This document shows, one piece after another, positions 1 to 64,000 of a stretch of DNA of 64,000 nt. Made by a program: the position numbers and the translations under genes. This DNA comes from Vicinamibacterales bacterium (GTDB lineage Bacteria; Acidobacteriota; Vicinamibacteria; Vicinamibacterales; CAVVIG01), in contig JBFXAT010000015.1 of assembly GCA_050183995.1 (NCBI GenBank), positions 7,415 through 71,414 of the forward strand, written 5' to 3'. The notes below the pieces were generated by a model that saw only the letters and a list, made by a program, of their open reading frames with translations, made no database searches and was not told where the DNA came from. The number at the start of each line of letters is the position of its first letter. Position 1 is the stretch's first letter.

Positions 1-353
1 ACAGCCTGCGCGGGATGGCGACCACGACCGATGCGGTGACCGCCGACAGCCGGCTTGGCTCGCTCGTATCCTCGCTCGTCGAGGCGCTGGATTTCGTGCT
101 GCTGACGCTGATCGACGCGATGAAGAGCGGCGATCGCGATCAGATAGAGCTGCTCGCGAACCTCACCGAAGACCGAGGTCCGCTCATGGAGAAGATCCGG
201 CAACGATACCTGGAGGACGCCGGCATGAATCCGGCCGACCGCGGCGTCCTGCTGCAGGTGACGAGCGTCTTCGAGCGGGTCGTCTGGATGGCTCAGCGGC
301 TCGCACGGCTGCTCGATCGCAACTCGAGGCCGAGCCTGGCCGCGGCGCTCTGA
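1..353 (+). CDS. Partial CDS (3' end, continues upstream of the window). PhoU-like helical C-terminal region of the kind found at the end of Na/Pi-cotransporter family proteins.
   Basis: The frame is open from the window edge to TGA at 351-353, with GC-rich third positions. The helical text LIDAMKSGDRDQIELL...VFERVVWMAQRLARLL resembles PhoU-like tails. The family call is from memory and was not searched. Confidence 0.4.
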   Translation, partial: SLRGMATTTDAVTADSRLGSLVSSLVEALDFVLLTLIDAMKSGDRDQIELLANLTEDRGPLMEKIRQRYLEDAGMNPADRGVLLQVTSVFERVVWMAQRLARLLDRNSRPSLAAAL

Positions 354-465
354 CACGGGCGTTCGTTCTCGAACAGGCGCCGTTCATCGCCCCGCGGGCG
401 GCCCGGTTACGGCGGCGTTGGCCGGTCCGTGTGCCGTCGGCCTCGGGCGGGACTCCCCGCGCGGC

Positions 466-1548
466 TCAGTCGGCGACCGGCGCCGGTTGGAGCGTCCGTT
501 CGAAAAACGACCAGACCCGCGTCCAGGAGTCGACCTGCTCCGCCGTTCCCTCCGGTTCGAGGGTGACCGGCGACACCTGCCGGTCGAACAGGTGACCTCC
601 GACGGGATCGTCGTAGACCTTGACGTCTGCGAGCTCCGGCTGTCTCGCACGCAGCGCGTCGACCAGCTGTCGCGCTTCGTCGAAGTTGACGTCCTCGTCG
701 TTCCGCGCCACGTGCACCAGGAGTGGGATCCGCAGCTCGTCCACATGGAAGAGCGGTGAGCGTTCCCGGTACGCCTCCGGGTGCTCCCATGGCGATCCCC
801 CGAAACGGTTGTGCGGATCGATGAGTCGGCGCTGCTGCTGGACGCCCTTGCGCGCCAGGCGATGGAAGAGGTTGGTCACCGGGGCGATGGCCACGGCACT
901 GCGAAACGCGGTCGGCTGCCGGAAGATCGACAGCAGCGTGATCATGCCGCCGTGGCTCCATCCGATGATGCCGATGCGCGCGGGGTCGACCGCCGGGTAC
1001 CGCATCTCCAGCACGCTCGCCGCCGTCACCACGTCGTCGACCTCGGCGCCGCCGTAGTCGATCGCGTCGTAGAAGGCGCGGCCGTATCCGATGCTGCCGC
1101 GGTATTCCGGCGCGATGACGATGTAGCCGCGGCCGACCGCCTCGCGCACGAACGGAATGTAGTGCTCGTAGAGATGCCCGCGAATGTTCTCGTGGACCCA
1201 CACGAGCGCGGGATGCTGGCGGTCGCCCGCGGTGGTCAGCGGCTGGAAGACGAAGGCCGGGACGTCGAGATCGCCTCGCGTGCTGCGGTAGGTGATCTTC
1301 TCCATCCGCATCACGCCTTCGCTGGCCTCGCGCCAGGCGCGATCCGTCTCGTCCTGCTCGCGCGCGAGGCGCGCGAAGTCCGGCCGTCCTGCGGCGTCGA
1401 CCAGCGCGCCGGCGCGAACCCGCGGTCCGCGCGGCCGCCCCGTGTCGCGCGCCTGCTGTCCCTCGGACAGCCCGGCGCACAGCATCACGACGACGGCCAG
1501 TGTGGCGCCAGCCGCGACGTGCCGGCGCGCTTCTATACGCGGGAGCAT
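466..1548 (-). CDS. S9 (prolyl oligopeptidase family) serine peptidase / alpha-beta hydrolase with N-terminal signal or anchor
   Basis: 360 aa with nucleophile elbow GWSHGG. The later NDEDV and DDPVGGH segments fit a Ser-Asp-His triad. The N-terminus is hydrophobic (AGATLAVVVMLCAG). Confidence 0.85.
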   Translation of the reverse strand: MLPRIEARRHVAAGATLAVVVMLCAGLSEGQQARDTGRPRGPRVRAGALVDAAGRPDFARLAREQDETDRAWREASEGVMRMEKITYRSTRGDLDVPAFVFQPLTTAGDRQHPALVWVHENIRGHLYEHYIPFVREAVGRGYIVIAPEYRGSIGYGRAFYDAIDYGGAEVDDVVTAASVLEMRYPAVDPARIGIIGWSHGGMITLLSIFRQPTAFRSAVAIAPVTNLFHRLARKGVQQQRRLIDPHNRFGGSPWEHPEAYRERSPLFHVDELRIPLLVHVARNDEDVNFDEARQLVDALRARQPELADVKVYDDPVGGHLFDRQVSPVTLEPEGTAEQVDSWTRVWSFFERTLQPAPVAD

Positions 1549-1590
1549 CCTCCCATCATAGCGGGAGGTGAAGGGCGCGGGAACCGCGCG

Positions 1591-1956
1591 TCACGCGTGC
1601 GCGGTTGGTTTAGCTGAACCGGAGGCGCGCGCGTGCGCACGTGCCAGCCACGCAAAGAGCTGCGCCGCAGCTTCCTCGGGAGTGCTGCCGTAGAAGGGCA
1701 TCAACGCCGTTGGCACCCCCGGGAGCCTGACGATATACGCCCGCCAGCGGTGCTCGTCGACGACCTTGACCTCGACGACGTACGACCGCCCGCCGATATT
1801 CTCGTGAAATCGAAGCGCAGTACTCACAATAGGATGACCGGGCGCGTGAACATGTCGGGGGACGCCACGCATTGTTACGTCCCTGATACACGCGATCAAG
1901 CGAAGCGCCGTACGAAACGCGCGTCCACAGTCACCATCGGCGAGAAGCTTCGGCAC
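1591..1956 (-). CDS. Hypothetical small protein (start uncertain; internal Met at 1872 is possible)
   Basis: 121-aa ORF directly upstream of and co-oriented with the S9 peptidase gene. Codon bias looks coding from about MRGVPRH onward. I recognise no motif. Confidence 0.4.
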   Translation of the reverse strand: MPKLLADGDCGRAFRTALRLIACIRDVTMRGVPRHVHAPGHPIVSTALRFHENIGGRSYVVEVKVVDEHRWRAYIVRLPGVPTALMPFYGSTPEEAAAQLFAWLARAHARASGSAKPTAHA

Positions 1957-2069
1957 GGGCCCACGAATTTATTTCCGCCGACAGTGCATCCACAGCTTTT
2001 GCACGTTTCATCCACAGCTTTTCAACAGCTTGACGCTGTCCGGAGTCGGCACGTAGGCTTGGGTGGTTC

Positions 2070-3497
2070 ATGAAGTCCCATCGGTTGGCGGGCGTCGCAC
2101 TCTGTTGCCTGTTGACCGCGGTTGGCGCCGGCGCTCCACGATCAGCCTGGGCCTCTCCCGCAGCTGACGATGCTCCCGGTGATGGTGCGCCGCTCTTCCG
2201 CGTGTTCCTCAAGGACGGCGCCACGCTCGTGAGTTACGGTGAGCTGGCGCGTGTGGACGACCGGGTCGTCTTCTCGATGCCGACATCTGCGTCGGCGGCC
2301 GCGCCTCAGCTCCAGCTGGTCAATATTCCCGCGGACCGCGTCGACTGGGATCGCACCTTGCGCTATGCCGAGTCCGCGCGTGCGTCCCGGTACATCGCGA
2401 CGCGCGCCGAGCGGGACTACGCGCAACTCACCGCCGAGATCGGCGATGCCTTGAACGAAGTCGGCTCGGCTGACAGTCCGTCTCGCCGGCTCGCCCTCGC
2501 GGAGCGCGCTCGGAAGGCCCTGGCCGAATGGCCGGCCGGACACTACAACTACAAGCACGACGACGTGCAGCAGATGCTCGGCATCCTCGACGAGGCGATC
2601 GCCGATCTTCGGGCGGCGGCCGGCGCCAGCTCGTTCGATCTGAGCCTGGTCGCCACGCCGGCGTCACCTCCGCCACCCGAGCCGCTCCTGCCGCCTCCGT
2701 CCGCCAGGGAAGCGATCGAGCAGACGCTGCTCGCGGCCCGGCTCACGGATGCACCCGCCGAGCGCATGTCGCTGCTGACGGTGGTGTCGGCGGCGCTCGA
2801 CAGCCAGGCCGAGGTCCTGCCGGCGGAGTGGGCGACCGCCACCCGCGTCGCGGTCCGCGAGCAGATCGCGCACGAAATCGAGGTCGATCGCCAGGCCCGA
2901 GCGGTGAGCGACCGTCTCCTGCGCCTCGCGACCGCGCGAGCGCGGCTGGCGAACGTACGCGGCGTGCAACGCGTGCTCGCGCAAGTGCCCGGAGCCACCG
3001 CCGCGATCGCGGACGAACGGCCGGACACGGTGCGGTCGATCGCTGCGGCCGTCGAGCAGCAGCTGGACTTCGCGCGCCGCCTGCGCCTCGAGCGCGACCG
3101 TTGGGCGCTGCGCGCCCCGAAGCTCCGGGCGTATCGCCAGTCCATCGCCCTGCCGCTCGTTCGCATGCAGCGCATCACGCCACTGCTCGAGGACATCAAG
3201 ACGCTCGCCGGCTCCGGCCCGGACGCGATCGGCGCCATTCTTCGCGGCGCGTCGCAGATTCTCACGAGGCTCTCGGCCGTCCAGCCTCCGGCGGAGCTCG
3301 GCGAGGCGCACGCCCTGCTGATCAGCGCCGCCCAGCTTGCAGAGCAGGCGGCGAAGGTGCGGCGCGAAGCTGCGATCAACGGAAGCATGACGCGCGCGTG
3401 GGACGCTTCGTCGGCGGCCGCTGGTGCCCTGATGCTCGCGTCGAGAGCTGTGAACGCCATCCAGGCCGCGTTGAAAGTGCCGCAGACGGTCCAGTGA
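2070..3497 (+). CDS. Hypothetical secreted, mostly alpha-helical protein
   Basis: 475 aa with a signal-peptide-like N-terminus (MKSHRLAGVALCCLLTAVGAGAPRSAWA). The long Ala/Leu/Arg-rich helical body has coding-like GC3. Its stop overlaps the GTG start of the next gene (GTGA at 3494-3497). Confidence 0.7.
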   Translation: MKSHRLAGVALCCLLTAVGAGAPRSAWASPAADDAPGDGAPLFRVFLKDGATLVSYGELARVDDRVVFSMPTSASAAAPQLQLVNIPADRVDWDRTLRYAESARASRYIATRAERDYAQLTAEIGDALNEVGSADSPSRRLALAERARKALAEWPAGHYNYKHDDVQQMLGILDEAIADLRAAAGASSFDLSLVATPASPPPPEPLLPPPSAREAIEQTLLAARLTDAPAERMSLLTVVSAALDSQAEVLPAEWATATRVAVREQIAHEIEVDRQARAVSDRLLRLATARARLANVRGVQRVLAQVPGATAAIADERPDTVRSIAAAVEQQLDFARRLRLERDRWALRAPKLRAYRQSIALPLVRMQRITPLLEDIKTLAGSGPDAIGAILRGASQILTRLSAVQPPAELGEAHALLISAAQLAEQAAKVRREAAINGSMTRAWDASSAAAGALMLASRAVNAIQAALKVPQTVQ

Positions 3498-6448
3498 TTA
3501 CTGCCCGCCGCACCCGGCTCGTGCGGCTGTCCGATCTCCACGGCTATCGCGACGCGATTGCCGCGCTCTGCGCGTCGGCGGGTGCCTCGGCCGGCGGACG
3601 GCTGGTCGTCGTGCCCACGCGGCGCGCGGCGACGCTGCTCGCCCGCACCCTCTCCGAGCGATCCGTCCCGTCCGAAAGCTGGATCCTGGTCACACGCGAC
3701 GAGCTCTACGACGCCCTTCACGCGCGCCTCGCCAGTCCACCCAGGCGCTTGACGATGCTGGAGCGGGAAGCGATGGCGCAGGTCGCGGCTCGCGACGCCG
3801 CGACCCAGACCGGTGAGCTTCCGTTCCAGATCAGGCCCGGGTTGGTTGCCGAGCTGCTGCGGTTCTACGATCAGCTGCGGCGTCAGTCGCAGCTGGTCCG
3901 CCGGTTCGAGGAGCTGATTGTCGACGCGCTCGGCGGAGAGATTGACTCGGCCGATCGCGGCGCCGATCGTCTCATCCGGCAGACGCGTTTTCTCGCCCGC
4001 GCCTTCCAGCTCTACGAGGAGCGCGCTCAACAGAGCGGGGCTGTCGACGAACATCTCTTGCGGGATGTGCTTCTTTCGTCCGCCGATGCTCGCCCGATCG
4101 AACACGTCGTGGTCACCGTGGCCGACTGGATCGCGGATCCCTCCGGCCTCACGGTTGCCGATTTCAACCTGTTGAACCGCCTCCCATACCTGGAGGCCAT
4201 CGACATCGTCGCGACGGAAGCCATCCTCGGGTCGGGCTTTCACGAGCGGATTCACACGTGGCTCCCGGAAATCGAGGAAGCGACCGAGGGCGATCTGTTC
4301 CCCGTCCGGCCGCGCAAGAGGCCGGTGCTCGTCCGACCTGTGCCGACCCAGGAGTCACAGCCTCTCTGGTTCACCCGTCGCGATCGAGAGGAGGAACTGC
4401 TGTCGGTGGCGCGCAGACTGACGTCGGCTCCGCGTGCCGCGCTCGAGCGCGCGGGGGTCGTCTTCAAGCGTCCGTTGCCCTACTTGTATCTCGCCGCCGA
4501 TACGCTCGGCGCCGCCGGACTGCCTTACGCGGCTGGCGACGCGCTTCCGCTCGCCGCGGAGCCCGCTGTCGCGCCGGTCGATCTCGTGCTCGACACGCTC
4601 GAAACCGGCTTCGCTCGCGATGCGCTCATCGCGCTGATGCGGTCACCCTACCTCGGGATTGCGGGGGAGGTGGCTCGAGAGTCCGTCGAGGCGCTCGACC
4701 ACGCCTTGAGCGACGCCCGCTATCTCGGCGATCCGGATCGGCTGCACGCACTCGAGGCTCAGTGGAGCGCCGTCGATGTGGCCGAAGTTCGGCGCGAGCG
4801 GACCGTGCAGGTGGCCGCCCTCCCCGCGTTGCGCGCAGCGCTGGACCTGACGGCCGAGCTCGCATCGCTGCGTGCGCCCCGGAAGGCGTCGGAGCACTTG
4901 CGTGAGCTGGCCGGCATCCTGGAGGCGCGGTTCGACGGCCGGTCCGAGACCCTGCCGCTCGAGGAACCGTCCTCCCGTGCGTTCACCGCGCTGCTTCGCC
5001 TGCTTCGGTCGGCCGCTGACGCACACCAGCTGCACCACGATCCCGTCTGGGAGGCCGCGGACCTGGCGGCGAGCGTCCGCAGGTGGATCGGCGACGAGAC
5101 CTTCGCCCGCGAGGCGGTCGACGCCGGCATCCAGCTGCTCGACGATCAGGCGGCCCGCTACGGCGAGTTCGACGATCTCACGATCGTGGGACTCGTCGAG
5201 AGCGAATGGCCGGAGCGGTCGCGGCGCACGATCTTCTATCAGCCGAGGCTGCTGAAGGCGCTGAACTGGCCGTCCGAGAAGGATCGCCACGCGGCAGCCG
5301 AAGCGCGCTTCCTCGACCTCATCGCGTCGTCGACCGGGCGCGTGGAGCTCTCGACCTTTCTCCTGGACGACGAAGCCGTCGTGTCCCGCTCGATCCTGCT
5401 CGACGAAGTACCGCGTGCGAAACTGTCGACCGACACAGCCGCCGACGATCGGCCCAGCGACCCGGCGGTGCTCGTCGGAGACGAGGCGCTGGCGCTTGGG
5501 CGTGAAGCTGCCGTCAGTGGCGTCGACGGGGAACGTCCCTGGCTGTCGATACGCACCTCCCGGACTTCCGTCGACTCTTCCAGCTTCCACGGCGACGTGG
5601 GGAATCAGCCGACCCGCACCTGGTCGGTCAGCGCGCTCGAGACCTACCTGACCTGTCCGTTCAAGTTCTTCGCCCAGCACGTGCTGCGCCTCGAGGAGGA
5701 GCCCGACGACGAGGAGGTCATGAGCCCCCTTCGGCAGGGACAGTTCGTGCACGAGGTCTTCGAGAGCTTCTTCAAGTCCTGGCAGCAGGCCGGTCGCCGC
5801 GAGATCTCACCGGCCACGCTCGACGATGCGCGCACGCTGTTCGCGTCGGTCGTCGATCGCATGCTCGAACGGCTGCCCGAAGGGGAAGCGGCGCTCGAGC
5901 GCACCCGGCTGCTCGGCTCTCCTGCCGCCGCAGGCCTCGGCGAGGCGGTGTTCCGGATGGAGGCCGAACGGCCGATTCCGGTCGTCGGGCGGCTGATCGA
6001 GCACTCGTTGAGCGGCATGTTCACCTTCGACACCGACGCGGGGCCGCGGCTGCTGGCGCTGCGAGGGAAGGCGGACAGGCTCGACCTCCTCGAAGACGGC
6101 ACGTTCCGCCTGATCGACTACAAGCTCGGATGGCCTCCAGACAGGAACCGCGCGCTGCAGCTGCCGATCTACGCCGTCTGCGCCGAGCAGCGCCTCGACG
6201 CGCTGAACAGGCGATGGCGCGTCGGGGAAGCGATGTACATCGCGTTCAAAGGGCCCAAACGCGTCGTGCCGCTCTTCAGCGGGAGCGAGGGTCGAGACGA
6301 GACGCTCGGGCGCGCCCAGCAGCGCCTCGTCGACACAATCGACGCGATCGAACGCGGCGAGTTCCCCCCGTCTCCAGACGACGTGTTCAGGTGCGAGATG
6401 TGCAGCTACCAGTCGGTGTGCCGGAAGGACTATGTCGGAGACGTTTGA
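3494..6448 (+). CDS. AddB-like helicase-nuclease subunit: PD-(D/E)XK (RecB-family) nuclease with a Cys cluster
   Basis: 984 aa from GTG 3494, in frame with the listed ORF 2528..6448. The C-terminus carries CPFKFF ... IDYK ... CEMCSYQSVC, i.e. C...CxxCx5C flanking a D/EXK-type nuclease core, as in AddB. There is no Walker A motif. It overlaps the following helicase gene by 17 nt. Confidence 0.85.
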   Translation: MITARRTRLVRLSDLHGYRDAIAALCASAGASAGGRLVVVPTRRAATLLARTLSERSVPSESWILVTRDELYDALHARLASPPRRLTMLEREAMAQVAARDAATQTGELPFQIRPGLVAELLRFYDQLRRQSQLVRRFEELIVDALGGEIDSADRGADRLIRQTRFLARAFQLYEERAQQSGAVDEHLLRDVLLSSADARPIEHVVVTVADWIADPSGLTVADFNLLNRLPYLEAIDIVATEAILGSGFHERIHTWLPEIEEATEGDLFPVRPRKRPVLVRPVPTQESQPLWFTRRDREEELLSVARRLTSAPRAALERAGVVFKRPLPYLYLAADTLGAAGLPYAAGDALPLAAEPAVAPVDLVLDTLETGFARDALIALMRSPYLGIAGEVARESVEALDHALSDARYLGDPDRLHALEAQWSAVDVAEVRRERTVQVAALPALRAALDLTAELASLRAPRKASEHLRELAGILEARFDGRSETLPLEEPSSRAFTALLRLLRSAADAHQLHHDPVWEAADLAASVRRWIGDETFAREAVDAGIQLLDDQAARYGEFDDLTIVGLVESEWPERSRRTIFYQPRLLKALNWPSEKDRHAAAEARFLDLIASSTGRVELSTFLLDDEAVVSRSILLDEVPRAKLSTDTAADDRPSDPAVLVGDEALALGREAAVSGVDGERPWLSIRTSRTSVDSSSFHGDVGNQPTRTWSVSALETYLTCPFKFFAQHVLRLEEEPDDEEVMSPLRQGQFVHEVFESFFKSWQQAGRREISPATLDDARTLFASVVDRMLERLPEGEAALERTRLLGSPAAAGLGEAVFRMEAERPIPVVGRLIEHSLSGMFTFDTDAGPRLLALRGKADRLDLLEDGTFRLIDYKLGWPPDRNRALQLPIYAVCAEQRLDALNRRWRVGEAMYIAFKGPKRVVPLFSGSEGRDETLGRAQQRLVDTIDAIERGEFPPSPDDVFRCEMCSYQSVCRKDYVGDV

Positions 6449-9191
6449 CGCATCGGCACGGCGGCACGCGGTCGACCCGTCGCGCAACGTGGTGCTCGAA
6501 GCATCGGCCGGCACCGGCAAGACGAGGGTGCTCGTCGAGCGGTACGTGAACCTGCTGAAAGCAGGGGTCGATCCCGAACACATCCTCGCCGTGACGTTCA
6601 CCCGCAAGGCTGCCGCCGAGATGCGCGAGCGCATCGTCGATCGGCTGCGGGAGGCGGCACGGCTGTCCGAGCTCGATCCCGCCCGCTGGCGCGAGGTGAA
6701 GGAGCGGCTCGGCGAGATCGCGGTATCCACGATCGACGCCTTCTGTCTGTCCCTGCTGCGCGAGTTCCCGCTCGAGGCCGACGTCGATCCGGCGTTCGAC
6801 CTCGCCGACGACGCCGAGGTGCCTCGCCTGATCGAGGAGTCGCTCGATCAGGCGCTGCGGATCTGCCGCGGCATCGCCCGCAACGACGACGATGTCGCGC
6901 TCGTGTTTGCACAGCTCGGCGAACGGCGGCTGCGGCAGGGCCTGGCGGCGCTGCTCGACCGGCGGCTGGTCGCACCGGAAGCGCTCAGGCGCTATCTCAC
7001 GCTCGGTCCACGGGACCTGACCGCGGCGTCCCTGTGTCGCACCGCCGCCGAACGCTTCCGCGACACGTTGCTCCTCGTGACCGGCGGTGTGGCGGCCTTC
7101 CTCGACGACGGACCCGTCCGCGACGCCGGCTTCGCGATGCTGGCCGCGGACGCGAGGGCGTTGTGCACGGGCGCTCCGCTGGCGTTTCCGAGCCGGCAGG
7201 AGCAGGCGCAGTTCAGAGTGCTCGCCGACCGGCTGCGCGCGTATTTCCTCAAGGCTGATGGGGAGCCGCGCGGCGACCGGTTCGCCGGCACGGGATTCAC
7301 GGCGCGGGATTGCGATTCCGAGGCCGCGTGGAAGCGGCACCGTGCGGCTGCGGCGGCGATCGCGCCGGCGATCGCGGAAACCGTGCGCGCCTTCCGCCGC
7401 GACTTGAACGTGATGATGTCGAGAGGAGTCTGGCGCGTGTTCGCCGTCGCGCTCTCGACGTATCAGCGGACGCTCGAGAACCGCGCCCTCCTCGACTTCG
7501 CGGGTGTTCTCGAACGGGCCGTCGGGCTGCTCCAGGACATGGACGAGTTCGCGCAGAGCCGGTTCCGCCTGGAATCGCGGTACCGTCATGTGCTCGTCGA
7601 CGAGTTCCAGGACACCAGCCGTGCTCAGTGGCAGCTCGTCTCCCAGCTCGTACGCAACTGGGGAGAGGGATTCGGCGCCGCCGCCGATGCCCTTGCGCCC
7701 TCGATCTTCATCGTGGGCGATCGCAAGCAGTCGATCTATGGATTCCGTGACGCGGATGTCTCCGTGTTGGACGATGCGGTGGGCTTCGTTGCGGCGCTCC
7801 GGCCGGATGTGGATCCGAGGCAGGCGATCTCGGTCAGCTTTCGGGCGGCGCCGGACCTCCTGGCATTCGTCAACGACGTGTTCGCCGCCGTCGAGAAGGT
7901 TCCCGAGCGAGCGGATCGATTCCGGTACGACGCGCACGATCACTTTCCGGTCGATCCTGGCGAGCCGTCGCGCGGGGCTGGCGGAGATGGGGATGCCGGC
8001 ATGCCGGACGAAGCGGCGGCGGACGCCCGGCGCATCGGCCTCCTCGTCGGAGAGTCGTCCACCGCGGCGGCTGTTGCGGTCGCGTCCGAGATTGCGGGGC
8101 TGATCGGCCGCGTGAGCGTTCGCGATCGCCTGAGTGGGACGCCGCGTCCGGCGCGCGCGTCGGATATCGCGGTGCTCTTTCGATCGCGCGACGCACACCG
8201 CGAGTACGAGCGTGCGATCGAGCGGCACGGCGTGGCGACGTATGTGTACAAAGGTCTCGGCTTCTTCGAAGCCGACGAGATTCAGGACGCCGTCGCGCTG
8301 CTTCGGTATCTGGCGAACCCTCTCTCGGACCTGCGTGCGGCCGCGTTTCTCCGCTCGCGCGTCGTCCGGTTGTCGGATCCCGCGCTGTGTGCGCTGGCGC
8401 CGCGCCTGGCCGACGCGTTGCTGAATCCGGCCCTGCCGCCTGGCGCCGAACGACTCGGGGACGAAGACCGCCGCGTGCTCCACCTGGTTCGTGAGTCGGT
8501 GCCGCGGTGGCTGTCGTGGGTCGATCGTGTGCCGCCCGCCGACCTGCTGTCGCGGGTCGTGCGCGAGACCGCCTATCTCCACGAGCTTCGCGGATCGCGC
8601 TACAGGCAGGCGCGCGAGAACCTCAAGAAGCTGCGCGCGATGGTCCGGCGGTTTCAGAACCGCGGATACGCCACGCTGGCGCGGCTCGCCGACCATGTCG
8701 ATCGGCTCGCCGTCGGCGACGAATCGAATGCGGCAATCGATGCGCAGGATGCCGTCAGTCTGATGACCGTCCATGCGTCGAAGGGGCTCGAGTTCCCGAT
8801 CGTCTTCGTCGTGAACATGGGACGGGGGACGGGCACGGCGCGCGCGCCGATTCGCATCGCGGCGAACGCCGCGGGATCGCCGTCGGTGGCGATTGCCGAC
8901 TATCAGTCGGAGGCGGATCAGGACAGCGTGGCACGCGAAAAGGAAGAGACCAAGCGACTTCTTTACGTGGCGCTGACGCGTGCGCGCGACCGGCTCTATC
9001 TCTCCGGCGCCGTGGCTCGAGGTGCGTTCCGCGCCACGCGGGGCAGCCTCGCGGAAGTGCTGCCGGAGGGGCTCCGCGCGGCGTTCGTCGGCGCGGCCGT
9101 CGACCCGTCCGGCGCTGCGTGGACCGGTCCGTCGGGGCGGATTCACCCTCTGAACGGGACGGTTCACGCGCACGCTGCGCCGATCGGCTGA
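6432..9191 (+). CDS. UvrD/Rep/AddA-family ATP-dependent DNA helicase (no C-terminal nuclease domain)
   Basis: 919 aa. Walker A is EASAGTGKTRVL, followed by TFTRKAAAEMRERI, DEFQDTS, FIVGDRKQSIYGFR, VHASKGLEF and the motif VI-like LLYVALTRARDRLYLS. The protein ends about 70 aa after motif VI. Confidence 0.9.
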   Translation: MSETFDASARRHAVDPSRNVVLEASAGTGKTRVLVERYVNLLKAGVDPEHILAVTFTRKAAAEMRERIVDRLREAARLSELDPARWREVKERLGEIAVSTIDAFCLSLLREFPLEADVDPAFDLADDAEVPRLIEESLDQALRICRGIARNDDDVALVFAQLGERRLRQGLAALLDRRLVAPEALRRYLTLGPRDLTAASLCRTAAERFRDTLLLVTGGVAAFLDDGPVRDAGFAMLAADARALCTGAPLAFPSRQEQAQFRVLADRLRAYFLKADGEPRGDRFAGTGFTARDCDSEAAWKRHRAAAAAIAPAIAETVRAFRRDLNVMMSRGVWRVFAVALSTYQRTLENRALLDFAGVLERAVGLLQDMDEFAQSRFRLESRYRHVLVDEFQDTSRAQWQLVSQLVRNWGEGFGAAADALAPSIFIVGDRKQSIYGFRDADVSVLDDAVGFVAALRPDVDPRQAISVSFRAAPDLLAFVNDVFAAVEKVPERADRFRYDAHDHFPVDPGEPSRGAGGDGDAGMPDEAAADARRIGLLVGESSTAAAVAVASEIAGLIGRVSVRDRLSGTPRPARASDIAVLFRSRDAHREYERAIERHGVATYVYKGLGFFEADEIQDAVALLRYLANPLSDLRAAAFLRSRVVRLSDPALCALAPRLADALLNPALPPGAERLGDEDRRVLHLVRESVPRWLSWVDRVPPADLLSRVVRETAYLHELRGSRYRQARENLKKLRAMVRRFQNRGYATLARLADHVDRLAVGDESNAAIDAQDAVSLMTVHASKGLEFPIVFVVNMGRGTGTARAPIRIAANAAGSPSVAIADYQSEADQDSVAREKEETKRLLYVALTRARDRLYLSGAVARGAFRATRGSLAEVLPEGLRAAFVGAAVDPSGAAWTGPSGRIHPLNGTVHAHAAPIG

Positions 9192-9307
9192 GCGTGGCTG
9201 CACGCGTACGCGCCGTTTTCGGCCCGTTTTTCATTGCGCCCGCCGCGAGCGATTACATAGAATCAGGCTTTACCGCAGCCCTTCCGGGGGCGAAAGGGGA
9301 ACGGTTC

Positions 9308-9529
9308 GTGACGTTGACTTGTCCAAATTGCGGCAACGACCGGAACTTTCAGGTCAAGACGCTGCAGATGCACGTGGTTCATCTGGAAGACAACCGCGTG
9401 GAAGTATCGGAAGAGAGCCGGCCGGCGGTGCTCGAGGTTCTGTGCGACGAGTGCGAGTCGGCGCTCAATTTCGAGGAGTTCGAGGATACCCTCCGCAAGG
9501 AAGTCCTGCTCACGATTGGCGCGCGCTGA
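9308..9529 (+). CDS. Small zinc-ribbon protein (hypothetical)
   Basis: 73 aa from GTG 9308, with CPNC ... CDEC (two CxxC pairs about 40 residues apart) and an acidic C-terminus. It is the tail of the listed ORF 8507..9529, whose upstream part overlaps the helicase gene and is rejected. Confidence 0.5.
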   Translation: MTLTCPNCGNDRNFQVKTLQMHVVHLEDNRVEVSEESRPAVLEVLCDECESALNFEEFEDTLRKEVLLTIGAR

Positions 9530-9545
9530 CGCTCGCGCCGGTCTT

Positions 9546-9713
9546 TCACGTGTTCTCCCCGTCGACCTCCTCGAAGTAGTCGCAATCCGGGCAGACCCAT
9601 TCCAGGGTCGTTGAAGGCGCGGCACCGGCGTACCCCGGAATGTGGGGCGCCGTGGTGGTCTGTCTGATCTGCATGGTTCCGCCGCAGAGCGGGCACTCGC
9701 GCGTGTCAGGCAT
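9546..9713 (-). CDS. Small zinc-ribbon protein (hypothetical)
   Basis: 55 aa from the internal ATG at 9713 (MPDTRECPLCGG...WVCPDCDYFEEVD), with two CxxC pairs. It is convergent with the previous zinc-ribbon ORF across a 16-bp gap. Confidence 0.5.
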   Translation of the reverse strand: MPDTRECPLCGGTMQIRQTTTAPHIPGYAGAAPSTTLEWVCPDCDYFEEVDGENT

Positions 9714-9795
9714 GCATGATGAGGCCTTGGGCTCGACGGTAGCACCGCCTCGCCGTCTTGACAAGGCTGTGACCCACTCCTATCGTTAGCGAGTC

Positions 9796-10266
9796 TTGAG
9801 TGTGAGACGTGAACCCGATCGTGACGAGCCGATCATCGCCATGCGCAACTCCGCGCGCGCGGGCGACGTGCCGCACGACTGTTTCAACGACGAGATCGCG
9901 ATCGACTTTCCGTCCGTGAATCGGCTCGTCGATCGGCTGCGCGACGCATTCCTCGGCGAGGACGAGCGCGACACCGCCGGAACCGTGCGCCACGAGGTGC
10001 GGCTGTCGAATCGCGAGGCTCAGCGCGGAACGATCGTGCCGCTGCAGCTGCCCCTCAAGGGAACGTGCCGGCGATGTGGTGGACGCGGCGAGGTGTGGAC
10101 CGAACCGTGCGCCGCCTGCCTCGGCAGCGGTGACGCGCTCGTGTGCCATCCCATTCGCGTCTCGGTTCCCGCAGGCGTCTCCAACGGCACCCAGTTCCGT
10201 TTTCGCGTCAGCTCGCCGCACGCGGCTCCCGTTCGAGTCGAGTTGCGCGTGGCGATCTGCGCCTGA
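9796..10266 (+). CDS. DnaJ-like zinc-finger plus C-terminal beta-domain protein lacking a J domain
   Basis: CRRCGGRGEV and CAACLGSGD are two CxxCxGxG repeats. They are followed by IRVSVPAGVSNGTQFRF, typical of the DnaJ C-terminal domain. No HPD/J-domain is present. The start (TTG 9796 or ATG 9841) is uncertain. Confidence 0.55.
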   Translation: MSVRREPDRDEPIIAMRNSARAGDVPHDCFNDEIAIDFPSVNRLVDRLRDAFLGEDERDTAGTVRHEVRLSNREAQRGTIVPLQLPLKGTCRRCGGRGEVWTEPCAACLGSGDALVCHPIRVSVPAGVSNGTQFRFRVSSPHAAPVRVELRVAICA

Positions 10267-10309
10267 TCACACCCGAGTCCGGCGTCCTCGCGCCGGGGGA
10301 TTCTGAGGC

Positions 10310-10729
10310 ATGAAAGGCGCCGCCCATCCGCTCCGCTCGCCGGAGACCCACGTCGATCTGGCCGGCGTGCTGTTCATCGTCTGGGGTGGCCTGACGATCC
10401 TGATCGGCGCGTCGACCCTCGCGCTCGGCATGGCGGCGGCCGCGCTGATTTCCACCGCCGCGCAGGCCGGGCGCGGCCAGTTCGCCGCCGGACTCACGGC
10501 GGCCACCTTCACGCTCCTCGCGATACTCGCCGTGTTGTGGGGAGCGGCACACGTCAGCATCGGCCTCCTGCTCCGGCGCAGGCGGCACTGGTCGCGCCAC
10601 GCCGCGATCCTGCTCGGCGCCATCGACCTGCTGCTCCTGCCGTTCGGCACGGCGCTCGGCGTGTACGCCCTGTGGGTGCTGCTGCGCGAGGAGTCGAAGC
10701 GGCTCTTCGACACCAGCTCTCGCGGCTAG
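10310..10729 (+). CDS. Hypothetical integral membrane protein (about 4 TM)
   Basis: 139 aa with four hydrophobic stretches (VLFIVWGGLTILIGASTLALGMAAAALI, LTAATFTLLAILAVLWGAAHV, AAILLGAIDLLLLPFGTALGVYALWVLL). Confidence 0.6.
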   Translation: MKGAAHPLRSPETHVDLAGVLFIVWGGLTILIGASTLALGMAAAALISTAAQAGRGQFAAGLTAATFTLLAILAVLWGAAHVSIGLLLRRRRHWSRHAAILLGAIDLLLLPFGTALGVYALWVLLREESKRLFDTSSRG

Positions 10730-10935
10730 GGTGGATCGACCGTTCCTGCCGGCGTCCACGGACCGCACGTCGAGAGGCGACGCGCCGTCCGCCATCCTCC
10801 ACGCAGCAGCCCCTCGCGCCGGATGACGACTTCCGCATACCGGCTGCACGACGGCGTGAAGCGGCACGGCCCGATCACCCGAGCGACAATCGGCGCCAAC
10901 GCGCGCTGGTAGACGTGGATTCCCGCGATGGCCAC
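10726..10935 (-). CDS. yidD: Membrane protein insertion efficiency factor YidD
   Basis: 69 aa with the YidD signature YQ...CRFTPSCSRYA...G...RRLSTCGPW..G..DP. GTG start. Confidence 0.85.
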   Translation of the reverse strand: MAIAGIHVYQRALAPIVARVIGPCRFTPSCSRYAEVVIRREGLLRGGWRTARRLSTCGPWTPAGTVDPP

Positions 10936-11035
10936 CGGAGCCCCGGCGCCGGTCGCGCCGATGCCTGTCGTGAGCGCGACGCCGATCGCGAGCGCCGCTG
11001 CCGCCCGTCGAATCGCGCGCGCGCGACGTTCGCGG

Positions 11036-11377
11036 CTAGAAGCGCGCGACGTATTCGCTGACTCCCGGGACGATGAATCGGGACCCGCTCAACGCGCGGA
11101 CGATCGCCACGATGTGCAGCAGCAGGACGCCCGCCCACAGGAACAGGAACACGACCGAGACGATGCAGCCGAGTCCGAAGGTCACGATGGTGACGATCGT
11201 CGTCGCGATCGACAGGGCCAGGAACGCGGCGAGCTCGGCCGCCATCAGCACGAGTCCGTGTTTGGCGTGCCACTGGATCTCGGCGTCGTCTCTCGAGAGC
11301 AGGAGGGGGATGACCGCGAGCGGCCACAAGTAGGCCAGCACGAGCATCGTCGCGCGGCTGGGCGCCCCTTCGGCCAT
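11036..11377 (-). CDS. DUF4870-like small membrane protein
   Basis: 113 aa. The pattern LAYLWPLAVIPLL..RDD..IQWHAKHGLVL followed by two further TM helices is typical of that family. The call is from memory. Confidence 0.65.
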   Translation of the reverse strand: MAEGAPSRATMLVLAYLWPLAVIPLLLSRDDAEIQWHAKHGLVLMAAELAAFLALSIATTIVTIVTFGLGCIVSVVFLFLWAGVLLLHIVAIVRALSGSRFIVPGVSEYVARF

Positions 11378-11433
11378 TTTCGCGAGTCTAGCATTTCTTG
11401 TTCTGGCGGAGCCAAAGCCGATACCATCTGATC

Positions 11434-12513
11434 ATGGCGATTGAACACGCGGCCGTGCTGGATGCGCTCAAGGTCGTGCGCGATCCGGACTTGCACCGCG
11501 ACATCGTGAGCCTTGGTTTCGTCAAGGACGTGGCGGTCGACGGAGGCGCGGTGGCCTTCACGATCGAGCTGACGACGCCCGCGTGTCCGGTGAAGGACCA
11601 GATGCGCGATCAGGCCCGCGCGGCCGTGCTTCAGATTCCCGGTGTGTCGAGCGTCGACGTCACGATGAGCGCGCGCGTGCGCGAGGCGGCGTCGGTCGAA
11701 GGCCCGCGTCAGCCCGTGCCAGGGGTGAAGAACGTCATCGCGGTCGGCGCGGGCAAGGGCGGCGTCGGCAAGACCACGCTCGCCGTGAACCTCGCCATCG
11801 CGTTGAGCCGAGCCGGAAGCCGCGTCGGGATCATCGACGGCGACATCTACGGTCCGAACGTCCCGATCATGCTGGGCCTCAAGACACAGCTCGGCACCGA
11901 CGGCGAGAAGATCCTGCCGGCCGAGAAGTTCGGCCTCCAGGTGATCTCGATGGGGTTCCTGACGCAGGACGATGCGCCGGTGATCTGGCGCGGGCCCATG
12001 CTCCACGGTGCGCTGCAGCAGTTCTTCCGCGAGGTGCGGTGGAACGATCTCGACTACCTGATCGTCGACATGCCGCCCGGAACGGGCGATGTCGCCCTGA
12101 GCCTGAGCCAGACCGTGCCGGTGGCCGGCGCCATCGTGGTCACCACGCCGCAGCAGGTGTCGCTCGCGGACAGCCGCCGGGCCGTCGCGATGTATCAGAA
12201 GCTGAACATCTCGACGCTCGGGGTGATCGAGAACATGAGCTATTTCGCCTGCGGCCACTGCGGACAGCAGGCGGACATCTTCGGCACCGGCGGAGGCGAG
12301 GCGATGGCCGAGTCTCTGCGCCTGCCGTTTCTCGGGCGCATTCCGCTGTATCCGCCGGTGCGCGAGGGCGGCGACCGCGGCGTGCCGCTGATGATCAGCG
12401 AACCGGATTCGCCCGCCGCGCGCGCCATCGCGGAGGCCGCCGCCCGCGCCGCCGCGCAGATCTCCATCGCAAGCTACAACAGGCCGACGATTCCGCTCAC
12501 CGTCGTGCGATGA
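11434..12513 (+). CDS. apbC: Mrp/NBP35/ApbC-family iron-sulfur cluster carrier ATPase
   Basis: N-terminal DUF59-like segment (VRDPDLHRDIVSLGFVKDV). The deviant Walker A is GKGGVGKTT, and the CGHCG motif (CxxC) lies near the C-terminal part. Start taken at ATG 11434. Confidence 0.9.
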   Translation: MAIEHAAVLDALKVVRDPDLHRDIVSLGFVKDVAVDGGAVAFTIELTTPACPVKDQMRDQARAAVLQIPGVSSVDVTMSARVREAASVEGPRQPVPGVKNVIAVGAGKGGVGKTTLAVNLAIALSRAGSRVGIIDGDIYGPNVPIMLGLKTQLGTDGEKILPAEKFGLQVISMGFLTQDDAPVIWRGPMLHGALQQFFREVRWNDLDYLIVDMPPGTGDVALSLSQTVPVAGAIVVTTPQQVSLADSRRAVAMYQKLNISTLGVIENMSYFACGHCGQQADIFGTGGGEAMAESLRLPFLGRIPLYPPVREGGDRGVPLMISEPDSPAARAIAEAAARAAAQISIASYNRPTIPLTVVR

Positions 12514-13817
12514 CTATTTCCTTCACCAAACAGACGCTCGCCAACGGACTGGATGTCCTCGTGCACGAGGACCGCACCTGCCCGATCGTGTCGGTGAACA
12601 TCTGGTACCACGTCGGATCGAAGAACGAGGTTCCAGGGCGCACCGGCTTCGCGCATCTCTTCGAACACCTGATGTTCGAGGGGTCGAAGCATCACGACCG
12701 GGGCTACTTCCAGCCCCTGCAGGGCGCCGGCGCGCTCCTGAATGGATCGACCAACGCCGATCGCACCAACTACTGGGAAGTGGTGCCGACCAGCGCGCTG
12801 GATCTGGCGCTGTGGATGGAGTCCGACCGGATGGGCTATCTCCTTCCGGCGCTCACCGACGCGAAGTTCTCGAACCAGCGCGACGTCGTGTTGAACGAGC
12901 GGCGCCAGAACTACGAGAACCGGCCGTACGGGCTGGCGCCGATGGCGATGCTGGCCGGGATCTTTCCGCCGGAGCATCCGTATCACTGGACGACCATCGG
13001 CGAGATCGCCGATCTGCACGCGGCGCGGGTCGAAGACGTCCGCGAGTTCTTCAGCAGGTACTACCACCCGGCGAACGCCTCGATTGCGATTGCCGGCGAC
13101 GTCGACACGGCCGAGGCCATCGAGCTGGTGAAGCGGTACTTCGAGGAGATCGAGGCCGGTCCGGCGGTCGATCCCGTGCGCCCGCCTCCGCCGGTGCTCA
13201 GCGGAGAGACGCGGCTCCTGCTCGAGGATCGCGTCGAGCTGCCGCGTCTCTATCTCGCCTGGGTCACGCCCGCCATGTTCGCGCCTGGCGACGCCGACCT
13301 GGATCTGGCCGTCGACATCCTCGCCAACGGCAAGACGTCCCGCCTGTACCGGCGCCTGGTCTACGAACAGCGTGCCGCCACCGACGTATCCGCGGCGCAG
13401 AACTCGCGCGAGGTCGGCGGCTTCGTGCAAGTGGCCGCCACCGCCGCTCCGGGGCACACGTTGGCGGAGCTCGAGCGCGCCATCAGGGAAGAGCTCCAGC
13501 GCCTCGCGCAGGAGGGGCCGACCGAAGACGAGATCCTCCGCGGGCGCGTGCAGGCCGAGGCGCAGTTCATGTACCGGCTGCAGACGGTGGGCGGTTTCGG
13601 CGGCAAGTCGGATCAGCTCAACGCCTACAACACGTTCCTCGACGACCCGGGCTTCTTCGAGCGCGACCTCGCCCGATACAACGCAGTCACCGCCCGCTCC
13701 TTGCAGGACGCGGTGCGCCGCTACCTTGCGCTCGACGATCGCGTGTCGCTCAGCATCGTGCCGAAGGGCAAGACGGTCTTCGCGCTGCCCGATTCGACGC
13801 TGTCGCGCGCTTCATGA
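12510..13817 (+). CDS. M16 (pitrilysin/insulinase family) zinc peptidase, active-type subunit
   Basis: The inverted zinc motif HxxEH is present as HLFEHLMFEG. ATGA start/stop overlap with apbC. Confidence 0.9.
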   Translation: MTISFTKQTLANGLDVLVHEDRTCPIVSVNIWYHVGSKNEVPGRTGFAHLFEHLMFEGSKHHDRGYFQPLQGAGALLNGSTNADRTNYWEVVPTSALDLALWMESDRMGYLLPALTDAKFSNQRDVVLNERRQNYENRPYGLAPMAMLAGIFPPEHPYHWTTIGEIADLHAARVEDVREFFSRYYHPANASIAIAGDVDTAEAIELVKRYFEEIEAGPAVDPVRPPPPVLSGETRLLLEDRVELPRLYLAWVTPAMFAPGDADLDLAVDILANGKTSRLYRRLVYEQRAATDVSAAQNSREVGGFVQVAATAAPGHTLAELERAIREELQRLAQEGPTEDEILRGRVQAEAQFMYRLQTVGGFGGKSDQLNAYNTFLDDPGFFERDLARYNAVTARSLQDAVRRYLALDDRVSLSIVPKGKTVFALPDSTLSRAS

Positions 13818-13827
13818 AGGACCGTCG

Positions 13828-15189
13828 ATGAGCGTCGATCGCAGCCGGCTTCCGGTTCCGGGTCAGCCTCCGCCGTACCGCCTTCCCGCCATCGAGCGAT
13901 CGGCGCTTCCGAACGGCCTCCGTGTGTGGACGATCGCGCATACCGCGATCCCGGTCGCCACCGTCATCCTGCTCATCCGCCGGGGAGCCAGCGACGATCC
14001 GGTGGGCAAGGAGGGGCTGGCGGCGCTCACGGTCGACATGCTCGACGAGGGCACCGGTGCGTTGTCGGCGATCGAGATCCACGAGGCGCTCGCGCGCGTC
14101 GGGGCGCAGCTGGACGCCGACATCGGACCCGACGCAGCCCTGCTGACGCTGACGGTGCTGAGCCGGTTCATGACCCCGGCCGTCTCGCTGCTCGCCGACA
14201 TCGCGGTCCGGCCGGCCCTGCGCGAGGAGGACTTCACCCGCGTCCGCCAGTTGCGGCTTCATCGCCTGACGCAGCTGCGCGACGTGCCGGGCGCCGTGGC
14301 GGACCGTGCCTTCATGCGCCTGCTCTACGGCGCCCATCCATACGGTCATACGCCGCTCGGCGGAGACGCGTCGCTCCGCGGCTTGACCATCGACGACGTT
14401 CGGCAGTTCCACGGTTCGAACATCCGGCCGGGTGACGCGACGCTGGTCGTCGTGGGTGACTGCAGCCACGCCGGAGTCGTACAGGCCGCCTCGGACGCGT
14501 TTGGCGGCTGGACACCGACCGATCCTCGACCGCAGCCGGCCGCCTCGCCGCTGCCGCAGGCCCCGCGCCTGAACGTCATCGCCAGGAGCGGCGCACCGCA
14601 GTCCGAGCTTCGGATCGGGCACGTCGCCGTCTCGCGCAGCACGCCGGATTACCACGCGCTGGTCGTCGCGAACATGGCGCTCGGTGGACAGTTCGTCAGC
14701 CGCATCAACCTGAACCTGCGCGAGGAGAAGGGCTTCACCTATGGCGCGCGCACCTCGTTCGACTTCAGGCGCCTGCCTGGGCCGTTCACGCTGCAGGTGA
14801 GCGTGCAGACGGCCGCGACCGTCGAGGCCATACACGAGTCGCTCGACGAGATCGCCGCGATTCGCGGCAGCCGCCCGATCACGGCCGAGGAGCTGGCGAT
14901 GGGGGTCTCGGCGCTGACGCGCGGTTACGCGCGCAACTTCGAAACCGCGGAGCAGCTCGCCAGGGCCGCCACGCAGCTGGCGCTCTACGATCTGCCCGAC
15001 AACTACTTCGACGACTTCGTCCCGCGCGTCATGCAGGTGACGCTCGACGATCTGCGCCGCGTCACCCAGCAGTACCTCGATCCCGGGCGGCTGACGACGC
15101 TCATCGTCGGCGACTACGGCACGGTGGCCGCCGACCTGCCGAAGCTTGCGATGGGGATGCCGAACATCCTCGCGCCCGACACGTTCTGA
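13828..15189 (+). CDS. M16-family peptidase, second (HxxEH-less, probably non-catalytic) subunit
   Basis: 453 aa with the same fold text as the preceding gene (LPNGLRVW..., GLAALTVDMLDEGTG) but no HxxEH motif. It sits 10 nt after the first M16 gene. Confidence 0.85.
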   Translation: MSVDRSRLPVPGQPPPYRLPAIERSALPNGLRVWTIAHTAIPVATVILLIRRGASDDPVGKEGLAALTVDMLDEGTGALSAIEIHEALARVGAQLDADIGPDAALLTLTVLSRFMTPAVSLLADIAVRPALREEDFTRVRQLRLHRLTQLRDVPGAVADRAFMRLLYGAHPYGHTPLGGDASLRGLTIDDVRQFHGSNIRPGDATLVVVGDCSHAGVVQAASDAFGGWTPTDPRPQPAASPLPQAPRLNVIARSGAPQSELRIGHVAVSRSTPDYHALVVANMALGGQFVSRINLNLREEKGFTYGARTSFDFRRLPGPFTLQVSVQTAATVEAIHESLDEIAAIRGSRPITAEELAMGVSALTRGYARNFETAEQLARAATQLALYDLPDNYFDDFVPRVMQVTLDDLRRVTQQYLDPGRLTTLIVGDYGTVAADLPKLAMGMPNILAPDTF

Positions 15190-15235
15190 GACCGGCTCGG
15201 GGCGGCGATTCGGTGGCGCGCCAGGACGAGTGGCG

Positions 15236-15844
15236 ATGGACAGTGCGCTTCCGCGTGGAGCGCCGTTGCCGGATTGGATCATGCCAGGACCTGACCACGA
15301 GCCGACGCTGCCCGATGTCGTGGCTCAGCTCGGCGCACGGAAGGCGGACGCGGTCACGACGCTCGCCATGCTCGGTGCGCTGCGCGAGCGCGTCGTCGAG
15401 GGCTCCGCGCGGCTGGAGAATCCTCGCCTCGTCCTCGAATACGTCGACTACTTCGCGCAGGCGATTCACGACGTGGTGGACGTCCTGGATCAGCTGATCC
15501 TCGAACTGCCGCAACGTGCCGATGCCGCGCAGGTGCAGCTCCTGCGCGAGATTGCGGCGAACTGCCGGACGGAACAGCGGCGCTGCCTCATCTTCCGCGA
15601 TCAGTGCATCAACCGGCCGCTGCCCGACGAGCAGATGCGCCCGCTGCTCAATGACGTATCGGTGACGACCCGCGACCAGCTGACGGCGTTCTACGATCTC
15701 GGCAGCGCGGCGGCCAGGCTCGAGCGCATTCTTCCGGCCGGTGCTCCCGCCGCGGAGGCACGACGGGTGCTCGACCGCCGCCAGCTCTTCACGCGTCTCT
15801 TCACGTCCGCAAGAGGGGCGGTCACAAAGGGGCGCTCCGACTGA
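15236..15844 (+). CDS. Hypothetical protein
   Basis: About 202 aa from ATG 15236 with strong GC3 codon bias. The text is helical and I recognise no motif. Confidence 0.5.
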   Translation: MDSALPRGAPLPDWIMPGPDHEPTLPDVVAQLGARKADAVTTLAMLGALRERVVEGSARLENPRLVLEYVDYFAQAIHDVVDVLDQLILELPQRADAAQVQLLREIAANCRTEQRRCLIFRDQCINRPLPDEQMRPLLNDVSVTTRDQLTAFYDLGSAAARLERILPAGAPAAEARRVLDRRQLFTRLFTSARGAVTKGRSD

Positions 15845-15925
15845 TCGGCGAAACGGCGCGCCGACCGATCGGCGAGACGCCGCGACGATCGATCGACGAG
15901 GGCGCCGACCGATCGGACGGCGCCA
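15837..15925. repeat. Four imperfect tandem units (20-24 bp), each centred on the palindrome CCGA(C/T)CGATCGG / CGATCG
   Basis: The units are ccgactgatcggcgaaacggcgcg / ccgaccgatcggcgagacgccgcg / acgatcgatcgacgagggcg / ccgaccgatcggacggcgcc. The array starts 8 nt before the stop of the 15236..15844 gene and fills the convergent gap. Confidence 0.7.
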
Positions 15926-15967
15926 GGGCCGAGACGCGAGACACGGGTCCTCCGGGTGCGTCGGCGT

Positions 15968-17014
15968 CTACGCGAGCGCGTCCCGCAGGAACCTCGAGAG
16001 GATCCAGCCGTCGATGAACTTGAACGGCGTCTTGCCGGTCGAGTAGTGGCCGCAGCGAAGCACCGCGACCTGGTGGGGGATGCCTTGTGCCTTGAACTGG
16101 CGCACGAGCTCGCGGGACAGATCGACGGGGAACGTCAGGTCGTATCGTGCGTACACCAGGAGAGTCCTGCGCGTGCGAAGCCGCTCCAGGTAGTTGGCGG
16201 GGCTGAGCGGGTTCCAGAGCTGCCGCAGCAGGTCGAGCTCGATGTGGCCGTCGAGCCCCTCCCGCACGTGCGCCGTCGAGATCCCGCGCCAGACGACGTC
16301 GGCGAAATACGGCGAGATGTGGTTGAGCGCCTGGGCGCGCACGAGCGGCTCGTGCGCCGTGGTCAGCAGCGACAGGCAGGATCCCAGGCTCGAACCCAGG
16401 ATGCCGATCCGATCGTACCCCTGCAAGTGCAGCCACGCGATCGCGCGGCGGGCATCCAGCACCGCCTGCCGGCACACTTGCAGCGTACGCACGATGTTCG
16501 AGCTGACGATGTAGTCGGCGCGGTGGAGTTCGGATGGCATGCGCTTGTCGTGATACGGGAGGCTGAGCCTGAGCGCGGTCAGCCCGTGCATGGTCAGCAG
16601 CCGGCAGAGGCCCACGTGTCCGGTCTCGTCCGCGTTCCACTGCGGCAGCACCAGCACCGCCGGGCGATGCACCGCGCCTGCTGCCCGGTCCTTGGCGGGG
16701 AAGAGCCGTGCGTGCACGATGTTGTTCGCCGCGTGCGGCGTCGTCATCGCGCTCGGAAAGGTGAGCATCCGCTCACGATCGTCCAGGGCCTGGAGACGGT
16801 ATTCGGAGGTCGGCGGCGGAGTGTAGAACGCGTCGGTGTCGGCCATCACCTCCGCGACCCACTCGCCGATCAGGTCAGCCGGAGGCGCGGGCTGGGCGGA
16901 ATGGCGGCGCTCTGCGAGCCACTCGAGGCCCCACTCGAACGGACGCACGACACGGTCGGTCGTGGAAGCGGCGAGACGCCGCTCCCAGGCGTGGAAGATC
17001 GCTGAGAGCATCAC
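15968..17014 (-). CDS. Alpha/beta hydrolase family protein
   Basis: 348 aa with a GxSxG nucleophile elbow (GILGSSLGS) and a later conserved His region (LRCGHYS). Confidence 0.75.
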   Translation of the reverse strand: MMLSAIFHAWERRLAASTTDRVVRPFEWGLEWLAERRHSAQPAPPADLIGEWVAEVMADTDAFYTPPPTSEYRLQALDDRERMLTFPSAMTTPHAANNIVHARLFPAKDRAAGAVHRPAVLVLPQWNADETGHVGLCRLLTMHGLTALRLSLPYHDKRMPSELHRADYIVSSNIVRTLQVCRQAVLDARRAIAWLHLQGYDRIGILGSSLGSCLSLLTTAHEPLVRAQALNHISPYFADVVWRGISTAHVREGLDGHIELDLLRQLWNPLSPANYLERLRTRRTLLVYARYDLTFPVDLSRELVRQFKAQGIPHQVAVLRCGHYSTGKTPFKFIDGWILSRFLRDALA

Positions 17015-17094
17015 CCTTCATTATCGCGTCGGTCGATCCATCGAGCGGCGCGAAGGGGCGCGTGTCACGTCACGGCAAGGGCGACGCCGGATTG

Positions 17095-17463
17095 CTACTT
17101 GATCTGCATGTCGGGGCCGATGGTCAGCGTCGGCTGCCCCGGTCCATCGGGAGGAGCCTCGAAGGTGGCGGAGATCAGGAAGGTCTGATCCGTCACTTCG
17201 GCGCTGAACACGTAGCTGCCGCGGCGGTCGGGGATCTTGACGCCGCGCTGGCCGAGCTCGGCGAGCGTCAGATAGCGGCCTTCGAGGGCGTATTGCTGCC
17301 GCTCGACGTTCGCGATGGTCATCAGGTCGGTCTTCACCGCCACGGAATCGACGACCGTCGCGGGACTTGCCGCGCCGGTGAGCGAGGCGAGCTGCCGCGC
17401 TTGTAGAGCGTAGAAGCAGAGGCCCAGCGCCATCATGAGAATCAGCCCGAGTACCGCTTTCAT
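17095..17463 (-). CDS. Small membrane-anchored or secreted hypothetical protein
   Basis: 122 aa from ATG 17463, preceded by GGAGG. The N-terminus is hydrophobic (MKAVLGLILMMALGLCFYAL). The globular part is loosely reminiscent of pilin-like domains, but there is no prepilin motif. Confidence 0.6.
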   Translation of the reverse strand: MKAVLGLILMMALGLCFYALQARQLASLTGAASPATVVDSVAVKTDLMTIANVERQQYALEGRYLTLAELGQRGVKIPDRRGSYVFSAEVTDQTFLISATFEAPPDGPGQPTLTIGPDMQIK

Positions 17464-17724
17464 CCTGCCTCCTGCGAGAAGCCTGTCGTGAGAGGCGCCG
17501 CCTCGCGCGTCGCGGCGGCACGACAGCACTATCGGCCGGCCGGCGCCCGCTCGATAGCGCCTGGCCGTGCTATACTTCACAAGTTTCTGATGAACCGCCG
17601 GTCCGCCGGCCGAGCGCAGATGACCCTTACCCCCCTCATGCGAAAGTGCACCGGTCGAAAGCGGACCCGCCGTGTCGGGGGAGCTGTGCTCGAACGCTAG
17701 TCATTCGTCATCGAGCGAAGTCCT

Positions 17725-17759
17725 GCCGACCGGTGCTTCACCGTGTCGGCTTTTTTTTT
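17725..17759 (+). terminator. Intrinsic terminator inside the asd leader (candidate attenuator)
   Basis: gccgaccggtg (17725-17735) pairs with caccgtgtcggc (17739-17750), giving 11 bp with one bulged T and a 3-nt loop. Nine consecutive T follow (17751-17759). No plus-strand gene lies upstream, and the asd ATG is 19 nt downstream. Confidence 0.65.
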
Positions 17760-17777
17760 GGAGAGCGCAGGCGTCGT

Positions 17778-18824
17778 ATGCCTTCAATTCCCGTCGGAAT
17801 TCTCGGTGCGACCGGCATGGTCGGCCAGCAGTTCATCGCGTTGCTCGCGGATCATCCGTGGTTCAAGGTCACCTATCTGGGGGCCAGCGAGCGTTCGGCC
17901 GGCAAGCCGTTTCGCGAGGCCGCCGCGTGGCGCCTGCCGAACCGTCTGCCGGCGGAGATTGCCGACAAGGTCGTCGAGGCCGCCGCGCCCGGCACCGCGC
18001 CGATGCTGGTCTTCTCGGGGCTCGACTCGTCGGTGGCGGGAGAGATCGAGGCGGCCTTCGCGCAGGCGGGCCACACCGTCGTGAGCAACTCGCGCAACTA
18101 CCGCATGTTCGACACCGTCCCGCTGATGATCCCCGAGGTGAACGGCGATCATCTCGCGCTGCTCGAGGCGCAGAGCGCGGCCCACGGATGGAAGGGGCGC
18201 ATCCTCACCAATCCGAACTGCGCGACGGTGGTGCTGGCGATGGCGCTGGCCCCGCTTCGACAGTTCGGACTGACGTCGACGATGGTGACGACGCTGCAGG
18301 CGATCTCCGGCGCGGGATATCCGGGCGTGCCGTCCTGGGACATCCTGGGCAACATCATTCCGCACATCGGCGGCGGTGAAGAAGAGAAGATCGAGACGGA
18401 GACGAAGAAGATCCTCGGGACGCTCGGCGCCGGCCGCGTCGAGGACCACCCCGTCCGCGTCAGCGCGACGACGACACGCGTGCCGGTTCAAAACGGGCAC
18501 ACCGGCTCGATCGCGATCGGTCTCGAACAGAAGCCGGACCCGGCGGCGATTGTCGACGCCTGGCGCTCGTTCCGCGGCCGCCCGCAGGAGCTCGGCCTGC
18601 CCTCGGCCCCTCCGCAGCCGGTCGTCTACCTCGACGAGGTGAACCGGCCGCAGCCGCTGCTCGATGCCAACCGCGACGGCGGCATGACGGTGTCGGTCGG
18701 CAGGCTGCGCCCGTGTCCGCTCTTCGACTACAAGTTCGTGGCGCTCGGCCACAACACGATTCGCGGTGCCGCGGGCGCGGCGATCCTGAACGCCGAGCTG
18801 ATGCACGCCGAGGGGCTGCTGTGA
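17778..18824 (+). CDS. asd: Aspartate-semialdehyde dehydrogenase
   Basis: N-terminal Rossmann GILGATGMVGQ. NPNCATV contains the catalytic Cys. QAISGAGY and the C-terminal DNTIRGAAG-type text (HNTIRGAAGAA) are also present. Confidence 0.92.
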   Translation: MPSIPVGILGATGMVGQQFIALLADHPWFKVTYLGASERSAGKPFREAAAWRLPNRLPAEIADKVVEAAAPGTAPMLVFSGLDSSVAGEIEAAFAQAGHTVVSNSRNYRMFDTVPLMIPEVNGDHLALLEAQSAAHGWKGRILTNPNCATVVLAMALAPLRQFGLTSTMVTTLQAISGAGYPGVPSWDILGNIIPHIGGGEEEKIETETKKILGTLGAGRVEDHPVRVSATTTRVPVQNGHTGSIAIGLEQKPDPAAIVDAWRSFRGRPQELGLPSAPPQPVVYLDEVNRPQPLLDANRDGGMTVSVGRLRPCPLFDYKFVALGHNTIRGAAGAAILNAELMHAEGLL

Positions 18825-20203
18825 ACGTCATCATGAAGTTCGGCGGCACGTCGGTGGCCGACGCCGACGCCATGGGCCGCGTCATCGCGATCGTCGTCCG
18901 GCAGTGGCGCGACAACCCGGGCGATCCGCCGCCCGTGGTGGTCGTGTCGGCCATGTCGAAGGTCACCGACCGGCTCGTGGAAACAGGTCGTCTCGTCGGG
19001 GTCCAGCAGGGCGAACAGGCCGCGGGCATCGTCTCCGATCTTCTCGAGCGTCACACGAGTGTCGCCGCATCTCTGGTGCAGGGCGATCCGTTGACGGATC
19101 TGCTGGCGCAGCTCGAGGCCGACTTCGGTGCGCTCGCGGCCGACGTGCGGCAATGGGCCGAACGCGGCGAGCTGACGCCCGCCGACGCCGACGTCCTGCA
19201 GGCCATGGGAGAGCTGGCGAGCAGCCGCATCGTCGCGGCGGCGTTCCGGCAGCAGGGGGTCGACAGCGCGTGGGTCGATTCGCGCCGGGTGCTCGTGACC
19301 GATGCCGAACACTCCGCGGCGGTGCCCGACATGGAGGCCACCGAGGCCCGGGTGCAGGAGCTCGTCGCACCGCTGCGGGAGCAGGGCAAGGTTCCGGTGA
19401 TGGGCGGCTTCATCGGCGCGACCGCTGCCGGCGTCACGACGACGCTCGGCCGCGGCGGCAGCGACTACTCGGCGGCGATTTTCGGGGCCTGCCTCCATGT
19501 CGACGAGATCCAGATCTGGACCGACGTCGACGGCATGCTGACCGCGGATCCGCGCGTCGTGTCCGATCCGGTCCTCGTGCCGCAGCTCTCGTTCGCCGAG
19601 GCGTCAGAGCTCGCGTACTTCGGCGCCAAGGTGCTGCATCCGAGCACGATCCTCCCGGCCGTCGCGAGGAACATTCCGGTCCGGATCCTGAATTCCCGGC
19701 GGCCCGAGGTGCGTGGAACGCTCATCACCGCGCAGGGCCGCGGTGACAGCGGGACGCTGACCGCCCTGGCGTGCAAGCGCGGTGTCACGGTCGTCGACAT
19801 CACGTCGACCCGCATGCTGATGGCGCATGGCTTCCTGCGCCGGCTGTTCGAGGTGTTCGAGCGCTTCAGGACTCCCGTCGACGTCGTCACCACGTCCGAG
19901 GTCAGCGTGTCGGTCACCATCGACAACACGAAGCGGCTGGACGACATTCTGGGGAACCTGCGCAACTTTGCCGAGGTCAGCATGGAGCCCGACATGGCGA
20001 TCGTCTGTATCGTGGGCGAGAACCTGCGGGCCGATCCGAGCCTGTTCGGACGTGCGGTGAACTCCCTCCAACGCGTTCCGCTGCGGCTCGTATCGCAGGC
20101 GGCGTCGCGCCGGAACATCACCTTCGTCATCCGGGATCAGGACGTGACGACGGCGATGAACCTGTTGCACGAGCAGTTCTTCGGCGAGCGGGTCGCCTCC
20201 TGA
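18821..20203 (+). CDS. lysC: Aspartate kinase
   Basis: The N-terminus is (V)NVIMKFGGTSV. GRGGSDYSA and SFAEASELAYFGAKVLHP are present, with ACT-like C-terminal repeats. GTGA overlap with the asd stop. Confidence 0.92.
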   Translation: MNVIMKFGGTSVADADAMGRVIAIVVRQWRDNPGDPPPVVVVSAMSKVTDRLVETGRLVGVQQGEQAAGIVSDLLERHTSVAASLVQGDPLTDLLAQLEADFGALAADVRQWAERGELTPADADVLQAMGELASSRIVAAAFRQQGVDSAWVDSRRVLVTDAEHSAAVPDMEATEARVQELVAPLREQGKVPVMGGFIGATAAGVTTTLGRGGSDYSAAIFGACLHVDEIQIWTDVDGMLTADPRVVSDPVLVPQLSFAEASELAYFGAKVLHPSTILPAVARNIPVRILNSRRPEVRGTLITAQGRGDSGTLTALACKRGVTVVDITSTRMLMAHGFLRRLFEVFERFRTPVDVVTTSEVSVSVTIDNTKRLDDILGNLRNFAEVSMEPDMAIVCIVGENLRADPSLFGRAVNSLQRVPLRLVSQAASRRNITFVIRDQDVTTAMNLLHEQFFGERVAS

Positions 20204-20913
20204 TGCGCATCGTCATCGTCGGCTACGGAAAGATGGGGCGCCTCATCGCGGGGCTGGCGCCGCAGTACGGCTGTGAAGTCGCCGGGGTGGTCGATCCCGC
20301 TTCGGATGTCCACACCGCCGATGCCGGCGATCCGCGCTGGAAGGGTGTCGATGCCGCGATCGACTTCACGGTGCCGGATGCGGTGATCGCCAACGTGTCC
20401 GCGTTTGCGGCCCACGGCGTCAACGTCGTGCTCGGCACCACCGGCTGGCAGCAGCACGAGGACGAGCTCAGACGGATCGTGGCGTCGGCGAACATTGGCA
20501 TCGTCGCCGCGCCGAACTTCTCGACCGGAGTCGTGCTGTTCGAGACCGTCGTGGCGCGTGCGGCGCGGCTGTTCGCCTCGCAGAACGAATTCGGGGCGTG
20601 GCTCCACGAGGCCCACCACGCCGCGAAGAAGGATGCGCCTTCCGGCACGGCCTTGAAGCTCAAGAGGTCCATGGAGGACGCCGGGTTCGGCCGGACGATC
20701 GACGTCTCGGCCACTCGGGCCGGCTACATTCCAGGCACGCATACGATTGGCTTCGACGGACCTTCCGAATCGATTACGCTCACACATACCGCGCGCGACA
20801 GGGGTTCGTTCGCCAGAGGCGCGCTGACCGCGGCCTCGTGGGTCGCCGGGCGCCGGGGCTGGTTCACCATGCGCGACGTGCTCGGAGTTGCGGATCCCGC
20901 AGCGGCCGATTGA
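20203..20913 (+). CDS. dapB: 4-hydroxy-tetrahydrodipicolinate reductase
   Basis: MRIVIVGYGKMGR Rossmann start, with APNFSTGV and EAHHAAKKDAPSGTA (the E-x-HH-x-K-x-DAPSGTA signature). TGATG overlap with lysC. Confidence 0.9.
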   Translation: MRIVIVGYGKMGRLIAGLAPQYGCEVAGVVDPASDVHTADAGDPRWKGVDAAIDFTVPDAVIANVSAFAAHGVNVVLGTTGWQQHEDELRRIVASANIGIVAAPNFSTGVVLFETVVARAARLFASQNEFGAWLHEAHHAAKKDAPSGTALKLKRSMEDAGFGRTIDVSATRAGYIPGTHTIGFDGPSESITLTHTARDRGSFARGALTAASWVAGRRGWFTMRDVLGVADPAAAD

Positions 20914-20935
20914 TGATTGAGTTGAAGAATCAAGG

Positions 20936-21838
20936 ATGACTAGCCCATTCACGGGAGTCGGCACCGCGCTCGTCACGCCGTTCACCGCGTCAGGCGACCT
21001 CGACGAAGCGGCGGTACGTCGGCTCGGCCGGCGGCAGATCGACGCGGGCATCCACTTTCTGGTGCCTTGCGGGACCACCGGCGAGAGTCCGACGCTCAGC
21101 GACCGCGAGCGCCTTCGGATCGTAGAGATCCTGGTCGACGAGGCATCGGGCGCCGTGCCGGTTCTGGCCGGCGCCGGCGGCTACGATACACGCGAAGTCG
21201 TCCACCTCGCGGCCGCCATGAAACAGGCCGGCGCGGCCGGTCTGCTCTCCGTCACCCCCTACTACAACAAGCCGACTCAGGAAGGGCTGTTCCTCCACTA
21301 TCGCTCGATTGCCGAGAGCACCGACCTGCCGATCGTGGTCTACAACGTTCCTGGCCGGACCGGTGTCAACGTCGAGCCGTCCACTCTCGCTCGACTCGCG
21401 GCGATTCCGAACATCGTCGGCGTGAAGGAAGCATCGGGCAACATCACCCAGATGTGCGAAGTCTGCCGCGTGGTGCCTCCGGAGTTCGTCGTGCTCTCGG
21501 GCGACGATGCGATCACGCTGCCGCTGATGGCGATCGGGGGCCACGGCGTGATCTCCGTGGCGTCGAACGAGATCCCGGCGGAAATGGTGGTGATGGTCGA
21601 GGCGGCCGCCGCGGGCGATTTCGCCGCCGCCCGGGCGGTGCACGCGCGCATCCTGCCGCTGATGCAGGTGAACTTCGTCGAGGCGAATCCGATCCCGGTG
21701 AAGGCGGCGATGTCCGCCATGGGTTTGCTCGAGGAGATCTACCGCCTCCCCATGTGTCCGCCGAAGCCCGAGTCCAAGGAGAAGATCGTTCGGGTGCTGC
21801 GGGACTTCGGCCTGGTCAAACCTGCCTTCGCGGAGTGA
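20936..21838 (+). CDS. dapA: 4-hydroxy-tetrahydrodipicolinate synthase
   Basis: GVGTALVTPF, LVPCGTTGESPTLS, YYNKP and GVKEASGN (Schiff-base Lys context). Confidence 0.93.
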   Translation: MTSPFTGVGTALVTPFTASGDLDEAAVRRLGRRQIDAGIHFLVPCGTTGESPTLSDRERLRIVEILVDEASGAVPVLAGAGGYDTREVVHLAAAMKQAGAAGLLSVTPYYNKPTQEGLFLHYRSIAESTDLPIVVYNVPGRTGVNVEPSTLARLAAIPNIVGVKEASGNITQMCEVCRVVPPEFVVLSGDDAITLPLMAIGGHGVISVASNEIPAEMVVMVEAAAAGDFAAARAVHARILPLMQVNFVEANPIPVKAAMSAMGLLEEIYRLPMCPPKPESKEKIVRVLRDFGLVKPAFAE

Positions 21839-21871
21839 CGCGATGATCGCTCCCGAGTCCGAGCTCTGAAG

Positions 21872-22936
21872 ATGCCGGCCCTCGCCGACACCGGGCTCGA
21901 CCTCGTCGCGTTGACCCGAACGCTGGTCGACATCGATTCGACGACCGGCCGCGAGCGGGACACGGCGCTGTGGCTCTCGCGATACCTGCGACAGCTTGGA
22001 TTCGTCGTCGACGAACAGCCGGTGGACGACCTGCGATTCAATCTCGTCGCGACCGTCGACCCCGCCGCGCCGCCCGCCGTGGTGCTCTCGACGCACATGG
22101 ATTGCGTGCCGCCGTTCTTTCCCAGCCGGGTCGAGAACGGTCGGATCTACGGCAGGGGCGCGTGTGATGCCAAGGGGATCCTCGCTGCGCAGATCGCCGC
22201 GGTCGACCGCCTGCGTCGAGAGGGTGAGTCGCGCGTGGGCCTGCTCTTCGTCGTCGGAGAGGAGCGCGGAAGCGACGGCGCGAAGCGAGCGAACCTCGTG
22301 CCCGGGGGAAGCCGCTACCTGGTGGACGGAGAGCCGACCGAGGGGCGCTTGGGCGTGGCGACACGGGGGATCCTCCGCGTCCGCCTGCGCGCGAACGGCC
22401 GCGCGGCGCACTCGTCGTTCCCCGAGCTCGGCGAATCGGCGATCGACAAGCTGATCGACGCGCTCACCCTGCTGCGCGGCATCGAGCTGCCCGCGGATCC
22501 GCTGCTGGGGCGGACGCATTTCACCATCGGGCTCATCGCCGGCGGCGTCGCCCCGAATGTCGTCCCTCCGTCGGCGGAAGCGGAGGTGATGTTTCGCACG
22601 GTGAGCGCCGCGGCGGAGGTCGAGGCCTGTTTGCGGCCGCTCGATCGACTGGTTCTCGTGCAACACATCCTGGAAGTGCCGCCGGTGCGGATGGCGACCG
22701 TCTCAGGATTCGACACGGCGGTCTTCCCGTTCGCGACCGACATCCCGTTTCTCGCCGCCTGGGGTGAGCCGCTGCTCTTCGGTCCGGGCTCGATCCACGT
22801 TGCGCACACCGCTCACGAGTTCATCGACATTGGCGAGCAGGCCTCGGCGGTCGACGCATACGTCCGGATCGCCCGTGCGCTGCTCGCCGGGCAGGCCGTA
22901 CCCACTCTCGGGGCCGGCACCGGCGAGTCGTCGTGA
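21872..22936 (+). CDS. M20-family metallopeptidase (DapE/ArgE-like deacylase)
   Basis: STHMDCVP, GRGACDAKG and FVVGEERGSDGA are the M20 metal and catalytic motifs. Its position after dapA suggests the DAP pathway, but that is not proven. Confidence 0.85.
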   Translation: MPALADTGLDLVALTRTLVDIDSTTGRERDTALWLSRYLRQLGFVVDEQPVDDLRFNLVATVDPAAPPAVVLSTHMDCVPPFFPSRVENGRIYGRGACDAKGILAAQIAAVDRLRREGESRVGLLFVVGEERGSDGAKRANLVPGGSRYLVDGEPTEGRLGVATRGILRVRLRANGRAAHSSFPELGESAIDKLIDALTLLRGIELPADPLLGRTHFTIGLIAGGVAPNVVPPSAEAEVMFRTVSAAAEVEACLRPLDRLVLVQHILEVPPVRMATVSGFDTAVFPFATDIPFLAAWGEPLLFGPGSIHVAHTAHEFIDIGEQASAVDAYVRIARALLAGQAVPTLGAGTGESS

Positions 22937-24720
22937 CCGGCGTCGCGCCGAGCGGAGAATACCAGCGGCGTATCGCCGCGCTCGATCAGTCCATCGCCGC
23001 GCTCGACCGCGCGCACCTGCGCACGTCGAACCTCCGCCTCGCCGCGTTCGGTGCAGCAGCGGTGCTGGCCTGGCTGGCGTTCGGGCGCGGGGGGATCGGC
23101 CCTTGGTGGGTCGCGCTGCCTGTCGCGGCCTTCCTGACGTTGCTCGTCGTGCACGCGCGCCTGCTCAATGCACGCGATCGCGTGTGGCGGGCAAGGCGTT
23201 ACTACGAGCGGGGACTCAGCCGGCTCGACGGTACGTGGGTCGGAAGCGGCGCCGACGGCGCGCGATTCCTGGACGGGCACCACCTGTACGCGCGCGATCT
23301 GGATCTCTTCGGCAGGGGGTCGCTCTTCCAACTGCTCAACACGACGCGGACGGAAGCCGGCGAGCAGACGCTCGCCGACTGGCTGCGAACGCCCGCCGGC
23401 GCAGACGAGGTGCACGCGCGCCAGCGCGCGGTCGCCGAACTGCGCGACCGCCTCGACTTCAGGGAAACCCTCGCCGTGCTCGCCGCCGAGGCACATGTCT
23501 CTCGATCGGGTCTGCTTGCCCGGTGGGCAGGCACGGAGCCGGCCGGACTCGGTCCCACACATGCGGTGCTGTTCGCCGGATGTGCACTCGTGACGGCGCT
23601 GTTGGTCGCGGCCGTTGCGCTCGATGCCGCCTCCGGCGCGGTCCTCCTGTGGTGGCTCGCAGTTCCGGCTTCGGTTGCCCTGTGGCACAAGCGCAGGATC
23701 TGGGAGGTGATTCGCCGCGTCGACGCGGTCGCGGCCGATCTGACGCTCCTGGCCGATCTGCTCCGCGTACTCGAACAGGCCTCGTTCGAGGCGCCACGCC
23801 TCGCCGTGCTGCGCAGCGCGCTCGCCGGGAGCCGACGCCCCTCGGATCTCATGCGCCAACTCGGACGCTTCGTCGCGGCGCGCGACGCGCTTCGCAACGA
23901 GTTCGTGCGTCCGTTCGGACTGTTGCTTCTCGTACGTAGCCAGGCCGCGGTCGCGATCGACCGCTGGCACTACAAGCATCGGCGGTCGCTGCAGGCATGG
24001 TTGACGGCCATCGGGGAATTCGAGGCCTTCGCCTCTCTCGCGACACACGCCTACGAACACCCCTCCGACATCGTTCCCACCATTGCGCACGACGGGCCGG
24101 TGCTCGACGCGACGGGCCTCGGGCATCCGCTCATTCCCGAAGACACGGTCGTGCGAAACGACCTGGGCCTGGGAGGGAGCGCTCCGAGGCTGCTGCTGGT
24201 CAGCGGGTCGAACATGTCCGGGAAGAGCACGCTGCTGCGCGCTGTCGGTGCCAACGTCGTGCTTGCGCTCGCGGGAGGCACCGTTCGCGCGACCCGGCTG
24301 ACGCTCTCGCCGCTGGCGATCGGCGCGACGATGCGCATCCAAGATTCTCTGGAGGAGGGGCACTCTCGCTTCTACAGCGAGATCCTCCGCATTCGCGACA
24401 TCGTCGATCTGTCACGCGGCCCCGTGCCGGTTCTGTTCCTGCTCGACGAGATCCTGCACGGCACGAATTCCCACGATCGTCGGATTGGGGCCGAGGCGAT
24501 CGTGCGCACGCTCGTCGAAGCCGGCGGCATCGGCCTCGTGACGACACACGATCTGGCGCTGACGGCTCTGGTCGCGACGCTCGGCGGCCGAGCGCGCAAC
24601 GTCCACTTCGAGGACAGGCTCGAAGAGGGACGGATGTGCTTCGACTATCGGATGCGCGACGGCGTGGTCGAACGCAGCAACGCGCTCGAACTGATGCGCG
24701 CGGTGGGCATCACGGTGTAG
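22933..24720 (+). CDS. MutS-related ATPase (MutS domain V only) with internal TM helices; no mismatch-binding domain
   Basis: 595 aa with Walker A GSNMSGKSTLLRAVG, then SRFYSEI, Walker B LFLLDEILHGTN and TTHD. Two hydrophobic blocks lie near residues 35-75 and 210-250. GTGA overlap with the M20 gene stop. Confidence 0.85.
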   Translation: MTGVAPSGEYQRRIAALDQSIAALDRAHLRTSNLRLAAFGAAAVLAWLAFGRGGIGPWWVALPVAAFLTLLVVHARLLNARDRVWRARRYYERGLSRLDGTWVGSGADGARFLDGHHLYARDLDLFGRGSLFQLLNTTRTEAGEQTLADWLRTPAGADEVHARQRAVAELRDRLDFRETLAVLAAEAHVSRSGLLARWAGTEPAGLGPTHAVLFAGCALVTALLVAAVALDAASGAVLLWWLAVPASVALWHKRRIWEVIRRVDAVAADLTLLADLLRVLEQASFEAPRLAVLRSALAGSRRPSDLMRQLGRFVAARDALRNEFVRPFGLLLLVRSQAAVAIDRWHYKHRRSLQAWLTAIGEFEAFASLATHAYEHPSDIVPTIAHDGPVLDATGLGHPLIPEDTVVRNDLGLGGSAPRLLLVSGSNMSGKSTLLRAVGANVVLALAGGTVRATRLTLSPLAIGATMRIQDSLEEGHSRFYSEILRIRDIVDLSRGPVPVLFLLDEILHGTNSHDRRIGAEAIVRTLVEAGGIGLVTTHDLALTALVATLGGRARNVHFEDRLEEGRMCFDYRMRDGVVERSNALELMRAVGITV

Positions 24721-24971
24721 GCGCCAGGCACCGAGCGGAGGGGGATCGCAACGGCGCGTGGATTGCAGTCTTCATCGGCACTTCCATGATTGAACAACCT
24801 CAGACGCCAAACACTCCGCGGCCGCCGGACGGCATCGACACGCCGCCTCCGGACATCAAGCCGGTGCCTCCTCCGGATATTCCACCGCCGGCGGGTCCGC
24901 CCGATATCCAGCCGCCGCCGAGGCCGGAGCCCCCGACGCTGCCGATCTGAACGGGAGTCCGCCACTCCAGT

Positions 24972-26315
24972 TCAGCTGCCAGCGAGCACCATCTCGGCGG
25001 AGAGTGCCAACTGCAGCAAGTCGTCGGTCCGGCCAGATCGCCCGACGAGTTGGAGACCGACCGGCAAGGATCCCGCCCCCGATCCACACGGGATGCTGAT
25101 CGCTGGATGCCCGGTGATGTTGAAGAGCTGGGTCAGACGGAGCATGGCAGTGCGGATGGGCAGCACCGTCCCGCCGATCTCGACTTCCGTGGTTCCGATC
25201 GCCGGCGCGACGATGGGAAGCGTCGGCAGCACGAGTGCGTCGACGCCGTCGAGTGCCGCGTCGACTTCGCGGGTCAATGTCGCGCGCGCGTCCAGCGCGC
25301 GTACGTAGTCCTCGGCCAGAACGTAGCGGGCCGTTTCCAGGCGCAGGCGCACGTCGTGTGTGTACCGATCAGGCATCGAGTCGAGCGTCGATGCATGGTA
25401 GGCGGCTGCATCCCCGAACAGCAGGTGGATATAGGCAGGTCCGATGAGCGGGGCGCTCGGGATCGCGACATCCACCAGTGTCATGCCCGCGCGACGGAGC
25501 GTGTCGAGCGCTAACTCGAACGCCCGCCGCACGTCATCCTGAAGCAGATCGCAAAAATGGGTCCTCAGCACACCCACGCGTAGCGTCGCTGGCGCCAGCG
25601 CCGACAACGGCGTCACCGCCGTGTGGCCGCGAAGCGCGTCGAGCACGAGCCACGCGTCCGCCACGCTCCGCGCGAGTGGACCGGCGTGATCCATCGTGCG
25701 TGACAGCGGAATCACACCGTTCGTGGAGATCTCGCCGTAGGTCGCCTTGAGTCCAACGACTCCACACACCGCGGCCGGAATGCGGATCGATCCGCCCGTA
25801 TCGGTCCCGAGGCTTGCGAGCACCATGTCCGAGGCGACGCTCGCGGCCGACCCACCGCTCGACCCGCCAGGCGACCGGGTTGGGTCCAGCGGATGCCTCG
25901 CCGGGCCGAACGCGGAGTCCTCGTTGGTCGTGCCGAGCGCGAACTCGTGGAGATTCGTCTTCCCGACGATGACGGCGCCGGCGCGCCGGAGCGAGGCCAC
26001 GGCCGCCGCGTCCCGATCGGAGACGATGCCTTCGCGGACCCTCGACCCGGCCGACGTGACGCTTCCGGCGAGGTGGACGATGTCCTTGATCGACATCGGC
26101 ACGCCGTGCAGCGGCCCGCGATCGAGTCCGCCGGCAAGCTCGCGATCCAGTTCGGCTGCGTGGCGCCTCGCCTCGTCGGCCAGCACGAGCACGAACGCGT
26201 TCAGGCGCACGTTCTGGCGCTCGATCGCCCGCAGGCACTCCGCCGCCGCTTCCGAGGCGCTGATCGATCGCGTCCGCAGCGCGCGGCCGAAGGCTTCGAT
26301 CGTCTGCGGGATCAT
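24972..26315 (-). CDS. Amidase-signature family enzyme (GatA/AtzE-like)
   Basis: GPLHGVPMSIKD plus GGSSGGSAA, the amidase signature containing the Ser-cisSer-Lys triad elements. Confidence 0.9.
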   Translation of the reverse strand: MIPQTIEAFGRALRTRSISASEAAAECLRAIERQNVRLNAFVLVLADEARRHAAELDRELAGGLDRGPLHGVPMSIKDIVHLAGSVTSAGSRVREGIVSDRDAAAVASLRRAGAVIVGKTNLHEFALGTTNEDSAFGPARHPLDPTRSPGGSSGGSAASVASDMVLASLGTDTGGSIRIPAAVCGVVGLKATYGEISTNGVIPLSRTMDHAGPLARSVADAWLVLDALRGHTAVTPLSALAPATLRVGVLRTHFCDLLQDDVRRAFELALDTLRRAGMTLVDVAIPSAPLIGPAYIHLLFGDAAAYHASTLDSMPDRYTHDVRLRLETARYVLAEDYVRALDARATLTREVDAALDGVDALVLPTLPIVAPAIGTTEVEIGGTVLPIRTAMLRLTQLFNITGHPAISIPCGSGAGSLPVGLQLVGRSGRTDDLLQLALSAEMVLAGS

Positions 26316-26470
26316 TCCGCGCCATCGCGCTCGTCGGCGCGGCCTCCGGGCGCGGCGTCGCGCAGCGATCGGGCTGCCTGTGCAAGGCTCTCCAGCAGCG
26401 GCCGGAGCTCGGGCAGACCACGCCGATCGGCGTCGGCGAGTGCGGCGTTCAGCCAGTCTTCAAGGGTCAT
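26312..26470 (-). CDS. Tiny helical ORF translationally coupled to the amidase (possible GatC/AtzG-like partner)
   Basis: 52 aa from ATG 26470 (MTLEDWLNAALADADRRGLPELRPLLESLAQAARSL...). Its TGA overlaps the amidase ATG (ATGA at 26312-26315). The functional call is inference only. Confidence 0.4.
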   Translation of the reverse strand: MTLEDWLNAALADADRRGLPELRPLLESLAQAARSLRDAAPGGRADERDGAE

Positions 26471-26490
26471 CGTCTCGATCGCTCGCCGCG

Positions 26491-27156
26491 TCAGACCGGC
26501 GTGTCCGCGGGGCGCTTCACCGAGAGTGCCACGCCGTCGCGCAGCGGCACCGTCGCGGTCATCAGCTCGGGATGTCGGTTCAGGCGTTCGTTGTACTCGG
26601 CGATCGCCCGCGTGTCTTCGGCCTCGTGCGCCGGTGCGGTGGTATACCCCGGCACGACCTCTCCGTTCCACAGCACGTTGTCGGTGATGAGCAGCCCGCC
26701 CGGCCGCAGCAGTCTGACGAGGGGGTCGAGCAACGGTCCGTACAGCACCTTGCTGCCGTCCTGGAAGATCAGATCGAACGGGCCCGCGAGCTTCACGATC
26801 TTCAACTGCGCGTCGCCGACGATGACGCTGACGCGGGAGTCGAGGCCCGCGCGCTGGAAGTTCTCCTTCGCGATCGCCGCCCGGGCCGGGTCCCTTTCGA
26901 TCGTGATCAGCATGCCGTCTGGCGGAAGGGCACCGGCCAACCAGAGGCCCGAATAGCCGATCGCGGTGCCGATTTCCAGGATGCGCCGCGCCCCGGTTGC
27001 CGTGGCCAGCACGCGCAGGAGCGCACCCACTTCCGCATCGACGAGCGGCAGCCCCTGTTCTGCGCCGCGCGCGGCGATCGACTCGAGCAGCGGATCGTTC
27101 ACGCGATTCAATCCGCCGAGGTAGCGCTCGATGAGGTCGGGAACGATCTGGCCCAT
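26491..27156 (-). CDS. Class I SAM-dependent O-methyltransferase (caffeoyl-CoA OMT-like, family 3)
   Basis: ILEIGTAIGYS is SAM motif I. ITIERDP, FQRAGL..RV..IVGDA and FDLIFQDG are also present. Start taken at ATG 27156 (the alternative is 27183). Confidence 0.85.
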   Translation of the reverse strand: MGQIVPDLIERYLGGLNRVNDPLLESIAARGAEQGLPLVDAEVGALLRVLATATGARRILEIGTAIGYSGLWLAGALPPDGMLITIERDPARAAIAKENFQRAGLDSRVSVIVGDAQLKIVKLAGPFDLIFQDGSKVLYGPLLDPLVRLLRPGGLLITDNVLWNGEVVPGYTTAPAHEAEDTRAIAEYNERLNRHPELMTATVPLRDGVALSVKRPADTPV

Positions 27157-27174
27157 AATGAAAATGGATTCTAC

Positions 27175-28581
27175 ATGCGTCATACGAAGATCATCGCGAC
27201 TGTCGGTCCGGCGTCAGACTCCGACTCCGCACTCGATGCCTTGATCGCCGCCGGCACCGACATCGTCCGCCTGAACTTTTCGCACGGCACGCATGATTCG
27301 CACGCCGCGACGTTCGCGCGCGTGCGGCGTGCAGCGCAGCGTGCGGGGCGTCAGGTTGCGATTCTCCAGGACCTCGGCGGACCCAAGATCAGGACCGGAC
27401 GGCTGGAAGGTGGGCGGCCGATTCAGTTGAAGGAAGGCGAAGACCTCCGGATCGCGACCGGGGATGTCGTCGGGCGCGCGGGGCTGATCGCGACGAGCTT
27501 CGAGGGCCTGGCGCGAAGCGTCCACCCCGGGGACCGTCTGCTCCTCTCGGACGGGACGATCGAGCTCGAGGTCGTTTCCACGCAGGGCACGAACATCCTG
27601 ACGAGAGTCGTCGAAGGCGGGACCCTCGGGCAGCACAAGGGCATCAACGCTCCTGGCGTGCAGCTGCCGTCGTCGGCGATCACGATCAAGGACGTCGACG
27701 ACCTGCAGTTCGGCCTTTCGCTCGGCGTCGATCTGGTCGGCATCAGCTTCGTCCAGAATGCGGACGACGTGCGGCGCGCGCGTCAGGTCATCACGGACCA
27801 CGGCGCGGACGTGCCCATCGTGGCGAAGATCGAGCGGCCCCAGGCGCTCGAGCAGCTCGACGCCATCCTGGCCTGCGCGGACATGGTGATGGTCGCGCGC
27901 GGCGATCTGGGCCTCGAGATGCCGCTCGAGCGGGTCCCGCGGGCGCAGAAGGAGATCACCGCTCGCGCCCGTGCCATGAAGGTGCCGGTGATCCTCGCGA
28001 CGCAGGTGCTCGAATCGATGACCGTCGAAGCGAGGCCGACGCGCGCCGAGGTCAGTGACGCCGCCAATGCCGTCAGCGACGGCGTCGACGCCATCATGCT
28101 GGCCGGCGAGACGGCCTCTGGCGCATATCCGGTGCGCGCCGTCCAGACGCTCGATCTGATCATTCGCGAGGCGGAAGCCGGTCTGCCCCACGTCGCGGAT
28201 CGGCATCCGTCCGGCGACGAAGACCATGCGCAGGCGATCTGCGAGGCGGCGGTGATGCTCGCCGAACGCAGCCGAGCGGATGCCATCGTCGCGGTGACGC
28301 GCGGCGGCGGTACGGCGCGCCGGCTCTCGGCGCTTCGGCCCTTCGTGCCCATTCTGGCGACCACCGATCGCGAAGCGACAGCGCGGCGGCTCGCACCGTA
28401 CTGGGGCGTCAACCCGGTGTGCACCGACGTGGGCGAACACGCCGACCTTGCCGGGTTGCTCATCGGCCGGCAGCTCGTTTCGCAGGGGATCGTCGCGCCG
28501 GCATCGACGGTGGTCTTCGTCAGCATTCATCCAGACCTGGCGCGCGCCGACGCCAACTACCTGAAGATTCAGCAGCTCTGA
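27175..28581 (+). CDS. pyk: Pyruvate kinase
   Basis: MRHTKIIATVGPAS, VRLNFSHG, LQDLGGPKIRTG, MVARGDLG and ATQVLESM. Only the C-terminal 468 aa of the listed ORF 25747..28581 is accepted. Confidence 0.93.
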   Translation: MRHTKIIATVGPASDSDSALDALIAAGTDIVRLNFSHGTHDSHAATFARVRRAAQRAGRQVAILQDLGGPKIRTGRLEGGRPIQLKEGEDLRIATGDVVGRAGLIATSFEGLARSVHPGDRLLLSDGTIELEVVSTQGTNILTRVVEGGTLGQHKGINAPGVQLPSSAITIKDVDDLQFGLSLGVDLVGISFVQNADDVRRARQVITDHGADVPIVAKIERPQALEQLDAILACADMVMVARGDLGLEMPLERVPRAQKEITARARAMKVPVILATQVLESMTVEARPTRAEVSDAANAVSDGVDAIMLAGETASGAYPVRAVQTLDLIIREAEAGLPHVADRHPSGDEDHAQAICEAAVMLAERSRADAIVAVTRGGGTARRLSALRPFVPILATTDREATARRLAPYWGVNPVCTDVGEHADLAGLLIGRQLVSQGIVAPASTVVFVSIHPDLARADANYLKIQQL

Positions 28582-28592
28582 TCGCCACGGTC

Positions 28593-29225
28593 ATGCGCGC
28601 GCACGTACCGCCGTTCTCTCGCAACGACTATCACTTCGTCACCACCTGGCGCGTGAGGGCCGCGAGCGGCGAAGTCGCCGACGTGTTGCGTGAGCCGCTC
28701 GAGCTCGTTCGCTGGTGGCCGTCCGTGTACCTCGAGGCCGAGGAGATCGCGCCGCCCGATTCGCAGAGGCTCGGGCAGCAGGTCAGGCTGCGCACCAAGG
28801 GATGGCTGCCGTACACGCTGAACTGGACCTTCACGGTCGTCGAGAACGACTACCCGCGCCGGTTCGCGATCGACGCGCGAGGCGATTTCGCCGGGCGCGG
28901 TGTCTGGACGATCGAGCAGGACGGCACGTTCGTGAATGCCACGTTCGACTGGCAGGTTACCGCGGAGAAGCCGCTGCTCCGGATGTTGTCTCCGGCCCTC
29001 CGGCCGCTTCTCGAGGCGAATCACCGCTGGGCGATGGCGCAGGGCGAAGCGAGCCTGCTGCTCGAGATCGAGCGGCGCCGGGCTGGATCGGCGGCTGCGC
29101 GCGGGGCGGTTCCTCCGCCGCCTGGGCCGGTGACGTACGCCGCCGCCGGGTTGATAGCCGGCGGCGTGGCGGTCGCGGGCACGTTGGCCTATCTCGTGTG
29201 CCGCGCGGCTGGTCGCCGCCGCTAG
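28593..29225 (+). CDS. SRPBCC (START/polyketide-cyclase-like) superfamily protein with a C-terminal TM tail
   Basis: 210 aa. The text VRWWPSVY...WLPYTLNWTFTVVE...GRGVWTIEQDG is typical of SRPBCC ligand-binding folds. The C-terminal hydrophobic stretch is AAAGLIAGGVAVAGTLAYLV. Confidence 0.65.
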   Translation: MRAHVPPFSRNDYHFVTTWRVRAASGEVADVLREPLELVRWWPSVYLEAEEIAPPDSQRLGQQVRLRTKGWLPYTLNWTFTVVENDYPRRFAIDARGDFAGRGVWTIEQDGTFVNATFDWQVTAEKPLLRMLSPALRPLLEANHRWAMAQGEASLLLEIERRRAGSAAARGAVPPPPGPVTYAAAGLIAGGVAVAGTLAYLVCRAAGRRR

Positions 29226-30862
29226 AAATCTTCCAGCCGGAGCGGAGCGTCGGCATTGCTCCAGGCGTCCGCAAAGCGGCGACGGACGACGAGCGTGCCG
29301 GGCCGGTCTCCCTCGATGGCCCTGAGCGTCTGCCATCGTCCGAACAGCGATCGGGGATTGCCCGGATTCCGCTCCAGGTCCTGACGAAAGACGAGGTCCG
29401 CCTCGTCGAACCGCTTGGCGCGGACGAGCGCGGCACCGAGCGACTCGCGGGTGGGATAGAACCAGTCCGGGGGCTCGTTGTAGCTCAAGCGATCTTCGGC
29501 ATGGACAGCCAGGCGCCAGGCGGCGATCGCGGCTTCGGCGTCACCGCGCGCGGCAGCGATGCGGGCGTCGAGCGTGTGTCCCGCCACGTCGAGCACCTGC
29601 GCGGCCGTGTTCATGTTGAACGGCAGGTCGGCAGGCACGGCGCTGCGGGCCGCGGTGTACGCCTCGCGCTCGCGATCCGCTTCGGCGGCGTCGCCGAGCC
29701 CAGCATGCGCGACGCCTCGTGCGAAGTGGTCGAGGGCAACGAGCAGCCGGGCGTCGTCGTCCGGCTTCGGCTGCGCGAGCACATCGGACCACTTGCCGAA
29801 GCGCAGCAGGACCTGCAGCGTCTTCCACCCGAACGGCTCGAGCATCGGCATGTCGGCGAGCATCGGTGTGACATTCGCCGTCAGCTCGCGGGCCGCCTTC
29901 AACGCCACGTCGAACTGCCCGGTCATCATGGCCGCGGCGGCGAGGAAGTCGAGGTTGTGGTTGAAGTACATCGCCGGGTAGAAGCCCTTCGGGCTCGTCG
30001 CCTCGATGTATCTGCGATCGACGTCGGCCGCGCGTGCGTTCGCGGCGACCGCACCCGAGTAGTCGCCGGTACGCATGTAGGTATGCGCCGGCATGTGGAC
30101 CAGATGGCCGGCCGCCGGCACCAGCGTCTCGAGCTTCTTCGCGCTCTTCAGCGCGCGCTCAGGCGTGAGCGAAGCTTCGGTGGCGTGGATGTAGAGGTGA
30201 TTGGCGCCGACATGATCCGGATCGCGCTCGAGCACGCGCTCCAGCACCTCGACCACTTCGGACGTGCCCTCCGCGGGCGCGCCCTCCGCCGTGTAGAGCT
30301 TCCAGGGTCTGAGGTTCATCAGGCTCTCGGCGTAGAGCGTCGCCGCGTGCGAGTCGTTCGGGTAGGTTCGCGTCAGCTGCCGCATCGCGTCCTTGTAGTC
30401 CGCCGCGAGCGTCATGGGATCCGCGTTCGGATCGGCGGAGTACCGCTTGGCCATCGCGGCGACGTAGGCGCGCTCCTTGGCGGGTGCGCGCGATGCCAGC
30501 TGAACGGCGAGTTGGATCGCCGCCAGCGCCTGCGCGTGACGTTCCGGATCCATCTCGCGGTTGATGTTCGGGCCGAGCGCCAGGGCGATGCCCCAGTGCG
30601 GCATGGGCGAGGCCGGATCGATCTCCGCCGCCTTGCGGAACGAGCGCACCGCCTCCTCGTGGTTGAACGCGTAGACGAGCGCGAGACCCTGATTGAAGAA
30701 CTTCTGCGCCTCCTCGCGCCGCGTCGCGATCTGGAAGCTCACGCCTCGAATGCCCGGTATCAAGACGGCGGGTGCCGCCTCGTCGTCGTGATCCGCGTGG
30801 CCCATCTGCGGTGACGGCTGCGCTGCGGCGAGCGCAGCGGCCATCAGGAGGGCTATCACCAT
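29222..30862 (-). CDS. Secreted tetratricopeptide-repeat (TPR) protein
   Basis: 546 aa with a signal-like N-terminus. Repeated A-x-x-x-F-x-K-A-x-x-x-D-P type helices occur throughout (EEAQKFFNQGLALVYAFNHEEAVRSFRKAAEIDP). Confidence 0.75.
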   Translation of the reverse strand: MVIALLMAAALAAAQPSPQMGHADHDDEAAPAVLIPGIRGVSFQIATRREEAQKFFNQGLALVYAFNHEEAVRSFRKAAEIDPASPMPHWGIALALGPNINREMDPERHAQALAAIQLAVQLASRAPAKERAYVAAMAKRYSADPNADPMTLAADYKDAMRQLTRTYPNDSHAATLYAESLMNLRPWKLYTAEGAPAEGTSEVVEVLERVLERDPDHVGANHLYIHATEASLTPERALKSAKKLETLVPAAGHLVHMPAHTYMRTGDYSGAVAANARAADVDRRYIEATSPKGFYPAMYFNHNLDFLAAAAMMTGQFDVALKAARELTANVTPMLADMPMLEPFGWKTLQVLLRFGKWSDVLAQPKPDDDARLLVALDHFARGVAHAGLGDAAEADREREAYTAARSAVPADLPFNMNTAAQVLDVAGHTLDARIAAARGDAEAAIAAWRLAVHAEDRLSYNEPPDWFYPTRESLGAALVRAKRFDEADLVFRQDLERNPGNPRSLFGRWQTLRAIEGDRPGTLVVRRRFADAWSNADAPLRLEDF

Positions 30863-30864
30863 CG

Positions 30865-31353
30865 CTACTTCTCCAGGAGCAGTTTCAGAATCCGCAGCGC
30901 CCGCTGCCAGTGCGCCGTCGCGATGGCATGGTAGCGCTGCGAGCGGACGTCTTCGTCGAAGCCGGTGATCGCGACGCGGAGCAGCGTCGCCGACGTGCCG
31001 CTGTTCGACAGGGTCGCCTTGAAGGTCGCTTGAATCGCCAGCGGTCCGATCGGGCCGGTGTCAGGCGGCAGCCAGAAGACATCCGCGAGGAACACGTGAT
31101 CGTTGGGCTCGACGTGCATCACGGTGGCGCGAAGTACGCCGCCGCGACGGCCCAGTACCTCGTCCGCGTCCTCTGATGGGACCCAGTCGAGCACGTAGGG
31201 GCCGAGGAGACGTGGCACGGCAATCGCACGCCTGATGCCTTGCCATGCAGCCAGCGCCCCTTCTTCGAAAAAGGACTGGAACACCACGGCCGGTGGCGCG
31301 CAGATCTCCAGAGAGAGGTCGAGCTCGTGCCGAGTCTGTTCCTTGACAGCCAT
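30865..31353 (-). CDS. SRPBCC / AHSA1-like domain protein
   Basis: 162 aa. The size and beta-rich text with a C-terminal helix fit the fold. It lies 2 nt downstream of the TPR gene on the same strand. The family call has low specificity. Confidence 0.6.
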   Translation of the reverse strand: MAVKEQTRHELDLSLEICAPPAVVFQSFFEEGALAAWQGIRRAIAVPRLLGPYVLDWVPSEDADEVLGRRGGVLRATVMHVEPNDHVFLADVFWLPPDTGPIGPLAIQATFKATLSNSGTSATLLRVAITGFDEDVRSQRYHAIATAHWQRALRILKLLLEK

Positions 31354-31446
31354 CAGAGTGACACGCCAGCGTAGGATCGGCCTCCCGGGGCGCCCGGGGG
31401 AAGCCGCAAAGACGGATCATAACATCTGCTAAAGTTTCAAATTCGT

Positions 31447-32304
31447 ATGTCTCAGCCGCTGGCGTATCTCTACCCTGAGTTCCTGGAGAGTGCAGATGCC
31501 CGGCCAATCCGGATCCTCTCGGAATATCTCGAGCCGCTTCGCCGCTTCCGGGATGAGCGCATCCAGGACACCGTGGTGTTCTTCGGGTCCGCCAGGGTGA
31601 ACAGCCGCGAACGTGCGGAGCGTGCGCTGCAGACGCTACGGGCACGCGGCGTGCCCGACGCCGACGGGCACTACCAGGCCGAGCTTCAACGCACCAGGAA
31701 GGCCCTCGAGTGGGCGCGCTACTACGAGGACGCACGTGAGGTGGCGCGGCGGCTCACGTCGTGGAGCCGCACGCTGCAGTCCGAGAACCACCGGTTCGTC
31801 ATCACCTCCGGAGGCGGGCCCGGCATCATGGAGGCCGCCAATCGCGGAGCGCGAGAAGCCGGTGGCAAGACGATCGGCCTGAACATCCGGCTTCCGTTCG
31901 AGCAGGGCGCCAATCCGTACATCACCGACGGACTGCACTTCGAGTTCCACTACTTCTTCATGCGGAAGTTCTGGTTCGCGTACCTGGCCAAGGCCCTGGT
32001 CATCTTTCCGGGCGGGTTCGGCACGTGCGACGAGCTGTTCGAGATCCTCACGCTCGCGCAGACCGACAAGCTCTCCAAGAAGATCGAGGTCGTGCTCTAC
32101 GGTCGAGAGTACTGGGAGCAGATCCTCAGCTTCGGCCCGATGGCCGACTGGGGAGCCATCGCGGATCAGGATCTGGATTTGCTGAAGTATGCCGACACGC
32201 CCGTCGAGGCGTTCGAGTGCCTGCGAGATCACCTCGTCGAGTACCACCTCGAGCCGAAGGATCAGGAGGCAGCCACGCCGGGGATCGCCAAGACACGAGG
32301 ATGA
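31447..32304 (+). CDS. LOG-family (TIGR00730-type) nucleotide phosphoribohydrolase-like protein
   Basis: GGGPGIMEAANRGA and PGGFGTCDELFE, the LOG-family PGGxGTxxE motif. Confidence 0.85.
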   Translation: MSQPLAYLYPEFLESADARPIRILSEYLEPLRRFRDERIQDTVVFFGSARVNSRERAERALQTLRARGVPDADGHYQAELQRTRKALEWARYYEDAREVARRLTSWSRTLQSENHRFVITSGGGPGIMEAANRGAREAGGKTIGLNIRLPFEQGANPYITDGLHFEFHYFFMRKFWFAYLAKALVIFPGGFGTCDELFEILTLAQTDKLSKKIEVVLYGREYWEQILSFGPMADWGAIADQDLDLLKYADTPVEAFECLRDHLVEYHLEPKDQEAATPGIAKTRG

Positions 32305-32359
32305 GAATGGCGCACCAGCCGTTCTCCAGCAGCCTGCCACGAGAGTCAGGAGAGTCCAG

Positions 32360-32848
32360 ATGGACAAGAAGACGCGCGACCGGCTCGTTGCGGAGTACAA
32401 GGACGGATACCGGGCGGTTGCCGAGGCGCTGGCCGGCGCGCCGGAAGACGAGCTGGACACCGCGCCCGCTGAAGGCAAGTGGACGGCCCGGGAGATCGTC
32501 CACCACCTCGCCGACAGCGAGATGACGTCGGCAGTCCGGTTGAGGCTGCTGCTCGCCACGCCGAGCCCGCACATTGTCGGCTACGACCAGGACGAGTTCG
32601 CGCGCAAGCTGCACTACCGTGAACGCCCGATCGAAGCCTCACTCGACGCGTTCAACGCGGCCCGACGCTCCACGGCCGAACTCCTCGACCTGATGTCCGA
32701 AGCGGAGTGGCTGCGCGAAGGAATCCATTCGGAGCACGGTGCCTATTCGGTCCACAAGTGGCTCGAGCTCTACGCTCCCCACGCACACCTGCACGCCGAG
32801 CAGATTCTGGTCGCGAGGGACGCCGCCAGGAAGAAGAAGCTGGGGTAG
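32360..32848 (+). CDS. DinB-family (four-helix bundle, metal-binding) protein
   Basis: 162 aa from ATG 32360, with EIVHHLADSE and a C-terminal HAHLHAEQI His-rich triad pattern typical of DinB/YfiT-like proteins. Confidence 0.8.
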   Translation: MDKKTRDRLVAEYKDGYRAVAEALAGAPEDELDTAPAEGKWTAREIVHHLADSEMTSAVRLRLLLATPSPHIVGYDQDEFARKLHYRERPIEASLDAFNAARRSTAELLDLMSEAEWLREGIHSEHGAYSVHKWLELYAPHAHLHAEQILVARDAARKKKLG

Positions 32849-32884
32849 GAGGGGAAGGGGAACGGGAGGGGAGGGAAGAAAGGG
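32842..32884 (+). repeat. Polypurine tract with seven G3-4 runs (canonical G-quadruplex motif, partly mirror-symmetric)
   Basis: ggggtaggaggggaaggggaacgggaggggagggaagaaaggg begins within the last sense codon of the DinB-family gene and runs through its TAG stop. In the 32851-32875 core the loops are 1-3 nt. Confidence 0.8.
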
Positions 32885-32932
32885 AAAAGTGTGAAGGGAC
32901 CAGTGGGTCGGAGCGACGGAGCTGGAGCGTCG

Positions 32933-32968
32933 CTCGAAGAACTAGTACAGCTCGAAGAACTAGTACAG
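32933..32968. repeat. Perfect 18-bp tandem duplication (ctcgaagaactagtacag x2) spanning the stop codon of the minus-strand DUF1343 gene
   Basis: Copy 1 is 32933-32950 and copy 2 is 32951-32968. Copy 2 encodes the last codons L-Y-stop of the gene ending at 32960. Confidence 0.9.
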
Positions 32969-34123
32969 CAGGAACTGTTCCCGGACTCCTGAGAACGTGC
33001 GGACGTCGGCATCCCAGCTGGACGCGATCGCTTCCGCTGGCATTCCCCGTTCGATCTGCTCGCGCGTCGTCGAGGATCCTGCGAGGATGTCGAACGGGAG
33101 CTTCACGGCTTCGTATTCGTAGGGCGGTTCGCGCCACGCGAACTGGCCTGGGGCCGCCTGCCGGAAGGCTTCGGTCAACAGCACGCCCGTGAGCACGGGG
33201 CGGAACGTGCGCCGGTCGAGCACGTGGATCTGGCAGCCTCCGCAGCCGCTCTTGGCATGTTTGTGAAACGTCGGCTCGAAGAACGCCGGCCGGAAGAACA
33301 CGCCGGGAAGGCCGCGCGCGTTCAAGGCGTCCGCGAAAGGCTCGGCCTCGACCCAGGGGGCCCCAACCAGCTCGAACGGCCTCGTCGTGCCTCGCCCCTC
33401 GGAGACGTTGGTCCCTTCGAACAGCACAGTACCGGGGTAGACGATCGCGCTTTCGAGCGTCGGCATGTTGGGCGAGGGCATGACCCACGGCGCCCCGCTC
33501 GCATCGTGATACATGTCGCGCGTCCACCCCGTCATCGGGACGACGTCGAGATCCGCCCCGATGCCGAAATGGCCGTTGAAAAGGCGCGCCAGTTCGCCGA
33601 TCGTCATGCCGTGACGCATCGGGATCGGGTAGAGCCCGACGAACGACTCGAATCCCGGCTGGAGCATGGGGCCCTCGACCGCATCGCCTCCGATCGGGTT
33701 CGGCCGATCGCACACGATCACCTTCACGCCGTGGCGGCGTGCGGCCGTCAGGCAGTACGCCATCGTGTAGATGTAGGTGTAGATCCGCGTGCCGACGTCC
33801 TGCAGGTCGATCACGAGCAGGTCGAGGCCGCGCAGCATCTGCGCCGTCGGCTCGCGCGTCTCGCTGTAGAGGGAATAGACGGCGACGCCGCGTCCGGCGT
33901 CGCGGCCGTGCTCCGTCTCGATCATGTTCTCTTGCACGTCCGACCTGAAGCCGTGCTGCGGTCCGAAGATCGTCGCGAGGGTGGTCTCGGGCCGCGCCGC
34001 TATGCGGTCGGCGATGTGGCCGAACCGATGATCCACCGACGCCGGATTGCAGACCACGCCCACGCGTGCTCCGTCGAGCGTGGAGGAGGCGAGCAGGTGT
34101 TCGGATCCGAGGGTGATACCCAT
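32960..34123 (-). CDS. DUF1343 family protein (NamZ-like exo-beta-N-acetylmuramidase family)
   Basis: 387 aa with VGVVCNPASV, IFGPQHGF, SLYSETREPT, DLQDVGTRIYTYIYTM and VCDRPNPIGG, the characteristic DUF1343 text. Confidence 0.88.
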   Translation of the reverse strand: MGITLGSEHLLASSTLDGARVGVVCNPASVDHRFGHIADRIAARPETTLATIFGPQHGFRSDVQENMIETEHGRDAGRGVAVYSLYSETREPTAQMLRGLDLLVIDLQDVGTRIYTYIYTMAYCLTAARRHGVKVIVCDRPNPIGGDAVEGPMLQPGFESFVGLYPIPMRHGMTIGELARLFNGHFGIGADLDVVPMTGWTRDMYHDASGAPWVMPSPNMPTLESAIVYPGTVLFEGTNVSEGRGTTRPFELVGAPWVEAEPFADALNARGLPGVFFRPAFFEPTFHKHAKSGCGGCQIHVLDRRTFRPVLTGVLLTEAFRQAAPGQFAWREPPYEYEAVKLPFDILAGSSTTREQIERGMPAEAIASSWDADVRTFSGVREQFLLY

Positions 34124-34155
34124 CGCCCCGATTATTTCACGAGCGTTGGCGTACT

Positions 34156-35700
34156 ATGGCAGCCGTCCCCTCGATGCGAAGCCGGCTGTCGCGCACACGA
34201 TCGATCCCGCTCGCGCTCGGTCTGCTCCTGTCGACCGTCGGCGCCGTGTCCCCGGCAGCCGCGCAGCCGGCCCCGAACACGTTCAGGTGGGCGGGCGATC
34301 CCGAGGGCGGCGCCCCGTTCGTTCAGGCGCGGCCCGACCGGCCTGACGTTCTCGAAGGCTTCGACGTCGAGGTCGCCGGTCTCCTGGCACGCGGGCTGGG
34401 GCGCGAACCGCGCTTCGTGCTCATCGCCTTCTCCTCAATCGATCAGTCGATCGCCCGCGGCGACGCCGACATCGGCCTGAGCGGCATCGAAGACACGCCA
34501 GCGCGCCGCGCCTCAATGGCGGTCACGCTTCCGTACTACAGATTTCGCGAGGTGCTCGCCGTCCGGTCGGCCGATGCGGAACGCCTGCGCCGGCTCTCGG
34601 ATTTCCGCGGCCGTCGCGTCGGCACCCTCGGCGGAACCATGGCTTACGAGATCCTGCTCGCGGCGGAAGAGGCACACGGCATCACCGCCGTCTCCTACGA
34701 CGATGACGTGCATCCGTTCGACGATCTGCTCATGGGCCGGCTCGACGGCGTTCTTCTCGACAACGTCCTTGCGCTTCGCCGTCAGAAGGCAATGGGCGGC
34801 TTCACGATCCAACCGGAGACCGTCGCAGTTGGCCACTACGTCGGCGTCCTCGCCGCCGAGAACACCAGCCTGCGAGATGCGTGCGACGAGATCCTCCGGC
34901 AGGCGATGCGCGACGGACGCCTCGAGCGCATCTTCCGCCAATGGGACGTCTGGAACGACGATCAGGCGCCCCTGTACGCGCAGGTTCTCGCCGGCGAACC
35001 GGCGGTGCCTCTCGAGGCGGTCGGGCGTGGCGACGCGGGCCCACCATCGTCGACGCGGCAGGCCGCGTTGCGCTACCTCCCCGCCCTGCTGCGCGCCTCG
35101 CTCGTCACCCTCGCCTTGTCGTTCTCGGCGATGCTGCTCGCCGTCGCCGTCGGCGTGCTTGTCGCGAGCGGGCGGGTGTACGGTCCGCCGGCGCTGCGCG
35201 CGATGCTCGCAGCCTATGTCGAGGTCGTTCGCGGCACGCCGATCCTGCTCCAGCTCTTCGTGCTCTACTACGGCCTGGCGTCGGCCATCCGTCTGCCGGC
35301 GTTCGTCGCCGCGTTTCTTGGACTGGCGCTGAACTACGGCGCCTACGAGAGCGAGATCTACCGGAGTGCCCTCGAGGCGGTCGGCAAGGGCCAGCTCGAA
35401 GCCGCGCGTGTGCTCGGCTTCACGGAGCGGCAGATCTTCGCGCTGATCCGCGGTCCGCAGGCCTTCCGGCTCGCCCTCGCGCCGATGACCAACGACTTCG
35501 TCGCGCTCTTGAAGGACTCGTCGCTCGTCTCGGTGCTCACGGTCGTCGAGCTCACCAAGCAGACGCAGATCTTCGCGACCAACGTCGGCAGCTGGGTCGT
35601 GCCGGGCGCCCTGTGCGCAGGCCTCTATCTCGCGATGTCGTTGCCGCTTTCCGCGCTCGCCCGGCGGCTCGAAGCTCGCTGGAAGGTGACATCCTCATGA
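34156..35700 (+). CDS. Polar amino-acid ABC transporter, fused periplasmic substrate-binding domain and permease
   Basis: 514 aa with a signal peptide, then an SBP-3-like half (FRWAGDPEGGAPF, GFDVEVA, DADIGLSGI). A permease half with an EAA-like loop follows (SALEAVGKGQLEAARVLGF). Confidence 0.85.
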   Translation: MAAVPSMRSRLSRTRSIPLALGLLLSTVGAVSPAAAQPAPNTFRWAGDPEGGAPFVQARPDRPDVLEGFDVEVAGLLARGLGREPRFVLIAFSSIDQSIARGDADIGLSGIEDTPARRASMAVTLPYYRFREVLAVRSADAERLRRLSDFRGRRVGTLGGTMAYEILLAAEEAHGITAVSYDDDVHPFDDLLMGRLDGVLLDNVLALRRQKAMGGFTIQPETVAVGHYVGVLAAENTSLRDACDEILRQAMRDGRLERIFRQWDVWNDDQAPLYAQVLAGEPAVPLEAVGRGDAGPPSSTRQAALRYLPALLRASLVTLALSFSAMLLAVAVGVLVASGRVYGPPALRAMLAAYVEVVRGTPILLQLFVLYYGLASAIRLPAFVAAFLGLALNYGAYESEIYRSALEAVGKGQLEAARVLGFTERQIFALIRGPQAFRLALAPMTNDFVALLKDSSLVSVLTVVELTKQTQIFATNVGSWVVPGALCAGLYLAMSLPLSALARRLEARWKVTSS

Positions 35701-36371
35701 GCGCACCCGTCGTGCGCATCGGCGGGCTGGGGCTCCTGCGTGGGGATCGCGTCGTGCTCGAGGACGTGTCGCTCGACATGTGCCGCGGCGAGGTGGTCGC
35801 CCTCATGGGCGCGTCCGGGTCCGGCAAGACGACGCTGCTTCGCACCGTCGCCGGCCTCGAGCGCTTCGATCGCGGGGCGATTGCGGTCGACGATGTGATG
35901 CTCGGGCCGGGTTCGGTCGACACCGCGATGCTGCGCCGCCTTCGTCAGAAGGTCGGAATGGTCTTTCAGTTTCATTGCCTCTTCGAGCACCTGGACGCGA
36001 CGCGCAACGTCGCCCTCGCCCTCGTACACGTGCACCGCGTCGGGCGGGCGGAGGCGGACGCGCGATCGATGGCGCTGCTGCGCCAGCTCGGCGTGGATCA
36101 TCGGGCCGCGGCGCTCCCGGCTCAGCTATCGGGCGGTGAAGCGCAGCGTGTCGCCGTGGCGCGCGCCCTGGCAACCGACCCTCCGCTGCTGCTGATGGAC
36201 GAGCCGACCGCCTCGCTCGACCCCGAGCGCCGCGAGGAGCTGGCGACGATGGTGAAGGAGCTGGCCGCCAGAGGGCGCACGCTGCTCATCGCCACGCACG
36301 ACGCGGATTTCGCCGAGCTGGTGGGCGCCCGTGCGGTCAAAATGGTGAACGGACGCATCGTCGAAGGGTAA
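35697..36371 (+). CDS. Amino-acid ABC transporter ATP-binding protein
   Basis: Walker A GASGSGKTT, signature LSGGEAQRV and Walker B LLLMDEPTASLD. ATGA overlap with the permease gene. Confidence 0.9.
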   Translation: MSAPVVRIGGLGLLRGDRVVLEDVSLDMCRGEVVALMGASGSGKTTLLRTVAGLERFDRGAIAVDDVMLGPGSVDTAMLRRLRQKVGMVFQFHCLFEHLDATRNVALALVHVHRVGRAEADARSMALLRQLGVDHRAAALPAQLSGGEAQRVAVARALATDPPLLLMDEPTASLDPERREELATMVKELAARGRTLLIATHDADFAELVGARAVKMVNGRIVEG

Positions 36372-36425
36372 GCGGGCGACGCGAGCTATGGTCGGGCTGC
36401 CGGCGCGGACGCGGCCCTTACTGCC

Positions 36426-36453
36426 TTGCGGTGCGCGCGAACGGTTGTATACT
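36426..36453 (+). promoter_or_regulatory. Candidate sigma70-type promoter for the RRM protein gene
   Basis: TTGCGG (36426-36431), a 16-nt spacer, then TATACT (36448-36453). This would give a 5' UTR of about 125 nt ahead of the GAGGAG Shine-Dalgarno and ATG 36585. The call is by pattern match only. Confidence 0.35.
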
Positions 36454-36584
36454 ACGCCGGTCTGGTGGCCAGCCCCGCCTGCTTCGCCCGCGCCGAGAGC
36501 CGATCGAGCCTCCGTCCTGACTCGTTCTCTCCTGCACGCCATTGCCGAGCCGACGAGCACGCCACCCTAGCGTGAGGAGTCAGT

Positions 36585-36908
36585 ATGGGTCGCAGGCTGT
36601 ACGTCGGGAATCTCCCTTATTCCGCGGGTGAAGCTGAACTGCAGGAGCTCTTCAGCCGGGCCGGCAACGTCGAGTCCGTGCGGGTCATGCGCGACGCCGC
36701 AACAGGCCGTGCTCGGGGCTTCGCCTTCGTCGAGATGTCGACCGACGAGGAAGCACAGCGGGCGGCCTCCGAGTTCAACCAGTATCAGATGGGCGGGCGC
36801 CCGCTGACGGTGAACGAGGCGCGGCCGAAGCCAGAGGGCGGATTCGGCGGCGGCGGCGGATTCGGCAACCGTGGCGGCGGGAGTGGTCGCCGTGAGCCGC
36901 GCTGGTAA
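36585..36908 (+). CDS. RRM-type RNA-binding protein with a glycine-rich tail
   Basis: RNP-2 is LYVGNL, RNP-1 is RGFAFVEM, and the C-terminus carries GGFGGGGGFGNRGGGSG. Confidence 0.9.
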   Translation: MGRRLYVGNLPYSAGEAELQELFSRAGNVESVRVMRDAATGRARGFAFVEMSTDEEAQRAASEFNQYQMGGRPLTVNEARPKPEGGFGGGGGFGNRGGGSGRREPRW

Positions 36909-37141
36909 TGGCACCGAAGACCTGGTCCAAGGGTGACCGCGTGGTGCAGCCGACCTACGGCGCCGGCACCATCGTCGAATACAACGAGCACCATGCCGTG
37001 ATCGAGTTCGACGAGCACGGCCGCCGCACGTTTTCCACGCGGCTCGTCGTGCTCCAGACCACGAGCGAACCGGCACCCGCCAAGGCGTCGCGCAAGCGCG
37101 CGCCGCGGAAGACCAAGGCGAAGAAGGAAGCGGAAGAATAG
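36908..37141 (+). CDS. Small SH3/Tudor-like protein with a lysine-rich tail (DUF3553-like)
   Basis: 77 aa with GDRVVQPTYGAGTIVEY..HAVIEFDEHG, then the basic tail KASRKRAPRKTKAKKEAEE. It overlaps the RRM gene stop by 1 nt (TAATG). The family call is from memory. Confidence 0.55.
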   Translation: MAPKTWSKGDRVVQPTYGAGTIVEYNEHHAVIEFDEHGRRTFSTRLVVLQTTSEPAPAKASRKRAPRKTKAKKEAEE

Positions 37142-37310
37142 CGACCGCTCCTGCCGGCTCGAGGGGCCGCCATCAGGCCCTCTGCGGTCCCTGCCTGGTC
37201 GGCTGTCGTCTGTACTCAAACCATCACGAGGGCTGGCGTCACCGGCGCGGCAAGCGTACGTGTGCCTTGCGCCCGTCCGCCCATAGCCGCAACGCAGGGC
37301 CGTCGCCGAA

Positions 37311-38567
37311 TCAGATCTGCTGAGCGCGATCGCCCGCGCGCCGCCGCGTCAGTCCGCGTGCGGCTGTGTGAGCGCTTGCCCACGCCCACTGGAAGTTGAA
37401 GCCGCCGAGCCGGCCGTCCACATCGACGACCTCCCCGATGAGATAAAGGCCAGGGCACACCCGCGACTCCATCGTCTTGGGATCGATCTCGGCCAGCATG
37501 ACGCCGCCCGCCGTCACTTCCGCGTAGTTGTAGCCGCGCGTCCCGGTGATCGGCAGCGGCAGCTCGACGAGCGCATGCGTGAGCCGCCGGCGATCCGCGC
37601 GGCCCAGACCGGAGAGCGCCGCCGTCGCGTCGACGCGCGCGGCGTCGGCGAGGGCGAGGCCTACCGACGCGGGAACGATCTCCGCGAGCACGGCGCCGAT
37701 CGAGGCGCGAGGGCGCTGTCGCGATGCATCGATCAGGCGCCGCTCGACGGCATCGAACGGCGCCCCGATGCAGACATTGAGGGTCATCCGCGGCTGCCGC
37801 TGATCCGCGGCCGCTCTCGCCCAGTGTCGCGAGATGTCCAGCGCCGCGGGGCCGCTGATGCCGAAGTGTGTCCAGAGGAGCGATCCGCGGACGTGGACGG
37901 CCACCCGGCCGTCGATACGGAGCGACAGCTCGGCGGGGTGCGACACACCTGCGAGCGCGGCATGACGCAATGGCGATTGGTCCGACAGCACGAGCGGCAC
38001 GAGCGCCGGCACGGGCGGCACGATGTGATGACCGAGCGAGGCGGCCATCGCAAAGCCGACGCCATCGCTTCCGCTCTTCGGCAGCGACTGTCCCCCGGTG
38101 GCCAGCACGACGCGTCTGGCGTGGAGACGCCCACGAGTGCTGTCGATCGCGAAGGTGCCGTCGTCGCGCCGCGCGATCGCCGTCACGCGGCAGAGGTCAC
38201 GCCGCTCGACCCCTCGCGTCTGCGCCTCCTTCAGAAGGGCGTCGAGCACGTCGCGTGCGCGATTCGAATCCGGAAACAGCTTGCCGAGTGCTTCTTCGTG
38301 CAGCGGAACGTTCAGTCCGGCGAAGAACGCGACCGTCTGATCGACTGGAAACGACCGCAGAACCTGGCGGATGGCCGGACGCGCGCCGCCGTTGAAGTCG
38401 CGCTCCGTCACGTGAGCGTTGGTGACATTGCACCGGCCGCCGCCACTCACCAGGATCTTCGCGCCAGGGCGCCTGGCCCCGTCGACCAGCACGACGCCGC
38501 ACGTCGCGTCGAAGCGCCGGGCGAATATGGCTGCGGCCAGACCTGCGGCGCCCGCGCCGACGATCAC
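37311..38567 (-). CDS. HI0933-family FAD-dependent oxidoreductase (aminoacetone-oxidase/BaiN-like)
   Basis: IVGAGAAGL dinucleotide fold, SGGGRCNVTN, and the C-terminal GLYLIGEVVDVDGRLGGFNFQWAWASAH. GTG start. Confidence 0.88.
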   Translation of the reverse strand: MIVGAGAAGLAAAIFARRFDATCGVVLVDGARRPGAKILVSGGGRCNVTNAHVTERDFNGGARPAIRQVLRSFPVDQTVAFFAGLNVPLHEEALGKLFPDSNRARDVLDALLKEAQTRGVERRDLCRVTAIARRDDGTFAIDSTRGRLHARRVVLATGGQSLPKSGSDGVGFAMAASLGHHIVPPVPALVPLVLSDQSPLRHAALAGVSHPAELSLRIDGRVAVHVRGSLLWTHFGISGPAALDISRHWARAAADQRQPRMTLNVCIGAPFDAVERRLIDASRQRPRASIGAVLAEIVPASVGLALADAARVDATAALSGLGRADRRRLTHALVELPLPITGTRGYNYAEVTAGGVMLAEIDPKTMESRVCPGLYLIGEVVDVDGRLGGFNFQWAWASAHTAARGLTRRRAGDRAQQI

Positions 38568-38692
38568 GACGTCGTGGAGTTCGATGCGCCATTATCGCTG
38601 AGAGTGGGGCAACCGCTGACGTAGGAGGCGGCGCGTGGCTTGCACCACCGTTCGTCGAGGCGCACATCGCGCCACAACGGAGGCAAGCTCGC

Positions 38693-39292
38693 GTGACCAT
38701 CTACGATCGTATTCGACCCGTTTCTCGCGTTATCGCAGCGCTCGCGTTCAGCGCGGCGCTCACCACGACCGCCGCTGCTCAGCCGGCAGCACCGCAGACG
38801 ACAACAACGATCGACCCAGGCTACTGGACCGTGACCCCCTTTGTGGGCCTCGGCTTCAGCGGCGATCTGGATGGCGGCACGGCGGTGCTCGGTGGCGCCG
38901 CCGGGTACGTCTGGAACCCCCGTATCTCCTTCGAGGGCGAGTTCTCGATCCTCCCGTCGAGCGAGAACAGCGGATTGGTGGAGGTCGACTCGACCGTCTG
39001 GGCCCTCACCGGAAATCTGCTCTATCACTTCACCGGACGTGAGTGGGTGCCCTACGCGGCAGCCGGTCTCGGTATCGGCCGCGCGACGGTCGACGTGAAC
39101 GGCAGCTCCGTGCTCGACAATTTCGACACGGCGTCGACGAAGGTCATCGCAAACTTCGGGGGCGGTGTGGAACGGTTGATTGCCAACAACGTGGGGTTCC
39201 GCGGAGACCTGCGGTATCAGTTCGGAGCCGACCTGGTCCCGGATTATTGGCGCGCCACTGCCGGTATCACGTTCGGCTTCAGGCGTCCCTAG
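38693..39292 (+). CDS. Outer-membrane beta-barrel protein (OmpA-beta/OmpW-like small porin family)
   Basis: A signal peptide ending AAAQ, then alternating-hydrophobic beta strands and an aromatic C-terminal strand (ATAGITFGFRRP). GGAGG lies 8 nt upstream of the GTG start. Confidence 0.75.
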   Translation: MTIYDRIRPVSRVIAALAFSAALTTTAAAQPAAPQTTTTIDPGYWTVTPFVGLGFSGDLDGGTAVLGGAAGYVWNPRISFEGEFSILPSSENSGLVEVDSTVWALTGNLLYHFTGREWVPYAAAGLGIGRATVDVNGSSVLDNFDTASTKVIANFGGGVERLIANNVGFRGDLRYQFGADLVPDYWRATAGITFGFRRP

Positions 39293-39333
39293 CCCATCTC
39301 GCGTTCGGACCCGCTCGTCGATGCGAGGCGTGA

Positions 39334-39367
39334 CCAACGCTGGGAGGGTGCCAACGCTGGGAGGGTG
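39334..39367. repeat. Perfect 17-bp tandem duplication (ccaacgctgggagggtg x2); copy 2 is the left arm of a hairpin
   Basis: Copies are at 39334-39350 and 39351-39367. The segment 39371-39385 (accctcagcgtttgg) is an imperfect reverse complement and overlaps the stop of the gene ending at 39377. Confidence 0.85.
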
Positions 39368-39376
39368 AGAACCCTC

Positions 39377-40456
39377 TCAGCGTTTGGCGTACTTCGTCAG
39401 ACCCCCGCCGGCTGCCGGGCGGGAGATGGGGCCCTCAGCGGCGTAGACGGTCCCGTCCGCGTCGACGGCAATGCCTTCACCGGCCGCGCCCCATGGATTG
39501 CTGGTCTTGTGGGGCGGGATGAACGCGAGCACCTTGTCGTTCCGCGTGGTGCCGATTCGCACGCCGGTGCTCCAGTTCGGATGGCGTTCGTCGCTCGATT
39601 CGGAATCGATCGTGTAGAGGTTGTCGCTGCGATCGATGAAGAGTCCGCTGACGCGGCCGAACTGCTTCCACTGGCCGAGGAACGTCCCCTCCTGATCGAA
39701 GATCTGGATCCTGTGGTTGCCGCGATCGGCGACGAACAGGCGGCCCTGCGAGTCGAACGCCAGCGAGTGCGGTGTGCGGAACTCGCCGGGTGCGGTGCCG
39801 ATGCGTCCCCATTCCTTGACGAAGGTCCCATCGCGGCGGAACTTGAGGATCCGCCCGGTCGATCCCGGCGGCGGCGACGCGTTCTGACCGCTGTGCCCGT
39901 CGGCGACGAAGATGTCGCCGTTGGAAGCGGTGACCACGTCGTTCGGTTCGTTCAACAGGCCCGGCCCCGATCCCTTCTGTCCGGCCTTGCCCAGACGCAG
40001 CAGCACGTGGCCCTTGGGATCGAACTTGATCACCTGGTGCCCCATGGTTCCGTCGGCGCTCCCCTGTCCGTCGGTGATCCAGACGTTGCCTTCGCGGTCG
40101 ACGTGGATACCGTGGGGAAACACGATCATGCCGCCGCCGAAGCTCTCGAGCAGCTTGCCCGTGTTCCTGTCGAACTTCAGGATCGGATCCAGCGTCGATC
40201 CGGCGCACGTGTTCTTGCCGCAGCGGTCGTAGGCCCACACATGACCGTCGGGCCCGATGTCCACGCCTGCGGTCGAGCCCCAGGTGCGGCCTTGCGGCAG
40301 CTCGCCCCAGTTCTTCGTGACGATCGGATTCGGATTGGGGAGCGGTGCGGCGGCGGGATCGGTGACGTCGGACTGCGTGGACACCGGGATGCCGAGCAGC
40401 GCGACGGCGCAGATGGCGGAGAGGAGGTGGACGGCGCGGCGCGAAGGACCAGACAT
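39377..40456 (-). CDS. Secreted NHL-repeat six-bladed beta-propeller, peptidyl-alpha-hydroxyglycine alpha-amidating lyase (PAL)-like
   Basis: 359 aa with a signal peptide. Repeated motifs are PHGIHVDREGNVWITD, PNDVVTASNGDIFVADG, PHSLAFDSQGRLFVADRGNHRIQIFD and LYTID. Confidence 0.8.
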   Translation of the reverse strand: MSGPSRRAVHLLSAICAVALLGIPVSTQSDVTDPAAAPLPNPNPIVTKNWGELPQGRTWGSTAGVDIGPDGHVWAYDRCGKNTCAGSTLDPILKFDRNTGKLLESFGGGMIVFPHGIHVDREGNVWITDGQGSADGTMGHQVIKFDPKGHVLLRLGKAGQKGSGPGLLNEPNDVVTASNGDIFVADGHSGQNASPPPGSTGRILKFRRDGTFVKEWGRIGTAPGEFRTPHSLAFDSQGRLFVADRGNHRIQIFDQEGTFLGQWKQFGRVSGLFIDRSDNLYTIDSESSDERHPNWSTGVRIGTTRNDKVLAFIPPHKTSNPWGAAGEGIAVDADGTVYAAEGPISRPAAGGGLTKYAKR

Positions 40457-40516
40457 GGTTCTGCCTCCCTCTGAACGCGATTGTCCGGGCAGTCTAGCCC
40501 CGAGCGTCCGAGGCTT

Positions 40517-41401
40517 TCAACCGTCGCGTTCTTCAGACGGCACCGGGACCATGCTGACCTCGACCGATACGTCGTGGCATCCTCCGCCGAGCGCCACGCC
40601 CTTGATGGGGGTGACGTCGCCGTAGTCGCGTCCCCATCCGATCGTCACGTGCCCGACGTCGGGCCGCACGTCGTTGGTGGGGTCGAAGTCGACCCAGCCG
40701 GCGCCAGGGACGTACACGCCGACCCAGGCGTGCGAGGCCTCCGCGCCGACCGTGTCGGCCCCACTGCGCAGGTATCCGCTCACGTAGCGGGCCGCGAGAC
40801 CGAGAGAGCGCAGCGCGCCGATCATCACGTGCGAGAAGTCCTGGCAGACGCCCCGTTTCGAAAACAGCGTCTCGAGCAGGGGCGTATCGATCTTCGTCGT
40901 CGCCGGCGCATAGATGAACTCGGCGTGGATCCGCCGCGACAGGTCGGCGACGGCGTCGATCAGCGGCCGTCCCGCGTCGAAGCTCGGCCGGGCGAACTGC
41001 TCGAGCTCGGGAGTGACCGTCACGTACGGCGAATCGAAGGAGTACTCCGCCGCCTGCAGCGCCTCCGCCGTCGCGCGCGTGGCAATCGTGTGCCGCGCGT
41101 CTTCCCACGGCGCCCATGGCGCGGCCCCATCGTCGACGGGCGGACGGGGAGCGAGCCGGACCTCGCTCGTGGCCACGGTGACGAAGCGGTCGTGCCGCTC
41201 GAGGATGCCGAAGCGATTCACGATGTTGCCGAAGTAGTCGGTCCGCTCGCCGATCCACGCCGGGACGGGCGTCGTCTCGATGGTGCTCGAGAGCACCGTT
41301 TGCCAGGGAAGTCTGCGAGGCGTGAGCCGGACTTCGCTCTGGCACTGCGAGACCGGACCCTCGTAGCGGTAGGTGGTCGCGTGCACGACACGGTAGATCA
41401 T
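40517..41401 (-). CDS. Transglutaminase-family protein (Bact_transglu_N plus transglutaminase core)
   Basis: The N-terminus is MIYRVVHATTYRYEGPV. Catalytic elements are Cys in RGVCQDFSH, His in SHAWVGVY and Asp in VDFDPTN. Confidence 0.9.
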   Translation of the reverse strand: MIYRVVHATTYRYEGPVSQCQSEVRLTPRRLPWQTVLSSTIETTPVPAWIGERTDYFGNIVNRFGILERHDRFVTVATSEVRLAPRPPVDDGAAPWAPWEDARHTIATRATAEALQAAEYSFDSPYVTVTPELEQFARPSFDAGRPLIDAVADLSRRIHAEFIYAPATTKIDTPLLETLFSKRGVCQDFSHVMIGALRSLGLAARYVSGYLRSGADTVGAEASHAWVGVYVPGAGWVDFDPTNDVRPDVGHVTIGWGRDYGDVTPIKGVALGGGCHDVSVEVSMVPVPSEERDG

Positions 41402-41419
41402 GGCGGCGCAGGTCCCCGA

Positions 41420-43900
41420 TCAGAGAGTGGGCGACAGCCTGGAGGCCGCCGAGTGGCTCAGGTACCGCGCCGTCAACGCGTCCGACAGGTCGACGACGCC
41501 GGCGCGAAGCGCGCGGAGGTGCGCCTCGAGCGCCACGCGCTGGCCTCCTGCATCGCGCCGTTTCAGCGTCTCGACATGGCCGCCTCGGGCGAACGCCGCA
41601 ATGCGTGACGCCAGGCCGTGCACGTCGAGTGCATCGCCGCTCTCCGTCGGACGCGGGAGCCCCCCGACCTGTTCGACGAGCGACTCCAGCTGGAAGGCGA
41701 CCGAGCGCGGATACGTCTCGTCGGCGAGGAGCAGCTCGAGGACGAAGCGCGTGCGGATCGACGTGAGATACCGCGATCGATACATCGTGGAGCTGTCGGC
41801 GATCTGCAGGAGCACCTCGAGGCAGCCGTCGTCTGGGAACGGAGCCGTGGCGACGCCGACGCGCAGCAGGTCGGTCATCTGCAATGCGCGTTCGATGCGC
41901 CGGCCGATCTCGAGGAAGCGCCAGCCGTGTCCCCGCGTGGGGTTCTCGGAGAGCAGCCCGGCAAACGCGGCGAGCATGATCACCAGATCGTCGAGCTGCG
42001 CCGCCGCCGCGACGAAGCGTCGCTCGGGATTCGCCGACGGTGCGGCGGAGAACCCGTGCTCCAGCTGCTGCAGGACGCGCCACGTGTCCTGCGACAGGCG
42101 CTCCTTGACCTCGCGGCTCAGGCGCCGCACCTGTCTGACGTTCCAGCCGATGCCCGTCGGGCGCTCGAAGTCGAACACCATCTTCCCGAGCAGATCCTGC
42201 AGGCGCCACCACTGCTGTTCGAGGGGTGAGTCGCGGAACTCGCGGGGCAGCAGAGCCAGGCCGTTGAGCAGGTGCACGATCGTGTCGAGATCGGCCCCCC
42301 GCCGCGCACCCGCGTCGCCCGACAGGCCCGGCAGCAGCACTCGAACGAGACGCGCCATGGCGTCGAGCCGCTCCGCGTGTCGGCCGAGCCAGAAGAGGTT
42401 GTCGGCGACCCGGCTCGAGAGCTCGGTGGACGTGCCGATCGCGGCGGGTCTGGGCGCGAGCCGCTTCTCGTCGGCCGACGGGTCGGCGCCGCCCACCACC
42501 CACGTGTCCTTGCTGCCTCCGCCGAGCTGCATCGAGACGACGAGCGATTGACGGCCGGTGGCGACGCGGGTCAGCCCGCCCGGGAGCACCGAATACGACG
42601 AGCCGTCCCACGCGGCGAGCACCCGCACCGTTGCGTGCCGCGGTTCGAAGCCGCGATAGGTGAGCACGGGCGTGGTGGAGAGGTCGACCTGCTCCTGCGC
42701 CACGAAGTGCCCGGGGTGCGCCTCGATCCGTCGCGCGAGCTCCTGCCGATCCGCTTCGCTCATGTTCGCCGGGAACTCGGCGCGCCTGCCGCTGGCGCCG
42801 AACGTCGGCTTGATCACGAGACGCTCGAGATCGCCCAGGACCTGGCGCCGCGGTTCCTCCTGCCCGCACCACCACGTGGCGACCGAGGGCAGGATCAGCG
42901 GCTCTCCCAGGAGCTGCTGACAGAGGGCGGGCAGGAACGCCATCAACGCCGGCGTTTCGACGATGCCGCTGCCGAGCGCATTGGCGATGAACACGGTTCC
43001 TGCGCGCGCCGCTTGCACCAGCCCGGGCACGCCGAGCAGCGACTCGCCGCGCAGCTCGAGCGGATCGCAGAAGTCATCGTCCATGCGACGCACGATGACG
43101 TCGACCGGATTCAGGCCGGCGAGCGTCTTCAGATAGACGCGGTTGTCACGAACCGTCAGATCGTCTCCGCCCACGAGCGGCACGCCCCAGTGGCGGGAGA
43201 GGTACGCGTGTTCGAAGTAGGTTTCGTTGTACGGCCCCGACGTGAGCACGATGATCCGCGGGTCCGAGACCGCCGCCGGAGCGAGGCTCAACAGGGTTTC
43301 GAAGGTCGTGTCGAAGAAGCGGCCGAGCGGGCGGACGCGGCACTCGTCGAGCACCGAGGGGAGGGTGCGCGCGCTCACGACGCGGTTCTCGAGCGCGTAG
43401 CCGAGCCCCGACGGCGCCTGGGCGCGATCCGCGATGACCCACCAGGCACCGTTCGGCGCCCGCGCGAGATCGACGCCGTAGTTCTGCAGGAACACGCCCG
43501 ACTGGGGCCGGATTCCGCGGCACGGCCGCAGGAATGCCGGGTTGCCGAGCACCAGCTCCGGCGGCAGCAGGCGATCGCGCAGGAGCCGCTGCGCGCCGTA
43601 GAGATCGTCCATGATCGTGTTCAGCAGCGTCGCCCGCTGCCGCACGGCCTGTTCGATGTGGGCCCACTCGTCGGACGGGATCACCAGCGGCACGAGGTCC
43701 ATCAGCCACGGCCGCTCGTTGCCTTGCGGATCCGCGTAGACGTTGTAGGTGATGCCGTTGTTCTGGATCAGCCGTTGTCCCGCCTCTTCGCGGCGGCGGA
43801 ACTCCGGGTAGCCCATGCGCCGCAGTCCGGCGGCCAGGCGGACCCAGTGCTTGCGAAGCCGGCCGGCGGGATCGAGGGCTTCGTCCCAATGACCGTGCAA
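41420..43900 (-). CDS. Fusion of a circularly permuted type-2 ATP-grasp domain and an alpha-E domain
   Basis: 826 aa. The N-terminal two thirds parallel the 484-aa ATP-grasp protein upstream ([40 protein letters not shown]). The C-terminal third has alpha-E text (ADNLFWLGRHAER...). The start is a TTG and is uncertain. Confidence 0.85.
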   Translation of the reverse strand: MHGHWDEALDPAGRLRKHWVRLAAGLRRMGYPEFRRREEAGQRLIQNNGITYNVYADPQGNERPWLMDLVPLVIPSDEWAHIEQAVRQRATLLNTIMDDLYGAQRLLRDRLLPPELVLGNPAFLRPCRGIRPQSGVFLQNYGVDLARAPNGAWWVIADRAQAPSGLGYALENRVVSARTLPSVLDECRVRPLGRFFDTTFETLLSLAPAAVSDPRIIVLTSGPYNETYFEHAYLSRHWGVPLVGGDDLTVRDNRVYLKTLAGLNPVDVIVRRMDDDFCDPLELRGESLLGVPGLVQAARAGTVFIANALGSGIVETPALMAFLPALCQQLLGEPLILPSVATWWCGQEEPRRQVLGDLERLVIKPTFGASGRRAEFPANMSEADRQELARRIEAHPGHFVAQEQVDLSTTPVLTYRGFEPRHATVRVLAAWDGSSYSVLPGGLTRVATGRQSLVVSMQLGGGSKDTWVVGGADPSADEKRLAPRPAAIGTSTELSSRVADNLFWLGRHAERLDAMARLVRVLLPGLSGDAGARRGADLDTIVHLLNGLALLPREFRDSPLEQQWWRLQDLLGKMVFDFERPTGIGWNVRQVRRLSREVKERLSQDTWRVLQQLEHGFSAAPSANPERRFVAAAAQLDDLVIMLAAFAGLLSENPTRGHGWRFLEIGRRIERALQMTDLLRVGVATAPFPDDGCLEVLLQIADSSTMYRSRYLTSIRTRFVLELLLADETYPRSVAFQLESLVEQVGGLPRPTESGDALDVHGLASRIAAFARGGHVETLKRRDAGGQRVALEAHLRALRAGVVDLSDALTARYLSHSAASRLSPTL

Positions 43901-44057
43901 GGCTGGACGGTACGTCCACCCAGGATCGTGCGTGGCACGGGCAGGGATCGATCCCGAGTTGACGCTGTTCGACAGGATGCTGCTCCTCAGCCCGCCGCCC
44001 GCGCCACGGCGGCCCGCGGCGCTCCGGCTCCGGAGAAGTGTACTGGAAAGGCGGCGG

Positions 44058-45086
44058 TCACACCGCGGCCGGGCCCGGCGTCTGGCCCTGGCGCTGGGAG
44101 CTGGTCTGCGCCGGCGGCGAGGGGCGCACGGGCGTGATGGCGAAGTCGTCGCGCAGATGCAGGTCCACGGCGTTCATCTTCAGCTGCAGCCTGTCGAGAT
44201 ATTCGTGCAGGCCGCCCCGGACGATGCCCGGCACCGACGTGAAGTCGAGCTCGGCGCGGAGCTGGCCGAGGAGCTGCTCCGAGACGTAGCGGAAGGCGCC
44301 GCTCGGCGTTCCCGTGATCGCATGGAGCGAATCGCTGGCGCAGCGGACGCAGAATCGGATCGATCGCGGGAACTCATCGTCCCGCACGAGGAAGTCGACG
44401 ACGTCGGCCGGAGAGATGCGGCCGAACTTCTTGCGATACATCTCGAACCCGCTGACCGACTTCAGCACGGCCGCCCAATGGATGTCGTCGTACGGGGTGC
44501 CGACGTCCTTCGTCGACGGCAGCAGCATGAAGTACTTCACGTCGAGAATCCGCGACGTCTTGTCGGCGCGTTCGAGCTTCCGTCCGAGCCGCAGGAAGTG
44601 CCACGCCTCGTTGTGAGACATCGTCGCATCCGCAATGCCCTGGAACTCGTGGCAGGCGAGCCGGATCTCCCGAAACGCGTCCAGCAGCCGTTCCGGCTGC
44701 GGCAGCGTCTGCCGCTGGATTCGCAGGTGCATGCTGTTGATCTGCTCCCACATCTCGGAGGAGATCGTTTCGCGGACCGAACGCGCGTTTTCGCGGGCCT
44801 GGCGGAGGCACGACGCGATCGAGTTGGCGTTGTCCTGGTCGTAGGTCAGGTACTCGATGACGCGGTTCTGCGTAGCCTCCGGATACCGCGCGTGGAAAGC
44901 CTCCCAGTCGCCGCTGGTCTCGATCAGCGGCTGCCACTGATGGGCCGGCGCGAGCGGCAGGTCGATCTGCAGGTTCAGATTCACACCGATGAATCGCGCG
45001 ACGTTTTCGGCGCGCTCGATGTAGCGTGCGATCCAGTAGACCGAATCGGCGACGCGGCTGAGCAGCGGGGGCGGTTCGTTCCTCAT
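44058..45086 (-). CDS. Alpha-E domain protein
   Basis: 342 aa from ATG 45086 with [21 protein letters not shown], the typical alpha-E N-terminus. ATGA overlap with the upstream ATP-grasp gene. Confidence 0.85.
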
Positions 45087-46537
45087 GCCGAGACCCCTTC
45101 TCCGGGCGAGAGCACCCACGTGTCCTTGCTCCCGCCGCCCTGCGACGAGTTGACCACCAGAGAGCCCTTGCGCAGCGCGACGCGCGTGAGTCCTCCCGGC
45201 ACGACCTGAATCTCGTCGCCGTACAGGATGTAGGGGCGGAGATCGACGTGCCTGCCTTCGAGGCGATCGCCGGCCAGCGTCGGCATGCGCGACAGGGCGA
45301 GCGTGGGCTGGGCGATGTAGTTGCGCGGGTTCGCGCGAATCCTCGCGGCGAAGGCGTTGCGCTCCGCCTCGCTGGCGTGCGGGCCGACGAGCATGCCGTA
45401 TCCGCCCGCTTCGTTGGCCGCCTTGACCACGAGCCGGTGGAGGTTCTGGAGCACGTGCTGCCGATCGATATCGCGCCAGCACAGGAACGTCGGGACGTTC
45501 GGGATGATCGGGTCCTCGCCGGCGTAGTAGCGGATCATGTCGGGCACGTAGGCGTACATCACCTTGTCGTCCGCGATGCCGTTCCCGGGGGCATTCGCGA
45601 GCGCCACGCGGCCCGCGCGGTAGGCCGCGAGGAGCCCGGGCACCCCGAGCATCGAGTCGGCTCGAAACGCGAGCGGGTCGAGGAAGTCGTCGTCGATGCG
45701 GCGGTAGATCACGTGGACGCGCCGGAGGCCGCGCGTCGTGCGCATCCATACCGTGTCGTCCTCGACGACGAGGTCACGGCCCTCCACCAGCGGGATGCCC
45801 ATCTGCTGCGCGAGGTAGCTGTGCTCGAAGTAGGCGGAGTTGTACATGCCCGGCGTCAGCAGCACCACGACAGGTTTCGACGTGACGTCGGCCGGCGCAA
45901 TCGCCTCGAGCGTGCCGAGCAGGAGATTCAGGTACTCGAACACCGGCCGCACGCGAAGGCCTTCGAAGACCTGCGGGAACGTCCGCTTCATCAGGTCGCG
46001 GTTCTCGAGCATGTAGGAGGCGCCGGACGGCACGCGCAGGTTGTCCTCCAGCACGTAGATCTGTCCGTCTCGATCGCGCACCAGGTCGGTGCCGGTGATG
46101 TGGCACCAGACGCCCTTCGGCGGATCCAGACCGATGCACTGCGGCCGCAGCGAAGCAGCCGAGTGCACCACTTCCGCGGGGATCACCTTGTCCTTCAGGA
46201 TGCGCTGGTCGTGATAGACGTCGTCGATGAAGCAGTTGAGCGCGCGGATGCGCTGCTTCAGCCCGCGCTCGATCCAGTCCCACTCGTCGGTCCGCATGAT
46301 GCGCGGGATCAGATCGAAGGGGAACGGCCGCTCGGTGCCGGCGGCGTCGCCGTACACATTGAAGGTGATCCCGAGCTGCACGAGGATCCGCTCGGCGGCC
46401 TGCTGACAGCGCAGGAGCTGGCCCTCGCCCAGCGAGCCGATGGTCTCCAGCAGCAGGCGCGCCTCCGGGCGCGCCTGACCGCTCGGGTCGAAGAGTTCGT
46501 CGTAGAAGCCGCCGGTGTCGTATCCGCCGATGCGCAT
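45083..46537 (-). CDS. Circularly permuted type-2 ATP-grasp protein (DUF404/DUF407 type)
   Basis: 484 aa with [50 protein letters not shown] and [10 protein letters not shown]. Confidence 0.9.
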
Positions 46538-46742
46538 GCCGTATCCGTCTTGAAGTATCCGAGCCTGTCCCGAGGTGTTCGATGCCTGTCGCGCGTCGCA
46601 CGCGCCACGGCTGTGAGAAGAAGCTGGTCAGCAAACGCAAGGCCAGCCGTCCGGCCGGCGGTCCTTGCGCGGAGCGCAAACGAACGTTCCGGAATTCGGC
46701 GGATCCGGCGCCGACAACCGCGCGCCGGGATGCCGTGCGACA

Positions 46743-46756
46743 CGACAATATTGTCG
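46743..46756. promoter_or_regulatory. Perfect 14-bp palindrome CGACAATATTGTCG (candidate operator), with an extra CGACAA half-site at 46773-46778
   Basis: Read directly from the sequence. It lies in the 393-bp divergent region between the ATP-grasp operon start (46537) and the mscS-like start (46931), in a locally AT-richer patch. Confidence 0.5.
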
Positions 46757-46930
46757 AACTGGCCGATAAAGTCGACAACCGTGTCCGAATCTCCCGTGGA
46801 CGTCTCGCGCGCCGTGGTCCATGGCCGCCTGCGCTCGCGCGCGTCGCGTTCCGGGCCGGGCCGCCGCGCCCGGTGTGTCTGCGGTCGAGCTGGTCTGCCT
46901 CTCGTGCCTCGCTGCAATATCATCGGGAAC

Positions 46931-47884
46931 GTGACCTGGCCACTCGCAATCTATCCGCCGCTGTCGCTGTCCGCGCTGGGGCGCGTGATCTTCATCCTCC
47001 TCGCCGCCTATGTCGGCACGATCGTCCTGCGTCGGGCGGTCGGCACGCTGCGGGCCTCCGCGCTCGCCGTGATGATGCGTCACGCCGGCGGCGCGCCGCT
47101 CGAACTGGAAAAGCGCGCGAACACCATCATCGGTATCGCCCTCAAGACGCTCGTCACCCTGATGTGGAGCGTCGCCGTCGTGATCGCGCTGGCGCAGATC
47201 GGCTTCGACATCACCCCGATCCTCGCCGGCGCGGGCGTCGTGGGGCTCGCCGTCGGGTTCGGCGCGCAGAACCTCGTGCGCGACGTCATCAGCGGCTTCT
47301 TCATGTTGATCGAGAACCAGATTCGTGTAAACGACGTTGCGGTGATCAACGGGACCGGTGGCCTGGTCGAGGAGGTCAACCTTCGGACGACCGTACTGCG
47401 GAGCCTCGACGGCACGGTGCACATCTTTCCGAACGGCACCATCACGACGCTGTCGAACATGACGCTCGGCTACTCGTATTACGTGTTCGACATCCCCGTG
47501 GCATACCACGAAGACACCGACCGCGTGACGGCGGTCGTGCAGCAGCTTGCCGCCGGACTGCGCGAGGAGGCGGCGTTCGCCGACGCGATCCTCGAGCCGC
47601 TCGAAGTCATGGGCGTGGATCAGTTCGCCGATTCCGCCGTGATCGTCAAGGCGCGCATCAAGACGCAGCCGCTCGCGCAGTGGCTGGTCGGACGCGAGAT
47701 GAACCGCCGCATCAAGAAACGCTTCGACGAGCTTGGCATCGAGATCCCCTTTCCGCAGCGCACGCTGCACAACGGCGGCGGCAAGCCGCTGCGCGTGCAG
47801 GTCGACGCGCCCGACGCCGATCAGATCCGCCGGATCGTCCGTGAGGTCGTCGAGGAGATGGTGCCGCGCCCGGGCTCGTCCTGA
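46931..47884 (+). CDS. Small-conductance mechanosensitive channel (MscS family)
   Basis: 317 aa from GTG 46931 with three TM helices. The pore and beta-domain text follows (GVVGLAVGFGAQNLVRDVISGFFMLIENQIRVND...V.LRTTVLRSLDGTVHIFPNG). Confidence 0.88.
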   Translation: MTWPLAIYPPLSLSALGRVIFILLAAYVGTIVLRRAVGTLRASALAVMMRHAGGAPLELEKRANTIIGIALKTLVTLMWSVAVVIALAQIGFDITPILAGAGVVGLAVGFGAQNLVRDVISGFFMLIENQIRVNDVAVINGTGGLVEEVNLRTTVLRSLDGTVHIFPNGTITTLSNMTLGYSYYVFDIPVAYHEDTDRVTAVVQQLAAGLREEAAFADAILEPLEVMGVDQFADSAVIVKARIKTQPLAQWLVGREMNRRIKKRFDELGIEIPFPQRTLHNGGGKPLRVQVDAPDADQIRRIVREVVEEMVPRPGSS

Positions 47885-48987
47885 TCCGCGGGCGAGCGCT
47901 GACGATCGGCGCGGTGCTGTGCGAGCGAAGTCTGCACCATGACGAATTCGCCCACGTTGTCGAGCGTCAGTAGCCCGACGATCCGTCCGTTGTGCTCGAC
48001 TGCGCCAATTGGGGATCCGGTCTCCTGGAGGTGCCGCAGGGCAGGTTCGAGCATGTGGTGCGAGTCGACGACCGGGACGTCGCGCCGCATCACGTCCTCG
48101 ACCAGACCGCGGTCTCCGTGGCGCTTCAGCGCGCCAGGGAGGTCCTTGCCCAGGACGACGCCGAGCAGATGGCCGCCGTCCACGACCGGGAAGTCCTGCT
48201 GGACGCCGCTCAAGAGCAGATCCACGACGCGCGCGAGCGGCTCGCCCGGGGCAACCGATCGGAAATCGGTGATCATCGCGTGGCTGACCGGAATGCCCGC
48301 CAGCGCCGACTTCATCTGCACCATGCTCGCTTCCTGCGCCGCCCCGAGCCAGACGAAGAGCGCGATGAACAGCAGCATCGGGTAACCGGACAGCCCGATG
48401 AAACCGAACAGGAACGCCATGCCCTGCCCGAGCGACGCCGCGATCTGCGTGGCCCGGGTGTAGGTGACCCGCGTGGCCAGGAGCGCGCGTAGGACGCGCC
48501 CGCCGTCCATGGGGAACGCCGGCAGCATGTTGAAGGCGACGAGCCCGACGTTCACGATCATGAGGCGTTCGAGAAAGGGACCTCGGGACACGTCGAGCTG
48601 GTCGGCCGGCACCATCGGCGACGGCGTGACCGAGATCACCAGGAACAGCACGGCGGCGATGACCACGTTCACCGCCGGACCCGCCAGCGCCACCCACAGC
48701 TCCTGCACCGGGTCGTCCGGCATGCGGTCGAGCCGGGCGAGCCCGCCGATCGGCAGCAGCGTGATGTCGCGCGTGCCGATGCCGTATCGTCGGGCGGTCA
48801 ACGCATGCCCGAGCTCGTGGAGCACCACGCAGCCGAAGAGCGCGAGGATGAACCCCACCCCTTCGATGACCGCCGGAACGCTCCGGCCGTCGAGCCAGTA
48901 CTGCCAGGCGACGAACGCCAGCAGCAAGATGAACGTCGCATGCATGCGGAGCTCGATGCCTGCGATCCTGCCAAGACGCCAGTTCAT
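47821..48987 (-). CDS. M50 (site-2 protease family) membrane metalloprotease with a C-terminal CBS pair
   Basis: HELGHAL zinc motif, multiple TM helices, and the second metal-ligand region NMLPAFPMDGG. CBS-like repeats follow (VMRRDVPVVD...IVGLLTLDNV). Confidence 0.88.
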   Translation of the reverse strand: MNWRLGRIAGIELRMHATFILLLAFVAWQYWLDGRSVPAVIEGVGFILALFGCVVLHELGHALTARRYGIGTRDITLLPIGGLARLDRMPDDPVQELWVALAGPAVNVVIAAVLFLVISVTPSPMVPADQLDVSRGPFLERLMIVNVGLVAFNMLPAFPMDGGRVLRALLATRVTYTRATQIAASLGQGMAFLFGFIGLSGYPMLLFIALFVWLGAAQEASMVQMKSALAGIPVSHAMITDFRSVAPGEPLARVVDLLLSGVQQDFPVVDGGHLLGVVLGKDLPGALKRHGDRGLVEDVMRRDVPVVDSHHMLEPALRHLQETGSPIGAVEHNGRIVGLLTLDNVGEFVMVQTSLAQHRADRQRSPADQDEPGRGTISSTTSRTIRRI

Positions 48988-49050
48988 GCGGAGTACACCT
49001 GCAAGTCAGGAGTCACTGTTCACCCCGTGCCCGCCACGCCAGGGCCGGCC

Positions 49051-49716
49051 CTATCGGACATAGATGACGTAGAAACGATCGTCGAACAGCGCGGGCTTCT
49101 CCGAGAGTGTCAGCCCCGCCGCCTGCAGCCATGCTTCGGTCTGGGCCTCGCTGACGACCAGTTCGGGCTGCGACCGATGCGGCGACGTCTCGGGCTTGAA
49201 GTCGACGATCGCGATGCGCCCGCCCGGTTTGATGTAACGGGCAAGGTTCTTCAGATACGTCGCCCGGTCCTCGATGTGGTGGAGCACGTCGTTGATGAAC
49301 GCGAGGTCGACCTGCTGCGGCAGCGTCGGATCGGTGAACGCCCCGAGCACGGTCCTGATGTTGCCGATCCGCTGCGCCGCGGCGCGCTGGTCGATGTGCT
49401 CGAGCAGGCCCTTTTCGATGTCAACCGCGAAGAGCAGGCCCGTCGGGCCGGTCTCCAGTGCCAGCGGTCCGCTCAGCGCACCGGATCCGGCGCCGATATC
49501 GGCGATCGCGGACCCCTTCTGGATCTTCAGCGCGGCGATGATCTCGCCGACGCGCATGGCGCTGATCCGGTTCGGTGAATCGAGCGTCTTGATCCACTCT
49601 TCCGCCGCCCGGCTGGCGAGTTGCGCGCCGGCCGGCGCGGCCAGCGCCAGCACCGCAGCGGCCGCGAGTGTGCACCCGGCCAGCGCCTTCCAATGCGGGG
49701 CCCGTCTGCTCTGCAT
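49051..49716 (-). CDS. Class I SAM-dependent methyltransferase with a signal peptide
   Basis: Signal-like N-terminus ending APAGAQ. ADIGAGSGAL is SAM motif I. FINDVLHH and GGRIAIVDF are also present. Confidence 0.8.
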   Translation of the reverse strand: MQSRRAPHWKALAGCTLAAAAVLALAAPAGAQLASRAAEEWIKTLDSPNRISAMRVGEIIAALKIQKGSAIADIGAGSGALSGPLALETGPTGLLFAVDIEKGLLEHIDQRAAAQRIGNIRTVLGAFTDPTLPQQVDLAFINDVLHHIEDRATYLKNLARYIKPGGRIAIVDFKPETSPHRSQPELVVSEAQTEAWLQAAGLTLSEKPALFDDRFYVIYVR

Positions 49717-49840
49717 GTCCGTCCTTTCGACGCCAGGCTTCCCACGACGTCTCGGTTCGCTCTTGAATCCTTAGCCCTGGCGCCCTAGACTCGCGACCGC
49801 CTCATGTCGAGGCGCCTCATCTCAGGGACTGGAGCGCTCC

Positions 49841-50287
49841 ATGGCTCGTATCAACGGCGCGAGAGTCATTATCGGTGGTTTGCTCGCGGGACTCCTGCTG
49901 AATATCGGCGACTTCCTCATCAACGGCGTACTGCTCGCCGACGAGTTCCGGGCGGGGCTGGTGCGGCTCGGGCTCGACCCGGTTGCGCTGGAGGCGGCAT
50001 CGGTCACCATGCGGTGGGTTGCCGTCGACTTCGCGCTCGGTCTCCTCCTGGTGTGGACCTACGCGTCCATGCGCCCGCGGTTCGGCCCCGGTCCGCGCAC
50101 CGCGATTCTCGCGTTCGTGCCGACATTCGTGGCCATCACGTCCATCATGTTCGGACTGGCGGGAATGGGGTTCTTCACGCTGTCGCTCTTCTCGAAGATC
50201 ACGGCGTACTCCGCGGTGAACGCGATCGTCGCGTCGCTGGCAGGAGCGTGGGCCTACAAGGAAAGCCCGGACGGGCGCATGCGCTAG
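49841..50287 (+). CDS. Hypothetical integral membrane protein (4 TM)
   Basis: 148 aa with four hydrophobic helices. I recognise no motif. Confidence 0.6.
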   Translation: MARINGARVIIGGLLAGLLLNIGDFLINGVLLADEFRAGLVRLGLDPVALEAASVTMRWVAVDFALGLLLVWTYASMRPRFGPGPRTAILAFVPTFVAITSIMFGLAGMGFFTLSLFSKITAYSAVNAIVASLAGAWAYKESPDGRMR

Positions 50288-51096
50288 AAGTCGCGATCGA
50301 AGTAGGTGTGCCGGTCGTCGTCGCTGGTCTTCCGCAGTGCGACGCAGCGCGCGCCGATCCCGAGGTCCCAGTCGCGCACCAGTACATCCGGCCTCAGCAG
50401 ACGCTGAGCGCTGCGGAGCCTCGCCGCGCGCCGGCGCAGCTGCCCCCGCCACGATGTCGGAGGCGCCGGCGGAGCGCTCGTGGCCAGCACCTCGTAGCAG
50501 GGATACGTCAACGCGTGGCGGATTGCCCGGCTCACCGATCGCCGATCCGCATCGTCGAACACCACGACGCCGCCGGCGGAGAGCAGACGGTTGACGTAGT
50601 AGAACTCCGTCATCACCTGCTCGAACCGGTGAAGTCCGTCGATGAAGGCGAGCTGGACGGAGACGCCGGACGAGAGCAGCGCCGGCAGCACGATTTCGGA
50701 CGGCTCCTCGCGGAAGTCGATCAATCGCGCGTACCCGGCACGCCGCAGGTGCTCGAGTCCCAGCCCCTGCCATTTCCCGCGCTGGAAGGGGTCGATGATC
50801 GTGTGAACCGCGCCGTTGTCCAGCGCCGCGAGCGCTTCGCAGATGAACAGCGCCGAGATCCCGTAGGCGAGACCCACCTCCAGCGTCCTCGACGGGCGCA
50901 GTGCCGCGATCAGCCGCTGCAACAGCTCTCCTGTCGCCCGGTCGATGTGCGACTGCGCGTCCGGGAACTCGGGGTGGTTCAGCGTCAACGCGCCGCCGCC
51001 GGCGCGCTCGATGCGGCTCGTACGGAGGAGCTCCCGCAGGACCGCGTTGTGGCCCGGTTCTGCGGCGATGTCCGGGGCGAGGGTCGCGGTCAGCAT
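50284..51096 (-). CDS. Class I SAM-dependent methyltransferase (O-methyltransferase family 3-like)
   Basis: 270 aa with TLEVGLAYGISALF (motif I-like), AFIDGLHRFE and GGVVVFDD. Its start overlaps the upstream gene's stop by 7 nt. Confidence 0.7.
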   Translation of the reverse strand: MLTATLAPDIAAEPGHNAVLRELLRTSRIERAGGGALTLNHPEFPDAQSHIDRATGELLQRLIAALRPSRTLEVGLAYGISALFICEALAALDNGAVHTIIDPFQRGKWQGLGLEHLRRAGYARLIDFREEPSEIVLPALLSSGVSVQLAFIDGLHRFEQVMTEFYYVNRLLSAGGVVVFDDADRRSVSRAIRHALTYPCYEVLATSAPPAPPTSWRGQLRRRAARLRSAQRLLRPDVLVRDWDLGIGARCVALRKTSDDDRHTYFDRDF

Positions 51097-52733
51097 GCTT
51101 CCGCACGCAGTTCCCGCCCGAACAGGGGCCTGCCCTCCATGTAGGCGGGAATGGGAGCGCCCATCAGTCCCAGAATGGTCGGCGCGAGGTCGAGCGCGTG
51201 CGCATCGTCCATTCCACCGTCGAGCGGTAGGTCGCCGCCGCTGGCGAGCAGGAACCCGCGTTCGACATGACTGCCGGTCCTGTGGAACGGCAGTGGGCCG
51301 ATCCGGCCGAACGCCGTGTCGACGGCGTCCGCCGGATCGGCGTTCCAGAGGACGAGCAGGTCGGCGTCGGGCAATCGCGTGTCGTCCGAGGTGAACGCCG
51401 CTTCGCGGGGACGCACGATGCGCGCAACCATGGGCTGCTGCGTTCGGGCGTTGCGAACGCCCCGCAGAAGGGCCTCGAGCTCGTCGCAGAGGGCGGAGTA
51501 GCCGGCCGGGTCCACGATCCCGTGGCGCTCGCGCCCGCGCAGATTGAAGCGGATGTAGCCCTCCGAGAAGCTCGGGAGCGCAAAGGCCCGCATCTCAGGC
51601 CAAGCGGGCTGATACCACATGGGCGGCTGGTGTCCGAGCGGACAGTCCTCGGGGCAGAGGGGCAGACCGTTGACGCCGATCCGCTTCTCGATCGAGTAGT
51701 GGAAGAAGGTCGTCGGCAGACGCCGTCTGAGAAAACGGGTGATCGGATTTGCGTCGTGTTTGCGACTCCAGACCTCGTCGGTCCACGAGCGTCCCCGGGT
51801 CGGACGCGCCGGCGGCGGAACCGCACTCCGCGACGGCAACGCTTCGAGGCCCAGGCGACCGGGTGCGCTCCAGCGATACAGCAGCTCAGGCAGGAACACC
51901 AGGCTCGGCAAATCGGTGCTGTTCGCCTCCATGCCGTGGTCGGAGAAGACGAGTAACCGTGCGTCCGGCGGCGCGGCCGATGCAATCTCGGCAATCGCGC
52001 GGTCGACCGCGATGAAGCTCTCCAGAAGGGGATTCCACGGCGCTCCGGTGCGTGGATGCAGCGGATGTCCCGCGTCGTTCAGGTGCCAGAAGAAGTGGCC
52101 GGCCGAATGGGTCTCGCCGAAATAGGTGACGAAGAGATCCCACGGCTCACGCTGAAGCAGATCCCGGCAGATCGCCGCGCGCCGTTCGATGCCGGTCAGG
52201 AGCCGCCCCGCCAGACGGCGCATGCCCGGTTCGTCCCACAGCGTCACGTAATCCTTCTCGTACGCCGGATGTTCGCCGAAGCGTGCCGTCAGCTCCGGGA
52301 GCAGATCGGCTGGCACGGACGCTCGCGCGGTCCGAGGTGAGTGCGCGCCCCAGCCGAGCACCTGCACGCCGTGCACGCCATCGCTCAGGCGCGTCTGCGG
52401 GAGGTCGAACATCCCGACGCGATACCGCGGACCCAACGCGTAGAAGGGTGCATATTCGTCGAACTCGTACGCCTGACGCTCTTCGACGGCATATGCGTGC
52501 GCATCGAAGCGGAACGGCGTCCAGCGGCCGGTCTGCCACGCCGAGCACCCGGTCAGGAACGACGTGCACGCCGCCTCGGCGCGGCAGTAGTCGAAGTTCC
52601 GGAGCCGCGTGTACGCTCCGCGATCGCGGAGCGCCGACAGGGTGGGCAAGTGCCCCTGCTGCATCCACTCCTCGATCAGCTGCGGATCCGCCGCGTCGAG
52701 CCCGATCGCGATCACCGTACGTGGTCTCATCAA
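51090..52733 (-). CDS. Alkaline-phosphatase-superfamily protein (type I phosphodiesterase / nucleotide pyrophosphatase-like)
   Basis: 547 aa with N-terminal VIAIGLDAADP and later THSAGH and VFSDHGM, metal-ligand-like motifs of this superfamily. The call has moderate specificity. Confidence 0.7.
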   Translation of the reverse strand: MMRPRTVIAIGLDAADPQLIEEWMQQGHLPTLSALRDRGAYTRLRNFDYCRAEAACTSFLTGCSAWQTGRWTPFRFDAHAYAVEERQAYEFDEYAPFYALGPRYRVGMFDLPQTRLSDGVHGVQVLGWGAHSPRTARASVPADLLPELTARFGEHPAYEKDYVTLWDEPGMRRLAGRLLTGIERRAAICRDLLQREPWDLFVTYFGETHSAGHFFWHLNDAGHPLHPRTGAPWNPLLESFIAVDRAIAEIASAAPPDARLLVFSDHGMEANSTDLPSLVFLPELLYRWSAPGRLGLEALPSRSAVPPPARPTRGRSWTDEVWSRKHDANPITRFLRRRLPTTFFHYSIEKRIGVNGLPLCPEDCPLGHQPPMWYQPAWPEMRAFALPSFSEGYIRFNLRGRERHGIVDPAGYSALCDELEALLRGVRNARTQQPMVARIVRPREAAFTSDDTRLPDADLLVLWNADPADAVDTAFGRIGPLPFHRTGSHVERGFLLASGGDLPLDGGMDDAHALDLAPTILGLMGAPIPAYMEGRPLFGRELRAEAC

Positions 52734-52743
52734 TCGCCGCTCC

Positions 52744-53778
52744 TCAGCGCAATGCGCGCGGCATGGTCAGCCCCACCCGGGGCTTCACGCCGGTCGCGCC
52801 GGAACGCTTCGATCGGCGGCCCGCTCTGCTCTCGAGGACGTATCCGAGGAGCTCCCACAGGCGCGTCTCGTGGCCGAACGCGTCAGCGGGGGTGCCGCGC
52901 AGGCTCGTGTGGATCCACTCCGCAAACTCGCCTGCGAACTGGCGAAACGCGAACAGGGGAATGCCGAACGCCCGGCTGAACTCCGCCGGCTCGGGCCGCA
53001 GACCCAGAACCGGATCGGACAGCTCCTGAAAGGCCATGCGGGTATTGCAGCGGCCGATGTTCAGATGCCATCTGCGGTGATACGCCTTCGTCATCCGCTC
53101 CGGATCGACCGGCGCCTGCACGAGCATGTCCGGCACGTAGAGCGCCCGCTCTCCGGCCCTGTACATCCTCAAGAGGAACTCCGTGTCCTGGGCACGCACG
53201 AAGGCCGTATCGAAAAGGCCGACGCGGCTGAAGACACTCTTTCGAAACGCCAGGTTGGCGCCCGCCAGACAGATGGGACGCTTCGCGTCGACGATGAACG
53301 ACGCCGTGCCGTAGTCCTGCAGCGCAAGAGGGCCGACCCAATGCTCCGTCGTCAACCACGGTGGAGGCGGAAAGGGCCAGAGCGGGAGCGTCCGCCCGCC
53401 GGCGCCCGCGATGTCCGGATGCGCGGACAGCGCCTGATGAACGCTGCTGACCCACGTGCTGCCGACGCACACGTCGTCATCGGTGAATGCGACAATCGGC
53501 GCGGTCGCCGCGGCGATGCCGGCGTTCCTGGCGTACGACAGCCCCTGACGCGGCTCGAACACATACCGCACGCGCTCGAAACGCCGCTGGAAGCGCTCGA
53601 CCACCTGCGGTGTCCCGTCGTTCGAGTTGTTGTCGACGACGATGACGTCGAAGGGAGGTGTCGACCGCGTCTGCTCAGCGAGCGCCGCAAGCGCGCGTTC
53701 GAGAGGGGTGGCCCGGTTGAACGTGCTCACGACGACGGTGACGGCGGAGGGCGGCACGATGTCCGTGCGGTCGAGCAA
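52744..53778 (-). CDS. Family 2 glycosyltransferase
   Basis: VTVVVSTFNR ... VIVVDNNSNDGT ... AFTDDD (DxD) ... and later QDTEF. Confidence 0.88.
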   Translation of the reverse strand: MLDRTDIVPPSAVTVVVSTFNRATPLERALAALAEQTRSTPPFDVIVVDNNSNDGTPQVVERFQRRFERVRYVFEPRQGLSYARNAGIAAATAPIVAFTDDDVCVGSTWVSSVHQALSAHPDIAGAGGRTLPLWPFPPPPWLTTEHWVGPLALQDYGTASFIVDAKRPICLAGANLAFRKSVFSRVGLFDTAFVRAQDTEFLLRMYRAGERALYVPDMLVQAPVDPERMTKAYHRRWHLNIGRCNTRMAFQELSDPVLGLRPEPAEFSRAFGIPLFAFRQFAGEFAEWIHTSLRGTPADAFGHETRLWELLGYVLESRAGRRSKRSGATGVKPRVGLTMPRALR

Positions 53779-53811
53779 AGCACGTACCTCTTCTGAAGCA
53801 CGCGTCTCCTT

Positions 53812-53860
53812 CTCTGAGGACGGGTGGTCTCGCGCCCTCTGAAGACGGGTGGTCTCGCGC
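53812..53860. repeat. Near-perfect tandem repeat, period 25 (ctctgaGgacgggtggtctcgcgc / ctctgaAgacgggtggtctcgcgc)
   Basis: Copies are at 53812-53835 and 53837-53860, with 1 mismatch and a 1-nt spacer. The repeat lies 34-82 nt upstream of the GT2 gene start on the minus strand. Confidence 0.85.
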
Positions 53861-54005
53861 AGCGACGAACGAATTCGCTGGAGGTTGGGAAGCGCGGCTC
53901 CAGTTGAGAGGGATCTCGTTCCGTTTCTGAGACACGGATTTCCACCGGATACGCATCAGGTGGGCGGGAGGCGAAGGGGGTGGGGCTGCGGGTTTTCGCC
54001 GCGGG

Positions 54006-55835
54006 CTACCGGGCCGCGCAGCCTGGTGGCGCACTGCCGCCGTAGGTCCAGCGCGGCCGCAGGCGATTCGTGAACGCGTCGGCGCTCAGACGGCCGGATC
54101 GACTGCGCAGCCAGTCCTCGACCACCTCGCGAACCAGCGGCGCCGCCGCGGGAGGACCGAGCGCCGAGCTTCGCAGCGCCGCGAGTGCGGGGCCCGGCAC
54201 GGGCGAGTCGATTCCGGCGAGCGCCAGGACCTCACCATCGCCAACGGGCTGCCCAGCGCGTGCGATTGCGACGTCCACGCGGCCATCGATGCAGCTTGCC
54301 TCGACCTGCACTCCCGACACGGCCAGTGTGCCGGCGCGTCCTCGCGCGAGCTCGTCGCGGATTACCCGTTTCAGATCGGCGCCGGTCACCTGCAGGCGGA
54401 GCAGGCGGTTGTCGAACGGGAAGACGTCGTACACCGCGCCGAAGGTCAGCGGTCCGGACAGAAGATCGGCGCGCAGCGCGCGAACGCCGCTGATGACCAC
54501 GTCTGCGCCGCTGCTTTCACGCAAGGCATCCGCGAACAGGTTTCCCAACGCGGACTCGGGTCCGCCGGCGCGTGGCAGCGGCAAGTCCACGGTCACGCCG
54601 AGCTCGGCGGCCCTCAGGCGCCTCACGCGGTCGAGTCCCGGCGCCATGGCTTCGACGACGGCGGGATCCGCCTGGACCGGGCGCCCCTCGTACGAGGCCC
54701 GGACCGTTCCCGCGGCGGCGTCGACGCATGTCGCATCGTTGCTCGCGCGCTGATAGGCGCAGATCTCCTGCGGCGCGAATGGCTTCACCTCGAGCACGCG
54801 ATGTGTGCGGGCGTCCACGGTGACATCGGCGCGCGCGAATGCGCGGCCGAACGGATAGGCCTGCACGATCGCGATGCCGTTGACGACGTGCGCGAGGGCG
54901 TCGTGCGTGTGTCCAGCCGCGATGACGTCGACCAGCCCGCGGGGAAGGGCCCTGGCGACGTCGAAGATCTCGGCGCTCCGATCGCACGACGCGAGGTCCA
55001 GCGGATCGTCGAACCGGCTGCACGATCCACCAGCGTGTGCGAGGACCACCACGGCGGTGGCGCCGGCCGCGCGGAGCGCATTTGCTTCGTCCGCAATCGT
55101 CGGAGCCAGCGGCGCGAGGGCGAGTCCGGCGACGTTGGGGGCGAGGGTGGATCGAAGTCCCGCGGCGGTCATGACCCCGATGAGCCCGATGGTCGTGCCA
55201 TTCGCCTCGACCAGCGTCGAGGCGCGGACGTTGGGCCACGCGACGCGGCGGCCGGTGTGCGCGTCGAGCAGGTTGGCGGCGAGAAACGGGTAGTGCGCCT
55301 GTGCGGCGCGCGCCTCGAGTGCGCCGTGAGGATCGGCGCCGGCATCCTCGCGCGCACCGGGCAGGTCGACCGCTCCGAAATCGAACTCGTGGTTGCCGAC
55401 GGCTGCCGCGGTGTAGCCCATCGCGTTGAACGCGTCGACGAGGATCGCGCCTTCGCTGAGGTTCGACTCGATGCCGCCCTGGAACGTGTCGCCGGCGTCG
55501 ACCAGCAAGACCGAACCGCCGTCCGCGGCGCGCGCCGCGCGCAGGTTGTTCACGTAGCCGGCGAGCAGCGCCAGCCCGCCGCGATCGTCCCTCGCGAAGG
55601 CGAACCCGTGCAGGTCGGTCGTGCTGACGATCGAGAGCGTGATCGTCGTCCACGGCCGCGTTTCCGCCGCCGGCCACGCGGGTCGCAGGGCGGCGACCAG
55701 CGCGAGGGCGAGCGTGCACGTCAGCCACGGTGCGGAGCGGGAAGCGCGCACGAGGGGAGACTGTAGCAGCGTCGAGCGTCTCTCGAAACCCCAGGTGTTC
55801 TCCTGGAGGCAGAGGCGCTTCCGGCGCCGAAGCAC
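54006..55835 (-). CDS. Secreted bifunctional metallophosphatase / 5'-nucleotidase (UshA-like)
   Basis: TTDLHG, DAGDTFQG and GNHEFDFG are calcineurin-like metallophosphoesterase motifs, followed by a 5'-nucleotidase C-terminal domain. The true start is probably GTG 55751, which places the signal peptide at the N-terminus. Confidence 0.88.
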   Translation of the reverse strand: MLRRRKRLCLQENTWGFERRSTLLQSPLVRASRSAPWLTCTLALALVAALRPAWPAAETRPWTTITLSIVSTTDLHGFAFARDDRGGLALLAGYVNNLRAARAADGGSVLLVDAGDTFQGGIESNLSEGAILVDAFNAMGYTAAAVGNHEFDFGAVDLPGAREDAGADPHGALEARAAQAHYPFLAANLLDAHTGRRVAWPNVRASTLVEANGTTIGLIGVMTAAGLRSTLAPNVAGLALAPLAPTIADEANALRAAGATAVVVLAHAGGSCSRFDDPLDLASCDRSAEIFDVARALPRGLVDVIAAGHTHDALAHVVNGIAIVQAYPFGRAFARADVTVDARTHRVLEVKPFAPQEICAYQRASNDATCVDAAAGTVRASYEGRPVQADPAVVEAMAPGLDRVRRLRAAELGVTVDLPLPRAGGPESALGNLFADALRESSGADVVISGVRALRADLLSGPLTFGAVYDVFPFDNRLLRLQVTGADLKRVIRDELARGRAGTLAVSGVQVEASCIDGRVDVAIARAGQPVGDGEVLALAGIDSPVPGPALAALRSSALGPPAAAPLVREVVEDWLRSRSGRLSADAFTNRLRPRWTYGGSAPPGCAAR

Positions 55836-55891
55836 GAAAGCTCAGGCCTGCGACGGCCGCCCCCGTTCCCGCGCGTTCGCGGTCGGCAGCG

Positions 55892-55925
55892 CTGCGTCAG
55901 TATTGAGGCTGCGTCAGTATTGAGG
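55892..55925. repeat. Perfect 17-bp tandem duplication (ctgcgtcagtattgagg x2) spanning the stop codon of the 23-haem cytochrome gene
   Basis: Copy 1 is 55892-55908 and copy 2 is 55909-55925. Copy 2 encodes P-Q-Y-stop of the gene ending at 55914. Confidence 0.9.
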
Positions 55926-57710
55926 ATGACAGGCCGAGCAGGTGCGCCCGACCAGGTACCGGACGGCGACGCCCTCGCCAGAGGGGAAGCGGCCGCGTTC
56001 CGGTTTGTGGCAGTCCTTGCAGGCATAGCGGCCGTGGAATCCGTCGAAGAAGTCCTTCAGCTCGCGGTGTACGTACGAGCCGCCGACGTGGAAGGTCGAT
56101 GCCGTGTGACATGCGGCGCACGTCGCGCCGAGCTGTCCGAGGTGCACGTCGCTGTGGCACGTGACGCAGGCCGGTTCGATTGGCTTGAACCGGACGGCCG
56201 TACCCGTGTGCGCAGGGAAAGCCGTTGTCTGGGTGACGTGACATGTCGAACACGCGATCGACGCGTGCGCCCCTTCGAGCCGCAGCCGTGCGCGTTCGTG
56301 TGAGAACGCCAGCGCTTCGAACCCGCGCCCGTCGATCGCGTGGCATTGATCGCACGAAGGGTCGAGCTGTCCCAGGTGCGGATCGGCGTGGCACGTCACG
56401 CACTGCATCGACGGCAAGGCGGCTGGCGCAGGCCGCTCCGCTCGACTGGGGATGTGGCACTGCGTGCACGTGAGCGCCTGGTGAGCGCCTGCGAAGAATT
56501 TCGGTTCTCGCGGGTGGCGGAAGTCTTTCACGCTGAATGTCGCCTGGCTATGGCACGTGTCGCACGCCCGCCCGAACGACCCTTGATGGGGGTCCCGCGC
56601 TTCGTGGCACGACACGCACGCCGCGGTGGCGCCGCTGAAGTCGACGGTCCGCTTTGCCAACGGGACGGTTCGGTCGGATACGCCCTCGTGGCACTTGTCG
56701 CACGAGATCTCGGCATGTCTGCCCTCGAGCGCAAACGTGGTCTTCGCGGCGTGATCGAACGGCGCTCCCGCGAACGATCGCTCGGTGTGACATGAGGCGC
56801 AATCGCCCTCGATGCTCTGTCGATGCGGGGTGTCGTGGCATGACGCGCACGTGCGCGACTCGATCGCGATGGTCGCGCGCCCACGCTTGTGACACGCCTC
56901 GCAGGCGACGCGCGTATGCGCGCCGGCGAGGGGGAAGCGCGTGCGTTCGTGCGCGATGGTCCGCGTCGTCCACGCCTGTGTCGTGTGGCACGAGGTGCAG
57001 GCGGCGCCCAGCCGCCGCTCGTGCGGCTCGCGGTGACACGCCGTGCACGAGGCAAACGCCACGCCCGTGAACTGGCTGCGGTCCTGGCCGCTCGTGTGGC
57101 ACTGTTCGCACGCAGCCGTCCGATGGGCGCCGGTGAGCGGGAAGCGTGTCGTACGGTGATCGAACGATGTGCGCGCCGTCTTGAACGATGGGCTTGCCGG
57201 AGGGTGGCACGTCGCACACGCGCCTGCCAACGATCCCTTGTGCGGATCGTCATGGCACGTGTCGCAGCCTGGCTTCAGATCCAGAAAGGACCGGCTCTTG
57301 TGGCACGCCGTGCATGTACCAGCGACCTTGGCGTGGGCTCCGGCGAGCGGAAATCCCGCCTCCGCCGAATGGTCGAAACGCTTCGTGTCGATGGGCCGCA
57401 GCTCGCCGTCGGCTCCAGCGTGCTCGACGTGGCAGATCACGCACTGTGTCGCTTGGCGGTGGACGCCTTTGCGGCTGGCCAGGCGGACCGCAATCGGCTG
57501 GTGACACGAGAGGCACCGGTCCGTACTCACTCTGCGTCCTGCTTCGTGGCACCGCTGACACTGATTGCCCTCGAGCTGACGATGTGCACGCGACAACCCG
57601 CCGGGTGAGAGAAGGGCGCTCAGCTGCCCGGCATCGGCTGGCGATACCGACAGGAGCCCAACGGCCATCGCCGCCACCAACGTAGGCACCAGCCCAAGGC
57701 CGCCGCCCAT
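55914..57710 (-). CDS. Periplasmic or extracellular multihaem c-type cytochrome, 23 CXXCH motifs, built from cytochrome-c7-like repeats
   Basis: 598 aa from ATG 57710, with a signal-like N-terminus (MGGGLGLVPTLVAAMAVGLLSVSPADA). I counted 23 CXXCH motifs in the translation. A recurring module is F-x-H-x-x-H ... C-x-x-C-H ... C-x-x-C-H-x-x-P-H. Confidence 0.9.
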   Translation of the reverse strand: MGGGLGLVPTLVAAMAVGLLSVSPADAGQLSALLSPGGLSRAHRQLEGNQCQRCHEAGRRVSTDRCLSCHQPIAVRLASRKGVHRQATQCVICHVEHAGADGELRPIDTKRFDHSAEAGFPLAGAHAKVAGTCTACHKSRSFLDLKPGCDTCHDDPHKGSLAGACATCHPPASPSFKTARTSFDHRTTRFPLTGAHRTAACEQCHTSGQDRSQFTGVAFASCTACHREPHERRLGAACTSCHTTQAWTTRTIAHERTRFPLAGAHTRVACEACHKRGRATIAIESRTCASCHDTPHRQSIEGDCASCHTERSFAGAPFDHAAKTTFALEGRHAEISCDKCHEGVSDRTVPLAKRTVDFSGATAACVSCHEARDPHQGSFGRACDTCHSQATFSVKDFRHPREPKFFAGAHQALTCTQCHIPSRAERPAPAALPSMQCVTCHADPHLGQLDPSCDQCHAIDGRGFEALAFSHERARLRLEGAHASIACSTCHVTQTTAFPAHTGTAVRFKPIEPACVTCHSDVHLGQLGATCAACHTASTFHVGGSYVHRELKDFFDGFHGRYACKDCHKPERGRFPSGEGVAVRYLVGRTCSACHPQY

Positions 57711-57726
57711 GATGGCTCCAGCGTAC

Positions 57727-58653
57727 TCACTCCGAGAACGGCACATACCCCATGTACAGCGTGACGCCCACGTGAGCGACGACAATAGCGAACATGATGT
57801 AGACGAGCGGCATGTGGAACACATGCCAGAGCTCGAACAGCTGCTTCGTTCGGCGAAGGTGGGCCATCCGGCGAAGCAGGGTGGCACGTTCGGTTCCGAT
57901 CGCGATCACCCGCTCGTGCACGCTGGACGCACCGGGCAGGTGCGTGACCGCCGCTTCGAAGCGAGCGACCTCCCGTCGCAGAACGTGCTCTACGGTGAAC
58001 ACGGAGAAGTAGCTGACGTCGCCTGACGGCACGACTCGCTGCTCGAACTCCTCGATCGCACGCAAGAGGAGCTCAGGAACCGATCCGTCGGCCAGTTCCC
58101 GCCCGAGGTCGGCCGCGCGGCGGTTCAGATCGGCTTCGTCCACCTCCAGGCCACGGAGCGTCCTGGGGATCCTGTTGAACAGGTACCGCCCGATGAAACC
58201 GGACGACACGACGATCATCATGGACCAATACGCGACCGAGATGATGCCCCCGAACTTGAACGATGTGTGAAAGGTGACGAACACTGGGCCGACGATGCCG
58301 CAGAAGATGTGCAGGTCGAGCCACCGGCGCATCGACCCGAGGTTGCGCAGCCGCTTCATCTTCTTCCGAACCGCGTACGCGACGGGCATCAACATCATGA
58401 CGAAGCCGATCACGCCGAACAGGTGGCCGACGCGTCCGGTCGGCCGCAGCAGTGGGTGCGCCGCGGTGTAGCCGCGAATCGCCGCGGGTGCGGTGTAGTA
58501 GCTCCATCCGTCGAGGCCGATGAGGATGTAGGAAGCAATGCCGGCCGTTGCGATTCCGCTCAGCACCAGCACGTTGGCGACGGCAGCCCTGGCCCCGGAG
58601 ACCGCGGTCCCGGCGGTGGCACTGGGCTGTGGACGGGGAGCGGACGCCTGCAT
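57727..58653 (-). CDS. Integral membrane protein with two H-x13-H transmembrane helices (candidate di-haem b-type electron carrier)
   Basis: 308 aa with about 5 TM helices. One helix has LHIFCGIVGPVFVTFH (H-x13-H) and another has FHMPLVYIMFAIVVAHV (H-x13-H). A roughly 110-aa soluble loop lies between the fourth and fifth helices. Confidence 0.7.
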   Translation of the reverse strand: MQASAPRPQPSATAGTAVSGARAAVANVLVLSGIATAGIASYILIGLDGWSYYTAPAAIRGYTAAHPLLRPTGRVGHLFGVIGFVMMLMPVAYAVRKKMKRLRNLGSMRRWLDLHIFCGIVGPVFVTFHTSFKFGGIISVAYWSMMIVVSSGFIGRYLFNRIPRTLRGLEVDEADLNRRAADLGRELADGSVPELLLRAIEEFEQRVVPSGDVSYFSVFTVEHVLRREVARFEAAVTHLPGASSVHERVIAIGTERATLLRRMAHLRRTKQLFELWHVFHMPLVYIMFAIVVAHVGVTLYMGYVPFSE

Positions 58654-58656
58654 GCG

Positions 58657-60033
58657 TCAGGCATCCACCGTGCAGTCGCTGACCACCTGCGTCACGCAGG
58701 CCAGCACGTAGCCGGCGGCGCGATCCTCGTCGTCCAGGATGGTCGACGGGCAGGTCGTCTCGCCGCTGATGATCTTCGTGCGGCAGGTGCCGCACACGCC
58801 CTGTCGGCAGAGCGATGGGATGTCGGCCCCGCAGCGCTCCGCCGCTTCGAGCAGCGTCTGGGTGCTCTCGACTGTCGTCGTCTGGCCGCTGCGCTCGAAG
58901 GTGACGTCGTGACCCGCCTCCGGCGAGACGTGCCCGTCGCCGACGGGCGGAGGTGGCTCGGCGGTGCGGCTGCTGGCGGCGATCGCCGCCTGGAACACTT
59001 CCGACCGGATCTGCGAGCGGGGCACACCGACCCTGTCGAGCATCGACGTCATGGCGTCGATCATCGGCTGCGGCCCGCAGAGGAGACAGACGCTGTGGCC
59101 CACGTCCGGGACCACGGCACCAATCAGAGACTCGCAGATGCGCCCCGGGAAGTAGCTGGGTCCGGCGGGGCCATGTGTAATCGCGATGGCGACGCGGACA
59201 TGATCGTTTCGTTTCGCGATCAGATCGAGCTCGTCGCGAAACGCGACATCCTCGACGCGGCGCACCGAATAGAGCAGCGTGATCGGGCGCGTCGGCTCCG
59301 TCTCGACCCCGTGCCGCAGCATCGACATGAGCGGCGTGATTCCCACCCCTCCGGCCACCAGGACGAGCGGCCGATCGTCGTCGGTCGGGTAGCAGAATGA
59401 ACCCGCGGGCTGCCGGATGGTGAGCAGCGATCCCGGTCGAATCGTCGCGTGCAAGGCGCCCGAAACGAGTCCGAGGCGTTTGACGGAGATCTCGAGATGC
59501 CCGCGGACGCCGGGCGACGAGCTGATCGAATAGCAGCGTACGTGTTCGCGACCGTCGGCGCGCAGGCGAACGGTGAGGAACTGGCCGGCCTTGAACGCGA
59601 AGCCTTCCGGCCGCGCAAGACGGAACGTCCGGATGTCCGGTGTCTCTTCGAAGACCGCCATGACCGGCGCCTGCACGAACGCCGATGGTCGGCGCGCGGC
59701 TTGGGCAATGCCCTGGATCAACCTGGGCTCGCTCGCCGCGGCCCGTCTTGTCGCGGTCGCATCTACCGATCGTGGTCGCGTGGGGAATTTTTCCCCGGGC
59801 ACGAGCAGTCTCTCGCATGCGATGAACCACGCCACGTGTGCGGCGAAGCCGATAGCGAGCCCGATCGGTGTTGGCAGCAACCAGGGAGACGCGGCGAACA
59901 GGAGTGAAATCGCAGTTACGAAATAGCGACTCGCGCCGCGTGTGGTGCGCTGCGAGCGGAGCACGACCAGCGCGAGGTGTAAGGTCGTCGTAAACGCGAG
60001 AATCGACGAAGCGGCCGGCAGTGACACGTTCAT
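58657..60033 (-). CDS. Membrane-anchored ferredoxin-NAD(P)+ reductase-like flavoprotein with a C-terminal plant-type 2Fe-2S ferredoxin domain
   Basis: 458 aa from ATG 60033 with about 3 N-terminal TM helices. The FAD motif is RCYSISS, the NAD(P) motif is LVAGGVGITP, and the C-terminus has CRQGVCGTC...C (Cx4Cx2C...C). Confidence 0.88.
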   Translation of the reverse strand: MNVSLPAASSILAFTTTLHLALVVLRSQRTTRGASRYFVTAISLLFAASPWLLPTPIGLAIGFAAHVAWFIACERLLVPGEKFPTRPRSVDATATRRAAASEPRLIQGIAQAARRPSAFVQAPVMAVFEETPDIRTFRLARPEGFAFKAGQFLTVRLRADGREHVRCYSISSSPGVRGHLEISVKRLGLVSGALHATIRPGSLLTIRQPAGSFCYPTDDDRPLVLVAGGVGITPLMSMLRHGVETEPTRPITLLYSVRRVEDVAFRDELDLIAKRNDHVRVAIAITHGPAGPSYFPGRICESLIGAVVPDVGHSVCLLCGPQPMIDAMTSMLDRVGVPRSQIRSEVFQAAIAASSRTAEPPPPVGDGHVSPEAGHDVTFERSGQTTTVESTQTLLEAAERCGADIPSLCRQGVCGTCRTKIISGETTCPSTILDDEDRAAGYVLACVTQVVSDCTVDA

Positions 60034-60210
60034 TGCTTTTCGAATGACAGCAAGACAGTCGAACGATCGACAGGTCGACGCGAAGCTGTATCGAGCGTCG
60101 ATGTGCAAGCAGAATACCGCGGAGGTTCTTTCGATCTCACGCGTCGATGGACGGAGGGCACCGGCCGCTCGAGTGGCGCGCCGATTGCGTAGTGCACGAC
60201 ACCGGCTCCC

Positions 60211-61305
60211 ATGTCCCGTCGATCGATCGTCGAGTTCGTGACGCGCAGCGTCCTGTCTGTCGTGGTGTGTGGTGTTGGCGCGCAGCACGCTGTCGTTGCG
60301 CAGAAAAAATCCGCACCAGACGCGCGCGCGGAAAAATCCCCGCCGCCACAGTTGGTGTGGCCGCTACCGCCGGAACCTCCCCGCATCCGATTTCTTCGTG
60401 CCTACCGGGGCCCCGACGATGTGAAGGGCGGGAAGAAGAAGTCGTCGAGACTCGCGTCACTGATACTGGGCCCTCAGGTGTCAGGTCAAGTGACGGACGC
60501 ACTCGTGAAGCCGTACGGTGTCGCGGCGTCGAGCGCCGGCGTGATCTACGTGGCTGACTCCGCGTCACGGCGGGTGCACGTCTTCAACCCGGAGGCGCGA
60601 ACCGTCACGTTCCTGGGTGAGCGGGGCAACGGCAGGCTGGTGAAGCCGATTGGCGTCACCGTCGACGCCGCCGACGTGGTGTATGTTGCCGACGCGACGC
60701 TGAAGCGCGTGTTCGGCTACGGGCCCGAAGGCGCTCTGCGCATTGCGCTCGGGCGCGACGGTGAGCTCGAGAACCCGTCCGGGATTGCCATAGACCCCTC
60801 TGGTGAGCGGCTGTACGTCGCCGATGCGTCGAAGCACCACGTGGTCGCGTATTCGACGGAGACCGGGGCGATCGTGCGCACCATCGGCAGGCGCGGCGAG
60901 GCCGAAGGGGAGTTCAACTTTCCCACCAACATCGCGGTCGATCGGCGCGGGTGGCTGTATGTGGCCGATACGCTCAACTTCCGCATCCAGATGTTCGACG
61001 CCGAGGGGCGCTTCGTGCGCACCTTCGGTCAGATCGGCGACAGCTTCGGCTCCATGAACAGACCGAAGGGCATCGCCGTCGACAGCGAGGGGCACGTCTA
61101 CGTCGTGGACGCCTCGTTCAACAACTTTCAGATCTTCGACGAGCAGGGTCAGCTGCTCTTGTTCGTCGGGTCCGGCGGTGCGGGCTCCGGTGAGTTCTTT
61201 CTTCCAGCCGGGATGTTCATCGACGCGCAGGACCGCATCTACGTGGCGGACCAGGGGAACGCGAGAGTGCAAGTATTCCAGTATCTGAATGGAGCGAGCA
61301 GATGA
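60211..61305 (+). CDS. Secreted NHL-repeat beta-propeller protein
   Basis: 364 aa with a signal-like N-terminus. Six repeats follow the pattern P-x-G-(I/V)-A/T-V-D-x-x-G-x-(I/V/L)-Y-V-A-D, including NFRIQMFD and NARVQVFQ. Confidence 0.85.
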   Translation: MSRRSIVEFVTRSVLSVVVCGVGAQHAVVAQKKSAPDARAEKSPPPQLVWPLPPEPPRIRFLRAYRGPDDVKGGKKKSSRLASLILGPQVSGQVTDALVKPYGVAASSAGVIYVADSASRRVHVFNPEARTVTFLGERGNGRLVKPIGVTVDAADVVYVADATLKRVFGYGPEGALRIALGRDGELENPSGIAIDPSGERLYVADASKHHVVAYSTETGAIVRTIGRRGEAEGEFNFPTNIAVDRRGWLYVADTLNFRIQMFDAEGRFVRTFGQIGDSFGSMNRPKGIAVDSEGHVYVVDASFNNFQIFDEQGQLLLFVGSGGAGSGEFFLPAGMFIDAQDRIYVADQGNARVQVFQYLNGASR

Positions 61306-62072
61306 AACGAGCCAGTTTCATAGCAGGACTCGCATTGCTGCTGTCGGCGAACAGCAGTTATGCGCAGAACACATCGACAATCGCCGGCGGGCCGCACGAC
61401 TTGAGTACGGGCAGTGCGGTCAGGAACTCGGACAGCACCATCAACGGCCAGACCTGTGTCTTCTGTCACACGCCGCACGGCGGTTCGACGAACCAGCCGC
61501 TCTGGAACCGGACCAATCCCGGCACGGCGGGATACCAGGTCTACACGAGCTCGACGAGCAATACGACCGCCACGGCGACCGCGGTCGTGTCGGGCGTGTC
61601 GGGGGCCTGTCTGAGCTGCCACGACGGCACCATTGCCATGGACGTGGTGACCAACGTCAACGGCACGACGTTCGGCACGGCGCCGACCGGCGGATCGGTG
61701 GGCTTCACCAAGCAGGGCACCGCCAAGGCCGACTACACAAACGGGAGCGGGGGCACCGGCAACGTCATGCTGAGCGGCATGCCGTTCATCGGCACGGACC
61801 TGCGCAACGACCATCCCGTGGCGATCCAGTACAAGACCGCCTACGACGCCGACACGACGCACTACCGGGCGGCCACGCTCTCCGGCAGCAAGCTGTTCGT
61901 CTCGAATGCCGGTGTCCAGCTGCCGCTCTACGGCACTACGTTGGCCGACGCGACGGTCGAATGCGCCAGCTGCCACGATGCGCACAACAACTCGCTGAAC
62001 GGCACCAACGGCGGATTCCTCCGCGTGTCGAATGCCAACAGCGCGATGTGCAGCACCTGCCACAACAAGTAG
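61302..62072 (+). CDS. Secreted tetrahaem c-type cytochrome (OmcS/OmcE-like motif layout)
   Basis: 256 aa with a signal peptide (cleavage likely after SYA). The four CXXCH motifs are CVFCHTPH, CLSCHDG, CASCHDAH and CSTCHNK at the extreme C-terminus. The linkers are Ser/Thr/Gly/Asn-rich. ATGA overlap with the NHL gene. Confidence 0.85.
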   Translation: MKRASFIAGLALLLSANSSYAQNTSTIAGGPHDLSTGSAVRNSDSTINGQTCVFCHTPHGGSTNQPLWNRTNPGTAGYQVYTSSTSNTTATATAVVSGVSGACLSCHDGTIAMDVVTNVNGTTFGTAPTGGSVGFTKQGTAKADYTNGSGGTGNVMLSGMPFIGTDLRNDHPVAIQYKTAYDADTTHYRAATLSGSKLFVSNAGVQLPLYGTTLADATVECASCHDAHNNSLNGTNGGFLRVSNANSAMCSTCHNK

Positions 62073-62082
62073 CAGGTGGCCC

Positions 62083-63087
62083 GTGCGACTCCCGTTCCTG
62101 ACGATCCTCGTTCTGCCGCTCGCCAGCGCCATGGTTACGGCGCAGCGGGCCGTGCCGTCACACGAACCATCCTCCCCGAGGCCCGCCACGGCAACGGTTC
62201 CCGGGGTGGCGCGGGTGAACGGCGTGGCGATCTCGAAGGACAGGCTGGATGCCGCCGTCTCGGCGCTGGTCCCGCAGGAGTCGTTTCACCGCAGCGTGAA
62301 GCCCGAGAAGATGGCGGAGCTGCGAGCGAAAGCGCTCGCGACCCTCATCGACGAGGAGCTCGCCTATCAGGACGGTATCCGCCGCGGGATCGCCGCGGCG
62401 GATACCGACGTCCGCCGCTCGTGGGCCGACATGGCCCGCACCTACGGTGGAGACGCCAAGTTTCGTGCGGCCCTTCAGACGGCCCATGTCGCGGAGGCGA
62501 CCGTTCGGCAGGAGATGGCGCGTCGGGTCGTGATTGGGAAGAGCGTGGACAGCGCGGTCACCGGCCGTTGTGCCGTCGGTCTCGAGGAGGCCGCCGCCTT
62601 CTTTCGAGACAATCCCGCCCGTTTCCTCGAGCCCGAGCAGGTGCACGTGTTTGGCATCACCATCGGCGTCGACCCGAGCGGTGGCGCCGCCGCGTGGCGC
62701 GCGGCCCGCGCGCGGGCGGACGACGCGGACCGTGCCCTGCAGGCGGGCCGCCCGTTTTCGGAGGTGGCCGCCGAATACTCCACCGACCCCAGCCGCAGCC
62801 AGGGCGGCGACATGGGGTTCGTCCATCGCGGCAGCATGAACGCGCCCTTCGAGGAGATCGTGAAGACCCTCGAGGTCGGACGCACCAGTCCCGTCATCGA
62901 GTCGCTCTACGGCTATCACATCCTTCGCCTCTCGGAAGTGCGGCCGCCGGTCCGCAAGACCTTCGAGCAGGTGTCGGCGACCCTACGCCGGGACCTGACA
63001 GCGAGGCGGTGCGCCGAGCGCAAGGCGGCGTGGCTGGCGGATCTGCGCAGCGGGGCGCGCATCGAGACGTTCGAGCCCACGCGATGA
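62083..63087 (+). CDS. Periplasmic PpiC/parvulin-type peptidyl-prolyl isomerase (SurA/PrsA-like)
   Basis: 334 aa from GTG 62083 with a signal-like N-terminus. The SurA-N-like chaperone region contains VNGVAISKDRLD. The parvulin core is FSEVAAEYSTDPSRSQGGDMGFV...PFEE...GYHILRL. Confidence 0.85.
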   Translation: MRLPFLTILVLPLASAMVTAQRAVPSHEPSSPRPATATVPGVARVNGVAISKDRLDAAVSALVPQESFHRSVKPEKMAELRAKALATLIDEELAYQDGIRRGIAAADTDVRRSWADMARTYGGDAKFRAALQTAHVAEATVRQEMARRVVIGKSVDSAVTGRCAVGLEEAAAFFRDNPARFLEPEQVHVFGITIGVDPSGGAAAWRAARARADDADRALQAGRPFSEVAAEYSTDPSRSQGGDMGFVHRGSMNAPFEEIVKTLEVGRTSPVIESLYGYHILRLSEVRPPVRKTFEQVSATLRRDLTARRCAERKAAWLADLRSGARIETFEPTR

Positions 63088-64000
63088 CATCCGCGGTCCG
63101 CGCCGCGGCGGCCGGGCTGCTGCTCGTCGTGGGGACCACGGCGCACGCGCAGGTCATGTCCGGCACCGCGCAGGTCGACGTCATCGGCTCCGGTACGCGC
63201 ACGCGCGGCATGGACAGCCGCGACAACATGGTCGCGCAGACCTACACGTTCAACTGGGCTTCGCCGCTGATCGACGAGCGCCTGGTCCGGTACGACCTCG
63301 GCACCTCGTTCTCGACCTTCCGCCAACGCGCGACGCGGCCCGACCGCGCCGACCAGACCGGGCGCGCCGGCAACCTCGGTTACCAACTCGGCGCGCAACT
63401 GCTGTCGGCCAGTCCGTTTCCGCTCACGGTTCGCCTGTCCCGGCTGCGAACGACGTCGCTGGGGGATCTCGGTCTGACCAACCCGATCCGCAACGGCCTG
63501 ATCTCGGCCAGCGGCGCGCCTCCGTCCGACTACGAAGCCATCAATCACGACATGATGCTGAACTGGCATGTCGGACTCGGGCGCCTGCCGACGGTGGACC
63601 TGTCGTATCGGCGCAACTCGTCGGACATGAGCGGCGGCAATATCGCGGCATCGCAGCAGGCGCGCAATCTCACCACGGCGGTGTCAAAGTCGTCACCGCG
63701 CACGCACTACACGCTCCGCTATCAGTCGTCACACGCCGAGAACCATCTCGACCAGACGTACACGCAGCGGCTCGGCACGCTCGACTACGCCTTCGGCGCG
63801 ACCCTGACGAAACACAGTCGCCTGAATGTCACCGCCGGCCGCCGCAGCGCCTTCTCGCGTGTGCTGTTCCAGGTGCCGTCCGACACGGCCACCGGTGCCT
63901 ACGCCCCGCCGGTCGATCCGGGCGGCGGGGGCAGCGGGCTCTACGGTCAGGTGGGGTACCACTACGATCCGGGGAGCCGGTTCACGCTGCGCGCGACGGC
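63084..64000 (+). CDS. Partial CDS (5' part, runs off the window): probable outer-membrane beta-barrel protein
   Basis: This ORF is absent from the supplied track because no stop is reached. I translated it by hand from ATG 63084 (ATGA overlap with the PPIase stop) and found no stop through 64000. It has a signal peptide (MTSAVRAAAAGLLLVVGTTAHAQ) and then alternating beta-strand-like text rich in Y/R/N/G/T. Confidence 0.6.
   Translation, partial: MTSAVRAAAAGLLLVVGTTAHAQVMSGTAQVDVIGSGTRTRGMDSRDNMVAQTYTFNWASPLIDERLVRYDLGTSFSTFRQRATRPDRADQTGRAGNLGYQLGAQLLSASPFPLTVRLSRLRTTSLGDLGLTNPIRNGLISASGAPPSDYEAINHDMMLNWHVGLGRLPTVDLSYRRNSSDMSGGNIAASQQARNLTTAVSKSSPRTHYTLRYQSSHAENHLDQTYTQRLGTLDYAFGATLTKHSRLNVTAGRRSAFSRVLFQVPSDTATGAYAPPVDPGGGGSGLYGQVGYHYDPGSRFTLRAT

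Follow-up and report, generated by a model that had tools for sequence, protein, structure and literature searches.

Gene content of the locus

Three closely packed genes on the minus strand of the window (the whole 64,000-nucleotide stretch of DNA that was analyzed) encode a flavoprotein, a membrane protein, and a multihaem cytochrome. The first, g1 (58657..60033), was assigned from its open reading frame, translation, and Pfam matches as a membrane-anchored FNR-type NAD(P)H oxidoreductase of 458 residues with a C-terminal plant-type [2Fe-2S] domain. The second, g2 (57727..58653), encodes a putative di-haem cytochrome b of 308 residues that carries the signature of the PCC3/PCC4 inner-membrane protein (IMP), based on its reading frame, motifs, alignments, and an AF2 model. 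The third, g3 (55914..57710), encodes a secreted 23-haem c-type cytochrome of 598 residues, as indicated by its reading frame, CXXCH count, and Pfam match. The reading frames and spacing given in the initial annotation were confirmed, with 3 nt (cgc) between g1 and g2 and 16 nt, including a GGAG, between g2 and g3. The ATG start of g1 is backed by a homologue alignment and an independent gene call, and GC3 of the three genes is 0.79-0.84 in these frames. The domains, motifs, 23 CXXCH sites, and tight spacing exclude a chance origin.

The N-terminal membrane domain of g1 (residues 1-76; 59806..60033, minus strand) contains three hydrophobic helices, all within residues 7-76 by hydropathy, with the N-terminus outside. 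It is followed on the same strand by a FAD-binding domain with the motif RCYSISS (residues 125-215; 59389..59661; PF00970 FAD_binding_6, E 1.5e-11), an NAD(P)H-binding domain with GGVGITP (residues 225-328; 59050..59361; PF00175 NAD_binding_1, E 5.8e-17), and a [2Fe-2S] ferredoxin domain (residues 378-450; 58684..58902; PF00111 Fer2, E 5.3e-18). All three exceed their Pfam thresholds, and hydropathy and the profile searches bear out the earlier reading of g1 as about three transmembrane (TM) helices joined to an FNR-like module and a plant-type 2Fe-2S domain. Across 32 aligned Acidobacteriota homologues the cluster motif C409-x4-C414-x2-C417-x28-C446 is invariant, as are H19, S43, W51, and W69 of the membrane domain, while H66 is 94% conserved. 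The loops predicted to be cytoplasmic hold 3 and 8 Lys plus Arg residues versus 0 and 0 in the periplasmic loops, and sequence and topology analysis identified no export signal in g1; the positive-inside rule therefore supports a cytoplasmic location for the FNR and 2Fe-2S domains, as the proposed electron path demands.

Family-level assignment of g1 is less specific. The top NCBIfam matches belong to the Hcr/GbcB/PaaE class and every one falls under its equivalog cut-off, the PDB sequence matches are benzoate and phthalate dioxygenase reductases, NAD_binding_6 is matched weakly (23.2 bits versus a cut-off of 22.2), a point of similarity to NOX/FRE proteins, and TIGR01941 (NqrF) is matched at E 2.4e-15, far below its cut-off. 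NqrF, the subunit that feeds NADH electrons into the membrane complex of Na+-NQR, likewise combines a membrane anchor with plant-type [2Fe-2S] and FNR-like FAD/NADH domains, but its domain order is TM-Fer2-FAD-NAD rather than the 3TM-FAD-NAD-Fer2 of g1. Na+-NQR pumps Na+ and delivers its electrons to ubiquinone; other Nqr subunits are absent from the triad locus.

The cytochrome g3 has exactly 23 CXXCH motifs and 46 cysteines together with a Sec-type signal peptide (residues 1-27), confirming its description as a secreted 23-haem protein. It consists of seven c7-like trihaem modules of approximately 70 residues and a closing dihaem module, which gives 26 residues per haem, and matches Pfam Cytochrome_C7 with 92.6 bits and PDB 3OV0 with E 0.001. 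The C7 match and the seven trihaem repeats liken it to the c7 trihaem polymers of the GSU1996 type, although GSU1996 has 12 haems. An N-terminal PGGLSRAH lies 16 residues ahead of the first CXXCH of g3, and the corresponding PGxL[ST]xxH occurs 16 residues before the first haem site of the first downstream cytochrome at 52 of 77 loci, always in the first cytochrome.

The membrane protein and its relatives

Hydropathy and the AF2 helices give g2 five TM helices, and the loop charges (2/5/18 versus 2/1/0) indicate an N-in topology. The two helices with H-x13-H noted initially are present as TM3 (58261..58329, minus strand), with W111-x3-H115-x13-H129, and TM5 (57754..57828, minus strand), with W276-(H277)-x2-H280-x13-H294. 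H115 and H129 are invariant in both alignments, A1 and A2, H277 is near-invariant, and all four paired histidines, including H280 and H294, are invariant among 58 relatives of 24-46% identity. The pairs lie at matching depths within the membrane: counting from the cytoplasmic end of either helix, TM3 or TM5, one is reached after 4-6 residues and the other after 18-20, so that both the conservation and the in-membrane placement on which the earlier proposal depended hold. Between them, TM4 (58174..58242, minus strand) carries the invariant S151-G152-x2-G155, an SGxxG motif as defined previously (PMC5566968). TM4 and TM5 are separated by a helical insertion (residues 161-275; 57829..58173, minus strand), placed in the cytoplasm by loop charges, with 18 Lys plus Arg residues, AF2 helices at 173-237 and from 246 onwards, and conserved E204, L259, and R261. 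This insertion, which is shorter in proteobacterial forms, could serve as a docking surface for the FeS domain.

These features correspond to a protein predicted from gene clusters. The published IMP has approximately 300 residues and five TM helices, with SGxxG on TM4 and a WX3HX13H on each of TM3 and TM5 (PMC5566968), and g2 has every one of these motifs, a match judged on the published motif description rather than on the Sideroxydans or Leptothrix IMP sequences. By this signature, which is exact, g2 is not wholly new but appears to represent the inner-membrane protein that was predicted for PCC3/PCC4 in 2017; the clusters and their conserved IMP are themselves bioinformatic predictions only (He et al. 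2017, Front Microbiol, PMC5566968; Hoover et al. 2023, PMC9900912). In PCC3/PCC4 the periplasmic cytochrome beside the IMP has 21, 24, or 27 haems, similar to the 23 of g3. The published PCC3 clusters contain no flavoprotein gene and their IMP was proposed to serve the quinone pool in Fe(II) oxidizers, whereas the triad has a conserved TM-anchored FNR-2Fe2S neighbor (a 4Fe4S-flavoprotein in other phyla). We found no literature linking the PCC3/PCC4 IMP to NAD(P)H flavoproteins.

Searches of g2 against Pfam, NCBIfam, and PDB sequences returned no match above threshold. Sub-threshold matches among the 58 relatives point to three families of two-haem cytochromes b, namely DUF4405 (40/58), Ferric_reduct (25/58), and Ni_hydr_CYTB (13/58), with a best DUF4405 E-value of 5.7e-6 among the relatives and 14.4 bits for g2 itself against a cut-off of 26.7. 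The initial annotation had likened the locus to a split NOX/ferric-reductase module, and as an analogy of motifs this stands: in NOX/FRE proteins of the FRD superfamily electrons also pass from NAD(P)H through FAD to a transmembrane stack of two bis-His haems b, and the His pairs are 13 residues apart on TM3 and TM5 (PMC3591440; PMC5566968). As a statement of homology it does not. We rejected g2 as a demonstrable FRD/NOX homologue, since it has five TM helices instead of six, falls below the Pfam threshold for Ferric_reduct (13.1 bits versus 28), retrieves nothing with E < 0.7 in a Foldseek search of its AF2 model (pLDDT 84.7), and aligns to MsrQ by hhalign at E 0.08-0.13 over TM5 only. Any kinship to FRD/NOX is thus apparent only at the level of motifs and sub-threshold matches. 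NOX/FRE proteins further differ in having the dehydrogenase fused to the six-TM domain, no FeS cluster, and O2 or Fe(III) as acceptor, while g2 has a 115-residue cytoplasmic insertion.

A second comparison is offered by the "flavinylation-associated" cytochromes (DUF4405, PepSY-like FoxB, and MsrQ-like), small proteins with several TM helices and four conserved, centrally placed His that are proposed to be transmembrane electron carriers, one of which, a DUF4405 protein, was shown experimentally to bind haem b (PMC11334425). They share the four conserved His with g2, and DUF4405 is the commonest sub-threshold Pfam match of its relatives, but they have six TM helices and are partnered with ApbE-flavinylated extracytoplasmic proteins rather than multihaem cytochromes c. 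The two-component, NOX-like E. coli chain Fre-MsrQ-MsrP, which is fed by NADH and in which quinones are not the donor (PMC12525009), resembles the triad in running from a cytoplasmic FNR-family flavin reductase through a haem membrane protein to a periplasmic redox protein. It differs in each component, as Fre is soluble, unlinked, and lacks an FeS cluster, MsrQ is a true FRD protein (PF01794) with six TM helices and one haem plus FMN, and MsrP is a molybdoenzyme rather than a multihaem wire.

Conservation of the triad and the source of electrons

The identity of the donor to g2 is the point on which the published model departs from an NAD(P)H-fed chain. He et al. proposed a quinone link for the IMP (PMC5566968), in which case g2 would connect the multihaem cytochrome electronically with the quinone pool, like CymA, ImcH, CbcL or FdnI, HyaC, g1 would be a regulator or an ancillary feeder of the NAD(P)H:quinone type, and quinones would not be bypassed. 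We identified no quinone-site motif in g2, but the sub-threshold similarity of 13 of the 58 relatives to Ni_hydr_CYTB, a quinone-reactive family, leaves room for such a site. The precedent of MsrQ cuts both ways, as this FRD protein binds ubiquinone and yet quinone was shown not to be its donor (PMC12525009).

A survey of gene neighborhoods around homologues of the 308-residue protein found the triad co-localized, as predicted: at 37 of 37 Acidobacteriota loci examined the g2 homologue is immediately preceded by an FNR-Fer2 gene and followed downstream by one or two cytochromes with 9-93 CXXCH. Most counterparts of g3 have 24 haems, and at many of these loci another giant cytochrome comes next, together with a putative barrel protein. 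In Ignavibacteriota and Bacteroidota the position of g1 is held at 42 of 46 loci by a non-homologous protein with a single TM anchor, 2x[4Fe-4S], and a Pyr_redox_3 (FAD/NAD(P)H) domain, followed by a 20-haem and then 20-45-haem cytochromes; cultured Emticicia oligotrophica has the same arrangement of 4Fe-4S flavoprotein, IMP, and cytochrome. In all, a membrane-anchored NAD(P)H/FeS flavoprotein from one of two unrelated families adjoins the IMP at 79 of 83 loci. Such a replacement is difficult to account for if the membrane protein does not exchange electrons with an NAD(P)H-linked FeS protein in the cytoplasm, and among the sequence comparisons it provides the strongest single support for an NAD(P)H-fed reading; with quinol as donor, a dedicated FeS donor would be superfluous. 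The flavoprotein is nevertheless missing from the described proteobacterial PCC3 clusters and, within 7 kb, from two Ignavibacteriota loci with IMP and cytochromes, indicating that the IMP may also use the quinone pool or an unlinked donor, and two other loci have IMP and flavoprotein with no cytochrome within 5 kb. On balance, we regard a quinone-coupled g2 as unlikely.

A smaller form of the triad is present on 52 proteobacterial plasmids, where a TM-anchored FNR-Fer2 protein is combined with a 7-haem cytochrome and a short IMP in which the motifs are retained. Within the copper/heavy-metal resistance islands that house them, these small triads have as neighbors genes for P-type ATPases, multicopper oxidases, and DUF2933/ICMT as well as a metal-responsive regulator, and their FNR proteins bear a His/Met-rich periplasmic domain.

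A candidate route for electron export

Divergent from g1 on the plus strand is an operon that harbors an OmcE homologue within a Uet-like gene set. Its first gene encodes a six-bladed NHL-repeat beta-propeller (60211..61305; PF01436, 116 bits) that is also kept beside the triad at loci L001 and L088. The second encodes a tetrahaem cytochrome (61302..62072; 4 CXXCH) that matches PDB 7TFS, the nanowire subunit OmcE (PMC12954529), with E 3.3e-28. Next come a SurA-like PpiC-type peptidyl-prolyl isomerase (62032..63087; Rotamase_3 E 4e-18, SurA_N_3) and a putative outer-membrane beta-barrel of 607 residues (63084..64000), whose translation shows a signal peptide but matches no Pfam family; the window end cuts this gene, which is complete at L088. 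Beyond it the same contig encodes another NHL/SGL propeller and a cytochrome with 11 CXXCH. By composition, this order of NHL, tetrahaem, isomerase, putative barrel, NHL, and 11-haem genes corresponds to UetH/I, A, B, C, and J (PMC9900912), although the trihaem UetD/E/G are missing.

Considered together, these sequence features make it probable that the triad is a quinone-independent, NOX-like electron-export module. In this scheme g1, anchored in the inner membrane and with its catalytic domains facing the cytoplasm, would oxidize NAD(P)H at the FNR-type FAD site and pass single electrons from FAD to the C-terminal [2Fe-2S] cluster. The cluster would reduce a cytoplasmic-side haem b of g2 held by H115 and H280, and the electron would cross the bilayer to a periplasmic-side haem b held by H129 and H294 before moving to the conserved N-terminal module of g3. 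The order of cofactors initially proposed, from NAD(P)H through FAD, 2Fe-2S, and two b haems to a c-haem wire, is thus supported by the domains of g1, the depth and conservation of the g2 histidines as presumptive haem ligands, and the CXXCH motifs of g3. By analogy with the 12-haem GSU1996, the c7-type trihaem units of g3 could be long enough to span the periplasm, handing electrons to the putative barrel, the 11-haem cytochrome, and the OmcE-type filament cytochrome of the divergent operon and perhaps finally to acceptors outside the cell, for instance Fe(III)/Mn(IV) minerals or humics. CymA, ImcH, CbcL/CbcBA, and Listeria Ndh2-DMK-EetAB likewise link metabolism at the cytoplasmic membrane to multihaem or flavinylated carriers in the periplasm or outside the cell, but to our knowledge every one is fed from the quinol pool, whereas the triad would draw directly on NAD(P)H and would bypass that pool. 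If so, a soil-type Acidobacterium could feed external acceptors straight from NAD(P)H, skipping the usual quinone step.

Disposal of NAD(P)H electrons without energy gain needs a physiological rationale. Since outward flow would be aided by the membrane potential and no energy would be conserved here, the triad is likely to be an NAD(P)+-regenerating sink or an extracytoplasmic reductase rather than a coupling site. The same chain might therefore act, parallel to MsrPQ, in detoxification, metal handling, or repair (Cu, Cr(VI), Fe(III) chelates, oxidants) instead of dissimilatory extracellular electron transfer, consistent with the metal-resistance setting and His/Met-rich domains of the small triads and with a chromate transporter gene directly upstream of the triad at loci L002/L003. 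However, the partner is a giant haem wire both in the window (23 haems) and in relatives (up to 93), and the genes alongside add a filament cytochrome of the OmcE type, a putative porin, and a cytochrome with 11 haems, equipment that suits long-range transfer to insoluble acceptors and would be excessive for a soluble periplasmic substrate; this role for the triad is accordingly doubtful.

Reverse operation, in which Fe(II), a cathode, or reduced minerals outside the cell would donate electrons that pass through the cytochromes and g2 to g1 for reduction of NAD(P)+ in biosynthesis, appears very improbable. FNR-type enzymes are reversible in principle, and PCC3 and Uet clusters have been reported from bacteria that oxidize Fe(II) or a cathode. 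Against this, the membrane potential would oppose inward flow, transfer from Fe(II) to the NAD(P)+ couple (about -320 mV) would be uphill with an energy-coupling subunit absent, and we know of no lithoautotrophic iron oxidizers among the Acidobacteriota, Ignavibacteriota, and Emticicia carriers. In the export direction that we favor, the H19/H66 pair in the membrane domain of g1 might, more speculatively, hold an additional relay cofactor.

Composition of the three-gene operon

Three genes are tightly packed on the minus strand, in the arrangement given by the initial annotation: g1 (60033-58657, 458 aa) encodes a flavoprotein, g2 (58653-57727, 308 aa) a membrane protein and g3 (57710-55914, 598 aa) a multihaem cytochrome, with gaps of 3 nt between g1 and g2 and 16 nt between g2 and g3, and a GGAG ahead of g3. 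The coding frames are plausible since third-position GC in all three (0.79-0.84) suits a genome of 68% GC, and the g1 start at 60033 is backed both by the onset of homologue alignments and by an independent gene call in the public copy of the same contig. The closest named relatives come from Vicinamibacterales (Acidobacteriota) metagenome-assembled genomes (MAGs). Scans of the operon for promoters and terminators returned nothing above chance, and an Rfam scan returned no RNA family.

The g1 product combines FAD_binding_6, NAD_binding_1 and Fer2 domains, each above its Pfam threshold, with three hydrophobic helices N-terminal to them, as the initial annotation had read it. The RCYSISS and GGVGITP motifs satisfy the RxYS and GGxGxxP class patterns, and the Cys ligands of the cluster motif Cx4Cx2Cx28C are invariant in 32 homologues. 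Domains and motifs together place g1 among the FNR-like reductases with a C-terminal plant-type 2Fe-2S domain (the Hcr/PaaE/GbcB/PDR class), with no NCBIfam equivalog match to a named member (191.9 against a cut-off of 383 for the Hcr-type PRK10684, and 191.5 against 500 for GbcB). The named members of this class are soluble, whereas g1 carries a conserved three-helix membrane domain (residues 1-76; window 59806-60033, minus strand). In being a membrane-anchored 2Fe-2S/FNR protein, g1 resembles NqrF, a subunit with that architecture.

The FAD, NAD(P)H and 2Fe-2S domains are predicted to be cytoplasmic, the side that the proposed chain calls for, because lysine and arginine are concentrated after TM1 (three residues) and TM3 (eight residues) and lacking at the N-terminus and the TM2-TM3 turn, and because no Sec or Tat signal was found in g1. 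Within the anchor, four residues never vary (H19, S43, W51 and W69), and 30 of 32 homologues keep H66; H19 and H66 lie 6 and 10 residues, respectively, from the cytoplasmic helix end. It is a matter of speculation whether these two histidines could ligate a further cofactor, possibly haem, or touch g2. If a third haem were present at this position, the complex would contain a three-haem transmembrane relay.

The g3 product is a secreted cytochrome with a Sec signal peptide and, as first counted, exactly 23 CXXCH motifs, arranged as seven trihaem c7-like modules and one dihaem module at 26 residues per haem. Matches to PF14522 (92.6 bits) and PF14537 (58.5 bits) identify it as a c7/c3-type multihaem cytochrome c; most of its Acidobacteriota relatives have 24 haems. 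Its N-terminal segment contains PGGLSRAH, an instance of a motif, PGxL[ST]xxH, that lies 16 residues before the first CXXCH in 52 of 77 loci, across phyla and invariably in the cytochrome that comes first after the g2 homologue.

A membrane protein with PCC3/PCC4 features

No Pfam, NCBIfam or PDB-sequence match above threshold was obtained for g2, and the only PDB sequence matches of g2 and of its alignment profile, designed coiled coils aligned through a helical insertion, were discounted. Relatives are nonetheless plentiful, with 2,937 clusters at 50% identity (E up to 1e-3) and at least 590 GTDB species genomes in a scan with one of our two g2 alignments (A1), and they fall in the Acidobacteriota, Ignavibacteriota, Bacteroidota and Pseudomonadota. 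Hydropathy and the AF2 model both give five transmembrane helices, and the two H-x13-H pairs pointed out in the initial annotation lie within TM3 (W111-x3-H115-x13-H129) and TM5 (W276-x3-H280-x13-H294). Among 58 relatives sharing 24-46% identity, which make up the more diverse alignment (A2), only 13 columns are invariant, and these include all four histidines; W276, S151, G152 and G155 are likewise invariant, and W111 and H277 are at least 90% conserved. The SGxxG of TM4 (S151-G152-F-I-G155) is invariant in both alignments. H277, near-invariant and unpaired, sits at the cytoplasmic end of TM5.

The loop charges (lysine plus arginine: 2, 5 and 18 on the cytoplasmic side; 2, 1 and 0 on the periplasmic side) argue for an N-in topology, and in that model H115 and H280 would lie 6 and 4 residues, and H129 and H294 20 and 18 residues, from the cytoplasmic end. 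The result is two candidate bis-His sites, separated by about 14 residues on parallel helices, as in two-haem transmembrane cytochromes b. The g2 product is a conserved and probably di-haem membrane protein.

Assigning g2 to a named family is more difficult. When each of the 58 relatives was scanned against Pfam, matches below threshold recurred for DUF4405 (40 of 58, best E 5.7e-6), Ferric_reduct (25 of 58 at E up to 1, best 1.5e-4) and Ni_hydr_CYTB (13 of 58), three families of a single Pfam clan. A DUF4405 protein has been found to bind haem b by pyridine haemochrome (PMC11334425). The score of g2 itself against DUF4405 (PF14358) is 14.4 bits, below the cut-off of 26.7, and against the ferric reductase domain superfamily (FRD; PF01794, which includes NOX, FRE and MsrQ) it is 13.1 bits, below the cut-off of 28. 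A Foldseek search of the PDB with the AF2 model (pLDDT 84.7) gave a best E of 0.75, with no NOX, STEAP or DUOX match and cytochrome b561 at E 1.8; this null result is uninformative, probably because a 115-aa helical insertion may mask the core and because helical bundles carry little information. Comparison of A2 with Escherichia coli MsrQ by hhalign gave E 0.08 for a single sequence and 0.13 for a 12-sequence profile, the latter being shallow because the MsrQ relatives found were all at least 84% identical, and comparison with YodB gave no significant match. The likeness to a split NOX/ferric-reductase module suggested by the initial annotation stands as an analogy only. The TM3 and TM5 His pairs, predicted to bind two haems b, fit the FRD in spacing (12-14 residues), conservation and depth; the Pfam score, Foldseek, hhalign and the helix count do not, as g2 has five helices against six in the FRD, with g1 adding three in trans. 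On these grounds, g2 cannot be assigned to the FRD family.

A closer counterpart was described in 2017, when PCC3 and PCC4 clusters were reported in Fe(II)-oxidising and other Proteobacteria with a conserved but unannotated inner-membrane protein (IMP) of about 300 aa. This protein spans the membrane five times, carries SGXXG on TM4 and WX3HX13H on both TM3 and TM5, and was proposed by the authors as a quinone-active cytochrome b with two haems (PMC5566968). Each of these described features is present in g2; later papers still regard the IMP as uncharacterised. In PCC3 the IMP gene accompanies genes for a periplasmic cytochrome of 21, 24 or 27 haems (PMC9900912), a porin and an extracellular cytochrome. 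Here the 23-haem g3 adjoins g2, and a putative barrel and further cytochromes are placed in a divergent operon and not in the same one. No linked flavoprotein is described for the published PCC3 clusters, and the PCC4 "other redox proteins" are given without domain names in the supplements (PMC5566968). A literature search for a system of NAD(P)H flavoprotein, IMP and multihaem cytochrome yielded the PCC3/PCC4 papers only. The parts are thus all of known kinds, and the pairing of the membrane protein with a giant cytochrome was already predicted in 2017. What appears to be new, as far as the literature tells, is the conserved, phylum-spanning link to two unrelated kinds of membrane-anchored NAD(P)H/FeS flavoprotein and the proposal that follows from it, a quinone-independent route from NAD(P)H to multihaem cytochromes.

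Gene neighbourhoods and the proposed electron route

The best-supported reading is a chain from g1 through g2 to g3. Electrons would pass from NAD(P)H to FAD and the [2Fe-2S] cluster of g1 on the cytoplasmic side, then to a haem b at H115/H280 and a second at H129/H294 in g2, and from there to the N-terminal module of g3, along its 23-haem wire and on to outer-membrane and extracellular cytochromes. The domains, the conserved ligands, a topology that follows the charge rule and the genomic coupling of the genes are observed. Precedent for the logic of such a chain exists in the NOX/FRE enzymes (PMC3591440) and in the Fre-MsrQ-MsrP relay, for which the quinone pool has been excluded as donor (PMC12525009). 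The membrane-anchored NqrF is a further precedent.

The decisive evidence for reading the three genes as a unit comes from their neighbourhoods, which we surveyed by calling ORFs in 83 loci and searching them with g1, g2 and CXXCH counts. An FNR-Fer2 gene lies directly upstream of the g2 homologue in 37 of 37 Acidobacteriota loci (Vicinamibacterales, Thermoanaerobaculaceae, Holophagales and others), retaining the N-terminal membrane domain wherever the contig permits, and one or two cytochromes with 9-93 CXXCH motifs follow, so that the co-localisation anticipated for the triad is borne out. In Acidobacteriota loci other than that of the window, another giant cytochrome and a protein resembling a barrel come directly after. 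The largest cytochrome has 93 CXXCH in 2,332 aa, with its ORF running off the locus end (L023 7851-14846), and others have 64 (L021 9062-13999) and 62 (L008 7777-12612). A search for a cultured Acidobacteriota carrier, including Geothrix and Thermoanaerobaculum, found MAGs only.

FNR-Fer2 is absent from all 46 Ignavibacteriota and Bacteroidota loci. In 42 of them the g2 homologue is adjoined by a non-homologous flavoprotein of about 445 aa, whose single TM helix is N-terminal and which carries a pair of [4Fe-4S] ferredoxin motifs together with a Pyr_redox_3/Pyr_redox_2 domain for FAD and NAD(P)H (for example, within L036-L083, L038 7835-9175 and L044 8474-9811), and the pair is followed by a 20-haem and then a 20-45-haem cytochrome. 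The cultured Emticicia oligotrophica DSM 17448 has such a cluster on plasmid pEMTOL02, in which the cytochrome-biogenesis gene ccsA precedes the IMP, an NAD(P)-binding protein (L084 9848-11170), 23-haem and 40-haem cytochromes and a barrel-like protein. The occupation of one slot by two unrelated membrane-tethered NAD(P)H/FeS flavoproteins is expected if the cytoplasmic partner of the IMP is an NAD(P)H-linked one-electron donor.

Two of the four remaining loci are incomplete at the contig level. Two Ignavibacteriota loci (L062 and L069, 6953-14183) have the IMP and three cytochromes with no flavoprotein within 7 kb, and together with the published PCC3 clusters that lack a linked flavoprotein they count against the favoured chain and speak for a quinone site in g2, a less likely alternative; the paired flavoproteins of the other loci are the pattern expected of an NAD(P)H-linked donor. 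Also against the chain, L049 and L072 have the IMP and flavoprotein with no cytochrome within 5 kb. Five metagenomic proteins (P0124, P0192, P0229, P0261 and P0248) appear to fuse the IMP with Fer2, with Fer4 and Pyr_redox, or with a c7 cytochrome; these could be real or merged calls of neighbouring overlapping genes, and they are weak evidence because overlapping neighbours merge easily through sequencing or gene-calling errors.

The triad also exists in a compact form, carried by 52 plasmids from Proteobacteria (Methylophaga, Sphingomonads, Legionella, Bradyrhizobium BTAi1 and others; for example L085 5073-8427, L086 2924-6283 and L087 3040-6511). Its flavoprotein (610-660 aa) has a signal peptide, a His/Met-rich periplasmic domain, one TM helix, FNR and Fer2; its IMP (230-250 aa) keeps the W..H..H and SGxxG motifs of the PCC3/PCC4 protein and is named "iron reductase" in one record; and its cytochrome is TM-anchored with 7 haems. 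These compact triads are located inside copper/heavy-metal resistance islands. One Acidobacteriia MAG, with at least 53 haems in its triad cytochrome, has a ChrA chromate transporter gene (PF02417; L002/L003 4684-6000) directly upstream of FNR-Fer2, an adjacency that may connect the system with the reduction of chromate or metals. Given the metal islands and the chromate transporter that abuts the triad in L002, the same chain may serve metal reduction or detoxification rather than a respiration-like disposal of electrons.

Under the favoured g1-g2-g3 chain, we infer cofactor occupancy, the contacts between proteins, the direction of flow and independence of quinone. Outward flow would be electrogenic and helped by the membrane potential, with energy dissipated and not conserved, and an export step of this kind suggests an electron-sink or reductase role. 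Reverse flow, in which the chain would take up electrons, would be thermodynamically unfavourable unless a coupling device were present. The structural observations of the initial annotation hold, and its interpretation of the three genes as an electron chain across the membrane is supported with the caveats set out here.

We advance more tentatively, and with a little less than balanced confidence, the broader view that this system is a widespread respiratory bypass, a complete quinone-independent NAD(P)H:extracellular-acceptor oxidoreductase in which a swappable NAD(P)H/FeS flavoprotein feeds a dedicated di-haem b conduit and, through it, periplasm-spanning 20- to 90-haem wires and OmcE-type filaments. 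To our knowledge, every characterised extracellular electron transfer route in Gram-negatives starts with a quinol dehydrogenase. A route started by NAD(P)H, if true, would represent a different bioenergetic design, suited to redox balancing, and would redefine the donor side of "PCC3" systems, supply the missing inner-membrane step of extracellular electron transfer in phyla abundant in soil and sludge, and offer a testable donor for the PCC3/PCC4 IMP, which since 2017 has been a component of candidate iron-cycling clusters with no assigned role. It could also account for electron disposal in soil, peat and wastewater phyla that are abundant, mostly uncultured and equipped with giant cytochromes, a question of relevance to electromicrobiology. 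The hypothesis is directly testable because tractable carriers exist: small plasmid-borne forms are known in Legionella, Sphingobium and Methylophaga, and cultured Emticicia oligotrophica DSM 17448 has the full one.

Genes beside the operon

A gene for a secreted, UshA-like 5'-nucleotidase/metallophosphoesterase (54006-55835, minus strand) lies 78 nt downstream of g3; it was rejected as a member of the system, being conserved in the nearest relatives only. On the other side, an operon transcribed divergently from g1 on the plus strand begins with an NHL propeller (60211-61305) and continues with a tetrahaem cytochrome (61302-62072), a SurA-like PPIase (62032-63087) and a putative outer-membrane barrel of 607 aa with a signal peptide and no Pfam match, whose gene begins at 63084 and runs past the window end (64000). 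Apart from the tetrahaem cytochrome and g3, the 64-kb window has no c-type cytochrome genes. Homology to the nanowire subunit OmcE (PDB 7TFS, E 3.3e-28) and four CXXCH haem sites identify the tetrahaem protein as OmcE-type and make it a candidate filament former. Beyond the window, the operon continues on the same contig (L088 956-8164, minus strand of L088) with a second NHL/SGL propeller and an 11-CXXCH cytochrome.

By gene composition as listed, the divergent operon resembles the Uet cluster of cathode- and iron-oxidising bacteria, which comprises the tetrahaem UetA, the PPIase UetB, the porin UetC, the NHL proteins UetH/I and the undecahaem UetJ (PMC9900912). Taken with the triad, this composition means that the locus holds candidates for every envelope layer. 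The same divergent layout is found in L001, L004, L005 and L016. Of these, L005 (CALQBJ020000061.1) is labelled as a "Bifidobacterium breve" MAG and has 68.8% GC, a full Vicinamibacterales-like triad and the OmcE-like gene; the contig is almost certainly mis-binned.

Follow-up and report, generated by a model that had tools for sequence, protein, structure and literature searches.

What do the four linked genes at the end of this DNA from a Vicinamibacterales-like Acidobacterium encode, and are they a distant counterpart of the gene clusters that accompany cytochrome nanowires in Geobacter? The window, that is, the whole 64,000-nucleotide stretch analysed, had been described in a first-pass annotation as ending in four plus-strand genes, joined by ATGA overlaps and a 10-nt gap, for an NHL propeller, a tetrahaem cytochrome, a SurA-like peptidyl-prolyl isomerase (PPIase) and a barrel whose gene runs past the end of the sequence. 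Coordinates and junctions were confirmed, as were the products through domain matches, the CXXCH count and a barrel model. The features are listed below, L001 being a public contig with 0 mismatches to the window over 60211-64000.

60211..61305, + strand: NHL six-bladed beta-propeller A, 364 aa (Pfam NHL, E 2.6e-34)
61302..62072, + strand: OmcE/UetA-type tetrahaem c-type cytochrome, 256 aa (matches to PDB 7TFS and 9YUQ)
62083..63087, + strand: SurA-like chaperone with one parvulin (PpiC) PPIase domain, 334 aa from GTG (Pfam SurA_N_3, Rotamase_3)
63084..64000, + strand: outer-membrane beta-barrel, N-terminal 305 aa of 607 aa (AF2 model, MtrB fold match)
L001:11783-13606, extended contig, partly beyond the window end: complete barrel gene, 607 aa
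L001:13603-14601, outside the window, after the barrel gene: propeller B
L001:14598-16397, outside the window, after propeller B: undecahaem cytochrome with an OmcE-like N-terminal module
55914..60288, - strand: divergent operon of an FAD/NAD(P)-binding reductase, a 308-aa membrane protein and a 23-CXXCH cytochrome

The window DNA itself shows the two ATGA overlaps (61302-61305 and 63084-63087), and the 10-nt gap between the cytochrome and PPIase genes lies at 62073-62082. The PPIase gene starts with GTG at 62083, with an alternative ATG at 62032. Signal peptides were recognized on all four window proteins, the N-termini being judged by eye. The barrel reading frame was open at the window end, with 305 aa and no stop. 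When the contig was extended in L001, the full 607-aa barrel was recovered, followed by the propeller B and undecahaem genes, each with a 4-nt overlap with the preceding gene. The linkage of the four window genes thus stood, but the operon continues past the barrel gene; the order in L001 is propeller A, OmcE-like tetrahaem, PPIase, 607-aa barrel, propeller B and undecahaem. Judging from the 4-nt overlaps or 10-nt gap between neighbours, the tetrahaem gene is co-transcribed and translationally coupled with the five others.

By gene content and order, the closest named system is the uet (undecahaem electron transfer) cluster, uetABCDEFGHIJ, of 'Candidatus Tenderia electrophaga'/Tenderiales, which has been reported from certain Gallionella as well (Eddie et al. 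2022, bioRxiv 10.1101/2022.05.06.490989; Hoover et al. 2023, PMC9900912). Matched by gene content and order, the two share the succession tetrahaem (UetA), PPIase (UetB), barrel (UetC), propeller(s) (UetH/I) and undecahaem (UetJ), and 28 strands are predicted for UetC as in the window barrel model. A uet-like layout was found at OmcE-family loci in genomes named Gallionella, Thiohalomonadaceae and Thioalkalispiraceae. However, the window cassette is without the trihaem c7 cytochromes UetD/E/G and the cupredoxin UetF, it has a convergent glycosyltransferase in place of the downstream ccsAB-nrfG-batABD block, and, like the omcE clusters of Geobacter, it carries an extra propeller gene ahead of the tetrahaem gene. 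The hosts differ too, an Acidobacterium here and a gammaproteobacterial electroautotroph for uet. An equation of UetA with OmcE was not found in the literature searched.

The tetrahaem protein has a signal peptide of about residues 1-21 and exactly four CXXCH motifs, at residues 52, 103, 221 and 250. It matched, over its full length, the OmcE filament of G. sulfurreducens (PDB 7TFS, E 3.3e-28) and OmcE of D. soudanensis (PDB 9YUQ, E 3.4e-24), and the cytochrome matches of the PDB search were OmcE filaments only (E≤1e-24), with no OmcS entry. Identity to the OmcE subunits was only about 33-41%. When the protein was aligned with the two solved OmcEs, all eight ligand histidines and all eight cysteines were invariant, the distal histidines being H32, H59, H171 and H228. 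The 256-aa protein is a secreted tetrahaem homologue of the filament-forming OmcE with all eight axial histidine ligands kept. OmcE-like tetrahaem sequences are very widespread, with more than 6,200 homologues of this protein at E≤1e-5. According to a recent preprint on OmcE, four CXXCH motifs and four extra histidines are conserved in OmcE homologues, a large barrel plus a beta-propeller nearby serve as working criteria for nanowire-competent homologues, and OmcE-like homologues are not necessarily all wire-forming (bioRxiv 10.1101/2025.10.22.684050). Both a large barrel and propellers are encoded beside the tetrahaem gene, in line with that preprint's working criteria for nanowire-competent homologues.

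Propeller A begins with a signal peptide, followed by a conserved WPLPPEPPRIRFL motif. BLASTP aligned it along its whole length with the L084 propeller at 33% identity (E 5e-57), and an N-terminal WPxxPxxPR motif is common to the two. At locus L084, the propeller gene immediately precedes a Geobacter-type omcE whose product shares 78% identity with G. sulfurreducens OmcE. A canonical lipobox is absent from propeller A, whereas the Geobacter-type counterparts have one. Propellers A and B, 37% identical, are paralogous NHL propellers of the same operon. Propeller A is the counterpart of UetH/I and of the propeller upstream of Geobacter-type omcE.

The PPIase is a periplasmic SurA-like chaperone in the UetB position, with Pfam SurA_N_3 (E 5e-9) and Rotamase_3 (E 3.5e-18) domains and a match to SurA in the PDB (E 1e-18); its median score was 96 bits against PPIases downstream of OmcE homologues, compared to 71 bits against E. 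coli SurA. The barrel, which holds the UetC position, had no Pfam or NCBIfam match, and its profile search gave only 76 representatives at E≤1e-3. Its AlphaFold (AF2) model was all-beta with 28 strands (pLDDT 64), and the best PDB fold match in Foldseek was MtrB (6R2Q_B, E 5.6e-11, TM 0.62), at 10% identity across the alignment. Comparisons by hhalign with the approximately 750-aa Geobacter-type omcE barrel gave 88% with non-overlapping sets and 98.5% with iterated sets; over Geobacter-type and proteobacterial barrels the values ranged from 88% to 100%, and reversed-sequence controls stayed under 3%. The window barrel is thus remotely homologous to the one encoded downstream of omcE in Geobacter-type loci. 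The undecahaem has 11 CXXCH motifs; residues 10-208 matched 7TFS (E 5e-21) and the N-terminal module matched the OmcE-family HMM (E 4e-42), so that it begins with a complete OmcE-like module.

The co-occurrence of these families was counted in named genomes, at loci of the OmcE family with sufficient flanking sequence (n=72, 62 or 60, depending on the feature). A propeller was immediately upstream of the OmcE homologue in 48/72 loci, and a homologous PPIase immediately downstream in 43/72; the barrel was present in 45 of the 62 loci and the downstream propeller in 50 of the 60. Because of these frequencies, the linkage of the cassette genes is far beyond chance. Genomes named for over a dozen lineages carry the cassette.

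The first-pass annotation had placed omcS and omcE beside NHL-repeat and PPIase genes, and had suggested the same assembly logic in a distant lineage. This suggestion is largely supported; it had been made without recognizing that the tetrahaem is itself an OmcE homologue or that uet is the nearest named system. The clusters of omcE are described as encoding beta-propeller lipoproteins and a large barrel (bioRxiv 10.1101/2025.10.22.684050). The window locus resembles them in having the same subunit family with four CXXCH motifs and four extra histidines conserved, a homologous propeller directly upstream with the shared N-terminal motif, a second propeller and a large, remotely homologous barrel downstream, and multihaem cytochrome genes. 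The homology of the propeller and barrel with the omcE neighbours was thus borne out. The PPIase was not: none was found beside omcE in the Geobacter-type loci with enough flank (L084, L094, L095, L099, L101, L106 and L107). Geobacter-type loci have 8-haem and 9-haem cytochromes upstream, an approximately 750-aa barrel and a glycosylation island, whereas the window type combines the PPIase with a barrel of 607 aa and, further downstream, an undecahaem that carries the OmcE-like module; no such undecahaem was present in the Geobacter-type omcE clusters recovered. As these clusters have neither the PPIase nor such an undecahaem, the assembly logic is not identical, and the parallel holds for subunit, propeller and barrel.

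The parallel for the PPIase is with osc and uet, not omcE. The osc cluster, the omcS companion of G. sulfurreducens, was compared by description only; it likewise encodes helpers of these kinds, namely propellers, a PPIase chaperone, a barrel for the outer membrane and further multihaem cytochromes. Shen et al. reportedly described OscH in 2025 as a prolyl isomerase, OscEFG as a channel and OscD as a beta-propeller. The osc subunit is the hexahaem OmcS, in contrast to the OmcE-type tetrahaem of the window, and reviews state that OmcS and OmcE have no sequence homology. A role of OscH in OmcS folding has been proposed (PMC13194489).

Taken as a whole, the locus is probably the first part of an OmcE/Uet-type cassette, six genes long, for extracellular electron transfer at the outer membrane. 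Sec would export the cytochromes, and haem would be attached to them in the periplasm, where the PPIase chaperone may hold the coil-rich tetrahaem subunit assembly-competent, as proposed for OscH with OmcS. The barrel and propellers would pass or anchor the cytochrome through the outer membrane, after the proposals for UetC and OscEFG. Outside the cell, tetrahaem subunits would polymerise head-to-tail, a histidine from one subunit completing the bis-His ligation of the next subunit's haem to give a continuous haem chain, which the undecahaem would connect with periplasmic carriers. In the Vicinamibacterales lineage, such a carrier may be the 23-haem cytochrome of the divergent operon, fed by the NAD(P)H-type reductase. 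This reductase is membrane-anchored with Pfam FAD_binding_6, NAD_binding_1 and Fer2 (2Fe-2S) domains, and the 308-aa membrane protein had no family match. The divergent operon lies beside the cassette only in L001, L002, L004 and L005, the closest Vicinamibacterales relatives, and on this adjacency we tentatively regard it as a possible electron-input partner. Filament formation by the tetrahaem is, on homology, a prediction, and electrons could run either outward, for reduction, or inward, for uptake. What OmcE/OmcS filaments do physiologically is itself a matter of dispute in the literature.

It is possible, if unlikely, that the cassette works inward, oxidizing Fe(II), minerals or partner cells to take up electrons, a role that has been put forward for the uet clusters of 'Ca. 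Tenderia electrophaga' and Gallionella. The best match in gene content and order is uet, and homologous cassettes are carried by genomes named Gallionella, Thioalkalispiraceae, Magnetococcales and Nitrospirota, among them several from lithotrophic groups. Yet uetDEFG is absent, the ccsAB-nrfG-bat genes are not where uet has them, the Fe(III) reducers Geothrix fermentans and Geobacter have homologues too, and the divergent FAD/2Fe-2S reductase and 23-haem cytochrome are more naturally an electron source. Multihaem chains are reversible, and sequence alone does not decide the matter.

We hold it rather improbable that the locus encodes a porin-cytochrome conduit without a filament, in which the barrel would sheathe the undecahaem like MtrB/MtrA, the tetrahaem would stay monomeric at the surface or in the periplasm, and the propellers and PPIase would aid assembly. 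As the top fold match of the barrel, MtrB, is a cytochrome-sheathing porin, the fold fits a conduit equally well, the same model was proposed for UetC with UetJ/UetA (Eddie et al., bioRxiv 10.1101/2022.05.06.490989), and the AF2 monomer model of the tetrahaem was unusable (pLDDT 46) and lends no support to an oligomer. In MtrCAB (PDB 6R2Q), too, a very large outer-membrane barrel gene adjoins the gene of an approximately 10-11-haem cytochrome. However, MtrB has 26 strands rather than 28, the window cytochromes fall far under the MtrA/DmsE and MtrC family cutoffs, and Mtr is without a PPIase, propellers or an OmcE-type subunit. Against a conduit without filaments, the tetrahaem is homologous along its whole length to two proteins with filament structures, and it keeps the four extra ligand histidines. 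The genes of both solved OmcE filaments likewise adjoin a large barrel and propellers, and the barrel is therefore no argument against a filament; the conduit and filament models can coexist. Finally, the reading of the tetrahaem as a quinol dehydrogenase of the NrfH/NapC type, anchored in the membrane to serve a periplasmic reductase and with unrelated neighbours, is effectively refuted, since the NCBIfam cytochr_NrfH match (E 3.5e-9, residues 7-112, beside weak DmsE-family matches) reached 36.9 bits, far under the 134-bit cutoff, and covered less than half of the protein, the PDB cytochrome matches were all OmcE filaments, the N-terminus resembles a cleavable signal peptide (SYA/Q), a nearby reductase gene is absent and the neighbours are conserved with the OmcE family in many named lineages.

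To our knowledge, Vicinamibacterales are not known as metal respirers, and in the literature searched this machinery is unreported for the acidobacterial lineage of the window. The OmcE preprint names five phyla, Acidobacteriota not among them (bioRxiv 10.1101/2025.10.22.684050). The small cytochrome is a clear relative of OmcE, and a soil Acidobacterium therefore probably moves electrons across its outer membrane in this way, by machinery already known from other bacteria.

The operon comprises six coupled genes. The first-pass annotation had described four plus-strand genes linked by two ATGA overlaps and one 10-nt gap; all four reading frames were found, and the overlaps (61302-61305 and 63084-63087) and the 10-nt spacer were read directly in the sequence of the window, whose G+C content is 68%. 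The proposed NHL and PpiC domains were borne out by Pfam, and the tetrahaem cytochrome by its count of four CXXCH motifs. When the contig was extended with L001, a public 61.9-kb contig (GCA_050247735.1) that is identical to the window over 60211-64000 and continues past its end, the barrel was completed at 607 aa, and a second propeller and an undecahaem cytochrome were recovered behind it. The exact tetrahaem protein is encoded on L001 and on two Logan contigs. The genes are arranged as follows.

Genes of the operon and its neighbours
60211-61305, plus strand: propeller A, 364 aa, NHL repeats (Pfam, E 2.6e-34)
61302-62072, plus strand: OmcE-like tetrahaem cytochrome, 256 aa, Pfam and NCBIfam matches to generic multihaem families only
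62083-63087, plus strand: prolyl isomerase (PPIase), 334 aa from GTG, SurA-like N-terminal and PpiC rotamase domains (Pfam)
63084 to window end, plus strand: barrel, no family match; complete gene L001:11783-13606, 607 aa
L001:13603-14601, beyond the window: propeller B, the second NHL protein, 332 aa
L001:14598-16397, beyond the window, two genes past its end: undecahaem cytochrome, 599 aa, 11 CXXCH and one CX3CH
L001:16488-17406, minus strand: glycosyltransferase GT1, convergent, following the undecahaem gene; L001 ends inside it
55914-60288, minus strand: divergent operon for a membrane-anchored reductase that binds FAD/NAD and carries a 2Fe-2S domain, a 308-aa membrane protein and a 23-CXXCH cytochrome

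Genes of the operon overlap by 4 nt throughout, the 10-nt gap being the single exception, and the overlap of the barrel and propeller B genes thus leaves no gene between them. For the PPIase, the GTG at 62083 was also picked by gene callers, with a longer ATG option at 62032. In the public annotation, propeller A (271 aa, L001:9189-10004) begins 93 codons too late, which cuts off both its signal peptide and its conserved motif near the N-terminus, and the 364-aa reading frame (L001:8910-10004) is the better gene model. A promoter scan of the operon gave no promoter-like site, and the 6 terminator-like sites counted lay within the shuffled expectation of 3.5 ± 2.0.

The CXXCH motifs of the tetrahaem cytochrome lie at residues 52, 103, 221 and 250, with none elsewhere, and its N-terminus looks like a signal peptide with the site SYA/Q. 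When the PDB was searched with this protein, only two cytochromes matched, both at full length and both OmcE structures: the G. sulfurreducens filament 7TFS (E 3.3e-28, query residues 8-114 and 152-256) and 9YUQ (E 3.4e-24), which a 2025 preprint identifies as the bundled nanowire formed by D. soudanensis OmcE. H32, H59, H171 and H228, all eight haem-binding Cys and the four CXXCH His were invariant when the protein was aligned with the two solved OmcEs and eight environmental homologues; four CXXCH motifs and four other ligand His are described as conserved across OmcE homologues (bioRxiv 10.1101/2025.10.22.684050). According to reviews, OmcE has one interfacial haem, to which two successive subunits each contribute a His ligand. 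The AlphaFold2 model of the monomer (65-sequence alignment; pLDDT 46.5, pTM 0.34) was too poor for a fold search, and the assignment was therefore built on sequence homology, by which the tetrahaem is a member of the OmcE family. At E≤1e-5 this OmcE-like family exceeds 6,200 proteins and is thus very large, and the closest named relatives, at 63-72% identity, are recorded as 'Vicinamibacterales bacterium', an order within Acidobacteriota.

The tetrahaem scored 30 bits against TIGR03508 (cutoff 192) and 19 bits against TIGR03507 (cutoff 209), and the 23-haem cytochrome scored 39 bits against TIGR03508 (cutoff 192). Identities of the tetrahaem as NrfH/NapC or MtrA/DmsE were rejected on scores far under the curated cutoffs, and by the NCBIfam scores of these two cytochromes neither MtrA/DmsE nor MtrC/OmcA decahaems were found. 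A comparison with archaeal cytochrome filaments had been suggested earlier; the PDB search at E≤10 gave no archaeal filament match and detected no relation to OmcS, the two OmcE entries being the only multihaem filaments returned.

A ninth His of the tetrahaem, H187 (window 61860-61862), is conserved only in the nearest Vicinamibacterales relatives. A nine-His OmcE-like protein has been speculated to cap the filament (bioRxiv 10.1101/2025.10.22.684050); here, the ninth His is located in the presumed major subunit itself. Thr/Gly/Ser/Asn make up about 45% of the mature protein, which contains seven N-x-S/T sequons. Glycosyltransferase genes lie on both sides, a GT2 upstream (window 52744-53778, minus strand) and the GT1 just past the operon. 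In Geobacter, glycosylation islands come after the omcE clusters, and the extra densities seen on G. sulfurreducens OmcE are probably glycans. Taken with the flanking glycosyltransferases and the sequons, these features suggest that the subunit may be glycosylated.

A large outer-membrane beta-barrel and a beta-propeller encoded nearby serve as a working criterion for OmcE-type nanowires (bioRxiv 10.1101/2025.10.22.684050), and the cassette encodes propellers A and B together with a barrel modelled with 28 strands. The two propellers are paralogous (37% identity) and share the motif W-P-x-P-P-x-P-P-R-I-R-F-L behind the signal peptide (residues ~45-63 of propeller A, window 60340-60400). A proline-rich form of it, W-P-x-(x)-P-x-x-P-R-[IL], is common to both propellers and those of Geobacter-type omcE loci (e.g. 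L084:7887-8999), and the motif may serve in docking to the barrel or the subunit. The barrel diverges fast: a word-index search found five homologues, and a profile scan of 1.84 billion representatives found only 76 matches at E≤1e-3. Its AlphaFold2 model is all-beta (28 strands, pLDDT 64, pTM 0.50), and its top fold match in the PDB was MtrB, the barrel of the Shewanella Mtr complex (E 5.6e-11, TM 0.62), followed by LptD and TonB-dependent receptors (E about 1e-7, TM 0.21-0.45).

The cassette was also compared with Geobacter-type omcE clusters. Searching proteins by word index for the OmcE of G. sulfurreducens yielded a single 52%-identical fragment, and the 7TFS sequence was rebuilt from the PDB alignments and used to scan metagenome contigs. 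This recovered L084, whose OmcE is 78% identical, and several further loci at 41-50% identity. In L084 and these loci the order is purH-purD-resB-ccsB, a 9-haem and an 8-haem cytochrome, a propeller lipoprotein, OmcE, (a second propeller), a barrel of ~750 aa with a terminal Phe, and glycosyltransferases. This layout is the Desulfuromonadia synteny described previously, in which the minimal cluster comprises two multihaem cytochromes, two beta-propeller lipoproteins, OmcE and a large barrel (bioRxiv 10.1101/2025.10.22.684050). The six-gene cassette has an OmcE homologue, a barrel and the propellers A and B; only one multihaem cytochrome lies in the operon, with the 23-haem one in the divergent operon, and the propellers lack the canonical lipobox of the minimal cluster's lipoproteins.

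Propeller A aligned with the L084 propeller over its full length (33% identity, E 5e-57), including the N-terminal motif. In a first hhalign run of the barrels, the sets from iterated HMMs overlapped between the two types, and because this might inflate the scores, the comparison was repeated on non-overlapping first-round sets with reversed-sequence controls. The window-type and Geobacter-type profiles then matched at 87.7% probability (E 3e-6), a signal weaker than that after iteration (98.5%, E 2e-15), when shared Nitrospirota intermediates were found, yet clearly over the controls (<3%). These alignments show homology of the propellers and a remote homology of the barrels. The first-pass annotation had placed NHL and PPIase genes beside the Geobacter nanowire cytochrome genes: for omcE, the propeller likeness holds and extends remotely to the barrel, but the PPIase part does not, as none of the Geobacter-type loci recovered carries a PPIase.

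As no PPIase was found in the Geobacter-type omcE loci recovered, the parallel for this gene is the osc operon, the omcS-companion cluster of G. sulfurreducens. OscH is said to act as a prolyl isomerase, OscEFG to form a channel and OscD to be a propeller. The cassette has the same kinds of helper (PPIase, barrel and propellers), a likeness by type of protein. An OmcS-family hexahaem subunit, as in osc, was not found in the cassette.

The gene order itself most resembles that of the uet cluster of 'Ca. Tenderia electrophaga' (ALP54622-ALP54629), which encodes an extracellular tetrahaem (UetA), a peptidyl-prolyl isomerase (UetB), a barrel predicted with 28 strands (UetC), trihaem c7 cytochromes (UetD/E/G), a cupredoxin (UetF), NHL propellers (UetH/I) and an undecahaem (UetJ) (bioRxiv 10.1101/2022.05.06.490989; PMC9900912). 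In Uet terms the cassette reads A, B, C, a single propeller of the H/I type, then J, with 28 strands in the barrel model as predicted for UetC and, as the counterpart of UetJ, an undecahaem with 11 CXXCH and one CX3CH. In contrast to uet, UetD/E/G and UetF are absent, the barrel gene directly abutting that of propeller B; the downstream ccsAB-nrfG-batABD module is replaced by the convergent GT1, inside which L001 ends; and the additional upstream propeller is Geobacter-like. In two proteobacterial loci, Pfam gave one c7-type cytochrome and otherwise weak TPR matches for the genes between the barrel and the propellers, and these loci are uet-like but differ from that of Tenderia. As loci of uet-like layout (named Gallionella, Thiohalomonadaceae and Thioalkalispiraceae) were found through the OmcE family search, the proteins at the UetA position are, by this indirect evidence, assigned to the OmcE family. 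No paper equating UetA with OmcE was found in the literature searched, and the OmcE preprint makes no mention of Uet or Acidobacteria (bioRxiv 10.1101/2025.10.22.684050).

The cassette is broadly conserved. The family alignment, run against one genome for each GTDB species, gave at least 584 relatives, and among the best 80, the Acidobacteriota included Vicinamibacterales, Geothrix fermentans DSM 14018, Holophagaceae and Thermoanaerobaculia by record name. The other names among these 80 included Ignavibacteria, Calditrichaceae, KSB1, Bacteroidota, Chlorobiaceae, Gemmatimonadota, Nitrospirota, Binatia, Schekmanbacteria, Opitutia, Magnetococcales and many Beta- and Gammaproteobacteria. Neighbours were sought by comparing six-frame reading frames of all loci with iterated HMMs from the window proteins, and were counted in genome loci with enough flank. 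Co-occurrence, proposed earlier as a check, was frequent: a propeller lay just upstream of the OmcE homologue in 48/72 loci and a PPIase just downstream in 43/72, with a recognisable barrel in 45/62, a downstream propeller in 50/60 and a multihaem cytochrome bearing an OmcE module in at least 24/49. The barrel of the proteobacterial loci is present and was too diverged for the first HMM; its profile and that of the window type matched at 96-100% in hhalign.

One locus on a contig labelled Thermoplasmata archaeon (L053, JBHHWA010000004.1) carries a bacterial-type cassette including the outer-membrane barrel, in a gene order identical to that of L043, labelled Deltaproteobacteria, and is probably a misbinned bacterial contig, not an archaeal system. 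Related cassettes were also seen in three cultured strains, Geothrix fermentans DSM 14018 (L026), Noviherbaspirillum sp. ST 5-3 (L054) and Aromatoleum toluolicum T (L065), each with a propeller, an OmcE-like tetrahaem, a large downstream reading frame and a PPIase. The large frame is a recognised barrel in L054 and L065 and a 587-aa candidate in L026, where the cassette is rearranged, the candidate barrel and a 7-haem cytochrome preceding a longer PPIase. These carriers are practical organisms for filament work.

The undecahaem cytochrome, whose Pfam matches are to generic multihaem families, begins with a whole OmcE-like module of four haems. Its residues 10-208 matched full-length OmcE in the PDB as one continuous alignment (7TFS, E 5.2e-21), and an HMM built from tetrahaem family members only matched the N-module over model positions 18-244 of 256 (E 4e-42). 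The module shares 32% identity with the window tetrahaem, with all eight ligand His aligned, and seven further haem motifs come after it. The same fusion heads a 10/11-haem cytochrome in the cassettes of several other lineages, and none was found in the Geobacter-type omcE clusters recovered, whose 8- and 9-haem cytochromes match only a short paired-CXXCH motif.

How such a cassette might work can be outlined from these parts. We infer that the cytochromes would be exported by Sec and loaded with haem, that the PPIase would assist folding, and that passage or anchoring would occur via the 28-strand barrel with help from the propellers. Subunits would polymerise head to tail by inter-subunit His-haem ligation, and the undecahaem would couple the filament to the periplasm. 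We tentatively propose, as a rather improbable reading, that the undecahaem is the nanowire base or adaptor in one conserved six-gene cassette, and that Uet, the OmcE companions and Osc are variants of one ancient machine. The OmcE-like N-module would join the first tetrahaem subunit by the same inter-subunit His-haem bond, the C-terminal extension, with its seven haems, would pass through the 28-strand barrel toward the periplasm, and a single cassette would encode the subunit, primer/anchor, membrane sheath, chaperone and propeller helpers.

The main alternative is an electron conduit without a filament, which we regard as improbable and which can coexist with a filament. For uet, a porin-cytochrome conduit for electron uptake was proposed, and polymers were merely speculated on (bioRxiv 10.1101/2022.05.06.490989). 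PCC3 of Fe(II) oxidisers, weighed on account of its 21-27-haem periplasmic cytochromes (discussed as possibly spanning the periplasm) and the 23-haem neighbour, was set aside, being described without the tetrahaem, PPIase and NHL set (PMC9900912).

The divergent operon holds the minus-strand genes described in the first-pass annotation; its 308-aa membrane protein is polytopic with several His and no family match. It lies beside the cassette only in L001, L002, L004 and L005, which come from the nearest Vicinamibacterales relatives and have subunits of 64-100% identity. A functional link with the cassette is plausible and would be lineage-specific.

Structures of cytochrome nanowires come from few organisms, and their secretion, anchoring, initiation and charging are open questions in the literature. 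With this locus, an OmcE-type subunit and a helper set both compact and complete are found in Vicinamibacterales, abundant soil Acidobacteria that are not known for extracellular electron transfer. The locus also joins three literatures treated separately in the papers searched, those of Geobacter omcE, osc and Tenderiales uet, and this connection, with the OmcE-module undecahaem put forward as a concrete, testable candidate for the filament base, is its main value. If the adaptor reading is true, a 'porin-anchored cytochrome filament' machine would be widespread in bacterial lineages, including abundant soil Acidobacteria.
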